50,656 nt of DNA, from NCBI GenBank assembly GCA_037446075.1, contig JBBIJH010000003.1, positions 1 through 50,656 of the forward strand, in the 5' to 3' direction. Below are positions 1 to 50,656 of this stretch, one piece after another; position 1 is the stretch's first letter; every line of letters begins with the position of its first letter. Both the position numbers and the translations under genes were made by a program. Source of the DNA: Ignavibacteriales bacterium (GTDB lineage: Bacteria > Bacteroidota > Ignavibacteria > UBA10030 > JAHEZR01). The notes under the pieces are model-generated. The model was not told the DNA's origin, searched no databases, and saw nothing but the letters and a program-made list of their open reading frames with translations.

Positions 1-65
1 GCCGGGTTCCATCAAAAGATAGAGAGTAATCAAGTCAGAAGCAAGGAATGGGCCTAGTGGAAAAA

Positions 66-1826
66 TTACCGGGAAACCGCCATCGACCTCGACGCACTGA
101 AGCCGCCTGCCTGCAAAATGTACGTGTATCGCCCCGGCGAGAGTTTCCTTCCGTCAAGCGCCACCACATAACGGCCAGCGTCTTGCGTCGCATCGAGAGC
201 TGTGGCAACTTCTCGGCCCCTCGCATCTAAGATCTTCAGCTCAACCCTTGAACGACTAGTCAGCTCAAAGGCAACGAAGCTCACTTCGGAGAATGGGTTG
301 GGAATGTTCTGGGCGAGAAGAGAAATTGGTTGAAATGGATTCGAGAGTGCCACGAGCTGCGGGATCATGATCGCAGCCACATTCGATGGAATGCTCTCCA
401 CGTTTCCCTTGTCGATGGCCGTGACGACGTATCGATATTGTGCGGAGACAGGTCGTTCGATCATGTCGAGGTAGCTCGAGTCCACTCCCGAAACGATGGA
501 CAAGAGATTCCTCGCATCTTCGAGATCCCCGCGCTTTCCAAGAAATCGATACACTGCATAGAACCTCGCGCTATCGCCGTCCATTGCTCTTGAGGGTGGC
601 GACCATCGGAGGCTGTACGTGTTTGGCTCCACTTCAACCGCTGTAAGATTCGACGGAGGGTTGGGTGGGATGCTATCCTTCCAAGGCATAGGGGGAATAA
701 GCGACCAATGATGATAACGGTCACCGAGAACGTCCTCGCGCGCTACATCGTTGAAGGTAAAGAAGCAGTTCCCTAAAGCCCCCGCAGCACGCGTCGTGTC
801 AATCAACTCCGGGATCTGATCCAGAACAGCGGGCTTGTACGCCGCTATCCCGGCGTAAACATGGCGCCCGAAGGAGTTCGCTTGCCAGTCACGGATCAGA
901 ACGTTGAATTGTGGATTCCCCTTGAGCCCCCAGTACAGCTGAGGCATAACGTAATCTTGTTTTTTCTCTTCTAACCAGCGCCGTGCATCCTGACACAATT
1001 CCACATAGGCTTGCCATCCCTCTGCACCCGGGAGGTTCTTGTAAATGCCGATCGGTGCAGAGCCTACTTTCACCATCGGCTTTACGGCCATGATGCTGTC
1101 GTAGATTGCACGCACAAAACTGTTAATGTTCTCGCGACGCCAATCATCTCTGGCCATCCCGCCGCCGTATCGGGCAAAAGTCTTTTCGTCATCGAATTCG
1201 ACTCCGGGATATCTCAAGTAATCGAAGTGGATCGCGTCGATATCATAGTTGCGTACCATCTCCATCGCTACGGAGACTAGATAAGCACGGGCTTCCGGAA
1301 GACCCATATCGAGCCACCATTCCGTGCTCGTCACTTTCCCGTTCCAATCACGGTTCGACCAGAGCCTCGCCCACTCACGATGCGCATTCACGACATGGGG
1401 CGGAGAGGAGATCGGTGGGCGGTCCGGTCCATCCGCAACCTTTACCACATTCCACCATGCATGGAATTCTAAGCCAAGCTTGTGAGCCTCTGCTATAGCG
1501 AATCGGAGAGGATCGTACACGGGAGCAGCTCCTAACGTGCCCGTAAGCGACGATGCCCAAGGTTCATACTGCGAGGGATAAAGAAGATCCCCACGTGCAC
1601 GAACTTGAAAGACCACTGTATTGAACTTCAGCTCCTTCAACTTCTGATAGATTAAAATGAGTGAGCGTTTTTGCTCTTCCGAATCGTACGACTTCGGCCA
1701 GTTAAGCCCACGAACCGTGGGGATCCAGGCCGCCCGGACCTCTCTCTTAGGGGTTCCGGCCTGGGATACCAAGCCATCTGGAAGACACAAAAGTAGGAGG
1801 GGAAAAAAGAGGCAACGGATCAACAT
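66..1826 (-). CDS. Secreted glycoside-hydrolase-like family 10 (GHL10/DUF187, YngK-type) protein with T9SS-type C-terminal sorting domain
   Basis: 586-aa ORF with a hydrophobic signal peptide (MLIRCLFFPLLLLCLP). The core is GHL10-like (FQVRARGDLLYPS, EFHAWWNV). The last ~80 aa (NPFSEVSFVAFEL...GRYTYILQAGG) resemble a Por_Secre_tail/FlgD-Ig type CTD. Confidence 0.7.
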   Translation of the reverse strand: MLIRCLFFPLLLLCLPDGLVSQAGTPKREVRAAWIPTVRGLNWPKSYDSEEQKRSLILIYQKLKELKFNTVVFQVRARGDLLYPSQYEPWASSLTGTLGAAPVYDPLRFAIAEAHKLGLEFHAWWNVVKVADGPDRPPISSPPHVVNAHREWARLWSNRDWNGKVTSTEWWLDMGLPEARAYLVSVAMEMVRNYDIDAIHFDYLRYPGVEFDDEKTFARYGGGMARDDWRRENINSFVRAIYDSIMAVKPMVKVGSAPIGIYKNLPGAEGWQAYVELCQDARRWLEEKKQDYVMPQLYWGLKGNPQFNVLIRDWQANSFGRHVYAGIAAYKPAVLDQIPELIDTTRAAGALGNCFFTFNDVAREDVLGDRYHHWSLIPPMPWKDSIPPNPPSNLTAVEVEPNTYSLRWSPPSRAMDGDSARFYAVYRFLGKRGDLEDARNLLSIVSGVDSSYLDMIERPVSAQYRYVVTAIDKGNVESIPSNVAAIMIPQLVALSNPFQPISLLAQNIPNPFSEVSFVAFELTSRSRVELKILDARGREVATALDATQDAGRYVVALDGRKLSPGRYTYILQAGGFSASRSMAVSR

Positions 1827-1854
1827 GATCGATGGAATGAACGCAAAAGCGTGC

Positions 1855-2955
1855 TCAAGCCGTTCTCAGTCTCTGTCGTAGCTCATGCAGTGCGAAGTCA
1901 ATCTCGGACTCCTGGATCCCTTCCGCTACAGAAACCTCACCGATCCTTTTGGGGAGTACCATGCGTACTTTTCCATTCACCGCTTTCTTATCGGCAGCGA
2001 TTGCTTTCAAAGCATCCTCGAATTTGATCGACACGGGCGGCAAGTGTGACAGGAGGCGCCCCAGAAGACGCCGCATGCGTGCGTAGGATTCCTCGGGCAG
2101 GAGACCTCGACGATAGGCAATGTCGTTCTCTGCTGACATCCCGAGAAGGACAGCTTCGCCGTGCTTCAGCACACGATATTCACCGGCAGCTTCAAGAGCA
2201 TGACCGATCGTGTGCCCATAGTTCAAAATAATCCTTTCTCCTTTTTCGACCTCATCTCTGGACACAAGAGAGGATTTGATCTCACAACACCGCGAGATGA
2301 CTGTCATCACTGCATCCGGCCGCAAAGAAAGCAGGTCGTCCAGCCGATCCTCGATGAAAGTGAAAAGCCCGGCGTCTGAGATGATGGAGAACTTAATGAC
2401 CTCGCCCAATCCGCAAAGAACTTCCCGAGCCGGCAAGGTGCGCAGGACGCTGGCATCGGAGAGGACAAACTTCGGCTGATAGAAGGCACCGATCATGTTC
2501 TTCCCGAGCGGATGGTTCACTGCCACCTTTCCACCCACAGAGCTGTCCGCTTGAGCCAGAAGCGTCGTTGGGACCTGGACAAAGGAAACGCCCCGCAGGT
2601 ATGTCGCCGCGATGAACCCGGCGAGATCCCCGATCACGCCCCCGCCGAGTGCTACAATCGCGGAGTTACGTCCAACCCGTTTTTCGATCAGCTCTGTGAA
2701 GATTCTGTTGGCTGTCCTCAAGCTCTTTTGCCTTTCTCCCGGCAGAAGGGTAATCGCGTGCACAGTAAACCCGTAGTGGACGAGACTTCCACTCACATGA
2801 GGAAAATAGAGCTTTCCAACAGTGCGGTCAGTGATGATGACAACCACAGGGGGGAGTGCATGCTCTTGGGCAATCGGCCCAACGTTGCTGAGGATCTCAC
2901 TTCCGATGTAAATGGGGTAGGTTCGAGGTCCCAGATCGACGTGAAGGATCTGCAT
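1855..2955 (-). CDS. aroB: 3-dehydroquinate synthase
   Basis: 366 aa with the diagnostic stretch GGGVIGDLAGFIAATYLRGVSFVQVPTTLLAQADSSVGGKVAVNHPLGKNMIGAFYQP. Lies next to aroK. Confidence 0.95.
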   Translation of the reverse strand: MQILHVDLGPRTYPIYIGSEILSNVGPIAQEHALPPVVVIITDRTVGKLYFPHVSGSLVHYGFTVHAITLLPGERQKSLRTANRIFTELIEKRVGRNSAIVALGGGVIGDLAGFIAATYLRGVSFVQVPTTLLAQADSSVGGKVAVNHPLGKNMIGAFYQPKFVLSDASVLRTLPAREVLCGLGEVIKFSIISDAGLFTFIEDRLDDLLSLRPDAVMTVISRCCEIKSSLVSRDEVEKGERIILNYGHTIGHALEAAGEYRVLKHGEAVLLGMSAENDIAYRRGLLPEESYARMRRLLGRLLSHLPPVSIKFEDALKAIAADKKAVNGKVRMVLPKRIGEVSVAEGIQESEIDFALHELRQRLRTA

Positions 2956-2970
2956 GCGTCAGAGGGGTCG

Positions 2971-3513
2971 TCATTCGATGAAGTTGCGGAGTTTGCGGAC
3001 GATCTCGTCGACGGTGTGGCCGATTTTCTTACCGCCCGTATGCACGACAACATCGGCCTGGCTATAAAAAGCTTCTCGTTCCGTCAGGAGCTGCATGATG
3101 CGTCGAAGAAGTTCGCCATTATTCAGGATTGTCCCTTCTGTTCCCCGTAAGAGAGGTCGATCTGATTTGAACTTCAAACGCTGAAGAATCTCCTCCGGCT
3201 CCGCCTTGAGATAGACAAGCACTCCAGTGGACTTAATGACGCTGAGGTTTTCCTTCTTCGTAATTGTGCCCCCGCCGAGAGAGACGACGCAGCCGTGGGT
3301 TCTGCTGATCTCTTGAACGACCTTCTTTTCCAGCTCGCGAAAATACCCCTCTCCGTTATCCGCGAAAATCTCCATGATCGTTTTGTTCGCCGTCGTCTCG
3401 ATCGTTTTGTCGACATCCAGGAAGTCGTATCCGATCGTGTTCGCGAGAATCGGACCGACTGTGCTTTTCCCGCTCCCCATGAACCCGGTCAGATAGATGA
3501 TGTCTTTCTGCAT
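2971..3513 (-). CDS. aroK: Shikimate kinase
   Basis: 180 aa with P-loop GFMGSGKSTVG near the N-terminus. Ends 15 nt upstream of aroB on the same strand. Confidence 0.95.
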   Translation of the reverse strand: MQKDIIYLTGFMGSGKSTVGPILANTIGYDFLDVDKTIETTANKTIMEIFADNGEGYFRELEKKVVQEISRTHGCVVSLGGGTITKKENLSVIKSTGVLVYLKAEPEEILQRLKFKSDRPLLRGTEGTILNNGELLRRIMQLLTEREAFYSQADVVVHTGGKKIGHTVDEIVRKLRNFIE

Positions 3514-3532
3514 GTTTCGAATCCGGATCGAG

Positions 3533-4273
3533 CTAAAAGTTCAGTGCAATTCCTAAATTAATAACAATCCCATCGAGGTTGACTTTTGAGCTGAAGGGCT
3601 GCTGGCTCAGTCGGTATGTTCTTCCGTTGTATTGAACCTCCGTTGGGATCGACTCCCGCGCCGGAAATCTGTTCGACATCTCGAACTGGGGATCCCGGAA
3701 CTTTAACTCCCCTCGCACCGAAAAGAAGTTGGTGAGGAAAAAGTCCGCGCCAGTAAGAACGTGGATGCCAAAAGCCACTTGATTCTCCCCACGCTCGGCG
3801 ACTTTGTCCACAACTCGGTAGATGCGCTCCCCATAATAAAATCCAAAGCCGCCACCCATGAAAAACTCTATCCTCTCCGAACTGAACGGCACAACAAAGT
3901 ATCCGCTCACTTCCACGGGGATGAATCGATATCCGTCCGTCACTGGAAGTTGCGTGCGTGTAGGCCCGGCAGGGACTGTCGCCAGACCAGATCGGGATGT
4001 TTCAATCCATTCAATTCCGATGCCCACCTCAATCCTCTTCGTGGGAAAGTGGTGTCGTAGTTCAGCCCCGATGCCGAAAATATCGTTAAGCTCAATGGAC
4101 TGATTCCGGAGGGCTTCGACAGGAGAATTTGGATTGGGGAAAAGCTTCGAAGTCGAATTATACGTTGCCCTGAGCAAGAAGCTGAAGCTTTGGTTTCTCT
4201 CGGAGGCAAGGAGCTCTCGTGAAAACATCAGCGAAAGTCCCACCACAAGCAAAATCTTCAGTCCACGAGTCAT
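3533..4273 (-). CDS. Hypothetical outer-membrane beta-barrel protein
   Basis: 246 aa with a signal peptide (MTRGLKILLVVGLSLMF). The sequence alternates hydrophobic and polar residues and ends in a terminal Phe (LGIALNF), typical of OM barrels. No specific family recognised. Confidence 0.5.
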   Translation of the reverse strand: MTRGLKILLVVGLSLMFSRELLASERNQSFSFLLRATYNSTSKLFPNPNSPVEALRNQSIELNDIFGIGAELRHHFPTKRIEVGIGIEWIETSRSGLATVPAGPTRTQLPVTDGYRFIPVEVSGYFVVPFSSERIEFFMGGGFGFYYGERIYRVVDKVAERGENQVAFGIHVLTGADFFLTNFFSVRGELKFRDPQFEMSNRFPARESIPTEVQYNGRTYRLSQQPFSSKVNLDGIVINLGIALNF

Positions 4274-4302
4274 GACGACGTCCCGACGCCCATGCTGTTT
4301 TC

Positions 4303-6396
4303 TCAGCGATAGAAGCGCTCTCGATTGTCAACGATGTCGGCCTTTTCTTTGAGATGGTTCAGCCACTCATTGAGGTACCGACCGCGTTTCTCCTGGAGTA
4401 GTTGCCCCCGGATATTCTTTTTCTGAACTTGATACTGAGCACTGTCAGGTTCTGTTCGACTGAGGAGCTTCACGATGAAATATCCCCGCTGGGTCTCGAA
4501 CGGAGGTGAAATCTCTCCGACCTTCATCGCGAGGGTTTTCCCTGCAAAAGTGTAATCTCTGCCAATCGTGGGCAACCATGTCTTCGGTGTAAACTCTCCC
4601 GTCTTGACGACTTTCAGAGTGGTATCCTGAGCCGTGAGAACCCCGAGGCTGTCCGTCGGCTGGAGTTTCTCTCTCAATTGTCTGGCATATTCACCAACCC
4701 TTTCGATCTTCTTCTTCAAGAGAACCTTTTGCCGAATCTGCTCCTTGACCTCAGAGAGCGGAAGCACGCCTTCCGACTTCACCTCTGTGATCTTGAAAAC
4801 CCCATAGCCGTTGTACACTCTGATCACTTCGCTCACAGCGCCGAGCTTGTTCCCAAAGGCGAATCTCTGAGTTTCGGGACTATAACCCACGCCAGGGATC
4901 ACAGTCCCTTTCTGGAATGGTGCAGTCTCCTGCACTTGATACTTGCTCAGGGCCGCCTCCTTATCAAAGTCACCCTGAGATGCGAGGTAGGAGAAATCGC
5001 TTGCTTGTTCCTGGATTTTTGACTTCGTCTGGCTACTTGCTCTAACGGCAAGAAAGAGGTCGGCGATTTTTACTTCGCGATTTTCCCTTCCAGTCACTTT
5101 CACAATGTGAAGACCGAACTGGCTTCTGACAGGGCCAACCACTTCTCCGACCTTCGCCTTGAATGCTGCTTCCTCAAACGGTTTCACCATCCTGCCTTTT
5201 CCAAACCATCCCAGGTCTCCTCCTTTCGACGCAGAGCCGTCCGTGGAGTACTCTCTCGCCAATGTTGCAAAGTCCTCGCCTTTTTTCGCCCGTTGGTACA
5301 GCTGACGAGCCTTTGCCCAAGCTTCGACGCTATCCTTTCCAGAGGGAAGATTGATCAAGATGTGACTGGCTCGAATTGATTCTTCCTTTCCCTTTCGTTC
5401 CTCCAAGACTTGTAGGAGGTGGAAGCCATCCGCATCCTGGATCGGCCCATGCACCTCTCCGACCTTTGCAGAGAAGACCACACTATCCCGAACAACACTC
5501 AGTTCGCCGCGTTTAAAGAACGCATCACTGAGCGGGAGCTCCGAGTGAGATTTGACTAGATCTTTAAAGTCAGCTCCGGCGCGGGCTTGACGGGCGAACT
5601 CTTCAAGCTCCCGGATCACAGCGGCCGTATCTTCCGCGGTGGGTTTCTCAGGAAAGATGACGTACTTCAGCTTCCGCGTCGCATTTTGTTTAAACTCCTC
5701 CTGATTCTCCAGGTAGTACTTTCGGATATCATCGTCCGTTACGACGACCTCCGAATCTTTCACCATCTTTGCTCCATCGAAGAAGATGTACTCGGCACTC
5801 ATTTTCACATTATCTTCCATGAAGCGATCATACACCTCCCCCTCTGTAACACGGACGGCGGCTTGGAGTACGCTCTGGAATTTTTCCTGTTCACGCTGCT
5901 TTCTCAGTGCTTTCTCAATCTGAACCCAGATGGCACTATTCTGTGGGTCACGGAGGGCAGCTTCATACGCCGATCGGTTAAACGTCCCGGCACTATCCGT
6001 AAACTGCTTCACAAGAAAGTCAGGTGGAGTTTCCCCACGAACCCAGTCGACGATCTCTTGATCTGTCACCTTTATTCCAAGTTTTTCCTTCTCCTGATCC
6101 AAGAGGATTTGGTTGACGAACATCGTCCAGGCCTGATCACGAATTTGCTCGGCAAGCCGCTCGTCCTCCTCCACCCCTTCCCGTTTTTGCGCATCCGAAA
6201 GGTTCTGAACAATGTCGGAAAACTCTTTGGAGTGAATCGGACGGCCATTCACTTTTCCGATGACATCCCCTGTATCACGACTTCGGCGACTGAGCAAATC
6301 CATACCCCAGTCGAAGATAATATAGAGAATAAACACGACGGCAAAGACGGCGAAAATGCCAGCCATGTTTTCTCTCATTTTAGTCATGATCGACAT
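4303..6396 (-). CDS. ppiD: Periplasmic chaperone / peptidyl-prolyl isomerase PpiD (SurA-like, parvulin domain)
   Basis: 697 aa with an N-terminal membrane anchor ([19 protein letters not shown]). Parvulin-like segments are present (ASHILI...[21 protein letters not shown]). Length and architecture fit PpiD. Confidence 0.8.
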
Positions 6397-6492
6397 GTCG
6401 GAAGTAGCTCCTCACTCACTCCGTGTGCACAGAAAGTATGGCTTTTTCAATTTTAATATAGCGGAAAACGGCCTCAAATGCAACGATAATTA

Positions 6493-6521
6493 TTGACTTT
6501 GTCTGCGTCAAGAATTATATT
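6493..6521 (+). promoter_or_regulatory. Sigma-70-like promoter candidate for secDF (TTGACT-17 nt-TATATT)
   Basis: TTGACT at 6493-6498, a 17-nt spacer, TATATT at 6516-6521. Sits about 80 nt upstream of the secD GTG start. Confidence 0.3.
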
Positions 6522-6600
6522 GGAACGCCCGGAGAAGAAAGAGGCCGACCAAGGTGTTTTTCGAATTCACACTTTTTGAACTCAAGCTGGAGAACTCTGC

Positions 6601-8487
6601 GTGCGGAAGAATCTGACGAAGGTCCTCATCATCGCTGCCTCTGTTCTGCTTTCCGTTTATTTTCTCTATCCTACTTATAAAGACGCGCGCTATACTCGAG
6701 AACTTCGGGCGCTTTCTGGAGAAGACAGCCTGAAATACCTTGAGAAGCACGAAAGCGCGATGCATGACGCGAGGATGAAGCGTTTGAAGCTCGGGCTCGA
6801 TCTTCAGGGTGGCATGCGTGTTGTCCTCGAGGTAGATGTGCTAAAGATGCTCGAAGCCCAGGCAAAAAGCCGCGATGAGAATCTTGCTGCGATTCTCTCA
6901 GAAGTGAAAAACGAGGCAGCAGCCTCTGAGGTTCCTCTTCTCGACATCCTCAAAGCAAAATTCCAAGCCAGAGCAATCCGAATGAGCCGTTACTACGGCA
7001 GCATACGCGATAGCGACGATGACATCGTCAACAACCTTCAGAAACAGGCAACCGACGCGATTGACCGGGCGATGGAGGTCATCCGGAACCGAGTCGACCA
7101 GTACGGAGTGTCTGAGCCGACAATTCAGAAACTGGGCGGCCGCCGGATCATCGTCGAGCTACCGGGTGTGACGAAGGAATCCGAGGTGCGGCAGTTGCTC
7201 CAGGGTACTGCCCTGCTGGAGTTCAAGCTGCTCAAGGATGCGGACGTCGCTTACAAAATCATGGACACGATCGACAAGTTTCTCGCTGGCAAACCTCTGG
7301 CTGATACCACAGCCGCGGATACATCGAAGCAGGAAAAGAAGGACACGACTGGTACCGCTCCGACGAAGAACGATGCTGTGAAAACTGACACTCTGGCGGG
7401 CAAACTCCCAACCTCCGAAACAGACCAAGCAAAAGAACATCCCTTCTTGTTTCTCGCACGGCCCGACCAGAGAGGGACTGGAGAAGCCTACGTTGCAGAG
7501 GAAGATCGGGACAAGGTCACTCGAATCCTCCGTCGGGAGGACGTGAAGCGCCTCATCCCGTCTGATGTCCAATTTCATTGGGGAGCAAAGCATCTTTTTG
7601 TTTCCGAAGGGAAAAAGTATTACCCTCTTTACGTCCTGAAGAAAGATCCGGAACTCACTGGTGGCGTGATCACGAATGCGCGCGCAACGATCAACCCGAA
7701 CACAAATCAGCCCATCGTCACCATGGATATGAACAGCGATGGTGCGCGCGACTGGGCGCGGATAACAGGCGCGAACATTAATAAACGGATTGCCATTGTA
7801 CTCGACGAAGCGGTTTACTCCTCTCCCGTTGTCCGGAATAAGATTATCGGAGGAAGCTCCCAGATCGAGGGGCTGGATAATATTGACGAGGCGCGTCTCC
7901 TTGAAATCGTTTTGAAAGCAGGCGCGCTGCCCGCGCCCGTGGAGATCATTGAGCAGAGAAACGTTGGCCCTTCACTCGGAGAAGACTCCATCCAGAAAGG
8001 ACTCTCTTCCACCGTCATTGCCTTTATCGCGATTGTTCTCTTTATGGCAGTTTATTACCGCACCGGCGGCAGTATCGCAGACCTCGCGCTCCTGTTCAAC
8101 GTGCTGTTCATTCTCGGGGTGCTCGCTGGATTTCAGGCCACCCTGACGCTTCCCGGCATTGCAGGCATTATCCTTACACTCGGCATGGCTGTGGATGCAA
8201 ACGTACTTATCTTCGAGCGCATTCGGGAAGAAGCTGCAACTGGTAAGACGCTCCGAGCCGCGATTGATGCTGGCTACTCCAAAGCCTTTCGAGCTATTTT
8301 CGATTCAAATATCACAACATTCTTCAGCGGCGTAATCCTTTATCAATTTGGGACTGGTCCTGTTCAGGGGTTTGCGCTTACTCTGATGATTGGCATCGTC
8401 GCCAGCTTGTTTTCGGCAATCGTCATCACTCGGGTGATTTTCAACATCATGACCGAGCGTGGCGCAACTGCAATCAACTTTGGCTAG
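6601..8487 (+). CDS. secD: Protein translocase subunit SecD
   Basis: 628 aa with a GTG start. Contains LGLDLQGGMRVVLEVD and a C-terminal 6-TM RND-like domain. Followed by secF. Confidence 0.95.
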   Translation: MRKNLTKVLIIAASVLLSVYFLYPTYKDARYTRELRALSGEDSLKYLEKHESAMHDARMKRLKLGLDLQGGMRVVLEVDVLKMLEAQAKSRDENLAAILSEVKNEAAASEVPLLDILKAKFQARAIRMSRYYGSIRDSDDDIVNNLQKQATDAIDRAMEVIRNRVDQYGVSEPTIQKLGGRRIIVELPGVTKESEVRQLLQGTALLEFKLLKDADVAYKIMDTIDKFLAGKPLADTTAADTSKQEKKDTTGTAPTKNDAVKTDTLAGKLPTSETDQAKEHPFLFLARPDQRGTGEAYVAEEDRDKVTRILRREDVKRLIPSDVQFHWGAKHLFVSEGKKYYPLYVLKKDPELTGGVITNARATINPNTNQPIVTMDMNSDGARDWARITGANINKRIAIVLDEAVYSSPVVRNKIIGGSSQIEGLDNIDEARLLEIVLKAGALPAPVEIIEQRNVGPSLGEDSIQKGLSSTVIAFIAIVLFMAVYYRTGGSIADLALLFNVLFILGVLAGFQATLTLPGIAGIILTLGMAVDANVLIFERIREEAATGKTLRAAIDAGYSKAFRAIFDSNITTFFSGVILYQFGTGPVQGFALTLMIGIVASLFSAIVITRVIFNIMTERGATAINFG

Positions 8488-8517
8488 GTAGGGTCAGGAG
8501 CACGGGTCATAACGCGA

Positions 8518-9453
8518 ATGCGTCTATTCCGCGAGACACATATTGATTTCATGGGAAAGAGAAGGCTGTGGTACTCAGCCTCCGGTATCTTGTTGCTCAT
8601 CGGGATTCTTGGGATATTTGTGAGAGGAATTAGTTTTGGGATCGATTTCTTGGGAGGGACAGAGCTAGTCGTCCGCTTCGAGCAGCCTGTGGGGATTGGA
8701 GACATTCGCAGCGCCCTCGACCCTATTGGGCTCTCCCGAAGTGAAATCAAGACCTTTGGAAGCTCAAACGACATTCTCATCCGAACGGGCCAGCAAGCAC
8801 CCGGAACGACGATCGGAGACAGAATCCGAGAGGGTTTGAAGACCGCGTTCCCCAGCAACAACTTGACCGTGCTCAAAGAGGACAAGATCGGGCCGCGGAT
8901 TGGGAAGGAATTAAGACGGGACGCTGTGTATGCTGTACTGGCAACTTTGGTCGTGATCATGGTGTATGTCGGTTTCCGATTCAAATTCATCTACGGCGTT
9001 GCGGGAGTCGTTGCACTTTTCCACGACGTGCTGGTCACCCTCGGTGTCTGTGCCCTGTTGAACGGGGTCTCTCCCTATCTGAACCTGGAGATCACACAGA
9101 ACATGGTCGCAGCGTTTCTCACCCTCGTCGGCTTTTCCATCAACGACACCGTCATAGTTTTTGACCGCATCAGAGAGAATCTGAAAATCTATCGTTCGGA
9201 CGATCTTAAGACGATCATGAATCGGAGCATCAATCAGACACTGAGCCGGACAATCATTACCTCCGGCACCGTCTTACTTGTGCTGATGGTGCTGCTTCTT
9301 TTTGGTGGAGAGGTAAACCGTGGTTTCGCCTTTGCATTTTTCGTCGGTACAATCTCCGGCACCTACTCCTCCATCTATGTTGCCAGCGCGCTGGTTCTAG
9401 ACTGGACCTATTACCGTCAGAAAAAACTGCAGCAAATGAGGGCCGCAGCGTGA
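8518..9453 (+). CDS. secF: Protein translocase subunit SecF
   Basis: 311 aa with IDFMGKRRLWYSASGILLLIG...GIDFLGGTELVVRF and a C-terminal TM bundle. Confidence 0.95.
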   Translation: MRLFRETHIDFMGKRRLWYSASGILLLIGILGIFVRGISFGIDFLGGTELVVRFEQPVGIGDIRSALDPIGLSRSEIKTFGSSNDILIRTGQQAPGTTIGDRIREGLKTAFPSNNLTVLKEDKIGPRIGKELRRDAVYAVLATLVVIMVYVGFRFKFIYGVAGVVALFHDVLVTLGVCALLNGVSPYLNLEITQNMVAAFLTLVGFSINDTVIVFDRIRENLKIYRSDDLKTIMNRSINQTLSRTIITSGTVLLVLMVLLLFGGEVNRGFAFAFFVGTISGTYSSIYVASALVLDWTYYRQKKLQQMRAAA

Positions 9454-9467
9454 AGGGGTCGGCTGAG

Positions 9468-9803
9468 ATGGAATTCAAGATCAAACAGGAAAAAGGAGTC
9501 ACTGTGATTGCGCTGCACGGGAAGGTCGTCGGCGGACCAGATGCAACTGAGCTGCTCCAGCAGCTACACACTTTACTCGATCAGGGAAAGAAGAAATTCG
9601 TAGTGGACCTCGGGGGCGTGGAGCTGATGAACAGTTCCGGCCTAGGGATGCTCATCGGAGGATTAACAGCCGTCCGAAGGGCGGGCGGAGATCTGAAGCT
9701 CGCGAATGCTCCCCCTAAGATCCTGGGCCTCTTCACGGTCACCAAGCTCTCGAACGTCTTCACCCATTACGATTCCCTCAGGAAGGCAACCGAGAGTTTC
9801 TAA
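9468..9803 (+). CDS. STAS-domain anti-sigma-factor antagonist (SpoIIAA/RsbV-like)
   Basis: 111 aa counted from the ATG at 9468, which has AAGGGG about 10 nt upstream. STAS pattern: VTVIALHGKVVGG...FVVDLGGVELMNSSGLGMLIGG...GGDLKLAN. Confidence 0.85.
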   Translation: MEFKIKQEKGVTVIALHGKVVGGPDATELLQQLHTLLDQGKKKFVVDLGGVELMNSSGLGMLIGGLTAVRRAGGDLKLANAPPKILGLFTVTKLSNVFTHYDSLRKATESF

Positions 9804-9827
9804 CAAGCTCTCTAAACCAGAACTCGG

Positions 9828-9863
9828 AACTCCGATCTGCTCTTCTGCAGTCGGAGTTTTTTT
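9828..9863 (+). terminator. Rho-independent terminator after the STAS gene
   Basis: The stem AACTCCGATCTGC / GCAGTCGGAGTT has one bulge and is followed by a T7 run. Confidence 0.7.
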
Positions 9864-9888
9864 CGTTCACAGATAAGCGGAATTTGAG

Positions 9889-11166
9889 ATGCCCGTTGAC
9901 ATCGTCGTTGGTGCCCAGTGGGGAGATGAGGGGAAGGGAAAAATCGTCGATCTGCTTAGCAAGGACGTTGACATCGTTGCACGCTATCAGGGCGGACCAA
10001 ATGCCGGCCATACAGTTGTCCTAGGCGACAGAGAGTATGTCTTTCACATGCTCCCTGCGGGCATTCTCCACGAGAATGTCACCTGCGTCATCGGAAACGG
10101 TGCAGTCATCGACCCTGGCGCGCTGATGGAAGAAATCCGTCAGCTCACAGACCTCGGCGTCAGCATCTCCGGGCGGCTTCTCATCAGTCACAACGCGCAC
10201 CTCATCATGCCGTATCACAGACTCCTCGACCAGATCCGCGAGCAGGGCGAGAACAAGATCGGTACAACCGGACGAGGGATCGGGCCGGCATACATTGACA
10301 AATTCATGCGCACGGGAGTCAAAATTGTCGATCTCCTTGACCGGGAGACTTTGCGTGCTAAGCTAGAGCGGAACATCGAGGAAAAGAACCTTCTTCTTCA
10401 AAAGGTTTATTCCTTTGAAGAGCTTGAGGTGGAAAAGATCATTCAGGAATATCAGGAATTCGGCAAGCAGATCGACGATTATGTAACAGACACTGCATGG
10501 TACTTAAACTGTGCTCTGAAGGATGGAAAAAGAATTCTCGCGGAGGGCGCCCAGGGGGCTCTCCTCGATGTTGATCATGGAACCTATCCCTATGTGACAT
10601 CCTCTAACCCAACGAGCGGCGGTGCGTGCACAGGGTTGGGGATCCCACCCACTGCAATCCGATCCGTCATCGGGGTTGCAAAGGCTTATAGTACCAGGGT
10701 TGGAGAAGGGCCGTTTCCCACGGAGATGACAGATGAGTTAGGAACCCGCCTACGAGAACTTGGTGACGAGTACGGAGCGACAACCGGCAGGCCGCGGCGC
10801 TGCGGTTGGTTCGACGCTGTCAGCACTCGTTATGCTGTGATGGTAAATGGAATCGAGCGCATCGCCATTACAAAGCTCGATGTCCTTGGACACCTGGAGG
10901 AGTTGAGAATCTGCACTGCCTACCAGTTCAACGGACGGAGACTGAAAACCTTTCCTACAGACCTGATCTCCCTACAAAAGATAACGCCCGTGTATGAATC
11001 CTACGCCGGATGGAAATGTCCGATCAGCGAATGCAACATGTACGACGCCTTGCCGGAGAATGCAAGAAAGTATGTGGAGGCGATCGCACGTTTGACGGCT
11101 ACGAAGGTGTGGATAGTCTCCGTCGGAGCACAACGGCAGAAGACGATCATCCGAGAGCTTTCATAA
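9889..11166 (+). CDS. purA: Adenylosuccinate synthetase
   Basis: 425 aa with N-terminal VVGAQWGDEGKGKIVDLL, plus GTTGRGIGPAY and TTGRPRRCGWFD. Confidence 0.97.
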   Translation: MPVDIVVGAQWGDEGKGKIVDLLSKDVDIVARYQGGPNAGHTVVLGDREYVFHMLPAGILHENVTCVIGNGAVIDPGALMEEIRQLTDLGVSISGRLLISHNAHLIMPYHRLLDQIREQGENKIGTTGRGIGPAYIDKFMRTGVKIVDLLDRETLRAKLERNIEEKNLLLQKVYSFEELEVEKIIQEYQEFGKQIDDYVTDTAWYLNCALKDGKRILAEGAQGALLDVDHGTYPYVTSSNPTSGGACTGLGIPPTAIRSVIGVAKAYSTRVGEGPFPTEMTDELGTRLRELGDEYGATTGRPRRCGWFDAVSTRYAVMVNGIERIAITKLDVLGHLEELRICTAYQFNGRRLKTFPTDLISLQKITPVYESYAGWKCPISECNMYDALPENARKYVEAIARLTATKVWIVSVGAQRQKTIIRELS

Positions 11167-11185
11167 TAGCAAAGGACCGAATGGG

Positions 11186-12385
11186 ATGAAGATCGATCTT
11201 CGATCCGGAAACATCAAGATCTTCCTTGTCGTTCTAGCCTGTCTCCTCGCTATTGGCACTCTCTGGTATACGCAAAAGGTAGTCCGAAGATTGCAGGCGA
11301 AGGAGAGAGAGGTGGCGCATCTTTACGCGAAGTCCTTAGAGTACATTGTGAAAGAAGGAGCCGCCCCGGGTGAGTACGGGTTTGTCTTCAATGAGCTGAT
11401 TCGCGCCATCGACTTCCCGGTGATCCTCACCGACGTACAGAACAACCCTCTCTCAGAGTATAGCAAGAACATCCGCAACATCCCCCTCGACACCACGCAG
11501 TCGAAGGATGAGCAGGCACGATATCTTCGAAGGCTGATTGCTAAGATGGATGCGAAGTATCCCCCCATCAAAGTCACGTATCAGGATACGATCGTTCTAA
11601 ACTACCTCCACTATGACGAGTCTCATCTCATTACTGAACTTCGCTACCTGCCCTACATCCAGATTGGCGTGGCGGCTTTGTTCATCCTCATGGGGTACAT
11701 CGGCTTTAGCTATATCCGACGTAGCGAGCAGAGCAGCATCTGGGTCGGACTTGCAAAAGAAACTGCGCATCAACTCGGCACCCCCCTCTCCAGCATGATG
11801 GGCTGGGCGGAATTGATGAAGATGCATGGAAGGAGCGATCCAAGGATCCAGACCACCGTCGCGGAAATGGAACAAGACCTGGAGCGGCTGAATAAGATCG
11901 CCGCCCGGTTTTCGAAGATCGGGTCAAAACCTGACTTACATGAAGAGAATCTCAATGATGTCGTCCTCGACGTCCTCCGATATTTTGAGAAAAGGATACC
12001 GCAGACGGGCAAGCGGATTTCTCTCTGCTTCGATGCCGCGAAGGCCTATACGGCAAGAATCAATCGACAACTCTTTGAATGGGTGCTAGAAAATCTTGTA
12101 AAGAACGCACTCGATGCAATTGAGGAAAACGAAGGGAAAATCTCTTTCACAATCTCTGAACGGGGGGATTTTCTCCTCCTTGATGTGGCCGATACGGGAA
12201 AAGGTATCGAGCCAAGAAATCGGAAAAATGTTTTCCGGCCAGGCTATAGTACGAAGCAGCGGGGGTGGGGCCTGGGGCTAAGTCTGTCAAAACGAATCAT
12301 TGAGGATTACCATCACGGAAAACTGGTGTTGAAAGAGAGCGCCCCTCGGAAAGGAACAACGTTCAGGATCAAGCTCGCAAAGTGA
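11186..12385 (+). CDS. Membrane sensor histidine kinase (orphan, no adjacent response regulator)
   Basis: 399 aa with two TM segments flanking a ~130-aa extracytoplasmic region. H-box ETAHQLGTPLSS; HATPase_c G-boxes (DTGKGIE, GWGLGLS). Confidence 0.85.
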   Translation: MKIDLRSGNIKIFLVVLACLLAIGTLWYTQKVVRRLQAKEREVAHLYAKSLEYIVKEGAAPGEYGFVFNELIRAIDFPVILTDVQNNPLSEYSKNIRNIPLDTTQSKDEQARYLRRLIAKMDAKYPPIKVTYQDTIVLNYLHYDESHLITELRYLPYIQIGVAALFILMGYIGFSYIRRSEQSSIWVGLAKETAHQLGTPLSSMMGWAELMKMHGRSDPRIQTTVAEMEQDLERLNKIAARFSKIGSKPDLHEENLNDVVLDVLRYFEKRIPQTGKRISLCFDAAKAYTARINRQLFEWVLENLVKNALDAIEENEGKISFTISERGDFLLLDVADTGKGIEPRNRKNVFRPGYSTKQRGWGLGLSLSKRIIEDYHHGKLVLKESAPRKGTTFRIKLAK

Positions 12386-12587
12386 GCGAACTGTTTCATG
12401 CGTCCTCTGTGATTCTGGCTCTCAGGCCCTAGGCGAGAGACCCGTCCATGATGCTTGATTTCCTTGAGGCCAATAACTTCGCAGGTTTCCTCTGGAGGAG
12501 CCCTGAGGGCAAAACTTGTGAGGCTTTGTGGAAGCGAGCATGCCGCAGAGAAGGAGTCTGATTTTTTCCTATGCAACTTGATCAGAA

Positions 12588-13442
12588 ATGAACATCCTGG
12601 TTACAGGAGGGAGCGGTCTCGTAGGCAAATACGTTGTTGACCACCTCGCACGAGTGCACAAAGTGAGTATCCTTGACATCAAGGAACCTTCATCTCCTCA
12701 CGCCTTTTATTGGGTTGATATTCTCAACTTGCCAGCTCTGACGAAAGCACTAAGCCACCGTTTCGATGCCATCGTTCATATGGCGGCGATTCCCAACCCT
12801 CTGAATGATCCTCCGGAGAAGATTTTCACTGTCAATGCTCTCGGTACCTTCAACGTGCTGGAGGCAGCATCAAGGTGTGGGGTGAAAAGGCTTGTGTTTG
12901 TCTCAAGCGAATCGGTTCTTGGTTTTGCGTTTGCGAAAAGACCGGCTGCTCCCGAGTACATCCCGATTGATGAGGAGCATCCTACCCGTCCTCACGATCC
13001 GTACGGCCTGAGCAAACTGGTAGGCGAAACGATCTGCCAGTCGTATTCAATGAGGTCAAGCCTGCAAACTGTTTGCCTCCGGCCTCCTTGGATTTGGGTG
13101 CCGGAAGAGAAAGAAGTCGAGATGTATCGTGACCTTGTCCGGAACTATGCTCAGGGAGCCCGAAACCTCTGGGCTTATGTACATGTGGAAGACCTGGCCG
13201 CCGCGACCCTCGCTTCGATCGAAACGGAAGCCCTTGAGCCGTACGAGGTTTTCTTCATCACCGCAGAGGATAATTGGGCAGGGAGGGATTCGAGGGGTCT
13301 TCTACAGGAGTTCTATCCGACAGTTGAGAAGATTGCCGAGGGTTTCGGCGGACAACAATCCCTCGTCAGCAGCGCTCGTGCAAAAGCGAAGCTCCATTAT
13401 GCACCAAAGCACTCCTGGAGAGAGATCGTACACGAGCAGTGA
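12588..13442 (+). CDS. NAD-dependent epimerase/dehydratase family protein
   Basis: 284 aa with N-terminal Rossmann motif MNILVTGGSGLVGKY and the SDR catalytic YxxxK (PYGLSK). Confidence 0.85.
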   Translation: MNILVTGGSGLVGKYVVDHLARVHKVSILDIKEPSSPHAFYWVDILNLPALTKALSHRFDAIVHMAAIPNPLNDPPEKIFTVNALGTFNVLEAASRCGVKRLVFVSSESVLGFAFAKRPAAPEYIPIDEEHPTRPHDPYGLSKLVGETICQSYSMRSSLQTVCLRPPWIWVPEEKEVEMYRDLVRNYAQGARNLWAYVHVEDLAAATLASIETEALEPYEVFFITAEDNWAGRDSRGLLQEFYPTVEKIAEGFGGQQSLVSSARAKAKLHYAPKHSWREIVHEQ

Positions 13443-14384
13443 ATGAAACATGTCATCATCGACACGGATGCCGGTGTGGACGACGCGCTAGCAATCATTT
13501 TCGCGCTCAGGTCTCCAGAGCTTCGCGTCGAGGCAATTACAACGGTCGCTGGAAACGTGGAGGTCAAGAAGTGTACGAGAAACTGTCTCCTGATCCTTGA
13601 GCTCCTTTCTCCGAGGTACATTCCGATCGTCGCGCAGGGTGCGGAAAGGCCAGTGAGGAGGAAGCTCGTCACCGCGCCTGAAGTCCACGGAGAGGACGGA
13701 TTAGGCAACGTGACACCGACGTACCCCCCACCGCGGATGAAACCAACGAAAGAGAATGCGAGCGAAGTGATTCTAGAGTTGTTGAAGAAATTCCAGGGCA
13801 AACTGACCATCATCACCCTGGGTCCTCTGACAAACCTGGCGCACGTCCTGCAGCAGGAGGCAAACGCGTTAAGGCAAGCGAAGGAGATCATCGCAATGGG
13901 GGGAGCCTTTCGGGTTCCCGGGAATACAGGTCCGGTGGCAGAGTTCAATATGTTCGTCGATCCTGACGCCGCCCGGATGGTTCTCGATGCCAAGCTCCCA
14001 CTCACACTTATCCCTTTAGATGTAACGGAGCAGGTGGTATTAGAAAGAAGACAGACTCTCGCTTTTCAACAGAAGAGACATAGTAAGATCGGTGATTTCA
14101 TAGCCAAGTTTACGAGGCTGTACATGGAGTACCACAGGAGGACAGAGGGCTTCCACGGTGGATACCTCCATGATCCTCTCACGGTGGCAGTGGCGATCAA
14201 GCAGGGGTTAGCTCGCTACCGAAATCTTCACGTAGAGATTGAATGCGACAGCGAGTTAACACGAGGGATGACAGTGGCGGAAATGCGTCCCGGGCGAGAG
14301 AGTCGAAAAGCAAACGTAAGAGTTGCCATTGGAGTGCAAAGGTACAGATTTCTGCAGATGTTCGAATCTCGCGTCTGGAGTTGA
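13443..14384 (+). CDS. Nucleoside hydrolase (inosine/uridine-preferring family)
   Basis: 313 aa with N-terminal fingerprint VIIDTDAGVDDALAI. The start abuts the epimerase stop (TGAATG). Confidence 0.9.
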   Translation: MKHVIIDTDAGVDDALAIIFALRSPELRVEAITTVAGNVEVKKCTRNCLLILELLSPRYIPIVAQGAERPVRRKLVTAPEVHGEDGLGNVTPTYPPPRMKPTKENASEVILELLKKFQGKLTIITLGPLTNLAHVLQQEANALRQAKEIIAMGGAFRVPGNTGPVAEFNMFVDPDAARMVLDAKLPLTLIPLDVTEQVVLERRQTLAFQQKRHSKIGDFIAKFTRLYMEYHRRTEGFHGGYLHDPLTVAVAIKQGLARYRNLHVEIECDSELTRGMTVAEMRPGRESRKANVRVAIGVQRYRFLQMFESRVWS

Positions 14385-14424
14385 ATTCGGTTGAGACAGC
14401 TTCAACGGATAGGATGCTATTGCT

Positions 14425-16359
14425 ATGGCTTCCTCAAGAAAAAACTCTTCTGTAGCACTGGCAGCCCTCGTGGGGTTCTGCCTCACTCATGCGGCATTTG
14501 CACAAGAGGAGTTTGGGCGCGTTACTGCGGGTCCGGTCGCAGATACGTTGAGAAAACCGAATGAAACCATGCTCAGCTTCGAACGAAATCTCAGCACGTA
14601 TCTCTGGAATCTCGGCTTAAACTATCAAAGATCCTCTCCCACATGGAGTGTGGACCTGCGGCAGCTTTTTCGTTCTTCGCTCGTGCGAGTCAGCCAGAAA
14701 TTCATCAAAGATGAAGAGGCCGTAAGCTTCCTTGTCGGGAAAAAGTTGTCCGATCGTTTCGACTTTCAGCTTGACGGATCGTCCCTTGTGTTTTCCGACA
14801 ACCGGGCGATCGGGATCGATCGGGCCTCAAGCCATTCTACACTTGTGGGCTTGAGATATCTCGTCAATAACGTCGGCACCATTTCTCCGAGTATCGGGGT
14901 GAGGTTCGATAACCAGACAGGACAGCAGGACAAGGGGGTCAGTTATCGGTTCCTCACGCAGATTGGTGAGCTGGATATTTCAGGCTACAGGATGAATTTC
15001 CAAGGCAGGTTTAGTGGAGATCGAATCACACCACGGAAGGGCGAGAGTCACGCCGCCACACTGTCTGTGGAGAAGACGTTCGTCGAGCAAACGACCGACA
15101 CCTTGAGAGTCCAATTCTTCCGCAACCGGCGGGACTTCTATTTCCCTGCAGATTCGGTCGTTGCTGAGGAGTTTGGTGTCACGAACAACATCGAGCAGAG
15201 AATCGAGGAGATCATCGACGTGAGCAACGAGTTGAATTACGGGGCTGGGCGAAATCTCCTCTTCACTTTTTCCGGAAACCTCCGCCAGCGTGGAATCTCG
15301 AAGAACATCAACTACAAGACCGTGAGTTCTCTGACTGGCGGTCTTTTCGATACGGACATCTCCGAGTTTAGATTAGAGACTTTCATCCAGGGACGATACC
15401 GCTCCGAGCGCACAAGCGCACTCTTTCGGGTAATGTTCAGCGAGCGAGACGAGAACCACGAGGCGAAGAGTTTTCCCGGAGCCGACCGACTCCAGTTTGA
15501 GAGCCGAAAAAGAAACGAGGCCCGGAAGAACAACAGCTCTCGGCGAACCGCGCTTACAGGTAACGCACAGTTTGGGGTGACAAAGAGCAATGTGCTTTCG
15601 CTCAGTGCTTTTACGAGCCTCCTTCGGTATGACACGCCCAGTGCAGAGAATACGGACGACCGGGACGAGCTGCTTCTGGTCTTCTCACTCTCCGATCAGC
15701 AGTCTCTGGGGAAGAACCTCTCCTTCATCCTTTCCGCAGACGTTGTACTCAACCACACTGTTTATCTCTTCGCCAGCCGGAGTGCAAACAACAACTGGAA
15801 CCGGGTGTTCCGGCTGTCACCACGGATCGACACTCGTCTGGGCGCACGGTTCAAGACGGCGAATACGTTTGAAGTCCTTGCCAACTACACCGTTTATGAT
15901 TTTGAGGATCAAGTCTTCTCCGTTCGAAGCTTCTCGTTCCGACAGTTTTCCTTCATCGATTCCTCCACGTATCAGCTTTCTCGACGCGTTGCGTTTGATC
16001 TTGCCATTCGCCTGAAGCTCTACGAGCGCGGCCAGCTCCGCTGGAAGGAATTCAAGGAGCGACCGGAGAACTATTTTGAGGACAGGACTTTCTTCTGCCA
16101 GTTTCGTTATAGTCCAAGCGCAGGTGTTTCTGTTGCAGTCGGATTTCGCTATTTTAGTCTTACACGCTTTCGGTATCAGGCGCAGGATAGGGTTTTCGAG
16201 AATCGCCTCGTCAACTACGGGCCGACCTGCATGATCGAGTGGACGATGAAGCGAAACGCAAGGTTGCTTCTTTCTGGCTGGTACGAAACTCAGAAACAGA
16301 CGAGCATCCCGGCCAACTCTTTCTCGAACCTTGCAATGACGATGAACTTCGGTCTGTAG
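14425..16359 (+). CDS. Large hypothetical outer-membrane beta-barrel protein
   Basis: 644 aa with a signal peptide (ALAALVGFCLTHAAFAQE). Long runs of amphipathic beta-strand-like sequence rich in R/F/S/Y. No family recognised. Confidence 0.5.
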   Translation: MASSRKNSSVALAALVGFCLTHAAFAQEEFGRVTAGPVADTLRKPNETMLSFERNLSTYLWNLGLNYQRSSPTWSVDLRQLFRSSLVRVSQKFIKDEEAVSFLVGKKLSDRFDFQLDGSSLVFSDNRAIGIDRASSHSTLVGLRYLVNNVGTISPSIGVRFDNQTGQQDKGVSYRFLTQIGELDISGYRMNFQGRFSGDRITPRKGESHAATLSVEKTFVEQTTDTLRVQFFRNRRDFYFPADSVVAEEFGVTNNIEQRIEEIIDVSNELNYGAGRNLLFTFSGNLRQRGISKNINYKTVSSLTGGLFDTDISEFRLETFIQGRYRSERTSALFRVMFSERDENHEAKSFPGADRLQFESRKRNEARKNNSSRRTALTGNAQFGVTKSNVLSLSAFTSLLRYDTPSAENTDDRDELLLVFSLSDQQSLGKNLSFILSADVVLNHTVYLFASRSANNNWNRVFRLSPRIDTRLGARFKTANTFEVLANYTVYDFEDQVFSVRSFSFRQFSFIDSSTYQLSRRVAFDLAIRLKLYERGQLRWKEFKERPENYFEDRTFFCQFRYSPSAGVSVAVGFRYFSLTRFRYQAQDRVFENRLVNYGPTCMIEWTMKRNARLLLSGWYETQKQTSIPANSFSNLAMTMNFGL

Positions 16360-16400
16360 GAAGGAGGTCAAGATTGTCCACTGAAGTGAAAAGGTTTAAG

Positions 16401-16796
16401 ATGAGCATGAGCAGTAATCCGAAGCTCATTCATCGAGTAGAGAAATTCTTGCAGAAAGTAAACAGGAGTGCTCACCTGGACGAGATTCAGTTTCACAAAG
16501 TGCTTGTCTCCACGACCGAAGCAGTGAACAACGCGATCTTCCACGGAAGCGAATCCGACCCAAGGAAGAGAGTCTACATTAGATGTGAGCTCTCAAAGGA
16601 GAGACTGATCCTGACGGTGAAGGATAGCGGGAGAGGGTTTGATCCGAGAAAGCTCCGGAATCCCCTGAACAACGCGTATCTTCTGGAAGTAAGCGGGCGC
16701 GGAATTTTCCTCATGAAGACGCTGATGGATAGGGTGGAGTTCCAGTTCTCAAAGAAAGGGACGGAGGTGAGATTAACACTGCTGCTGATAAAGTAA
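16401..16796 (+). CDS. Anti-sigma regulatory factor, Ser/Thr kinase (RsbW/SpoIIAB-like, HATPase_c_2)
   Basis: 131 aa counted from the ATG at 16401. N-box-like EAVNNAIFHG and G-box VKDSGRGFDP. The track ORF begins further upstream, inside the preceding gene. Confidence 0.8.
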   Translation: MSMSSNPKLIHRVEKFLQKVNRSAHLDEIQFHKVLVSTTEAVNNAIFHGSESDPRKRVYIRCELSKERLILTVKDSGRGFDPRKLRNPLNNAYLLEVSGRGIFLMKTLMDRVEFQFSKKGTEVRLTLLLIK

Positions 16797-16810
16797 GGAG
16801 AAGAGAATTT

Positions 16811-17893
16811 CTACCTTTCGTACGAGAGTGTGAAGCGGACCCTATTGCTTGAATTGTCCTTCAAAGCCCCTGCGTATAAATACTCCTTCGTGATGTAGAC
16901 GACATCAACTCCGAAGCCTGAGTACTTTGCTCCGATTCCGGCAGTCCAAGTGTTGATAGCAGGAGTGAAATCCCTTCCCCGTCCAAGTCTGAAGTAGATC
17001 ATATCCTCATAGCCTACCTGAAGGCCCATCAGATACGAAATATGTCGTAGTTCGTCAGCAAACGACTGATCGGTCCATCCGTTGATGAGTGGGGAGAACC
17101 AGGAATAGGTTTTGTCAAGTCCATTGGCATCGTTCAGATATTTGACAAGGTCGAGAGCTATTATTGATGAGAGACTTTCAAGCGCCAGCCAGTCATAGGA
17201 AATTCCGACTCGCATATTTGTCGGAATTGCTTCGTCCTGGCCGTTGAAGAAACTATACTTTGGCCCGATCTCTTTGACCGTGAGACCGAGATTGAGCCCA
17301 TGCGAGTCAGCCGAAGTGCCGAAGATCGGTTGACAAGCGCGAGATCGAAGAAGGAATCCAAGATCGAGCGCGAACAATTGAGCGGAGACGTCAATGTCGG
17401 AAAGATAGCGTCCCTCCGTTTTCATTGAGATCCTTCCGAACTTCAGTGCCACTCCTCCGGCGATGTTCTGGGATAACTGTCGCGCAAACGCCCCAGTGAC
17501 GAGATACTCCGACTTGATGAACTTGTCACCGAATATATCGTCAGTGTCCAACTTGTGATATGCATAAGAGACACCCAGCGCTCCCACATCAGGGATGCTG
17601 TAAGCGCCGGAGAAGCTGTAGAAAGGCCTCTTGATGTTACCGAAAAACTCCGCGTCTGGCCAAGGAAAAGCAAGGCCGTCAGCAGTAAGCGAAGTCGATT
17701 TTAGAGACGCGAGGCCCGCTGGGTTGTAGTAGATTGCAGACGCGTCGATGCTAACCGCTGTAGACGCCCCTGCTAAGCCAAGTCCCCTCGCCCCGGGCGG
17801 CAAGGTCATGAGGACAAGGTTTGATGCTGGCATGAACTGCTGGGCAGGTACCGAGGAAAAGGAAAAGATCAAAACGATAATGCTCCTTCGCAT
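16811..17893 (-). CDS. PorV/PorQ-family-like outer-membrane beta-barrel (T9SS-associated)
   Basis: 360 aa with a signal peptide. The N-terminal motif GARGLGLAGASTAVSIDASAIYYNPAGLA matches my recollection of the PorV/PorQ signature. The C-terminus is barrel-like. Confidence 0.55.
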   Translation of the reverse strand: MRRSIIVLIFSFSSVPAQQFMPASNLVLMTLPPGARGLGLAGASTAVSIDASAIYYNPAGLASLKSTSLTADGLAFPWPDAEFFGNIKRPFYSFSGAYSIPDVGALGVSYAYHKLDTDDIFGDKFIKSEYLVTGAFARQLSQNIAGGVALKFGRISMKTEGRYLSDIDVSAQLFALDLGFLLRSRACQPIFGTSADSHGLNLGLTVKEIGPKYSFFNGQDEAIPTNMRVGISYDWLALESLSSIIALDLVKYLNDANGLDKTYSWFSPLINGWTDQSFADELRHISYLMGLQVGYEDMIYFRLGRGRDFTPAINTWTAGIGAKYSGFGVDVVYITKEYLYAGALKDNSSNRVRFTLSYER

Positions 17894-17962
17894 AGCTTGC
17901 TAGTTCCCTACGGCGGAAAATGAATTGCGCGCAGGAGAGTAGATTCATCCATGGGAATCCTA

Positions 17963-18406
17963 TTACCTAATTGGCCACGATCCTCCAGTGGCGATTAAAG
18001 TCAGTGCATACGCCACGGCTGCTATGAGAACAAACGGAGCTGCGGCGTGAAGAACACGGTTTACGACCGTTTGGAGGCTCCGTTGTTCACAATGCCGTAT
18101 CCAGTCGCGGGCACACTTAGTCGTATCTGTCGAAAGCACGGGACTATCGACTTTGCTGATGAAGCCAAGGATAAACATCGCCACAGATCGAGTCGAGTCC
18201 TCCAGCGTGTCTGCGGGCAACTGCAGGGGTTGGGAGGCACTTTCACTGAGCATCTCAGAGTACTTGCCTACAATTAAGGTGTGTGTCAATATGTTAGGTG
18301 TTTCAGCGGCCTGAAGATACGTACGCGCCGTCGTGTCGGCAGGTATCAACTGAGAATAAAGACCCGACGCGACCAACAAAAGAGAGCGGAGCTGTAGCCA
18401 AGTCAA
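17963..18406 (-). CDS. Small hypothetical membrane protein, diverged paralog of 19321..19779 (possibly decaying)
   Basis: 147 aa with only a TTG start; no ATG lies between it and the upstream stop. The N- and C-termini are hydrophobic. Shares ADT(T)AR...QA...TLIxG and VDSxxL..DT(S/T)(R/K) patches with the 152-aa protein. Confidence 0.35.
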   Translation of the reverse strand: MTWLQLRSLLLVASGLYSQLIPADTTARTYLQAAETPNILTHTLIVGKYSEMLSESASQPLQLPADTLEDSTRSVAMFILGFISKVDSPVLSTDTTKCARDWIRHCEQRSLQTVVNRVLHAAAPFVLIAAVAYALTLIATGGSWPIR

Positions 18407-18457
18407 AAAGGCGATGCATTTCAGAACCCATACCCTTGAGCAGATTGTTCGCTTTCC

Positions 18458-19239
18458 TCAATCCCCGACATTCGGCTCTTGAACCCAGGTTATCGATTTG
18501 GAGATGATGTAGAATGGGTGTTCACTAGTATTTCCGAACCCGTGCTCTGAATAATCTTCCTCGAAGGCCCACCAAGAATAATGGCGCGCGGGAGAGACAG
18601 TTGAGGGTGTTTTGGCAACTCCATTTGTCCAGAAATCACCGATTGCACCGATGTACGGGAGCCACTCCGGAGTACCGGCATTTGGACCCATGTGGTTGTA
18701 CCAGAAATAACTGTGCACAGTACAGGAAAAGCAGCTTGTAATTTCCCCAAGGTTTACAAGAATATCGTACGGGAAGTATAGATCAAGTCCGCTTGGCTCG
18801 TAGTCAACGTTGTCAGTATAAGCGTCCTGGGGGAGACCAACAAACTCGACTTCGAGATGATAAACTCTTTCGTACCGATTATACGAAGCGTGCGAATTAG
18901 CCGCTAGCCAGATGTGGGGGTCAGTATGATTGGCATCGTAACCCAGTTGGACACCAGAGTAGCTCGGAGAGTTACTGGTGGACCACCAAGTTTGGCTAGG
19001 GGTCCTAGTTTTTCCGCCGGAATGCAGATAAAAATTGACCGCAATTGGTACAAAATTACTGCCAGACGTGCCTTCGAGCTTGATAGCGACATGCTCCCAA
19101 TCTTCTTCACATCTGCCACAGATCTGTTAAACACGGCGATTACGTTTCCGTCAAGGAAAAAAACACAGCCCATTGCTGCCGCTCGCAGAGCCCAGGGGAC
19201 AGCGATGATGAAATCCATCACGACAACAGGATGAAACAA
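18458..19239 (-). pseudogene. 5'-truncated, frameshifted copy of the Vps62/DUF946-like gene (orphan C-terminal ~220 codons)
   Basis: On the reverse strand, 19126->18458 is an open frame of 222 codons with no ATG/GTG/TTG until 18718 and a TAA immediately upstream (19127-19129). It reads CEEDWEHVAIKLEGTSGSNFVPIAVNFYLHSGGKTRTP...IWLAANSHASYNRY...WVQEPNVGD. That is about 65-70% identical by eye to residues ~150-372 of the 19814..20932 ORF. Weak similarity continues in another frame up to ~19239. Confidence 0.7.
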
Positions 19240-19320
19240 GAGGTAGAAATGTGAAATACGATCACTCTTTTCGTCGGAACTGCCCGGAGATCTACAATCA
19301 GACTGATAACCTGCAATCTT

Positions 19321-19779
19321 TCATTTTCCCGTAGCCGCGGCGGAATGGTATAGGTACCACAAGAAAAAAACGACTACCGCGGCTACAAAGAGGATCGGCC
19401 GTATCCCGTCCCTAGGGATCTTCGCTTGAGTTCTTGATGAATCGGGGACAGTACGAGAGGTATCCACGCAAAGCAAATTCGTGCTGTCGACGCCCACCCT
19501 CAAAACGCGCTCCTTGGATATGCTATCTTGACACACCTCGGGCTCAGCTTCGAAAATGCTCGCATTCATTCCCCCAATGTCTCTGATAATCTCTCCATCA
19601 GGCTGCTCGTGTGCCTCATCCTGCCCCCTTATGAGCACTGTAGCAACAGTGACGGCTTGCACTACTCTAGCTGTATCTGCCAGTTGCTCAGGATTTGCAG
19701 GTGCGACAATCAGCGCCAAACATCCCAGAAAACCAACTACACTCGCGAACAAAACTCCCTCAATAGCCGATTTAATCAT
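19321..19779 (-). CDS. Small hypothetical two-TM membrane protein
   Basis: 152 aa with an ATG start 34 nt downstream of the Vps62-like stop. N-terminal TM (GVLFASVVGFLGCLALIV) and C-terminal TM (ILFVAAVVVFFLWYLY). No family recognised. Confidence 0.5.
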   Translation of the reverse strand: MIKSAIEGVLFASVVGFLGCLALIVAPANPEQLADTARVVQAVTVATVLIRGQDEAHEQPDGEIIRDIGGMNASIFEAEPEVCQDSISKERVLRVGVDSTNLLCVDTSRTVPDSSRTQAKIPRDGIRPILFVAAVVVFFLWYLYHSAAATGK

Positions 19780-19813
19780 CTGATCACGGGAAACACGTGC
19801 AACTCGCGCTCGA

Positions 19814-28554: not shown

Positions 28555-29468
28555 TCTCTTAGCTCCCTCCCTGTCAAGTGAAGGAAAACGTCTTCGAGTG
28601 TCGCTCGCCGGAGCGATAAGTTTTCCAGCTTGAGTTGATTCATAAGTCGCGGAACAATCTCTCTCGGATTCTTTGAGAGAATCTCAATCCTCTTGCCATT
28701 GACTTGAAACCGCATACCCTCTGAGTCAACCTTCAGCGCCGTCAACGCGCTTTCGAGGTCCGAGGGCACGACTTCCACCACCTCGTCACCAATGAACTCC
28801 TGTACAAGCTTCTTGGGTTCTCCCTCCGCAAGAATCTTCCCCTGGTCCAGAATGACCAACCGATCACAAAGCCGCTCGGCCTCGTCCATGTAATGAGTCG
28901 TAAGCAGCACCGTGATACCACGGCTCTTGAGTTCATTGATTTTCTCCCAGATCAAGTGGCGCGCTTGAGGGTCTAATCCCGTTGTAGGTTCATCCAGAAT
29001 GAGGAGTTCCGGCTCGTTGATCAGTGCGCGAGCCAGAATCAATCTTTTCTTCATGCCGCCCGAGATATGCTCGACGACGGAGTCTTTTTTTTCCATGAGG
29101 TGGAAGAAGTCAAGTAGCTGAAAGGCTCGTGCGCGTGCATCGCTCCTTGGAATTCGAAAGTAGCGTGCATAAACTAAGAGGTTTTCGAGTACGCTGAAGT
29201 CCGGATCAAGATTGTACTCTTGTGGAGCCACCCCCAATCTCCGCTTGACTTCTCGAGGATGTGCTTTCACATCAAGGCCTAATATGAAGAGCTGACCCGC
29301 TGTGATGGGCGACACGGCGTACATCATTTTCATCGTGGAAGTCTTGCCCGCCCCGTTTGGCCCGAGGAAGCCGAAGCATTCGCCCTTCTGTACCTCGAGC
29401 GAAATGTCATCGACAGCGGTGAACTCGCCATACTTCTTCACCAAATGTTGTGCGACGACGACACTCAT
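28551..29468 (-). CDS. ABC transporter ATP-binding protein (DrrA/NodI-like)
   Basis: 305 aa with Walker A GPNGAGKTS, signature SGGMKKRL, and Walker B LLILDEPT. Confidence 0.95.
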   Translation of the reverse strand: MSVVVAQHLVKKYGEFTAVDDISLEVQKGECFGFLGPNGAGKTSTMKMMYAVSPITAGQLFILGLDVKAHPREVKRRLGVAPQEYNLDPDFSVLENLLVYARYFRIPRSDARARAFQLLDFFHLMEKKDSVVEHISGGMKKRLILARALINEPELLILDEPTTGLDPQARHLIWEKINELKSRGITVLLTTHYMDEAERLCDRLVILDQGKILAEGEPKKLVQEFIGDEVVEVVPSDLESALTALKVDSEGMRFQVNGKRIEILSKNPREIVPRLMNQLKLENLSLRRATLEDVFLHLTGRELRE

Positions 29469-30217
29469 GACGAGATAAATAGTTTTACTGATGCTATCAG
29501 AAGAACCAGTCCAAGGACACGTTTGATCGTTTGATTCGAATAGCGCACAGCGCCGAGGTGAGACCCAAGCCAGCCGCCAGCAAAGGCTGCGGCTACAAAC
29601 GGGATGAGCGTCCCCACTTCAAACGTACCTCCGCTAACTCTGCCGCCGAGTCCCGCGATTGAGTTCACAAAAATAAATGCTGCCGATGTGGCTGCGGTTC
29701 TCTTTGCGTCTCCCCAACCAGCTAGTAAAATCAATGGACTCAGGAAAATTCCGCCCCCAACTCCAACAACTCCTGACACAAAGCCAATCACCGCCCCCAC
29801 AAGAAACGCGATAACCAAAGAGGGACTTTTGAAACTCTGCTCTTCAGGTCTCGTCCCCACCTCAAATAGAAATCGCAACGAGGCAAGGAGGAGAACGACG
29901 GCAAGGATTATAAAATAAACATGCGCGGCAACGTGAACCAGTCCTCCAAGGAATGCCGCCGGAACCGATGCAATAAGAAAGGGCCATGTGAGTCTCAAAT
30001 CAAGATGCCTGGCGCGAGAGTAGGAGAGTAAAGCAATTCCAGCAACGAGTAGATTGAGGATCAACGCCGTAGTAGACATCGCAGCGGGAACAACAGCGAA
30101 AAACGATAGAACTGCCAGATAACCCGAAGCACCACCGTGTCCCACGGACGAATAAAGAATTGCAACGCCGAAGAAGAGAATAGAAATGAGGGAGATGATC
30201 GGAAGAGAAAAATCCAT
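29465..30217 (-). CDS. TauE/SafE-family (DUF81) anion exporter membrane protein
   Basis: 250 aa, ~8 TM, with duplicated G-rich helices (VGHGGASGY ... GVGGGIFLSP). Its start overlaps the MtaB-like stop (TAATG) and its stop overlaps the ABC ATPase start (ATGA). Confidence 0.85.
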   Translation of the reverse strand: MDFSLPIISLISILFFGVAILYSSVGHGGASGYLAVLSFFAVVPAAMSTTALILNLLVAGIALLSYSRARHLDLRLTWPFLIASVPAAFLGGLVHVAAHVYFIILAVVLLLASLRFLFEVGTRPEEQSFKSPSLVIAFLVGAVIGFVSGVVGVGGGIFLSPLILLAGWGDAKRTAATSAAFIFVNSIAGLGGRVSGGTFEVGTLIPFVAAAFAGGWLGSHLGAVRYSNQTIKRVLGLVLLIASVKLFISS

Positions 30218-31605
30218 TAGTCTAATCGGTCAAGCCCGTAACTTTCGGGAAGGAAAAGATCTCTGTACTTCGCGGATATCGATTCGAGAAAGCGGTCTTC
30301 ATCATCGGGAAGGGAACTTAGTTCGCCGTGCATCCTTGCCATCCATCGTTGTTCGGAAGCAGGGAGCCTCAGCCTCCGATCCTGGGCCGCTTCGTTGATG
30401 ACCTGCCACGCTTCCTGAGCCGCCGCGACAGTCCGGTGAAAGTTGTTTTTCTCCTTGACAATGGCTCGAGCAAATCGGATCGTTGAATCTGGAGTCAAGA
30501 CAAGCGCCTGAGGAGTGCTGAGAGCGTCGGAATCGACGAGGAGCTTTTGAAGCATACCCTCGCGATTTGTCCTCAGTGCCTCATTGAAAAGTCGGCAGTC
30601 GTAGGCCAGAAGTTCCAAGTATGCTTCAGGTGCCGAACCCGACAGCAGCCGGATGTTCTGCACAGACTCGTTGCTCCACAGGTCGCACATTGCCGCGCTG
30701 ATGTTGCCGATGGGACTGAAGTGTGCACACGTTGCAGATTTGCCCTCCATTGAGATTGGACAGCCAGTGATCGCCTTGAGGATAGGTCCTTCGTACGCAC
30801 AATCTTTCGACGGACCACTTGCGCCGTGTTCAAAGGCCACGAGGCTCCGCACAGCACTCGCCGCGCGAATCACTGCCGCAAATACCTCGGGCAGCATCTG
30901 CTGGCCAGCAAGTTGCATCGCCGTGTTTGCAAATCCACATGCCGAGTCTGCACCAGAGAGTATATTCTTTTCGTCTGCAATGCGAGTGATGTTCTCCCAC
31001 AAGAACGCTACGTCCCGCGGGGCCAGAACACCGAGCGCAAAGATCACTCCATGGAGATCACCATCCAGCATGGCTTGATCGTTGACCTCTTTTCCACCGA
31101 TGGACTCAATCGAAAAGAGGTCGGCTCCTGCATCGGCACAAAGTTCAAGGGACTCTAACATTTGTTCCCATGGTTTTCCCGACCGCAGAACTGGTGGACG
31201 CGCGTTATCACGGATGTCGGTGATCGTCACACGAAGCGCAGACTTCAGTCCATAGTTTTCGTGAGCTTGACGGAGATGCTTCTTCAGGATTCCTGTTATT
31301 TCGGCCCCCCACTCTGGATGCTCAGTCATCTGTGGCAGAAGCTCAAACTCCACCATCAGGCCCGTCAGACTCAATCGCCTCGCTGCACTTTCGACCATTG
31401 AGCCGATTTCTTCATAATGACCGAGGACTTCTGGCCATGTTTGCGCCTCGATGGACATCGTCGGGAGTGTGAAATTAATTTCGGGAAACACCTGCCCCGC
31501 CCCGATCGTGAGACCAAAGCCACACGTGATCGGGTTCGGGGCTTTACCGAACATCAATTCGACAGGATCGGGGATCGCGAGGGTCGTATAGCGTCGTAGC
31601 TTCAT
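30217..31605 (-). CDS. MtaB-family protein (methanol:corrinoid methyltransferase B-subunit homolog)
   Basis: 462 aa, collinear by eye with my recollection of Methanosarcina MtaB (461 aa). Shared blocks: FG..P....GL.IGAG...PEINF, SIESIGGKE, GADSACGFANTAM, SLVAFEHGASGPSKDCAYE, KAITGCPISMEGKSATCAH, WSNES, LAYDC. Confidence 0.8.
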   Translation of the reverse strand: MKLRRYTTLAIPDPVELMFGKAPNPITCGFGLTIGAGQVFPEINFTLPTMSIEAQTWPEVLGHYEEIGSMVESAARRLSLTGLMVEFELLPQMTEHPEWGAEITGILKKHLRQAHENYGLKSALRVTITDIRDNARPPVLRSGKPWEQMLESLELCADAGADLFSIESIGGKEVNDQAMLDGDLHGVIFALGVLAPRDVAFLWENITRIADEKNILSGADSACGFANTAMQLAGQQMLPEVFAAVIRAASAVRSLVAFEHGASGPSKDCAYEGPILKAITGCPISMEGKSATCAHFSPIGNISAAMCDLWSNESVQNIRLLSGSAPEAYLELLAYDCRLFNEALRTNREGMLQKLLVDSDALSTPQALVLTPDSTIRFARAIVKEKNNFHRTVAAAQEAWQVINEAAQDRRLRLPASEQRWMARMHGELSSLPDDEDRFLESISAKYRDLFLPESYGLDRLD

Positions 31606-31640
31606 GTCAGTTTCAACACGGGGGAGTAGCTCAAAGATAA

Positions 31641-32681
31641 TTACTCAACACTGACCGGATATCGACCAAATTCCTTCACCGTGTCGAGCATCGCCTTATA
31701 GTTCTCAGGCTTCACTGTGTGATGGATCGTATTCGTGGAGGAGATGATGTATCGCCCACCGGGAGCCACTGCACGCAATAACCGCTTCACCTCGCTGACA
31801 ACTTCAGAAACAGAGTGCTCTGAAAGCAACGGCCCGCAATCCACCCCTCCCATCACGACGAGATGAGCAAACCGGTGCTTCACGGCAAGAAGCTCCATTC
31901 CAGCCGTCGCATCGAAGGGATGCAAAGCATCGATGCCTGTGGCTATCATGTCATCAAGAATTTGATTGATGTTTCCGCAGCAGTGTTTGATGCAGAATGC
32001 CCCTTTCGCGTGCACAGCCTCGGCGATCTCGCGGATCGCCGGGAAGAAGAATTCCTGAAAATGCTTTGGCGAAATGAGGGGGGCCTCAACGGATCCATAA
32101 TCGTCGCCCAGCAGGATAAAGTCCGCCCCTAACTCGATGGCTCGTTCAGCGATCGCGATATTATGATCGACGGAAAGTCGCACGAGTCGTCGAACTAGAT
32201 CGGCATTCTCAAAAAGATCCATCATGAGCTGCTGCATGCCCCGGAGATAGCAGGGATAACTGAAGCCATCGTGAAGATGCATCCCAACAAATTTCTTTCC
32301 TTTGAAGCGAGAGAGGAGCCGCCGGAGTTCATCATACCTGCGCTCTGCATAGGGGTCAGGTGGTTTGTACCCTTCGAGATCTTCCGGCTTCTTGATCGGC
32401 CCGTCGAGCGGCATGGAGACAATCTGTGCGCCGTATTGCCGGGTAATCCCCCATTCGTTCACTACAATCCGCTGCGCGGCATCGAGGACTTTTTCCTCAT
32501 AGAGCTTTGAGGGGGTGTTAGTTACAACGACATCGATGTCCATTGCCTCGACAAAGTCAGGATAGTCGGCTCCCGGAAGAAGAGCTTCAATAACCGCCGG
32601 GTCGATGAGAAGCTCAAAAATAGGGACTCGGTCGGGTTCTTCGCCCTGAAAAACAGCAAGTACTCGTTCGTGGGAAATCAC
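31641..32681 (-). CDS. Uroporphyrinogen-decarboxylase-family protein (MtaA/CmuA-like methylcobamide:thiol methyltransferase homolog)
   Basis: 346 aa with a GTG start and URO-D-like layout. Contains a putative Zn motif H-C-C-G (IKHCCGN) and a later Cys (GGVDCGP). Confidence 0.8.
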   Translation of the reverse strand: MISHERVLAVFQGEEPDRVPIFELLIDPAVIEALLPGADYPDFVEAMDIDVVVTNTPSKLYEEKVLDAAQRIVVNEWGITRQYGAQIVSMPLDGPIKKPEDLEGYKPPDPYAERRYDELRRLLSRFKGKKFVGMHLHDGFSYPCYLRGMQQLMMDLFENADLVRRLVRLSVDHNIAIAERAIELGADFILLGDDYGSVEAPLISPKHFQEFFFPAIREIAEAVHAKGAFCIKHCCGNINQILDDMIATGIDALHPFDATAGMELLAVKHRFAHLVVMGGVDCGPLLSEHSVSEVVSEVKRLLRAVAPGGRYIISSTNTIHHTVKPENYKAMLDTVKEFGRYPVSVE

Positions 32682-32789
32682 ACAGAGTGAATCACTTATG
32701 AGACGATCTTGTGACGGACGGTAGAAAGCTCTATCAATCTACATATTCTTCATAGAAGATTCCAGAAAAATATGCTCTCGGTTTTTCAC

Positions 32790-32818
32790 TTGACAACGTG
32801 AAAAGTCTTGGCTATCGT
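32790..32818 (+). promoter_or_regulatory. Sigma-70-like promoter candidate for the namZ-like cluster (TTGACA-17-TATCGT)
   Basis: TTGACA at 32790-32795, a 17-nt spacer, TATCGT at 32813-32818. Confidence 0.35.
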
Positions 32819-32898
32819 TAGGCACGGTGGGGTCCGCTTCGAAACCATCGGTGTTTCTCTTGCTATTCTCGACCCGCAACCCTTTTTCTATTAACATC

Positions 32899-34149
32899 AT
32901 GAATGCCCACACCATGCTTCTCATCCCAACTCTATTTCACCTTTCGATGCTGCCTGCTTCAGAAACCATTCGGGCAAGCGTTATTAAGGTGGGTGCAGAC
33001 TTATTGCTCGAGAAGTACATGAGTATAATAGAGAATAAGCGCCTCGGCCTGATCTGTAATCACACGTCTGTCCTTCGGGACGGTCGCCATCTTGCTGATG
33101 CTCTGAGTGCATCACCCCATGCGAAACTTGTTGCTCTCTTTGGACCGGAACACGGCATCCGCGGCGACGCTCCCGATGGGAAAAGTGTACAGCATGGCCT
33201 TGACTTGAAAACCCGGATTCCGATCTACTCGCTTTACGGCGCAACAAACAAACCCACCCCGGAGATGCTGAAAGACATCGAGCTCCTTCTGTTTGACATC
33301 CAGGACGTTGGCGCTCGGTTCTACACCTATGTCAGCACACTTTCACTTTCGATGGAAGCAGCGGCAGAACAAGGAATTCCCTTTGTTGTACTGGATCGGC
33401 CCAATCCAATCCGCGGAGATCGAGTCGAAGGCCCGGTGCGTGAGGATTCTCTGAAATCCTTCGTCGGCCTTCATCCCATCCCCATTGTTCACGGCATGAC
33501 CGTTGGGGAGTTGGCGAAGATGTTCAATGAAGAAGGCTGGTTGAAGGACGGAGTGAAGGTAAGCCTGAGCGTCATTCCAATGGAGCCTTGGAAACGAGAA
33601 TTCTGGTACGATGAAACCGGCCTGCCCTGGATCAAGCCCTCTCCCAACATGGCAACGATGAGAACCGCTATTGTTTACCCAGGAGCCTGCCTGATCGAGG
33701 GGACAAATGTTTCGGAGGGTCGGGGTACGGAACATCCATTTGAATGCCTTGGCGCACCGTGGATAGCGGGTGAGAAGCTGGCGGAGACTCTCAATTCATT
33801 CGGTCTGCCGGGAATCATGTTTCAGCCGATTGAATTCATACCCGTCGATATCGAGCGAGTTACGGTCGATCCAAAGTACGAAAACGAACTCTGCCGTGGA
33901 ATCTATCTCAATGTGATCGATCGAAACGCTTTCCAGCCAGTCCGAACCGCAATCTATATCCTCTCTTCTCTGAAAAAGCTTTACCCGAACGATTTTGCCT
34001 TCCGCGACCGTCGTTTCGATCGGCTTGCGGGTGTCTCGTGGATACGAGAGATGGTGGATGGTAGTACGAGTCCAGAGGAAATTGTAACGAGGTGGAAGGA
34101 GGATACAGAACGCTTTCGCACGTTGAGGAAAAAATACCTCATATACTAG
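32899..34149 (+). CDS. DUF1343-family protein (exo-beta-N-acetylmuramidase NamZ-like)
   Basis: About 416 aa counted from ATG 32899; the track ORF starts at GTG 32827. Contains RLGLICNHTS, DIQDVGARFYTYVSTL, VLDRPNP. Confidence 0.85.
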   Translation: MNAHTMLLIPTLFHLSMLPASETIRASVIKVGADLLLEKYMSIIENKRLGLICNHTSVLRDGRHLADALSASPHAKLVALFGPEHGIRGDAPDGKSVQHGLDLKTRIPIYSLYGATNKPTPEMLKDIELLLFDIQDVGARFYTYVSTLSLSMEAAAEQGIPFVVLDRPNPIRGDRVEGPVREDSLKSFVGLHPIPIVHGMTVGELAKMFNEEGWLKDGVKVSLSVIPMEPWKREFWYDETGLPWIKPSPNMATMRTAIVYPGACLIEGTNVSEGRGTEHPFECLGAPWIAGEKLAETLNSFGLPGIMFQPIEFIPVDIERVTVDPKYENELCRGIYLNVIDRNAFQPVRTAIYILSSLKKLYPNDFAFRDRRFDRLAGVSWIREMVDGSTSPEEIVTRWKEDTERFRTLRKKYLIY

Positions 34150-34180
34150 ATTCTACACAACCGCCTTTGGGAAAAAAGCA

Positions 34181-35194
34181 GTGCATAAAGTCTACAGTCT
34201 TGCTTCCTCCTTTTTTCTAGTCCTCTTCTATCATCCGGCTCAACCCGGAACAACTCTCGTGCATGTCCCTGCAGATATAACCAGTATTATAATCGTTAGG
34301 AATCAGCAACGGATAAAGGCTACACGCGATACCAGCTCTCCCGGTACTCCTGCAGAGAAAGGCGTTCCCCAGAACCCCTCACCGATGGTTGAATATAGCC
34401 GCGCCCATGAGAGGGTCGAGAAGCGGGAAGTTCCCGGTATGCGGCTCCAGCTTTCCCTTGGTGAGCTGTTTATTCCCCAAGGCGTGGTTGTGGGTGACAG
34501 CCTCGCTTTGATCGTCCATTTCCACGGAGCGCCATGGCTTGCGCAATACAACCTAGCGAAATCTCGCCGCGAGGCTGCAATGATCAGTATCCAGATTGGG
34601 GCTGGCTCGGCTGTCTATCAAAGAGCTTTCGAGAATCCCAATCGATTTGACTCACTCCTTGTTGAGGCGGCGGAGAAACTCTCGGAGGCGATAAAGCACC
34701 GTGTACGATGGAGCAGCATCACGTTGACCGCATGGAGCGCGGGTTACGGAGCCATCAGACAAATTCTTTCCAATCCATCTGTCTACGACAGGGTGGGTGC
34801 TGTAGTTCTCTTGGATGGCCTTCACACAGATTACCTTCCCGGATGGGAGCCAGAAACAAGTTACAGACCTGTGAAGATTAACACTGATCAGCTATCTGTC
34901 TTTGCTCAGCTTGCCCGCGACGCGGCGGCTGGGAAGAAGACATTTTGGGTTCTTCATTCCGAGATCTTCCCCGGCACCTTCTCAAGCACAACCGAAACAG
35001 CCGATTACTTGATACAGCAACTCGGTCTGAAACGAACGCCGGTACTCCGATGGGGACCTGGTGGGATGCAGCAACTGAGCGACGTTGAGGAAGGTGGATT
35101 CCGTGTTCTTGGCTTCGCGGGCAACTCTGCGCCCGATCATGTCGATTTCATGCACGGCTTCTGGAAATGGCTCATCGACCTACCTTTCGAGTAA
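34181..35194 (+). CDS. Hypothetical protein, possibly an alpha/beta-hydrolase-fold esterase
   Basis: 337 aa with a GTG start; the start is uncertain. Nucleophile-elbow-like AWSAGYG follows a beta-strand (ITLT); also LIVHFHGAPW and VVLLDGLH. No confident family call. Confidence 0.45.
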   Translation: MHKVYSLASSFFLVLFYHPAQPGTTLVHVPADITSIIIVRNQQRIKATRDTSSPGTPAEKGVPQNPSPMVEYSRAHERVEKREVPGMRLQLSLGELFIPQGVVVGDSLALIVHFHGAPWLAQYNLAKSRREAAMISIQIGAGSAVYQRAFENPNRFDSLLVEAAEKLSEAIKHRVRWSSITLTAWSAGYGAIRQILSNPSVYDRVGAVVLLDGLHTDYLPGWEPETSYRPVKINTDQLSVFAQLARDAAAGKKTFWVLHSEIFPGTFSSTTETADYLIQQLGLKRTPVLRWGPGGMQQLSDVEEGGFRVLGFAGNSAPDHVDFMHGFWKWLIDLPFE

Positions 35195-35222
35195 GTGCAC
35201 TCTCACTCTTTTCCTCAGCATC

Positions 35223-36398
35223 ATGATAGGTAAACGCAATCTGGGATTTCCGCTCCTCCTGTTCTTACTCTTAGCACACGCCTACGGTCAGAGCTCCGAT
35301 ACAGTCACGACAGAGGTTCTGGCCCCTGGAGTTAAACATGCATCCCTCTCCTTTCCAAGTGTTCCCTTGAAGGTAAATGTATTGGAAGTCGATCTCTCAA
35401 ATCCACGACTCAACGTCGAGACAGCCAAGGCGGGCAAGGATGGAAATGGAGTGCTCAATGCCAAAGAACGGACAAGCTCCATTGCTTCGAGAAAAACAAA
35501 TGATAGCATTCTCGTTGTCGGTGCAATCAACGGAGATTTCTTTGATGTTCAGGATGGTGCCCCGATCAATATCCAAGTAGAGAATGGGGAGGTAGTGAAA
35601 AGGCGCGGCAGCATTCCACCAAAATCGATCTTTGGAATAACAAAGGAGAAGAAGCCTTTCATCGGACGGTTTACACTCGCTCTCAGAGTTATTACTGCCA
35701 AAGGCTCAGTCCTGAAGGTAAACAACCTGAATGAGGCGAATTCTGCCGGAGAAGCTATCCTCTTTAACAAATTTTATGGAGAAAGAACTGGCACGGTGGC
35801 CTATGGTGTGGTGGTGTGGCTTCGCCCAATCTCTACGATGGTCGTCCAGGACACCGTCCGAGCCGTGGTTGATAGCTTAATTGATCTCACGGGTAATGCG
35901 AGCATTCCCAAAGGAAGCTACGTTCTCATTGCACGAGGAAAGTCTCGGCCCTTTGTTCTCAAAGACTTTGCCCCTAAGGACACCGTCAAATTCTTCTTCG
36001 GGCTAACACCTCGCGTCGGCAAGGTAACTCAAGCGATCGGAGGCTGGCCAAGGATCGTCAGAGAGGGCAAGAATACGTTCCGATTAGAGGCAGAGGCCGA
36101 AGAGGCAATCCCTGCCAACACGGATCGGCGTCACCCAAGGACAGCCGTGGGGATTTCAAAAGACAGGAGAAAGCTCTACCTCGTTACAGTTGACGGAAGA
36201 CAAGACAGCAGCATTGGAATCACGCTCGACGAGTTGGCCAATCTGATGATACGCTTTGGCGCTCACGACGCTATCAACCTTGATGGCGGGGGGTCAACGA
36301 CGATGGTCGTGAATGGAAGAGTAGTGAATTCGCCCTCCGACCCGACGGGAGAGAGACCGGTATCGAATGCACTCCTGGTTACAATGAGAAGAAAGTAG
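35223..36398 (+). CDS. Phosphodiester glycosidase family protein (DUF2233/NAGPA-like), secreted
   Basis: 391 aa counted from ATG 35223, with signal peptide MIGKRNLGFPLLLFLLLAHAYGQ. Contains TAVGISKDRRKLYLVTVDGRQ and AINLDGGGSTTMVVNG. Confidence 0.8.
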   Translation: MIGKRNLGFPLLLFLLLAHAYGQSSDTVTTEVLAPGVKHASLSFPSVPLKVNVLEVDLSNPRLNVETAKAGKDGNGVLNAKERTSSIASRKTNDSILVVGAINGDFFDVQDGAPINIQVENGEVVKRRGSIPPKSIFGITKEKKPFIGRFTLALRVITAKGSVLKVNNLNEANSAGEAILFNKFYGERTGTVAYGVVVWLRPISTMVVQDTVRAVVDSLIDLTGNASIPKGSYVLIARGKSRPFVLKDFAPKDTVKFFFGLTPRVGKVTQAIGGWPRIVREGKNTFRLEAEAEEAIPANTDRRHPRTAVGISKDRRKLYLVTVDGRQDSSIGITLDELANLMIRFGAHDAINLDGGGSTTMVVNGRVVNSPSDPTGERPVSNALLVTMRRK

Positions 36399-36452
36399 AG
36401 AGACGCGAAGATTGGGAAAGAAAAGGGCTAGATAAAAGCGTAATCGAAACGG

Positions 36453-37457
36453 TCACGACTGGAACGAATACGCCATCGCCCTCAGTATCATGATGCGCTT
36501 GGAGATTGGGGGATGTGTCGCAAACACGTCGGCGATGGCTCCTTCCTTGAAGTTGGCCTTTCGTCCGAGGGGATCAACGATGCAGAGATGAGCCGAGCCG
36601 CGCTTGATTGCTCTGGTTGGCTCTGCTGAAGACTCGATCTTCTCAAGCGCGCTGGCCAGTCCAAGCGGATTCCTTGTTAGTTCAGCGCCCGATGCGTCGG
36701 CGAGGTACTCTCGCTGTCGCGACACGGCCATCGCTAACAACTGACTGATGATTGGCGCTAGGATCATCGCGATGAGCCAAACGACGAAGAGAATCGCGAC
36801 GATTGCCCCACCACCCCCTCCCCGCGAGGAGCTTCTTCTTCCCGCACGACCGCCTCCATAAAACATCATTCTCCTTGCAGCGTCAGAGAGGAGAAAGATG
36901 GCCCCGACGAGAGCAGCCACAACGGTCATCGTGCGGATGTCGTAGTTCTTCACATGACTCATCTCGTGAGCGATTACTCCTTGTAACTCCTCGCGGTTTA
37001 GCTTTTCAACCAATCCCTCGGTTACGGCAATGTAAGAATGCTGTGGATCTTTTCCTGTTGCAAAAGCATTCGGATCAGGATCCGGAACAATGTAAAGCTT
37101 CGGTCTTGGAAGTCCCGAGGCAATTGTCATCTCGTCGACGATGTTGATCAAGGTCCGGTACTTCGGGTCATTCTCTGGAACGGGATACGCCCTCGACGAG
37201 TTCAGGACAGCAACTGCACCGCTCTGCAATCCCCACGATGCAAAGATGGCTCCAGCGATAAGCGCAAAGGCTGTTCCGATTGGAAATCCTGGTGCATCCT
37301 CGTAGACTAGGCCAAACGGATCAACGCCAAAGAAAAAGAGGTCGAACCCGTAACCAAGGAACCCAAAGAAGAGCACAAACGCCGCCATGATGATGATCGT
37401 CTGGCGGCGATTGCGTTTTTGCTGCTCGTAGATGTTCGGGAACTTCGTTATGTCCAT
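36453..37457 (-). CDS. M48-family zinc metalloprotease (HtpX-like), membrane-bound
   Basis: 334 aa with HEMSHVKNYD (HExxH) and multiple TM helices. Its start lies 1 nt after the lemA stop. Confidence 0.9.
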   Translation of the reverse strand: MDITKFPNIYEQQKRNRRQTIIIMAAFVLFFGFLGYGFDLFFFGVDPFGLVYEDAPGFPIGTAFALIAGAIFASWGLQSGAVAVLNSSRAYPVPENDPKYRTLINIVDEMTIASGLPRPKLYIVPDPDPNAFATGKDPQHSYIAVTEGLVEKLNREELQGVIAHEMSHVKNYDIRTMTVVAALVGAIFLLSDAARRMMFYGGGRAGRRSSSRGGGGGAIVAILFVVWLIAMILAPIISQLLAMAVSRQREYLADASGAELTRNPLGLASALEKIESSAEPTRAIKRGSAHLCIVDPLGRKANFKEGAIADVFATHPPISKRIMILRAMAYSFQS

Positions 37458-37458
37458 A

Positions 37459-38022
37459 CTACTTCTTCAACGAGAGATCCACCTTCGGTACTTCGCGCTC
37501 TGCGGCCACTGTCACCTCGAAGAGTTCTGCCGGTGTGAACCGGAACATCCCAGCGATAATGTTTCCTGGGAACACCTGCTGGGCAATGTTAAACTTTGTG
37601 GCAATGTCATTGTAGAACTGCCGCGCGAAGCTCACTTTGTTCTCCGTGCTCGTCAGCTCCTCCTGAAGTTGCTTGACGTTTTCGCTTGCTTTCAGGTTCG
37701 GATAGTTTTCAAAAAGAGCAAAGAGACGAGAAAGTGCCTGAGTCAGCTCGCCTTCTTTTGCCGCCGCTTCAGCAGGACCCCGGGCAGCAACAGCGGCGTT
37801 GCGCGCTTCCACTACCATTCGCAGTGTATCTTGCTCAAACTGCATGTAGCCGCGTACCGCTTCAATAAGATTCGGGATGAGGTCATGGCGACGCTTCAGC
37901 TGGACGTCGATCTGCTTCCAGCCGTTCTTCACCTGGTTGCGCAGAGTGATGAGCGAATTGTATTTTGCGATGACCCAAATGATAATAATTCCCAGAACTA
38001 CGAGAAGTATGATTCCCAACAT
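37459..38022 (-). CDS. lemA: LemA-family protein
   Basis: 187 aa with an N-terminal TM and YNSLITLRNQVKNGWKQIDVQLKRRHDLIPNLIEAV. Confidence 0.95.
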   Translation of the reverse strand: MLGIILLVVLGIIIIWVIAKYNSLITLRNQVKNGWKQIDVQLKRRHDLIPNLIEAVRGYMQFEQDTLRMVVEARNAAVAARGPAEAAAKEGELTQALSRLFALFENYPNLKASENVKQLQEELTSTENKVSFARQFYNDIATKFNIAQQVFPGNIIAGMFRFTPAELFEVTVAAEREVPKVDLSLKK

Positions 38023-38156
38023 CGTCAGCGCTCCTTCCTATGATGAGGAAAGGTTAAAGGTTGATTCAAAAATAGGGATTCCTTATCGGTAAGTCAAGGA
38101 AATCCCCGGGCGCATCGTCGCGGAGGACACGGAGAGGCACAGGAACGCTTGTTAAC

Positions 38157-39800
38157 CTAGGTAGATGAGCCCGGTTCACTCTGGCTCTCGCCTGAAATGA
38201 TTCGACGTCTCTCCTCAAGCAGGCGATGGAAACTCTGCTTGAGATCTTTTGATTTCTTCACCATCACCTCAAAGTGTTCCCGAGGAACAGCAAGAACGTC
38301 GACAGATGTAGCAGAGCGGACAATGGCCCGACGTACGTGCGCCTCGTCAAGAATAGCCATCTCGCCAAAGTATTCGCCCGGCCCGAGCGTGGCCAGAAGC
38401 TGCTCTTTCCCATCAGAGGCAAACTCAAGGACTTCGACTTCGCCTTGATCGATAATGTAGAACCGGTCCGCGGGGTCGCCAGGCCAGACGATGATCTCCC
38501 CCGGCTCGAAGTGGGCACGACTGATGGGCTGCGCTCGAGAGAATCGATACTGGACAATGTCTCTGGGGAAAAGAAGATCAAGCGTCCAGTCCATCATGAC
38601 GCGAATCTTTCGATTCAATCCTGGCAACTTCATGAGGTATATCGTCCGCCAGAGCCACCACGCTACAAAGCCCGAGATTTGGAGTCCAAGAATCTGTGCA
38701 ACCGCACTCCGCTTCCCAACCGTCGCAAGCTGGCCAAGTCCGGTGAAGGTGAATGGCTTCTGAAGCTTTCCTCGAATCGAGGCCAGGATGTTTCTCGCCG
38801 TCGTCTTCGGCTGTCGCATGGCAAACTGCGCCATCGGCGGATATGGTTTTCCGGTCTTCGGGTTGATGAGACTCGCATTATCACCAAGAGCCCAGACACC
38901 CTCGTAACCGGGAACCTGCAGGAACTCGTTTACGATGATCCGGGCCTTGTGGTCCTTCCTGCAAGCAAGCGTGCCGATGACAGGATTTGCTCGAATGCCC
39001 GCCGTCCAGACGAGGGTTCGTGTAAGAACGGCTGTCTCATCGTCAAGCCTGATGCGGTCTTCCTCCGCCTCAAGAAGAGAACAACCCAAGCGAATCTCCA
39101 CGCCGTCGCGTTCCAGCTTCTTCTTCGCATATTGACCAAGCCGTTCTGGCATTTCAGGCAACAGCCTTGGCCCGGCTTCCAGCAGGAGAATTCGGAGCTC
39201 TGACGGGTGCAGACGTGAGTGAAACTTCACGGCGTCGTGCAGCAGGCCCGTGATTTCCCCCACTGTTTCCACGCCCGTCAATCCACCGCCAGCGACAACA
39301 AAGGTTAGCAGCGCCTTTCTCGCTTCCGGGTCATCCTCTAGATCTGCGTCGTCAAGCTGGCCAAGGACGTGATTACGGATCTGGATTGCATCGGAAAGCG
39401 TCTTCAGTGTGAGGCCATATTTTGCCACACCCGGGACCATGGACGTGTCCGTGACGCTGCCGAGTGCTAGGACAAGATAATCGAAGGTGAAATGATGGTT
39501 GTGACGCGGAAATCCGTGTGCAACGGTGACACGCCGATTCACAAGATCAATGGACTGAACATCGGCAGTACAGAATCGCGTGCGGCGAAGGAGATGCCTG
39601 ATAGGATTGACGATGTGCCGAGGGTCGAGACTCCCCGACGCCACCTCGGGCAGCATCGGCTCGAAGACGAAGAAGTTCTCTTTGCTGACGAGCGTGACGG
39701 TGAAGTCGTCTGAGCGCCGGAGAGCTTTTTCTAACTCTAACGCGGTGTAAACACCGGCGTATCCTCCGCCGAGGATGAGGATGTGGGGTTTATGTTCCAA
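38157..39800 (-). CDS. ndh: Type II NADH dehydrogenase (NDH-2) fused to a C-terminal cyclic-nucleotide-binding domain
   Basis: 547 aa with a TTG start; TAA lies two codons upstream, so no alternative start exists. Rossmann motifs ILGGGYAGV and VVAGGGLTGVE. The C-terminal ~120 aa are CAP-type cNMP-binding (RFYIIDQGEVEV, GEYFGEMAIL, RRAIVRS). Confidence 0.9.
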   Translation of the reverse strand: MEHKPHILILGGGYAGVYTALELEKALRRSDDFTVTLVSKENFFVFEPMLPEVASGSLDPRHIVNPIRHLLRRTRFCTADVQSIDLVNRRVTVAHGFPRHNHHFTFDYLVLALGSVTDTSMVPGVAKYGLTLKTLSDAIQIRNHVLGQLDDADLEDDPEARKALLTFVVAGGGLTGVETVGEITGLLHDAVKFHSRLHPSELRILLLEAGPRLLPEMPERLGQYAKKKLERDGVEIRLGCSLLEAEEDRIRLDDETAVLTRTLVWTAGIRANPVIGTLACRKDHKARIIVNEFLQVPGYEGVWALGDNASLINPKTGKPYPPMAQFAMRQPKTTARNILASIRGKLQKPFTFTGLGQLATVGKRSAVAQILGLQISGFVAWWLWRTIYLMKLPGLNRKIRVMMDWTLDLLFPRDIVQYRFSRAQPISRAHFEPGEIIVWPGDPADRFYIIDQGEVEVLEFASDGKEQLLATLGPGEYFGEMAILDEAHVRRAIVRSATSVDVLAVPREHFEVMVKKSKDLKQSFHRLLEERRRIISGESQSEPGSST

Positions 39801-39806
39801 TCGTTA
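39721..39806 (-). repeat. Direct repeat copy A: the functional 5' end of ndh (stop-N3-TTG plus the first ~27 codons)
   Basis: Reverse strand: TAA CGA TTG GAA CAT AAA CCC CAC ATC CTC..., encoding MEHKPHILILGGGYAGVYTALELEKAL. Confidence 0.8.
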
Positions 39807-40007
39807 TGTACGAGCGGAAAAGCAGTAAGCTCTGGGTGTAAGATACAAATAACAAATTTTCTTGGGAGTAATTGCTTTCAGTCATCGGGAACTTCTCTTT
39901 CAAGCGCAGCATAAAATCTAACTACAAATCAAGTGTGACCAAGTGGAAAGTAATCTGTTTGGGAAGGGACGCTTGATCGGAAGGGCAATGAAAGCGGGGT
40001 GATCTCC

Positions 40008-40266
40008 TCAGTACGTTGTGCTGGTTCTTCGTGAAACACGAAACACATGAACTATTCGCTTGGGCGTGATCACCTCGTAAAACACTCTGTAAGAGCCGAC
40101 GCGGCGACGCCAGACGTCCTCCTTCGCCGTGCATTTTTTCGATGTCACCTGCGTAGGGATTGAAAGCCATACCATCGATTGCATCCAGAATCCGCTTTGC
40201 GTCGTTGCTGGGGAATTTCCTGAGTTTCCTGAGAACCGAAGGGTCAACGCGTAATTCCCACCTCAC
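40008..40266 (-). pseudogene. RelE/ParE-family toxin gene disrupted by a 1-nt insertion
   Basis: The N-terminal frame reads MRWELRVDPSVLRKLRKFPSNDAKRILDAIDGMAFNPYAGDIEKMHGEG. The canonical C-terminus DVWRRRVGSYRVFYEVITPKRIVHVFRVSRRTSTTY continues in the +1 frame. The junction is near GGAGGA (40113-40128). Confidence 0.75.
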
Positions 40267-40474
40267 GCTCGATTTCGTCTACAGTGAGATACTTGCCGGA
40301 TGACAGATTCTTCCGGGCTTTCTTGAGTGCTTTCTTCTCGGAAGGTGAGGGATCAAAGGTACGCAGAGACTTGACGCGTTTGAGCCATGCAATATATGCC
40401 TCATACTCATCCCGGGGGACTGCGACGAGTTCTTTTTTCCTAACAGCAGAGCGTGGTATGGAAATCGTGGTCAT
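40244..40474 (-). CDS. Putative antitoxin (Phd/YefM-like) of the RelE-type module
   Basis: 76 aa, upstream of and overlapping the toxin start by 23 nt. ELVAVPRDEYEAYIAW resembles the Phd/YefM core. Confidence 0.55.
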   Translation of the reverse strand: MTTISIPRSAVRKKELVAVPRDEYEAYIAWLKRVKSLRTFDPSPSEKKALKKARKNLSSGKYLTVDEIEREVGITR

Positions 40475-40560
40475 TCAAGATTCTCCTTCCGCATGATGGG
40501 TTGTTGTCAATAATACTACGCATTACCATCCACAAAATCAAACAGTCTTGTTTCAAAGCC

Positions 40561-40646
40561 GCCAACCTTTTCTCAAGCTCAAGCGCGGTGCAGACTCTAT
40601 CATATCCGCCGGCGGGGATGAGGATGTGGGGGTGTTCCAACGGCTA
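40561..40646 (-). repeat. Direct repeat copy B: decayed ndh 5' end
   Basis: Reverse strand: TAG CCG TTG GAA CAC CCC CAC ATC CTC..., encoding MEHPHILIPAGGYDRVCTALELEKRL. About 17 of 28 aligned codons encode the same residue as copy A, and the GxGxxG motif is destroyed. Confidence 0.75.
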
Positions 40647-40705
40647 GACACAACTCCCTACGAAATGGGGTCAGGGATGTTTGCAGGGTTGAAATAGATA
40701 CATCG

Positions 40706-41608
40706 CTACTCCTCCGTAAAGTAGTCGGAATCTATTTTCTTAATCTCATAGGTTGCAACCGGGCTGACACCCACACTATGATCGATCATGAGTTGAGCAA
40801 GCTGCTCTCCATCGATAAGGACAATCTTGCTGTCAATCCGTGTTGCGTAATCATAGGCTTCGCGAGAAAAGTCAGACGTTGTGATGAAAATCCCTTTCTT
40901 TGCCCTTTGCCCCTGAAGAGCACCAGCAAATTTTTGAATCTCTGGACGACCGACCGTGTTCTCCCAACGCTTGGCTTGAACGTAAATGATATCCATTCCA
41001 AGCCGGTCCTCTTTGATTATTCCATCAATTCCCTCGTCTCCGCTTCTGCCGATTGCTTCACCTGCATCCTTCCTAGTGCCACCGTATCCCATTTTCACCA
41101 GGAGTTCAACAACGACCCTTTCGAAGAGGCTGGGAGGACTCGATTTGATCTGCTGTAGCAGTTCGTTCACAAGATTCGCCTTTATGCTCTGGAAGGCCTT
41201 CTCCAGTACCTCCTCCGGCGTCTCCTCCGGAGCCCTTCCCTCTCGCGTTTCCTCGGTTGCTCTCCTAAGAGCTCTAAACTCTTTGAATTCTATGAACTGA
41301 TCCAGAAATTCCACATTGATCTCCAGAGGATTCTGGGCTAGAACCTTGAGACCTCTCTCGGTTATTTTGTAATAGCCTCGCCTAGTGGACTCAAGGAGAC
41401 CAGCTTTTTTCATGTACGTCCTTGCCCACCCGACGCGATTGTCAAAAACGGCCTGCTGACCGCTCGGTAGAAGCTGTCGGCGCTCCTCATCCGAGAGCTT
41501 AAAGCCTGTTGCAAGAGCCTCAATGGTCTCACGCAGTGAGTGTTCGTGCTGATCGCTCGCGTACCTCAGGAGAGGAAGCATTATAGATTCATAATCGGGA
41601 ATGGCCAT
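40706..41608 (-). CDS. mrr: Mrr-family restriction endonuclease (Mrr_N winged helix + Mrr catalytic domain)
   Basis: 300 aa with IPDYESIMLPLLRYASD...NRVGWARTYMKKAGLLES (Mrr_N). Catalytic region GDEGIDGIIKEDRLGMDIIYVQAKRW. GGAGG lies before the ATG. Confidence 0.9.
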   Translation of the reverse strand: MAIPDYESIMLPLLRYASDQHEHSLRETIEALATGFKLSDEERRQLLPSGQQAVFDNRVGWARTYMKKAGLLESTRRGYYKITERGLKVLAQNPLEINVEFLDQFIEFKEFRALRRATEETREGRAPEETPEEVLEKAFQSIKANLVNELLQQIKSSPPSLFERVVVELLVKMGYGGTRKDAGEAIGRSGDEGIDGIIKEDRLGMDIIYVQAKRWENTVGRPEIQKFAGALQGQRAKKGIFITTSDFSREAYDYATRIDSKIVLIDGEQLAQLMIDHSVGVSPVATYEIKKIDSDYFTEE

Positions 41609-41696
41609 GGCAGATAAACCTCCTTAGGCCTTCTTAACCGAAGGTTTAGGAAAAATGATATGTTAGCTACAGTTCTGAAGCCTTGGATCACCTGCC

Positions 41697-41754
41697 GTAT
41701 CTCGCGCGATAGCAGACCGAAATCAATGGCGGATGTGGGGGCGTCCAAAGGTTA
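41697..41754 (-). repeat. Direct repeat copy C: most degraded ndh 5' remnant
   Basis: Reverse strand: TAA CCT TTG GAC GCC CCC ACA TCC GCC... It retains stop-N3-TTG and the CCCCCACATCC core, with an internal deletion and a frame change. Confidence 0.6.
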
Positions 41755-41795
41755 CAAAGAACACGGGCGTTTTGATTTCGGCATGCTTCTCTTTG

Positions 41796-41828
41796 GTTAC
41801 TTTCTCTTGCACGTCAAGAGAAAGTAAC
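41796..41828. repeat. Perfect 14-bp inverted repeat (hairpin) with a 5-nt loop
   Basis: GTTACTTTCTCTTG-CACGT-CAAGAGAAAGTAAC. There is no flanking T- or A-run on either strand. Confidence 0.8.
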
Positions 41829-41901
41829 AAACATGCACATGTCCGAAACAGATTGCTTCACCCCGACAAATCGGGATTCACAAGGACATAATGCTCGGTT
41901 G

Positions 41902-43845
41902 TTAGTCACCTTTTCCCCATTTCCTCTTCAAATACTTCGTCAACCCACCCGCGAGCAGCATCTCCACCTTCCGCTTTGAAAGGGCGTGTGTTAGTCGGTA
42001 GTTCTCGTTCCGTGTCAAATTCTTCAGGACAATCTCCTTTCCTTTCTCAAGCGCGTCTCGGAGTCCTTCGATGAGCAATCGGTCGCCCTGCTTGATCTTT
42101 CCATGATCATCAGGATTCACGAACCTCAGTGGCGGAATCCCAAAGTTCACGAGGTTTGACTCATGAATCCGAGCAAAGCTCTTCGCGATGATCACTTTCA
42201 CACCGAGGTACATCGGTGCAATTGCCGCGTGTTCGCGGCTCGAGCCTTGTCCCCAGTTCTCCCCGCCAACCACGAACCCTCCGCCCTTCTCTTTCGCCCG
42301 CTTCGGGAATGTTTTGTCAACGTACGCAAATGTCCACTCGCTGATTGCCGGAATGTTTGAGCGAAGCGGTAGAACGTTGTTCCCGCCCGGCAGGATGTGG
42401 TCTGTCGAAATGTTGTCTCCAAGCACCAGTAGCACCTCACCTTCGACTCGGTCGGGCACAGGCTGGGCTGGTGGAGGTGGCACGATGTTCGGCCCTCTGA
42501 GCACTTCAACATTGTCCCCGTTTTTTGCTGGGGGTAAGAAGTCCGCTGTGTACAGCTCATACTCTTCCGGCTCTTCAATTCTCGGCGGGTCGCCTAACCG
42601 TCGTGGGTCAGTAATCTTCCCGTAGATTGCCGTCGCGACCGCGGTCTCGGGACTGCAAAGCCACACGCGGTCATCTTCTGTGCCGCTGCGTCCTTTGAAA
42701 TTCCGATTGAACGTCCGCACGCTGTTCCCGAACGATGGCGGCGCCGCTCCCATTCCTATGCATGGGCCACACGCCACTTCGAGTGCGCGGACACCTGCCT
42801 CCATGAGGTCTTTGAACGCACCGGTGTTCATTATATTAATGAGAATCTGCCTTGACCCAGGGGAGAGTGTCATGTGCAGGCCGGGAGCAACGTGTTTTCC
42901 CTTGAGTGCTCTGGCTACAATCATAAGGTCGCGGTACGAGGAATTCACTGAGGAACCAACTGCAACCTGTCGTACCTCTGTCCCTTCAACTTCTCTCACG
43001 GGCACAACATTGTCCGGACTCCATGGCTTTGCGATGAGCGGTTCGAGCTTCGAGAGGTCAATCGTGATCTCATCATCATACTTTGCATGAGGGTCGGGTC
43101 CACCTGGCCTCCAATCGTTCTCTCGTTTCTGTGCTTTGAGGAACTTCCTCGTCATCTCATCTGAAGCGAAGAGACCCGACGTTGCACCAAGCTCTTGCGT
43201 CATATTGCAAATTGTTGCTCGTTCATAGACGCTCATCCTTGCAGCGGCCGGCCCGACGTACTCCATCACTCTGTTGATGCCACCTTTCACCGTCAGTCGT
43301 CGAAGCAACTCAAGGATCACATCCTTTGCTGAGACCCATGGCTGGAATTCGCCGATCAGGTTGACTTTCACGACCTTCGGCATGGTGACGTAGAAAGGTT
43401 CGCCAGCCATTGCCGCCGCGACTTCGGCACCGCCGGCACCGATTGCCAGCATGCCCATGGCGCCCGCGGTGCACGTGTGGCTGTCGGAGCCGAGGAGCGT
43501 CTCGCCAGGCACATCGAATCGCTCGAGGTGTGCGAAGTGACTGATTCCATTTCCCGCACGGGAAAAAATCGCACCGTACTTCTCTGCCATCGTTTGGAGG
43601 AAAAGATGGTCGTCGGCGTTCTCGTAGCTCGTCTGGAGGATGTTGTGATCGACATACGTGACGCTAACGCGGTTCTTCACGCGCGGGATGCCGAACTCCT
43701 CAAATTGCATCCACACCATTGTGCCCGTCGCGTCTTGGACGAGCGTTTGGTCGATGCGGATACCGATTTCCTCGCCTGCTTTCATCGTGCCGTCAACGAG
43801 GTGCGAGCGGATGATTTTGTGTGTGAGTGTTTCGCCCACGCTCAT
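41902..43845 (-). CDS. Aconitate hydratase (~650-aa single-chain aconitase family)
   Basis: 647 aa counted from ATG 43845; the track ORF begins at TTG 43851. Contains LLGSDSHTCTAGAMG and CGPCIGMG cluster-ligand regions, plus a C-terminal swivel domain GENWGQGSSREHAA. Confidence 0.9.
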   Translation of the reverse strand: MSVGETLTHKIIRSHLVDGTMKAGEEIGIRIDQTLVQDATGTMVWMQFEEFGIPRVKNRVSVTYVDHNILQTSYENADDHLFLQTMAEKYGAIFSRAGNGISHFAHLERFDVPGETLLGSDSHTCTAGAMGMLAIGAGGAEVAAAMAGEPFYVTMPKVVKVNLIGEFQPWVSAKDVILELLRRLTVKGGINRVMEYVGPAAARMSVYERATICNMTQELGATSGLFASDEMTRKFLKAQKRENDWRPGGPDPHAKYDDEITIDLSKLEPLIAKPWSPDNVVPVREVEGTEVRQVAVGSSVNSSYRDLMIVARALKGKHVAPGLHMTLSPGSRQILINIMNTGAFKDLMEAGVRALEVACGPCIGMGAAPPSFGNSVRTFNRNFKGRSGTEDDRVWLCSPETAVATAIYGKITDPRRLGDPPRIEEPEEYELYTADFLPPAKNGDNVEVLRGPNIVPPPPAQPVPDRVEGEVLLVLGDNISTDHILPGGNNVLPLRSNIPAISEWTFAYVDKTFPKRAKEKGGGFVVGGENWGQGSSREHAAIAPMYLGVKVIIAKSFARIHESNLVNFGIPPLRFVNPDDHGKIKQGDRLLIEGLRDALEKGKEIVLKNLTRNENYRLTHALSKRKVEMLLAGGLTKYLKRKWGKGD

Positions 43846-43895
43846 TAGCAAGAGAAATTGTTCATTGCTTCACCGCTCCATTTCACGGACAATCC

Positions 43896-44747
43896 TCAAT
43901 CACCCAACGACTCCACGTACTCCCGAAACGCCTTCTGCAGTCTCCGCGTAATCCGACCGGGCTTCCCATCTCCGACTTTTCTCCCATCCACCTCCACAAC
44001 GGGAGTTACTTCCATGGTGGTGCTAGTGACGAAGAGCTCATCGGCTTGCGGAAGGTCGGACTCGAGGATGGGACTCTCTCTGGTCGGGAGACCAAGGTTT
44101 CCACACAGCTCAAGGACCACATCGCGCGTGATGCCTGCGAGCATGAGATTCGTTTTCGGGTGTGTCACTACAACTCCTTGGAAGATACCAAAGAAATTGC
44201 TCGCGGTTCCCTCGATCGCTACTGCATCGCGGACGAAGATCGCGTCATCAGCGCCCTCGTCCAGAGCGCGCTGCGCCATGAGGACATTGGGCAGGAGACC
44301 AACGGTCTTGATGTCGCACCGCGACCATCGGATGTCGGGAACAAGGATGACGGAAATCCCCTTCTCTTGCTGGCTGTGTCTCTTCTTGCTGAATTCCAGC
44401 GGACCAACATAGACGTTCGGCTTTGTCTCCGGCGGTGGAAACGCGTGAGTTCGTGCTGCCGACCCGCGGGTTACTTCCACATAAATCAAAGCGTTCCCAC
44501 TCGTCAGCTTATTCTCGGCGACCAATCTTTCTGCAACCTCTCCCACTTTCTTGAACTCCGAAAAAGGAATCCGGATACCCCGCACACTTTGCTCAAGTCG
44601 CCTCAGATGTTCTGGAAGTTTGAACAGCCGACCGTTGTAGGCGCGAATCACCTCATAGACGCCGTCCGCAAAAAGAAAGGCGCGGTCGTCCACAGAGATC
44701 TGAGCTTTTTCTTTTCCTAGATAATCCCCATTCAGGTAAACGATCAT
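43896..44747 (-). CDS. dat: D-amino-acid (D-alanine) aminotransferase, class IV PLP enzyme
   Basis: 283 aa with VDDRAFLFADGVYEVIRAYNGRLF...HLRRLEQS, resembling Bacillus Dat. Confidence 0.8.
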   Translation of the reverse strand: MIVYLNGDYLGKEKAQISVDDRAFLFADGVYEVIRAYNGRLFKLPEHLRRLEQSVRGIRIPFSEFKKVGEVAERLVAENKLTSGNALIYVEVTRGSAARTHAFPPPETKPNVYVGPLEFSKKRHSQQEKGISVILVPDIRWSRCDIKTVGLLPNVLMAQRALDEGADDAIFVRDAVAIEGTASNFFGIFQGVVVTHPKTNLMLAGITRDVVLELCGNLGLPTRESPILESDLPQADELFVTSTTMEVTPVVEVDGRKVGDGKPGRITRRLQKAFREYVESLGD

Positions 44748-45116
44748 TCTGGATTCCTCATTTGTTGAATTTCGTTTCCAATATATCCATTTTCACACCG
44801 TAATTCAACCATCGGGTTTGAAGGAAATCGCTTCCAGATTCTCCAATTTCTGGAAAACATGTTTTTTTTCCGTACTAGTCAGGTATCCATCAGGTGGGTA
44901 TTGACAGCACGATCTCAACCCCTCCGATTCCACCTTCTCTTCGCAAAAGAAGAGAAAAGGGGGTGAGTTGGAATCATTCGTCGCTCCTCCTGCACGTTAA
45001 CCTCGTCAATAGGGAAACTCATGGAAATCACTACTTGATTCTGGAGAGATTAATCGCCATTTTGGAGTTGACCCCATTTAAATTCCGATTTAACCCATTC
45101 GAAAGGAGCGCCTCCC

Positions 45117-50656: not shown

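Follow-up and report, generated by a model that had tools for sequence, protein, structure and literature searches.

How would a pair of genes resembling the methanol methyltransferase genes of methanogens operate in a bacterium, when no corrinoid protein is encoded beside them? This question is raised by a locus of an Ignavibacteriales bacterium lying in a stretch of 50,656 nucleotides, the 50.6-kb window (hereafter, the window), in which a protein similar to MtaB and a protein of the URO-D fold are encoded one after the other. An initial annotation had placed their open reading frames, of 462 and 346 aa, where they were also found here (Table 1), and had assigned them to a non-methanogen, which is supported. 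It had offered two alternatives, namely that the corrinoid carrier is encoded elsewhere or that the pair follows a different, possibly corrinoid-independent, chemistry. On sequence grounds we favour the former, since the wider MtaB clade usually adjoins a corrinoid protein with the DxHxxG motif, and the zinc ligands as well as nearly all the constrained positions of the family are kept.

The MtaB-like protein

The 462-aa protein belongs to the MtaB family. It matched PF12176 over the full length of the profile and far above the gathering score (524.6 bits, cut-off 25; residues 4-457 on positions 2-460 of 460), which was the check proposed in the initial annotation, and it is collinear with MtaB of M. 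barkeri (2I2X chain A; residues 2-457 on 2-460, E=1.5e-100), with 41% identity across 450 aligned columns. The motifs that had been quoted in support of the homology (SIESIGGKE, GADSACGFANTAM, KDCAYE and GKSATCAH) are all present in the translation. The zinc ligands E167, C223 and C269 align to E164, C220 and C269 of M. barkeri MtaB, which we take to be the ligand numbering of the paper on 2I2X. In a family alignment that includes the window, the Glu and C269 were found in 165 of 165 sequences and C223 in 164 of 165; one Glu and two Cys are also the ligand types given in a review (PMC6257451). The earlier call of an MtaB homologue is thus borne out by full-length profile coverage, identity and the retained Glu/Cys/Cys set. 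The protein differs from its counterpart in the M. barkeri MtaABC system in its bacterial host, in the lack of adjacent mtaC, mtaA and ramA, and in its score of 439 bits against the NCBIfam equivalog MtaB_Meth (NF040651, cut-off 720), which places it outside methanogen MtaB proper.

Sequence constraint was evaluated on 98 B12-linked MtaB members, in which 159 columns are at least 97% invariant. The window's lineage keeps 157 of them; the two that deviate are A75S (Ser in 5 of 7 lineage sequences) and P128I, where M. barkeri MtaB also has Ile. This degree of retention makes it probable that the lineage uses the same chemistry as its B12-linked relatives, with a carrier encoded elsewhere or with free cobamide.

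Organization of the locus and its lineage

Table 1. Features of the MtaB-like locus and its surroundings; positions refer to the window.
Feature	Coordinates	Strand	Basis or remark
ABC-2 type permease, NodJ-like, partner of the ATPase	27760..28554	-	Pfam ABC2_membrane
ABC transporter ATPase, NodI/DrrA-like	28551..29468	-	Pfam ABC_tran; overlaps the TauE stop
TauE/SafE (TSUP) membrane transporter, 250 aa	29465..30217	-	PF01925; start overlaps the MtaB stop codon
MtaB-family zinc methyltransferase, 462 aa, ATG start	30217..31605	-	Pfam PF12176, 2I2X_A alignment
URO-D-fold protein, 346 aa, GTG start, candidate MT2	31641..32681	-	Pfam PF01208
Divergent intergenic region between the URO-D and NamZ genes	32682..32826	.	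Presumed promoter region of the module

The module is tightly packed, with a gap of 35 nt between the URO-D and MtaB-like genes followed by overlapping stop and start codons at the transporter gene. The product of the latter is a full-length member of PF01925 (121.9 bits, residues 13-246 on positions 3-237 of 237). The gene for the ABC transporter ATPase is probably co-transcribed with the module, given its overlap with the TauE stop; it follows TauE at the lineage loci L081, L082 and L084, and a GFO_IDH_MocA gene takes its place at L083. Both the ATPase (332 bits against NodI) and the permease (145.6 bits against nodJ) scored below the NCBIfam cut-offs. Upstream of the URO-D gene, the intergenic region holds only sigma-70-like consensus matches. 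Recent horizontal transfer of the module was considered and set aside, as its GC content is like that of the surroundings and the window, L081 and L083 have in common a neighbourhood of S46 peptidase, DoxX, PDZ, LemA, M48, Ldh and HMA ATPase genes.

The lineage of the window is small and separate, comprising 7 loci with 6 distinct MtaB sequences that are 75-91% identical. Two of these loci (L090 and L091) came from a metagenome search, and a module 77% identical lies on contig JBAWAH010000048.1 of MAG GCA_049589195.1; a search of genome contigs with the MtaB query gave a best match of 67% and no member of the lineage. The order URO-D–MtaB–TauE/TSUP is found in 7/7 loci while the flanking genes differ, and a TauE gene directly downstream of MtaB, present at all of them, was detected in no other MtaB-like locus. 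In a neighbour-joining tree the lineage forms a separate basal branch, a position that may reflect functional divergence.

Search for a corrinoid protein, an activase and a riboswitch

The initial annotation had stated that MtaC and a reductive activase are absent from the window, and both Pfam scans and family-specific HMMs agree. No Pfam match to B12-binding, RACo or DUF1638 domains was obtained among plausible ORFs of at least 110 aa throughout the window. Further HMMs, made from the corrinoid, RACo and DUF1638 proteins encoded beside relatives of the window's MtaB, were run on the entire window translated in six frames and gave noise only (best E=0.22; for the RACo HMM, E=0.42). At gathering thresholds, Rfam returned no cobalamin riboswitch anywhere in the window, and at E<=1 no riboswitch or other RNA over positions 27000-33200. 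Neither element of a three-component system, a cognate B12-binding protein with DxHxxG or a RamA/RACo protein, is thus encoded alongside the pair within the 50.6 kb. A B12 domain hidden by fusion to the MtaB-like or the URO-D protein was also considered and rejected, both being single-domain proteins of canonical length.

The same holds for the relatives: no B12 gene is found nearby in any of the 7 lineage loci, and the flanks of six related contigs (up to 10 kb per side, some sides 0.7-2.6 kb) revealed no corrinoid protein, activase or cobamide-related gene. With the carrier of the closest B12-linked relative as query, the matches listed were all at least 69% identical, and none of them lay on a contig equal in length to the lineage's contigs (384868, 56044, 150057 and 50656).

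This local absence of corrinoid, activase and riboswitch, together with the basal position of the lineage, is all that points to a corrinoid-independent chemistry, in which the metal enzymes would catalyse direct methyl transfer between donor and acceptor, or the MtaB-like protein would hydrolyse or rearrange a methyl ether, with no cobalt involved. We regard such a chemistry as very improbable. A changed mechanism should have remodelled the cobamide-facing funnel, and 157 of the 159 near-invariant positions are kept. Moreover, we know of no MtaB-family member that works without a corrinoid, and of no enzyme in which zinc by itself enables methanol to donate its methyl group to ordinary nucleophiles.

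MtaB-like genes in other bacteria

The rarity of MtaB outside methanogens that the initial annotation implied does not hold. Homologues in non-methanogenic bacteria gave >5800 matches in many phyla, bacterial mtaB genes have already been reported as transcribed at Stordalen Mire (PMC10805028), and the window is not alone in lacking an adjacent B12 gene. Distinct relatives flanked by 9 kb or more on either side number 49; a B12-binding gene (PF02310+PF02607, with DxHxxG) lies within 2.5 kb in 35 of them (71%), a RACo activase gene is found near MtaB in 22 and a DUF1638 gene in 20; in the remaining ~29% no B12 gene adjoins MtaB. The B12-binding gene is usually located directly upstream of MtaB (within 400 bp in 41/75 loci).

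The bacterial clusters of Acidobacteriota, Ignavibacteria, Planctomycetota and others consist of a corrinoid protein and MtaB with or without DUF1638, RACo and URO-D. Their MtaB proteins are 55-67% identical to that of the window and have the same invariant positions, and both groups derive from MAGs of soil, sediment and peat. The lineage of the window differs from them in that the usual upstream B12-binding gene is never present at the loci seen, and in having a URO-D protein of a different subfamily as well as the TSUP transporter. Stable subclades without B12 genes occur elsewhere too, for example two orphan copies (L014 and L022) in a single Ignavibacteriota MAG, which makes trans-acting or shared carriers plausible.

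A system lacking a carrier protein altogether would account for the same observations: the MtaB-like and URO-D proteins would shuttle the methyl group via a cobamide that is free, or bound loosely and directly, and the genome would require no corrinoid protein gene at all. The 0/7 lineage loci with a B12 gene, next to an MtaB that keeps the invariant positions of its family, fit this possibility, as does the like condition of ~29% of the well-flanked loci; moreover, MtaB and MtaA of M. barkeri are said, in the title of a paper by Sauer and Thauer (1999, Eur J Biochem 261:674) cited in PMC13618148, to function with free cob(I)alamin instead of MtaC. We nevertheless consider it improbable, because Co(I) cobamide in free form is highly sensitive to oxygen and needs reductive reactivation, the window encodes no activase either, most relatives encode a carrier beside MtaB, and we know of no system in nature that does without a carrier protein.

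In Ignavibacteria the MtaB-like clusters lie among ROK, PfkB, aldolase, MR_MLE and glycerate-kinase-like genes, labelled in part by Pfam matches and in part by sequence inspection. Two large conserved proteins of these clusters (777 and 747 aa) had no Pfam or PDB sequence match. Our search of the literature brought up no biochemical work on MtaB proteins of bacteria in these phyla, and nothing on DUF1638 together with MtaB or on corrinoid-dependent demethylation of sugars.

The URO-D-fold protein

The 346-aa protein matches PF01208 over its full length (125 bits). The initial annotation had labelled it MtaA/CmuA-type with an H-x-C...C zinc pattern. The family assignment was not sustained: the protein scored 77.5 bits against TIGR01463 (MtaA/CmuA, cut-off 235.4) and 85.1 against PRK06252 (cut-off 244), and its subfamily is found elsewhere in sugar operons or housekeeping contexts. 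Nor is it HemE, whose equivalog TIGR01464 gave 33.6 bits against 302.95, although the fold is common to both (TM 0.70-0.76). Its best PDB sequence match is MtaA (4AY7, 49 bits), which is also the best fold match of an AF2 model with pLDDT 94.6 (TM 0.76-0.78; 18% identity in the structural alignment).

The zinc pattern corresponds to that of MtaA in part. Within the shared URO-D TIM-barrel, the HxC portion is present, KH233-C-C235-GN aligning to H-I-C-G-N of MtaA. At the position of the third Cys ligand of MtaA (PGCGI), however, the protein has the invariant Asn317; the Cys that had been counted is C282, which is at least 90% conserved in the subfamily and aligns to a Ser of MtaA. Additional invariant His and Asp residues set it further apart from the methylcobamide:CoM methyltransferases MtaA and MtbA, the subfamily signature being HxH-D / H / HxC / H / N..H (invariant HxHD, H173, DD, K-HxC, H254, N317 and H320).

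The genomic contexts of the subfamily also differ from the methylotrophy clusters of MtaA/MtbA. Relatives 48-64% identical occur in Firmicutes, Anaerolineae and unclassified MAGs, and in the 8 contexts looked at they stand alone, with neither MtaB nor an adjacent B12/corrinoid gene. Their neighbours include DeoR/LacI regulators, PfkB and FGGY kinases, class II aldolase, Zn-ADH, sugar ABC transporters, GH31 and GH4. These contexts, the invariant set unlike the H/C/C site of MtaA, and the sugar-type genes (ROK, PfkB, aldolase) around the Ignavibacteria MtaB-like clusters themselves would fit a reading in which the URO-D protein, instead of being a methylcobamide methyltransferase, is a metal-dependent, sugar- or polyol-linked enzyme. 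It would then precede or follow MtaB in a catabolic route, its substrate being perhaps a methylated sugar or cyclitol or the product of demethylation, and the MT2 step would be performed by another enzyme. We see this as the less likely course for the URO-D protein, though one to be taken seriously: its fold and best sequence match still lead to MtaA, HxC is conserved, 3 of the 8 contexts (one contig lineage) are of housekeeping type, after dtd and relA, and we are aware of no enzymatic precedent for a sugar enzyme of the URO-D fold.

URO-D-superfamily homologues of methanogen methyltransferases whose physiological substrates are unknown have also been described in other non-methanogens. The Type 1 mlp clusters of obligate anaerobes, mostly Firmicutes, combine several MtaA-like Mlps with a corrinoid protein and a RACE activase, and are devoid of MtaB (Kountz & Balskus, PMC10418091).

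Proposed mechanism

On balance, and with confidence only a little better than even, we take the 462-aa protein to be a working MtaB-family member of a reduced module whose corrinoid carrier and activase are supplied from elsewhere in the genome. The MtaB-like enzyme would polarise on Zn2+ the methyl-oxygen bond of methanol, or possibly of another methyl-O compound, and then methylate a Co(I) corrinoid (MT1 step). The corrinoid carrier and the reductive activase, lying outside the module, would be provided by genes elsewhere; this trans-acting carrier is assumed rather than observed, since neither the window nor the related flanks hold a gene for it. The cycle between Co(I) and CH3-Co(III) would be closed by the URO-D-fold protein, the best candidate for the second half-reaction (MT2), by transfer of the methyl group from methyl-Co(III) to an acceptor nucleophile, and the TSUP protein may move substrate, acceptor or product. 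That the nearest solved relative of the URO-D protein, by both sequence and fold, is the methylcobalamin:CoM methyltransferase MtaA argues for the MT2 role; the role is proposed with reserve because the subfamily occurs elsewhere apart from MtaB and adjacent corrinoid genes. Also counted against the proposal as a whole are the identity of only ~25% between the URO-D protein of the window and those of B12-containing MtaB clusters, the missing third Cys and the separate basal branch of the lineage.

A bolder reading would make the triad a self-sufficient two-enzyme system of O-demethylation that works with free cobamide or none, dispenses with a dedicated corrinoid protein and demethylates not methanol but some methyl ether, for instance that of a sugar, a uronic acid or a cyclitol carrying an O-methyl group. 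Such a substrate would fit the sugar-operon surroundings in which the URO-D subfamily as well as the wider MtaB clade occur; we think the reading decidedly unlikely. As the enzyme looks fully B12-type, the MtaB-like module is most likely a known and widespread system in an uncommon layout and not a new chemistry.

Meaning for the MtaB family in bacteria

The advance that comes from the window alone is modest: a rearranged module with a catalytic subunit that looks orthodox. Bacterial MtaB homologues, which abound and are transcribed in peat, soil and sediment, are currently read as methanol methyltransferases competing with methanogens. Two features bear on the reading of metagenomic "mtaB" counts: a sizeable fraction of these genes, the URO-D–MtaB–TSUP module included, is encoded without a carrier or an activase, and members of the clade recur in surroundings of sugar-catabolic genes. 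The carriers would then be shared in trans, or else bacterial MtaB would have substrates besides methanol and a wider set of partners.

The MtaB-like protein and its zinc site

The initial annotation had placed the 462-aa product in the MtaB family, and the assignment holds: Pfam PF12176 matches it end to end (524.6 bits) and it is collinear with the solved M. barkeri MtaB (2I2X_A, E = 1.5e-100, 41% identity). Both reading frames of the proposed methyltransferase pair were recovered as annotated, and the four motifs quoted at that time all occur in the translation. The protein reaches 439 bits with the NCBI methanogen-specific MtaB equivalog model, below the cut-off of 720, and is therefore considered a member of the family and not a methanogen-type ortholog. 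Residues E167, C223 and C269 are the alignment counterparts of the M. barkeri zinc ligands Glu164, Cys220 and Cys269, and are invariant, or show one exception, in 165 sequences. The ligand types reported for MtaB are two Cys and one Glu (PMC6257451).

Constraint was examined over 159 columns, each at least 97% invariant in 98 B12-linked members, and 157 of them are unchanged in the window's lineage (its MtaB plus nearest relatives). The changed columns are A75S, with Ser in five of seven lineage sequences, and P128I, Ile being found also in M. barkeri; a B12-less control clade has one change among the near-invariant columns. By this measure nothing indicates that constraint on the lineage MtaB has been relaxed or redirected, and the retention of these columns and of the zinc ligands favors the zinc plus Co(I) mechanism of its relatives. 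A cobalt-free chemistry, which the initial annotation had allowed for on finding no corrinoid protein gene nearby, is highly improbable for a catalytic subunit that looks unchanged.

Corrinoid carrier genes in the window and in the wider clade

That neither a corrinoid protein nor a reductive activase is encoded within the 50-kb window was confirmed, and this local absence is solid. Pfam detected no B12-binding, reductive activase (RACo) or DUF1638 domain in any plausible ORF of 110 aa or more. HMMs were also made from three kinds of protein encoded beside relatives of the window's MtaB (corrinoid proteins, RACo activases, DUF1638 proteins); when all 50,656 bases were searched with them in six-frame translation, only noise was returned (best E = 0.22). 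Rfam likewise detected no cobalamin riboswitch across the full window (gathering thresholds) or in the operon region (E ≤ 1).

Database homologs of the MtaB-like protein number more than 5800 at E ≤ 1e-10, and a genome scan gave at least 600 matching stretches. Among the matches listed, loci are 56-70% identical and come from Ignavibacteria, Bacteroidota, Kryptoniota, KSB1, Acidobacteriota (Terriglobia, Bryobacteraceae, Solibacter), Planctomycetota, Verrucomicrobiota, Roseiarcus and Methylomirabilota. Clustering of neighbor ORFs, with Pfam annotation of cluster representatives, placed a protein of about 215 aa (B12-binding_2 plus B12-binding, DxHxxG) directly upstream of MtaB in most loci, and genes for RACo activases, DUF1638 proteins and URO-D-family proteins are frequent beside it. 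The family HMMs were run over 165 loci and counted in the 49 that are distinct, outside the lineage and flanked by 9 kb or more on each side: a B12 gene lies within 2.5 kb of MtaB in 35 (71%), a RACo gene occurs in 22 and a DUF1638 gene in 20. The remaining 14 (29%) have no B12 gene. B12-less loci form subclades of their own in a neighbor-joining (NJ) tree, including two orphan MtaB genes in one Ignavibacteriota MAG (L014 and L022). Corrinoid linkage is therefore the rule in this clade, but the lack of an adjacent carrier, at close to three in ten of the well-flanked loci, is not rare.

A second B12-less subclade (L010:12152-13492, L093, L096, L026 and L109) has the order MR_MLE–M20–MtaB–ROK–URO-D–747-aa protein–aldolase–PfkB. 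Its URO-D protein is of another type, with HxC plus Asn at the MtaA third-ligand position; a combination of MtaB and URO-D with no carrier gene nearby therefore arose, or persisted, more than once.

The MtaB plus B12 clusters of Ignavibacteria and Bacteroidota also contain two conserved large proteins (L016:11408-13741 and L016:5017-7260; also L003, L007, L008 and L018), of about 777 aa and, with a signal peptide, about 747 aa, for which no Pfam or PDB sequence match was found. A Pfam-confirmed ROK gene lies around them, with neighbors that we read from their sequences as PfkB, glycerate kinase and EamA, and related B12-less clusters have MR_MLE (Pfam-confirmed) and M20-like genes. Such surroundings suggest that the methyltransferase is embedded in a pathway for sugars or sugar acids.

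A conserved URO-D–MtaB–TauE triad

The lineage comprises the window and six related contigs (L081-L084, L090 and L091) and forms a separate clade in the NJ tree; its six distinct MtaB sequences are 75-91% identical to one another and 55-67% to all others. URO-D, MtaB and TauE/SafE (the TSUP transporter family) keep their order in all seven loci, and the family HMMs found no gene for a B12-binding, RACo or DUF1638 protein in the window or in the flanks of the six related contigs (at most 10 kb a side, only 0.7-2.6 kb on some). Among the 165 loci, no TauE homolog was found at any MtaB locus outside the lineage. Upstream lie NamZ (window and L084), M48 and LemA (L081) or PhyH (L083); downstream, an ABC transporter in most loci and GFO_IDH_MocA in L083. 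As the order is constant while the flanks vary, the triad itself is the conserved unit.

In the window, URO-D is followed after a 35-nt gap by MtaB and then, each with a start codon that overlaps the stop of the gene before it, by TauE/SafE, an ABC ATPase and an ABC-2 permease; a GNAT gene lies 23 nt beyond, and the GC content of the operon is that of its surroundings.

The URO-D protein

Pfam URO-D covers the whole 346-aa protein (125 bits), which scores 77.5 bits against the MtaA/CmuA model (cut-off 235.4) and 33.6 against hemE (cut-off 303). Its best solved relative by sequence is MtaA 4AY7 (49 bits), which is also the best fold match (TM 0.76-0.78) of an AF2 model with pLDDT 94.6, true HemE structures following closely (TM 0.70-0.76). 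The H-x-C...C zinc pattern of MtaA/CmuA proposed in the initial annotation is retained in part: HxC aligns to H233/C235, but the third Cys of MtaA (PGCGI) aligns to N317. In an alignment of 33 subfamily members H135, H137, D138, H173, D193, D194, K232, H233, G236, H254, N317 and H320 are invariant, and C235 and C282 at least 90% conserved. Other MtaB clusters have other URO-D subfamilies, among them genuine HxC...C types (Acidobacteria) and a type that lacks the HxC metal motif (Ignavibacteria); the window's protein is only about 25% identical to these.

Outside the lineage the subfamily (48-64% identical) occurs in Firmicutes, Anaerolineae, Actinobacteria and others. In all eight contexts examined the gene stands alone, with no MtaB gene, and a B12 gene appears in only one, about 8 kb away. 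Five of the eight are sugar/polyol operons or glycoside-hydrolase neighborhoods (DeoR/LacI, PfkB, FGGY, class II aldolase, Zn-ADH, ABC transporter, GH31, GH4), the Firmicutes/Anaerolineae loci being L085, L088, L089, L170 and L172; the other three are housekeeping and belong to one contig lineage. With the score far below the cut-off, the third Cys replaced by N317 and these solitary contexts, "MtaA-like" thus denotes resemblance and not membership, and the MtaA/CmuA assignment is not supported. The invariant set of the subfamily is unusual, and its function appears to be undescribed. The sugar contexts would suit a sugar-related enzyme that is not a second methyltransferase (MT2), and the fold match to MtaA and the HxC motif would suit an MT2; the former is rated unlikely.

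Host and other features of the window

The non-methanogen context stated initially agrees with the gene content: Pfam identified a PorV-like type IX secretion protein, S46 peptidase, SurA, SecDF, NamZ, the tricarboxylic-acid-cycle enzymes aconitase and malate/lactate dehydrogenase, and an ArsR regulator with a P-type metal ATPase, among other genes. The closest database homologs are labeled "Bacteroidota bacterium" MAGs; the host belongs to the Bacteroidota/Ignavibacteria group of bacteria and is not a methanogen.

Coordinates of the methyltransferase genes and of other features of the window
Feature	Position	Strand	Remarks
MtaB-like protein, 462 aa	30217-31605	-	
URO-D protein, 346 aa	31641-32681	-	GTG start codon
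STAS-domain protein	9450-9803		
644-aa protein	14425-16359	+	no Pfam match; adjoins the RsbW-like kinase, pair common to window and L081
RsbW-like HATPase_c_2 anti-sigma-factor kinase	16239-16796	+	
PorV-like outer-membrane protein, then several proteins without Pfam match (147, 152, 372, 126 aa)	16811-22642	-	together with the 432-aa protein, a possible cluster of type IX secretion cargo or accessory proteins
432-aa protein, FlgD_ig-type C-terminal domain	within 16811-22642	-	
Type II NADH dehydrogenase (Pyr_redox_2 + NDH2_C) with fused C-terminal cyclic-nucleotide-binding domain	38157-39800	-	architecture also found in L083
Mrr-type restriction endonuclease (Mrr_N + Mrr_cat)	40706-41608	-	stretch of lower GC (0.49); may be a small defense insertion

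Proposed mechanism and significance

The MtaB-like enzyme is, on balance, probably an orthodox zinc-dependent methyl-O:Co(I) methyltransferase whose corrinoid carrier and activase are encoded elsewhere. It would transfer the methyl group of a methyl-O donor to a Co(I) corrinoid, the carrier and activase being supplied from those distant genes; the URO-D protein is a candidate MT2, and the TSUP protein may carry substrate, acceptor or product. A free cobamide system with no carrier protein would also match the local gene content, and free cob(I)alamin is reported to stand in for MtaC in vitro (Sauer & Thauer 1999, cited in PMC13618148); in a clade mostly encoding a carrier beside MtaB, this seems improbable. 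Since both gene families turn up in sugar contexts, the donor could conceivably be a methylated carbohydrate instead of free methanol.

The MtaB family is already known to be widespread in non-methanogens. At Stordalen Mire mtxB genes occur in more than 1,700 bacterial MAGs of 19 phyla, and transcription of mtaB and methoxy-type genes is reported there for Acidobacteriota (PMC10805028); bacterial mtaB homologs were also reported in other surveys (PMC11264602; PMC4842900; bioRxiv 10.64898/2026.08.27.747368). A literature search found no biochemical characterization of any MtaB member from these phyla. The type 1 mlp clusters of anaerobes combine URO-D-family methyltransferase homologs with corrinoid and RACE genes and have no MtaB (PMC10418091). 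The finding is real, but its interpretation is to be tempered: the family is known and widespread, an adjacent carrier is missing in about three of ten well-flanked loci, and no change is apparent in the catalytic subunit. The new element is a module conserved within, and specific to, one lineage, composed of a distinct URO-D subfamily, MtaB and a TSUP protein, without any corrinoid accessory genes.

What the first reader, a model, noticed from the sequence alone, without database searches (positions are those of the whole stretch)
39721..41754. Three direct, progressively decayed copies of the ndh 5' end bracket a TA cassette and an Mrr cassette
The functional ndh start region is stop-N3-TTG plus about 27 codons (39806-39721: TAA CGA TTG GAA CAT AAA CCC CAC ATC...). 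It recurs at 40646-40561 as TAG CCG TTG GAA CAC CCC CAC ATC..., encoding MEHPHILIPAGGYDRVCTALELEKRL with a ruined GxGxxG. It recurs again, more degraded and internally deleted, at 41754-41697 (TAA CCT TTG GAC GCC CCC ACA TCC...).

Between copies A and B lies only a RelE-type toxin-antitoxin pair. Between B and C lies only an Mrr restriction endonuclease.

This looks like the footprint of serial site-specific insertions into the 5' end of ndh. In that model each incoming element supplies a replacement 5' end and pushes the old one outward, with C oldest and A current. No integrase or recombinase remains. The locus could be a small, layered defence or addiction-gene hotspot, with cassettes of about 0.75 and 1.05 kb that would have to be mobilised in trans.
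Basis: partly seen in the sequence, partly recalled or inferred. Interest (0 to 1): 0.7.

Follow-up and report, generated by a model that had tools for sequence, protein, structure and literature searches.

The report
Two ndh-start copies, not three
A broken toxin-antitoxin pair sits between two copies of the first ~95 bases of the ndh gene, in a gene gap whose contents differ between related bacteria. The claimed third copy is part of an unrelated dispersed repeat, so this is an old insertion scar of a known kind rather than a layered site-specific cassette system.

Summary
Copies A (functional ndh start) and B (orphan, decayed) are real. They form a ~95-nt direct repeat that brackets only a ParE/RelE-type toxin-antitoxin pair, and the toxin is frameshifted.

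Copy C is not an ndh relic. It lies inside the loop of a ~150-nt structured repeat, which I call E. E also occurs with the same internal sequence at unlinked loci in other metagenomes, and the "TTGGACGC" of C forms part of a conserved helix of E.

Eleven related contigs show that the aconitase-to-lemA gap varies:
- no ndh at all;
- ndh alone (empty site);
- E + an unknown 106-aa gene + ndh;
- E + Mrr + a decayed ndh stub with no intact ndh;
- the window: E + Mrr + stub B + TA + intact ndh.

So the gap is a variable slot that collects defence and addiction genes. There is no series of three insertions into the ndh 5' end, no integrase, and no recurrent use of an ndh attachment site.

The best reading is a single old insertion of the TA cassette, accompanied by duplication of about 95 nt of target. 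This matches the "insertion with long target duplication" described for restriction genes. Mrr is an independent, older insertion next to E. The result is a new member of a known kind, of modest interest.

The parts
41902..43851 (-). Aconitase gene, the left border of the variable slot
   Evidence: Pfam Aconitase + Aconitase_C. It is syntenic in L002, L004, L006, L008-10, L017 and L020.
41837..41901 (-). Native sequence 3' of aconitase, with a small hairpin (AATCCCGATTTGTCGGGG) followed by GAAGCAATCTG
   Evidence: Shared with L004 and L017, and with the cassette-free locus L020 (86-95% over 43-44 nt). It therefore predates the insertions.
41690..41836 (-). Dispersed structured repeat E. It has hairpin 1 (41796-41828), a long stem (GCCGAAATCAA / TTGATTTCGGT) and an inner helix.
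   Evidence: Copies occur at unlinked loci: L014/L016, L012 and the L002 lemA-htpX spacer. Copies also follow aconitase in L004, L017 and L018. The consensus structure has compensatory pairs. No Rfam family matches.
40706..41608 (-). Solitary Mrr (Type IV) restriction endonuclease gene, intact
   Evidence: Mrr_N 1.6e-34 and Mrr_cat 1.4e-37. The same gene follows E at this locus in L017 and L018, at 77-79% aa identity.
40647..40705 (-). Remnant of the native aconitase-ndh spacer hairpin, upstream of B
   Evidence: Matches the L006 native spacer (p=0.024) and the region after Mrr in L017 (p=0.004).
40548..40646 (-). Copy B: an orphan, decayed ndh 5' end running from -6 to about +66..+87. The GxGxxG motif is ruined and there is a 3-nt deletion.
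40244..40474 (-). Antitoxin gene (76 aa)
   Evidence: The ORF overlaps the toxin start. It has no Pfam or NCBIfam hit. It matches 166 full-length representative clusters at E<=1e-3.
40008..40266 (-). ParE/RelE-family toxin pseudogene, with a frameshift near 40112-40122
   Evidence: The two reading frames, when joined, match PF05016 over residues 7-81 at 2.1e-8. The longest single frame matches only residues 42-74.
39807..40007 (-). Tail of the TA cassette. It is AT-rich (43% GC) and is now the upstream region of ndh.
   Evidence: It has no similarity to the native spacers or to the sequence upstream of B, and no match in any relative.
39714..39806 (-). Copy A: the duplicated segment at the start of the functional ndh
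   Evidence: All five of its differences from the ortholog consensus within the compared 50 nt are synonymous.
38157..39800 (-). Intact ndh: a type II NADH dehydrogenase with a C-terminal cyclic-nucleotide-binding domain
   Evidence: Pyr_redox_2, NDH2_C and cNMP_binding. Orthologs are 76-83% identical at the protein level.

Best explanation
The gap between aconitase and lemA is a variable slot in this uncultured lineage, and the window holds two independent, old insertions.

**First insertion.** A solitary Mrr gene lies directly 3' of a copy of the dispersed structured repeat E. Both sit between the aconitase terminator and the native hairpin upstream of ndh. Two other lineages share this arrangement.

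**Second insertion.** A ParE/RelE-type TA cassette of about 740 bp was inserted at the 5' end of ndh. About 95 nt of the target, from -6 to roughly +87 relative to the TTG start, was directly duplicated.
- The downstream copy (A) stayed joined to the gene body, so ndh remained intact. It is now preceded by cassette sequence and has changed only at synonymous sites.
- The upstream copy (B) stayed joined to the native upstream spacer. It lost its function and decayed neutrally.
- The toxin was later inactivated by a frameshift.

**Shown versus inferred.** The anatomy, the homologies, the empty sites and the identity of C are shown. The duplicative-insertion mechanism and the order of events are inferred. 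The enzymology is unknown, as it is for published cases of long target duplication.
For: **The A/B repeat.**
- It is real, and it is single-copy at the empty sites L002, L004, L006 and L020.
- The insert carries only the TA pair and no mobility gene.
- The TA region has no counterpart in any relative.

**B is the original copy.**
- Sequence upstream of B matches the native spacer. Sequence upstream of A does not.

**Both copies look host-derived.**
- B keeps ndh homology for about 60 nt past the shared core.
- A and B share the TTGGAACA leader, whereas the leaders of L002, L004, L005 and L006 all differ.

**The decay pattern fits one old duplication.**
- Within the compared 50 nt, A has 5 changes from the ortholog consensus, all synonymous.
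- Over the same 50 nt, B has about 13 changes, including non-synonymous ones, plus an in-frame 3-nt deletion in the leader just upstream of that stretch.

**Foreign origin of the inserts.**
- The inserted genes are 43-52% GC, against 55.5-55.8% for aconitase and ndh.

**C belongs to repeat E**.

**Precedent.** Insertion of restriction genes, including a lone Type IV gene, with direct target duplications from about 45 to over 400 bp and no mobility gene is documented (PMC2853133).
Against: - No relative carries Mrr plus an intact ndh without the TA cassette, so the exact pre-insertion state was not observed. The closest empty sites are about 17% diverged in aconitase.
- A-B identity is uneven. 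The first 25 nt match 24/25 and the next 50 nt match 32/50. The scan-corrected p-value is 0.027. A simple duplication followed by uniform decay does not predict this. It would need a later gene-conversion patch, or it may point to a recombination core.
- The published definition of long target duplication required restriction and modification genes in the insert. Here the insert is a TA pair.
- The mechanism behind such duplications is unknown.
Confidence: 0.5

Rival explanations
1. Site-specific integration, which is the first reader's model reduced to one event. A TA-carrying element with an ndh-5'-like attP integrated at a core within CCCCACATCCTCATCC. It supplied the new start of ndh and later lost its integrase and other genes.
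For: - An identical 16-mer, or 24/25 nt counting the start, is flanked by arms of about 64% identity. This unevenness has p=0.027.
- Islands that replace the 5' end of dusA and leave a remnant 5' end are a documented precedent (PMC4482086).
Against: - There is no integrase in the island or its neighbourhood.
- Cargo in L004, L017 and L018, and the window's own Mrr, lie upstream in the spacer, not at this core.
- The long homology (about 60 nt) lies on the side that does not restore the gene.
- A and B share a lineage-specific leader.
- The cassette is only about 740 bp, and no copy of it was found in relatives or plasmids.
Confidence: 0.15
2. Disruption then repair. The TA cassette first inserted inside ndh at about +87 and broke it. 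An intact 5' end was later regained by one-sided (homology-facilitated illegitimate) recombination with DNA from a sister chromosome or a close relative, leaving B as the old stub.
For: - ndh is dispensable in this clade. It is absent in L008-L010 and reduced to a stub in L017 and L018.
- ndh stubs next to Mrr arise repeatedly.
- Sequence upstream of A is unrelated to the native spacer.
Against: - It needs two rare events where one would do.
- No lineage shows the disrupted intermediate.
- The left end of A's homology (-6) would have to fall by chance just upstream of the start codon.
Confidence: 0.15
3. Three serial insertions into the ndh 5' end, with C the oldest. This is the finding as written.
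For: C resembles B at 21/25 nt.
Against: - C is internal to repeat E, which is present with the same motif at unlinked loci. C forms part of a conserved helix of E.
- The orthologous segment in L004 shows no significant similarity to ndh.
- C against A scores at background.
Confidence: 0.03

Closest known systems
Insertion with long target duplication of restriction(-modification) genes (Nobusato et al. 2000, cited from memory; Furuta, Abe & Kobayashi 2010, PMC2853133)
   Same: - A small block of selfish or defence genes with no mobility gene.
- Direct repeats longer than 30 bp flank it, and both align to a single copy at the empty site of a related genome.
- Lone Type IV genes are among the published cases.
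   Different: - The cargo flanked by the repeat here is a TA pair, not a restriction system.
- The repeats are old and diverged (73-76%), not near-identical.
- The comparison is between lineages about 17% apart in aconitase, not between strains of one species.
dusA-specific integrase islands, which replace the 5' end of dusA (Farrugia et al. 2015, PMC4482086)
   Same: - Insertion at the 5' end of a housekeeping-type gene that stays intact.
- A remnant 5' end is left upstream.
- A short identical core is shared by the two copies.
   Different: - No integrase is present here.
- The repeat is about 95 nt, with homology on the non-restoring side, against a 21-bp att consensus.
- The site is not used recurrently in relatives.
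- The cargo is under 1 kb.
REP/REPIN-type dispersed palindromic repeats with RAYT transposases (from general knowledge)
   Same: - Element E is a short, structured, intergenic repeat found at several unlinked loci.
- One relative (L004) encodes a protein with an IS200-like Y1 transposase signature.
   Different: - E is about 150 nt with three helices, not a single 20-35-nt palindrome or a simple doublet.
- Copy number per genome is unknown.
- No RAYT is present in the window.
Defence-gene hotspots between conserved core genes (from general knowledge)
   Same: Conserved flanks (aconitase and lemA) with variable defence or addiction cargo (Mrr, TA, an unknown gene, or nothing) across relatives.
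   Different: - The slot is very small, holding 0-3 genes.
- The metabolic gene ndh is itself variably present within it.

Membership tests
Insertion with long target duplication | The insert is flanked by direct repeats longer than 30 bp | tested here: met
   A and B span about 95 nt. They match at 76% over 63 ungapped nt and share an identical 16-mer.
Insertion with long target duplication | Both repeats align to one copy at an empty site in a related genome | tested here: met
   B and A both align to the single ndh 5' end of L002, L004 and L006. L020 is a cassette-free version of the same spacer.
Insertion with long target duplication | No transposase, integrase or other mobility gene in or beside the insert | tested here: met
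   Only the antitoxin and toxin ORFs lie between B and A. The neighbours tested are housekeeping genes.
Insertion with long target duplication | The insert contains restriction and modification genes (Furuta 2010 screening criterion) | tested here: not met
   The insert is a ParE/RelE TA pair. Mrr lies outside the A/B repeat.
Integrase-mediated island replacing a gene's 5' end (dusA type) | A tyrosine integrase gene at one end of the island | tested here: not met
   No such ORF lies between 39.8 and 41.9 kb. Nearby genes have no recombinase domains.
Integrase-mediated island replacing a gene's 5' end (dusA type) | A short conserved att core as imperfect direct repeats at both ends | tested here: inconclusive
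   An identical 16-mer is present and identity is uneven (p=0.027). Homology extends about 60 nt beyond it on the non-restoring side.
Integrase-mediated island replacing a gene's 5' end (dusA type) | The same att site is occupied by different islands in relatives | tested here: not met
   Cargo in L004, L017 and L018 lies upstream in the spacer. The other relatives are empty.
Integrase-mediated island replacing a gene's 5' end (dusA type) | Excision to a circle with restoration of attB | not testable with these tools
   Needs PCR or read-level data.
Type II toxin-antitoxin, ParE/RelE superfamily | A small antitoxin gene directly upstream of, and overlapping, a toxin with the ParE/RelE fold signature | tested here: met
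   The joined toxin frames match PF05016 at 2.1e-8. The 76-aa upstream ORF overlaps the toxin start and has 166 related representative clusters.
Type II toxin-antitoxin, ParE/RelE superfamily | An intact toxin reading frame | tested here: not met
   The N- and C-terminal halves are in different frames, switching near 40112-40122. A sequencing error cannot be excluded.
Mrr Type IV restriction endonuclease | Mrr_N winged-helix domain plus Mrr_cat PD-(D/E)xK domain, full length | tested here: met
   Matches of 1.6e-34 and 1.4e-37 cover residues 6-91 and 157-274 of 300 aa.
REP/REPIN-like dispersed repeat (element E) | The same structured sequence at several unlinked intergenic sites | tested here: met
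   Found after aconitase in the window, L004, L017 and L018. Also found at L014/L016, L012 and the L002 lemA-htpX spacer. These contexts are unrelated.
REP/REPIN-like dispersed repeat (element E) | A cognate RAYT (Y1 transposase) in the same genome | tested here: inconclusive
   L004 orf208 has a weak Y1_Tnp hit (5e-4, below the Pfam cut-off) with HUH-like and Y motifs. There is no homolog in the window.
Integron-type cassette array | attC sites between cassettes, with or without an IntI integrase | not tested
   No attC model was available. By inspection, the repeats are a gene fragment (A/B) and element E, which lacks the RYYYAAC/GTTRRRY ends.

The most novel reading that the evidence does not exclude
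Element E might be more than a passive repeat. It could be a new structured recombination site or non-coding RNA that marks where single-gene cargo is exchanged.
- Mrr in the window, L017 and L018, and orf106 in L004, follow E at the same place after aconitase.
- The window and L004 diverge immediately after E's 3' end (...GCAGGTG).

A related possibility is that the unusually conserved 25-nt start of the A/B repeat is a core for cassette capture catalysed in trans.
Probability: 0.08. Interest if true: 0.6.

Novelty: new member of a known kind. Interest (0 to 1): 0.3.

Why it matters
This finding does not show a new mobile system. Three points remain useful.

- **A method caution.** A short resemblance to a gene start (C) was in fact part of a dispersed repeat. 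The three-layer story depended on it.
- **A TA example of a known scar.** It adds a toxin-antitoxin case, from an uncultured FCB-type lineage, to the poorly understood phenomenon of gene insertion with long target duplication. That phenomenon has been described so far for restriction systems.
- **A small natural series of haplotypes.** The aconitase-lemA gap occurs empty, with ndh, with E plus cargo, with an ndh stub, and with the TA insertion. Denser sampling could use this series to study how small defence and addiction genes enter and erode core-genome gaps.

Tried and rejected
**1. C as a longer (~66-nt) decayed ndh fragment.** I thought its end, GATACGGCAGGTG, matched the GYAGV codons. 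Rejected, because that stretch is the conserved 3' part of repeat E.

**2. A second copy of the lemA promoter/leader after B.** This would have implied a tandem ndh-leader duplication or re-acquisition of ndh.
- An alignment by eye looked good, and pairwise p was 0.012 against the window's own leader only.
- A profile of 7-8 lemA leaders found the true leader (E 3.6e-10) but not 40475-40560, even at E<=100. Dropped.

**3. B closer to relatives' ndh than to A, as evidence that A or B is foreign.** The identity matrix shows only that B keeps ancestral states while A has five derived synonymous changes. That also fits plain duplication.

**4. Recent allele import shown by a rise in window-L004 identity at the 3' end of aconitase.** No such rise is present.

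**5. A known RNA family for E or the spacer.** None was found at gathering or permissive thresholds.

**6. tRNA or tmRNA targets.** None are present in the window.

**7. Other copies of the TA cassette.** Relatives and plasmids gave no match.

**8. Promoter and terminator scans.** Uninformative.

**9. Whether the ndh stubs in L017/L018 and B come from one deletion.** The junctions differ: about +57 joined to the lemA leader in L017/L018, against about +87 joined to the TA cassette in the window. I treat them as independent events.


Full report
**Layout**

All relevant genes are on the minus strand. Read in the direction of ndh, the order is:
- aconitase (43851-41902);
- Mrr (41608-40706);
- copy B (40646 to about 40548);
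- the antitoxin (40474-40244);
- a ParE/RelE toxin (40266-40008);
- a 200-nt AT-rich tail;
- ndh, which begins with copy A (TTG at 39800).

ndh is a type II NADH dehydrogenase with a C-terminal cyclic-nucleotide-binding domain. Mrr has both of its domains and is full length.

The toxin is split between two reading frames near 40112-40122. The joined halves match PF05016 across the whole domain at 2.1e-8, whereas either frame alone covers only part of it.

The antitoxin has no Pfam or NCBIfam model. It does have 166 full-length related representative clusters, so it is a real small-protein family.

The window has no tRNA gene and no Rfam match. None of the neighbouring genes I tested encodes a recombinase.

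**Copies A and B**

These are real.
- They match at 76% over 63 ungapped nt.
- They share the TTGGAACA start and an identical 16-mer, CCCCACATCCTCATCC, found nowhere else in the window.
- B also matches the ndh 5' ends of relatives at 85-86% over 64-66 nt.

Within the compared 50 nt, A has five differences from the ortholog consensus, all synonymous. Over the same 50 nt, B has about thirteen changes, including the ones that destroy GxGxxG. B also has a 3-nt deletion in the leader just upstream of that stretch.

The 60 nt upstream of B still resembles the native aconitase-ndh spacer of L006 (p=0.024) and the region after Mrr in L017 (p=0.004). The sequence upstream of A resembles neither those nor the sequence upstream of B.

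B is therefore the original 5' end in its original context. A is the copy attached to the gene body, and it is now preceded by cassette sequence. The repeat runs from about -6 to about +87.

**Copy C**

C resembles B over 25 nt (21/25 with one gap).
- Against B it scores above background: p about 5e-4 with a strict scoring scheme and about 0.01 with looser ones.
- Against A it scores at background.
- The orthologous segment of L004 shows no significant similarity to ndh.

The decisive result came from a metagenome scan with a 22-nt motif taken from the spacer. The surrounding ~150 nt is a dispersed structured repeat, which I call E.

Copies of E at unlinked loci carry the same internal sequence...CGTTCATCATAGCCTTTGGACGCGTCCGCCTCGCATCCGCTATCGATTTCGG...:
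- L014 and L016, which lie beside an outer-membrane-type gene;
- L012, which lies beside small membrane proteins;
- the L002 lemA-htpX spacer, whose copy has a different, longer loop.

In the consensus fold, the TTGGACGC of C pairs with CGCGTTC in an inner helix. Hairpin 1 and the long stem both show compensatory changes. C is therefore an intrinsic part of E, not an ndh relic.

The window's E copy is slightly shortened in a way that happens to create CCCCACATCC. I cannot tell whether that is chance or a small conversion patch from ndh.

**Relatives**

The lineage is sparsely sampled, and its members are about equally distant from one another. Aconitase is 82.6-83.2% identical at the nucleotide level in all pairs, and third codon positions are about 57% identical.

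| Contigs | Content of the aconitase-lemA gap |
|---|---|
| L008, L009, L010 | 140 nt only, no ndh |
| L002/L003, L006 | ndh preceded by a spacer of about 90-105 nt |
| L005 | ndh, next to an aconitase remnant |
| L020 | ndh preceded by a 270-nt spacer |
| L004 | E, an unknown 106-aa gene, then intact ndh |
| L017, L018 | E, Mrr (77-79% aa identity), a decayed ndh stub of about 50-60 nt, then the lemA leader |
| Window | E, Mrr, stub B, TA, intact ndh |

L020 matters because it carries the same native terminator hairpin as the window, L004 and L017, but no E and no cargo. It therefore marks the empty site for E plus cargo.

In every occupied relative, the cargo lies upstream of the native hairpin, not at the ndh 5' core. 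The TA region has no counterpart anywhere.

**What follows from this**

It is not a stack of three insertions into an ndh attachment site. Mrr and E form one older unit that is shared with two other lineages. Only the TA pair is bracketed by ndh 5' copies.

For that single event I favour duplicative insertion, for four reasons:
- both repeats align to one copy at the empty sites;
- the insert carries no mobility gene;
- B keeps ndh homology well past the shared core;
- A and B share a start leader that differs between lineages.

This matches the published pattern of "insertion with long target duplication". That pattern is known for all restriction types, including lone Type IV genes, and its mechanism is unknown (PMC2853133).

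The integrase alternative has a clear precedent in the dusA islands. Those replace the 5' end of the gene and leave a remnant (PMC4482086). Here, however, there is no integrase, the site is not reused in relatives, and the extended homology lies on the side that does not restore the gene.

One observation still favours the integrase model, or else a later gene-conversion patch. The first 25 nt of the repeat match 24/25, while the next 50 nt match 32/50 (scan-corrected p=0.027).

A third possibility is disruption of ndh followed by recombinational repair. It is viable because ndh is dispensable in this clade.

**Age**

B has diverged by about 26% and the toxin is broken. The insertion is therefore old and shows no sign of current mobility.

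**Verdict**

This is a new example of a known kind of insertion scar, located in a small variable slot. The structured repeat E is the most interesting loose end.

Noticed in passing
window 41690-41836 (-); L004 6849-7001; L017 434-586; L018 1-80; L014 2852-2996 (-); L016 ~700-850; L012 655-798 (-); L002 12940-13140 (-): A dispersed structured repeat of about 150 nt (E), with a 13-14-bp hairpin, a long stem (GCCGAAATCRA / TYGATTTCGGT) and an inner helix. It has compensatory pairs and no Rfam match. Between the window and L004 it is 85% identical, although neutral sites are only about 57% identical. It is therefore either constrained or recently spread.
   Followed up: partly
L004 107-733 (+): A 208-aa ORF with a weak IS200-like Y1 transposase hit and HUH-like (NHVHGII) and YFEHIIRNE motifs. 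It looks like a REP-associated tyrosine transposase and may be the partner of E. It is absent from the window.
   Followed up: partly
L008 9938-10079; L009; L010: Relatives with about 90% identical aconitase have no ndh at all, with aconitase followed by lemA after 140 nt. ndh is therefore itself a variable occupant of this gap.
   Followed up: partly
L017 1577-1723; L018 1090-1209: In two lineages, Mrr is followed by a decayed ndh 5' stub of about 50-60 nt joined directly to the lemA leader. This is an independent deletion of ndh next to Mrr. Both contigs stop at the same point.
   Followed up: partly
window 39773-39800 versus 40616-40640: The first 25 nt of the A/B repeat are almost identical (24/25), while the next 50 nt are 64% identical (p=0.027 after scan correction). 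It could be a conversion patch or a recombination core. This is unexplained.
   Followed up: partly
window 40112-40122 (-): The ParE/RelE toxin is frameshifted while the antitoxin is intact, so this is a degenerating TA module. A sequencing error is not excluded.
   Followed up: yes
L005 1120-1500: Aconitase is reduced to an N-terminal 68 codons plus its last ~100 nt. This is an internal deletion or an assembly artefact, directly upstream of ndh.
   Followed up: no
L004 7060-7380 (+): A 106-aa ORF with no family match occupies the place that Mrr holds in the window, starting about 60 nt after the 3' end of E.
   Followed up: partly
L016 ~785-832 versus L014: The same E copy in two samples differs by an insertion of about 47 nt, itself a hairpin, between hairpin 1 and the long stem.
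   Followed up: no
window 38157-38530 (-): This NDH-2 carries a C-terminal cyclic-nucleotide-binding domain. Thousands of homologs across many phyla share this architecture.
   Followed up: no
one search hit list: This Mrr family is 71-79% identical at the protein level across very different phyla (Bipolaricaulota, Brocadiaceae, Chloroflexota, Thermodesulfobacteriota). Most copies are on very short contigs, which suggests wide horizontal spread into regions that are hard to assemble.
   Followed up: no
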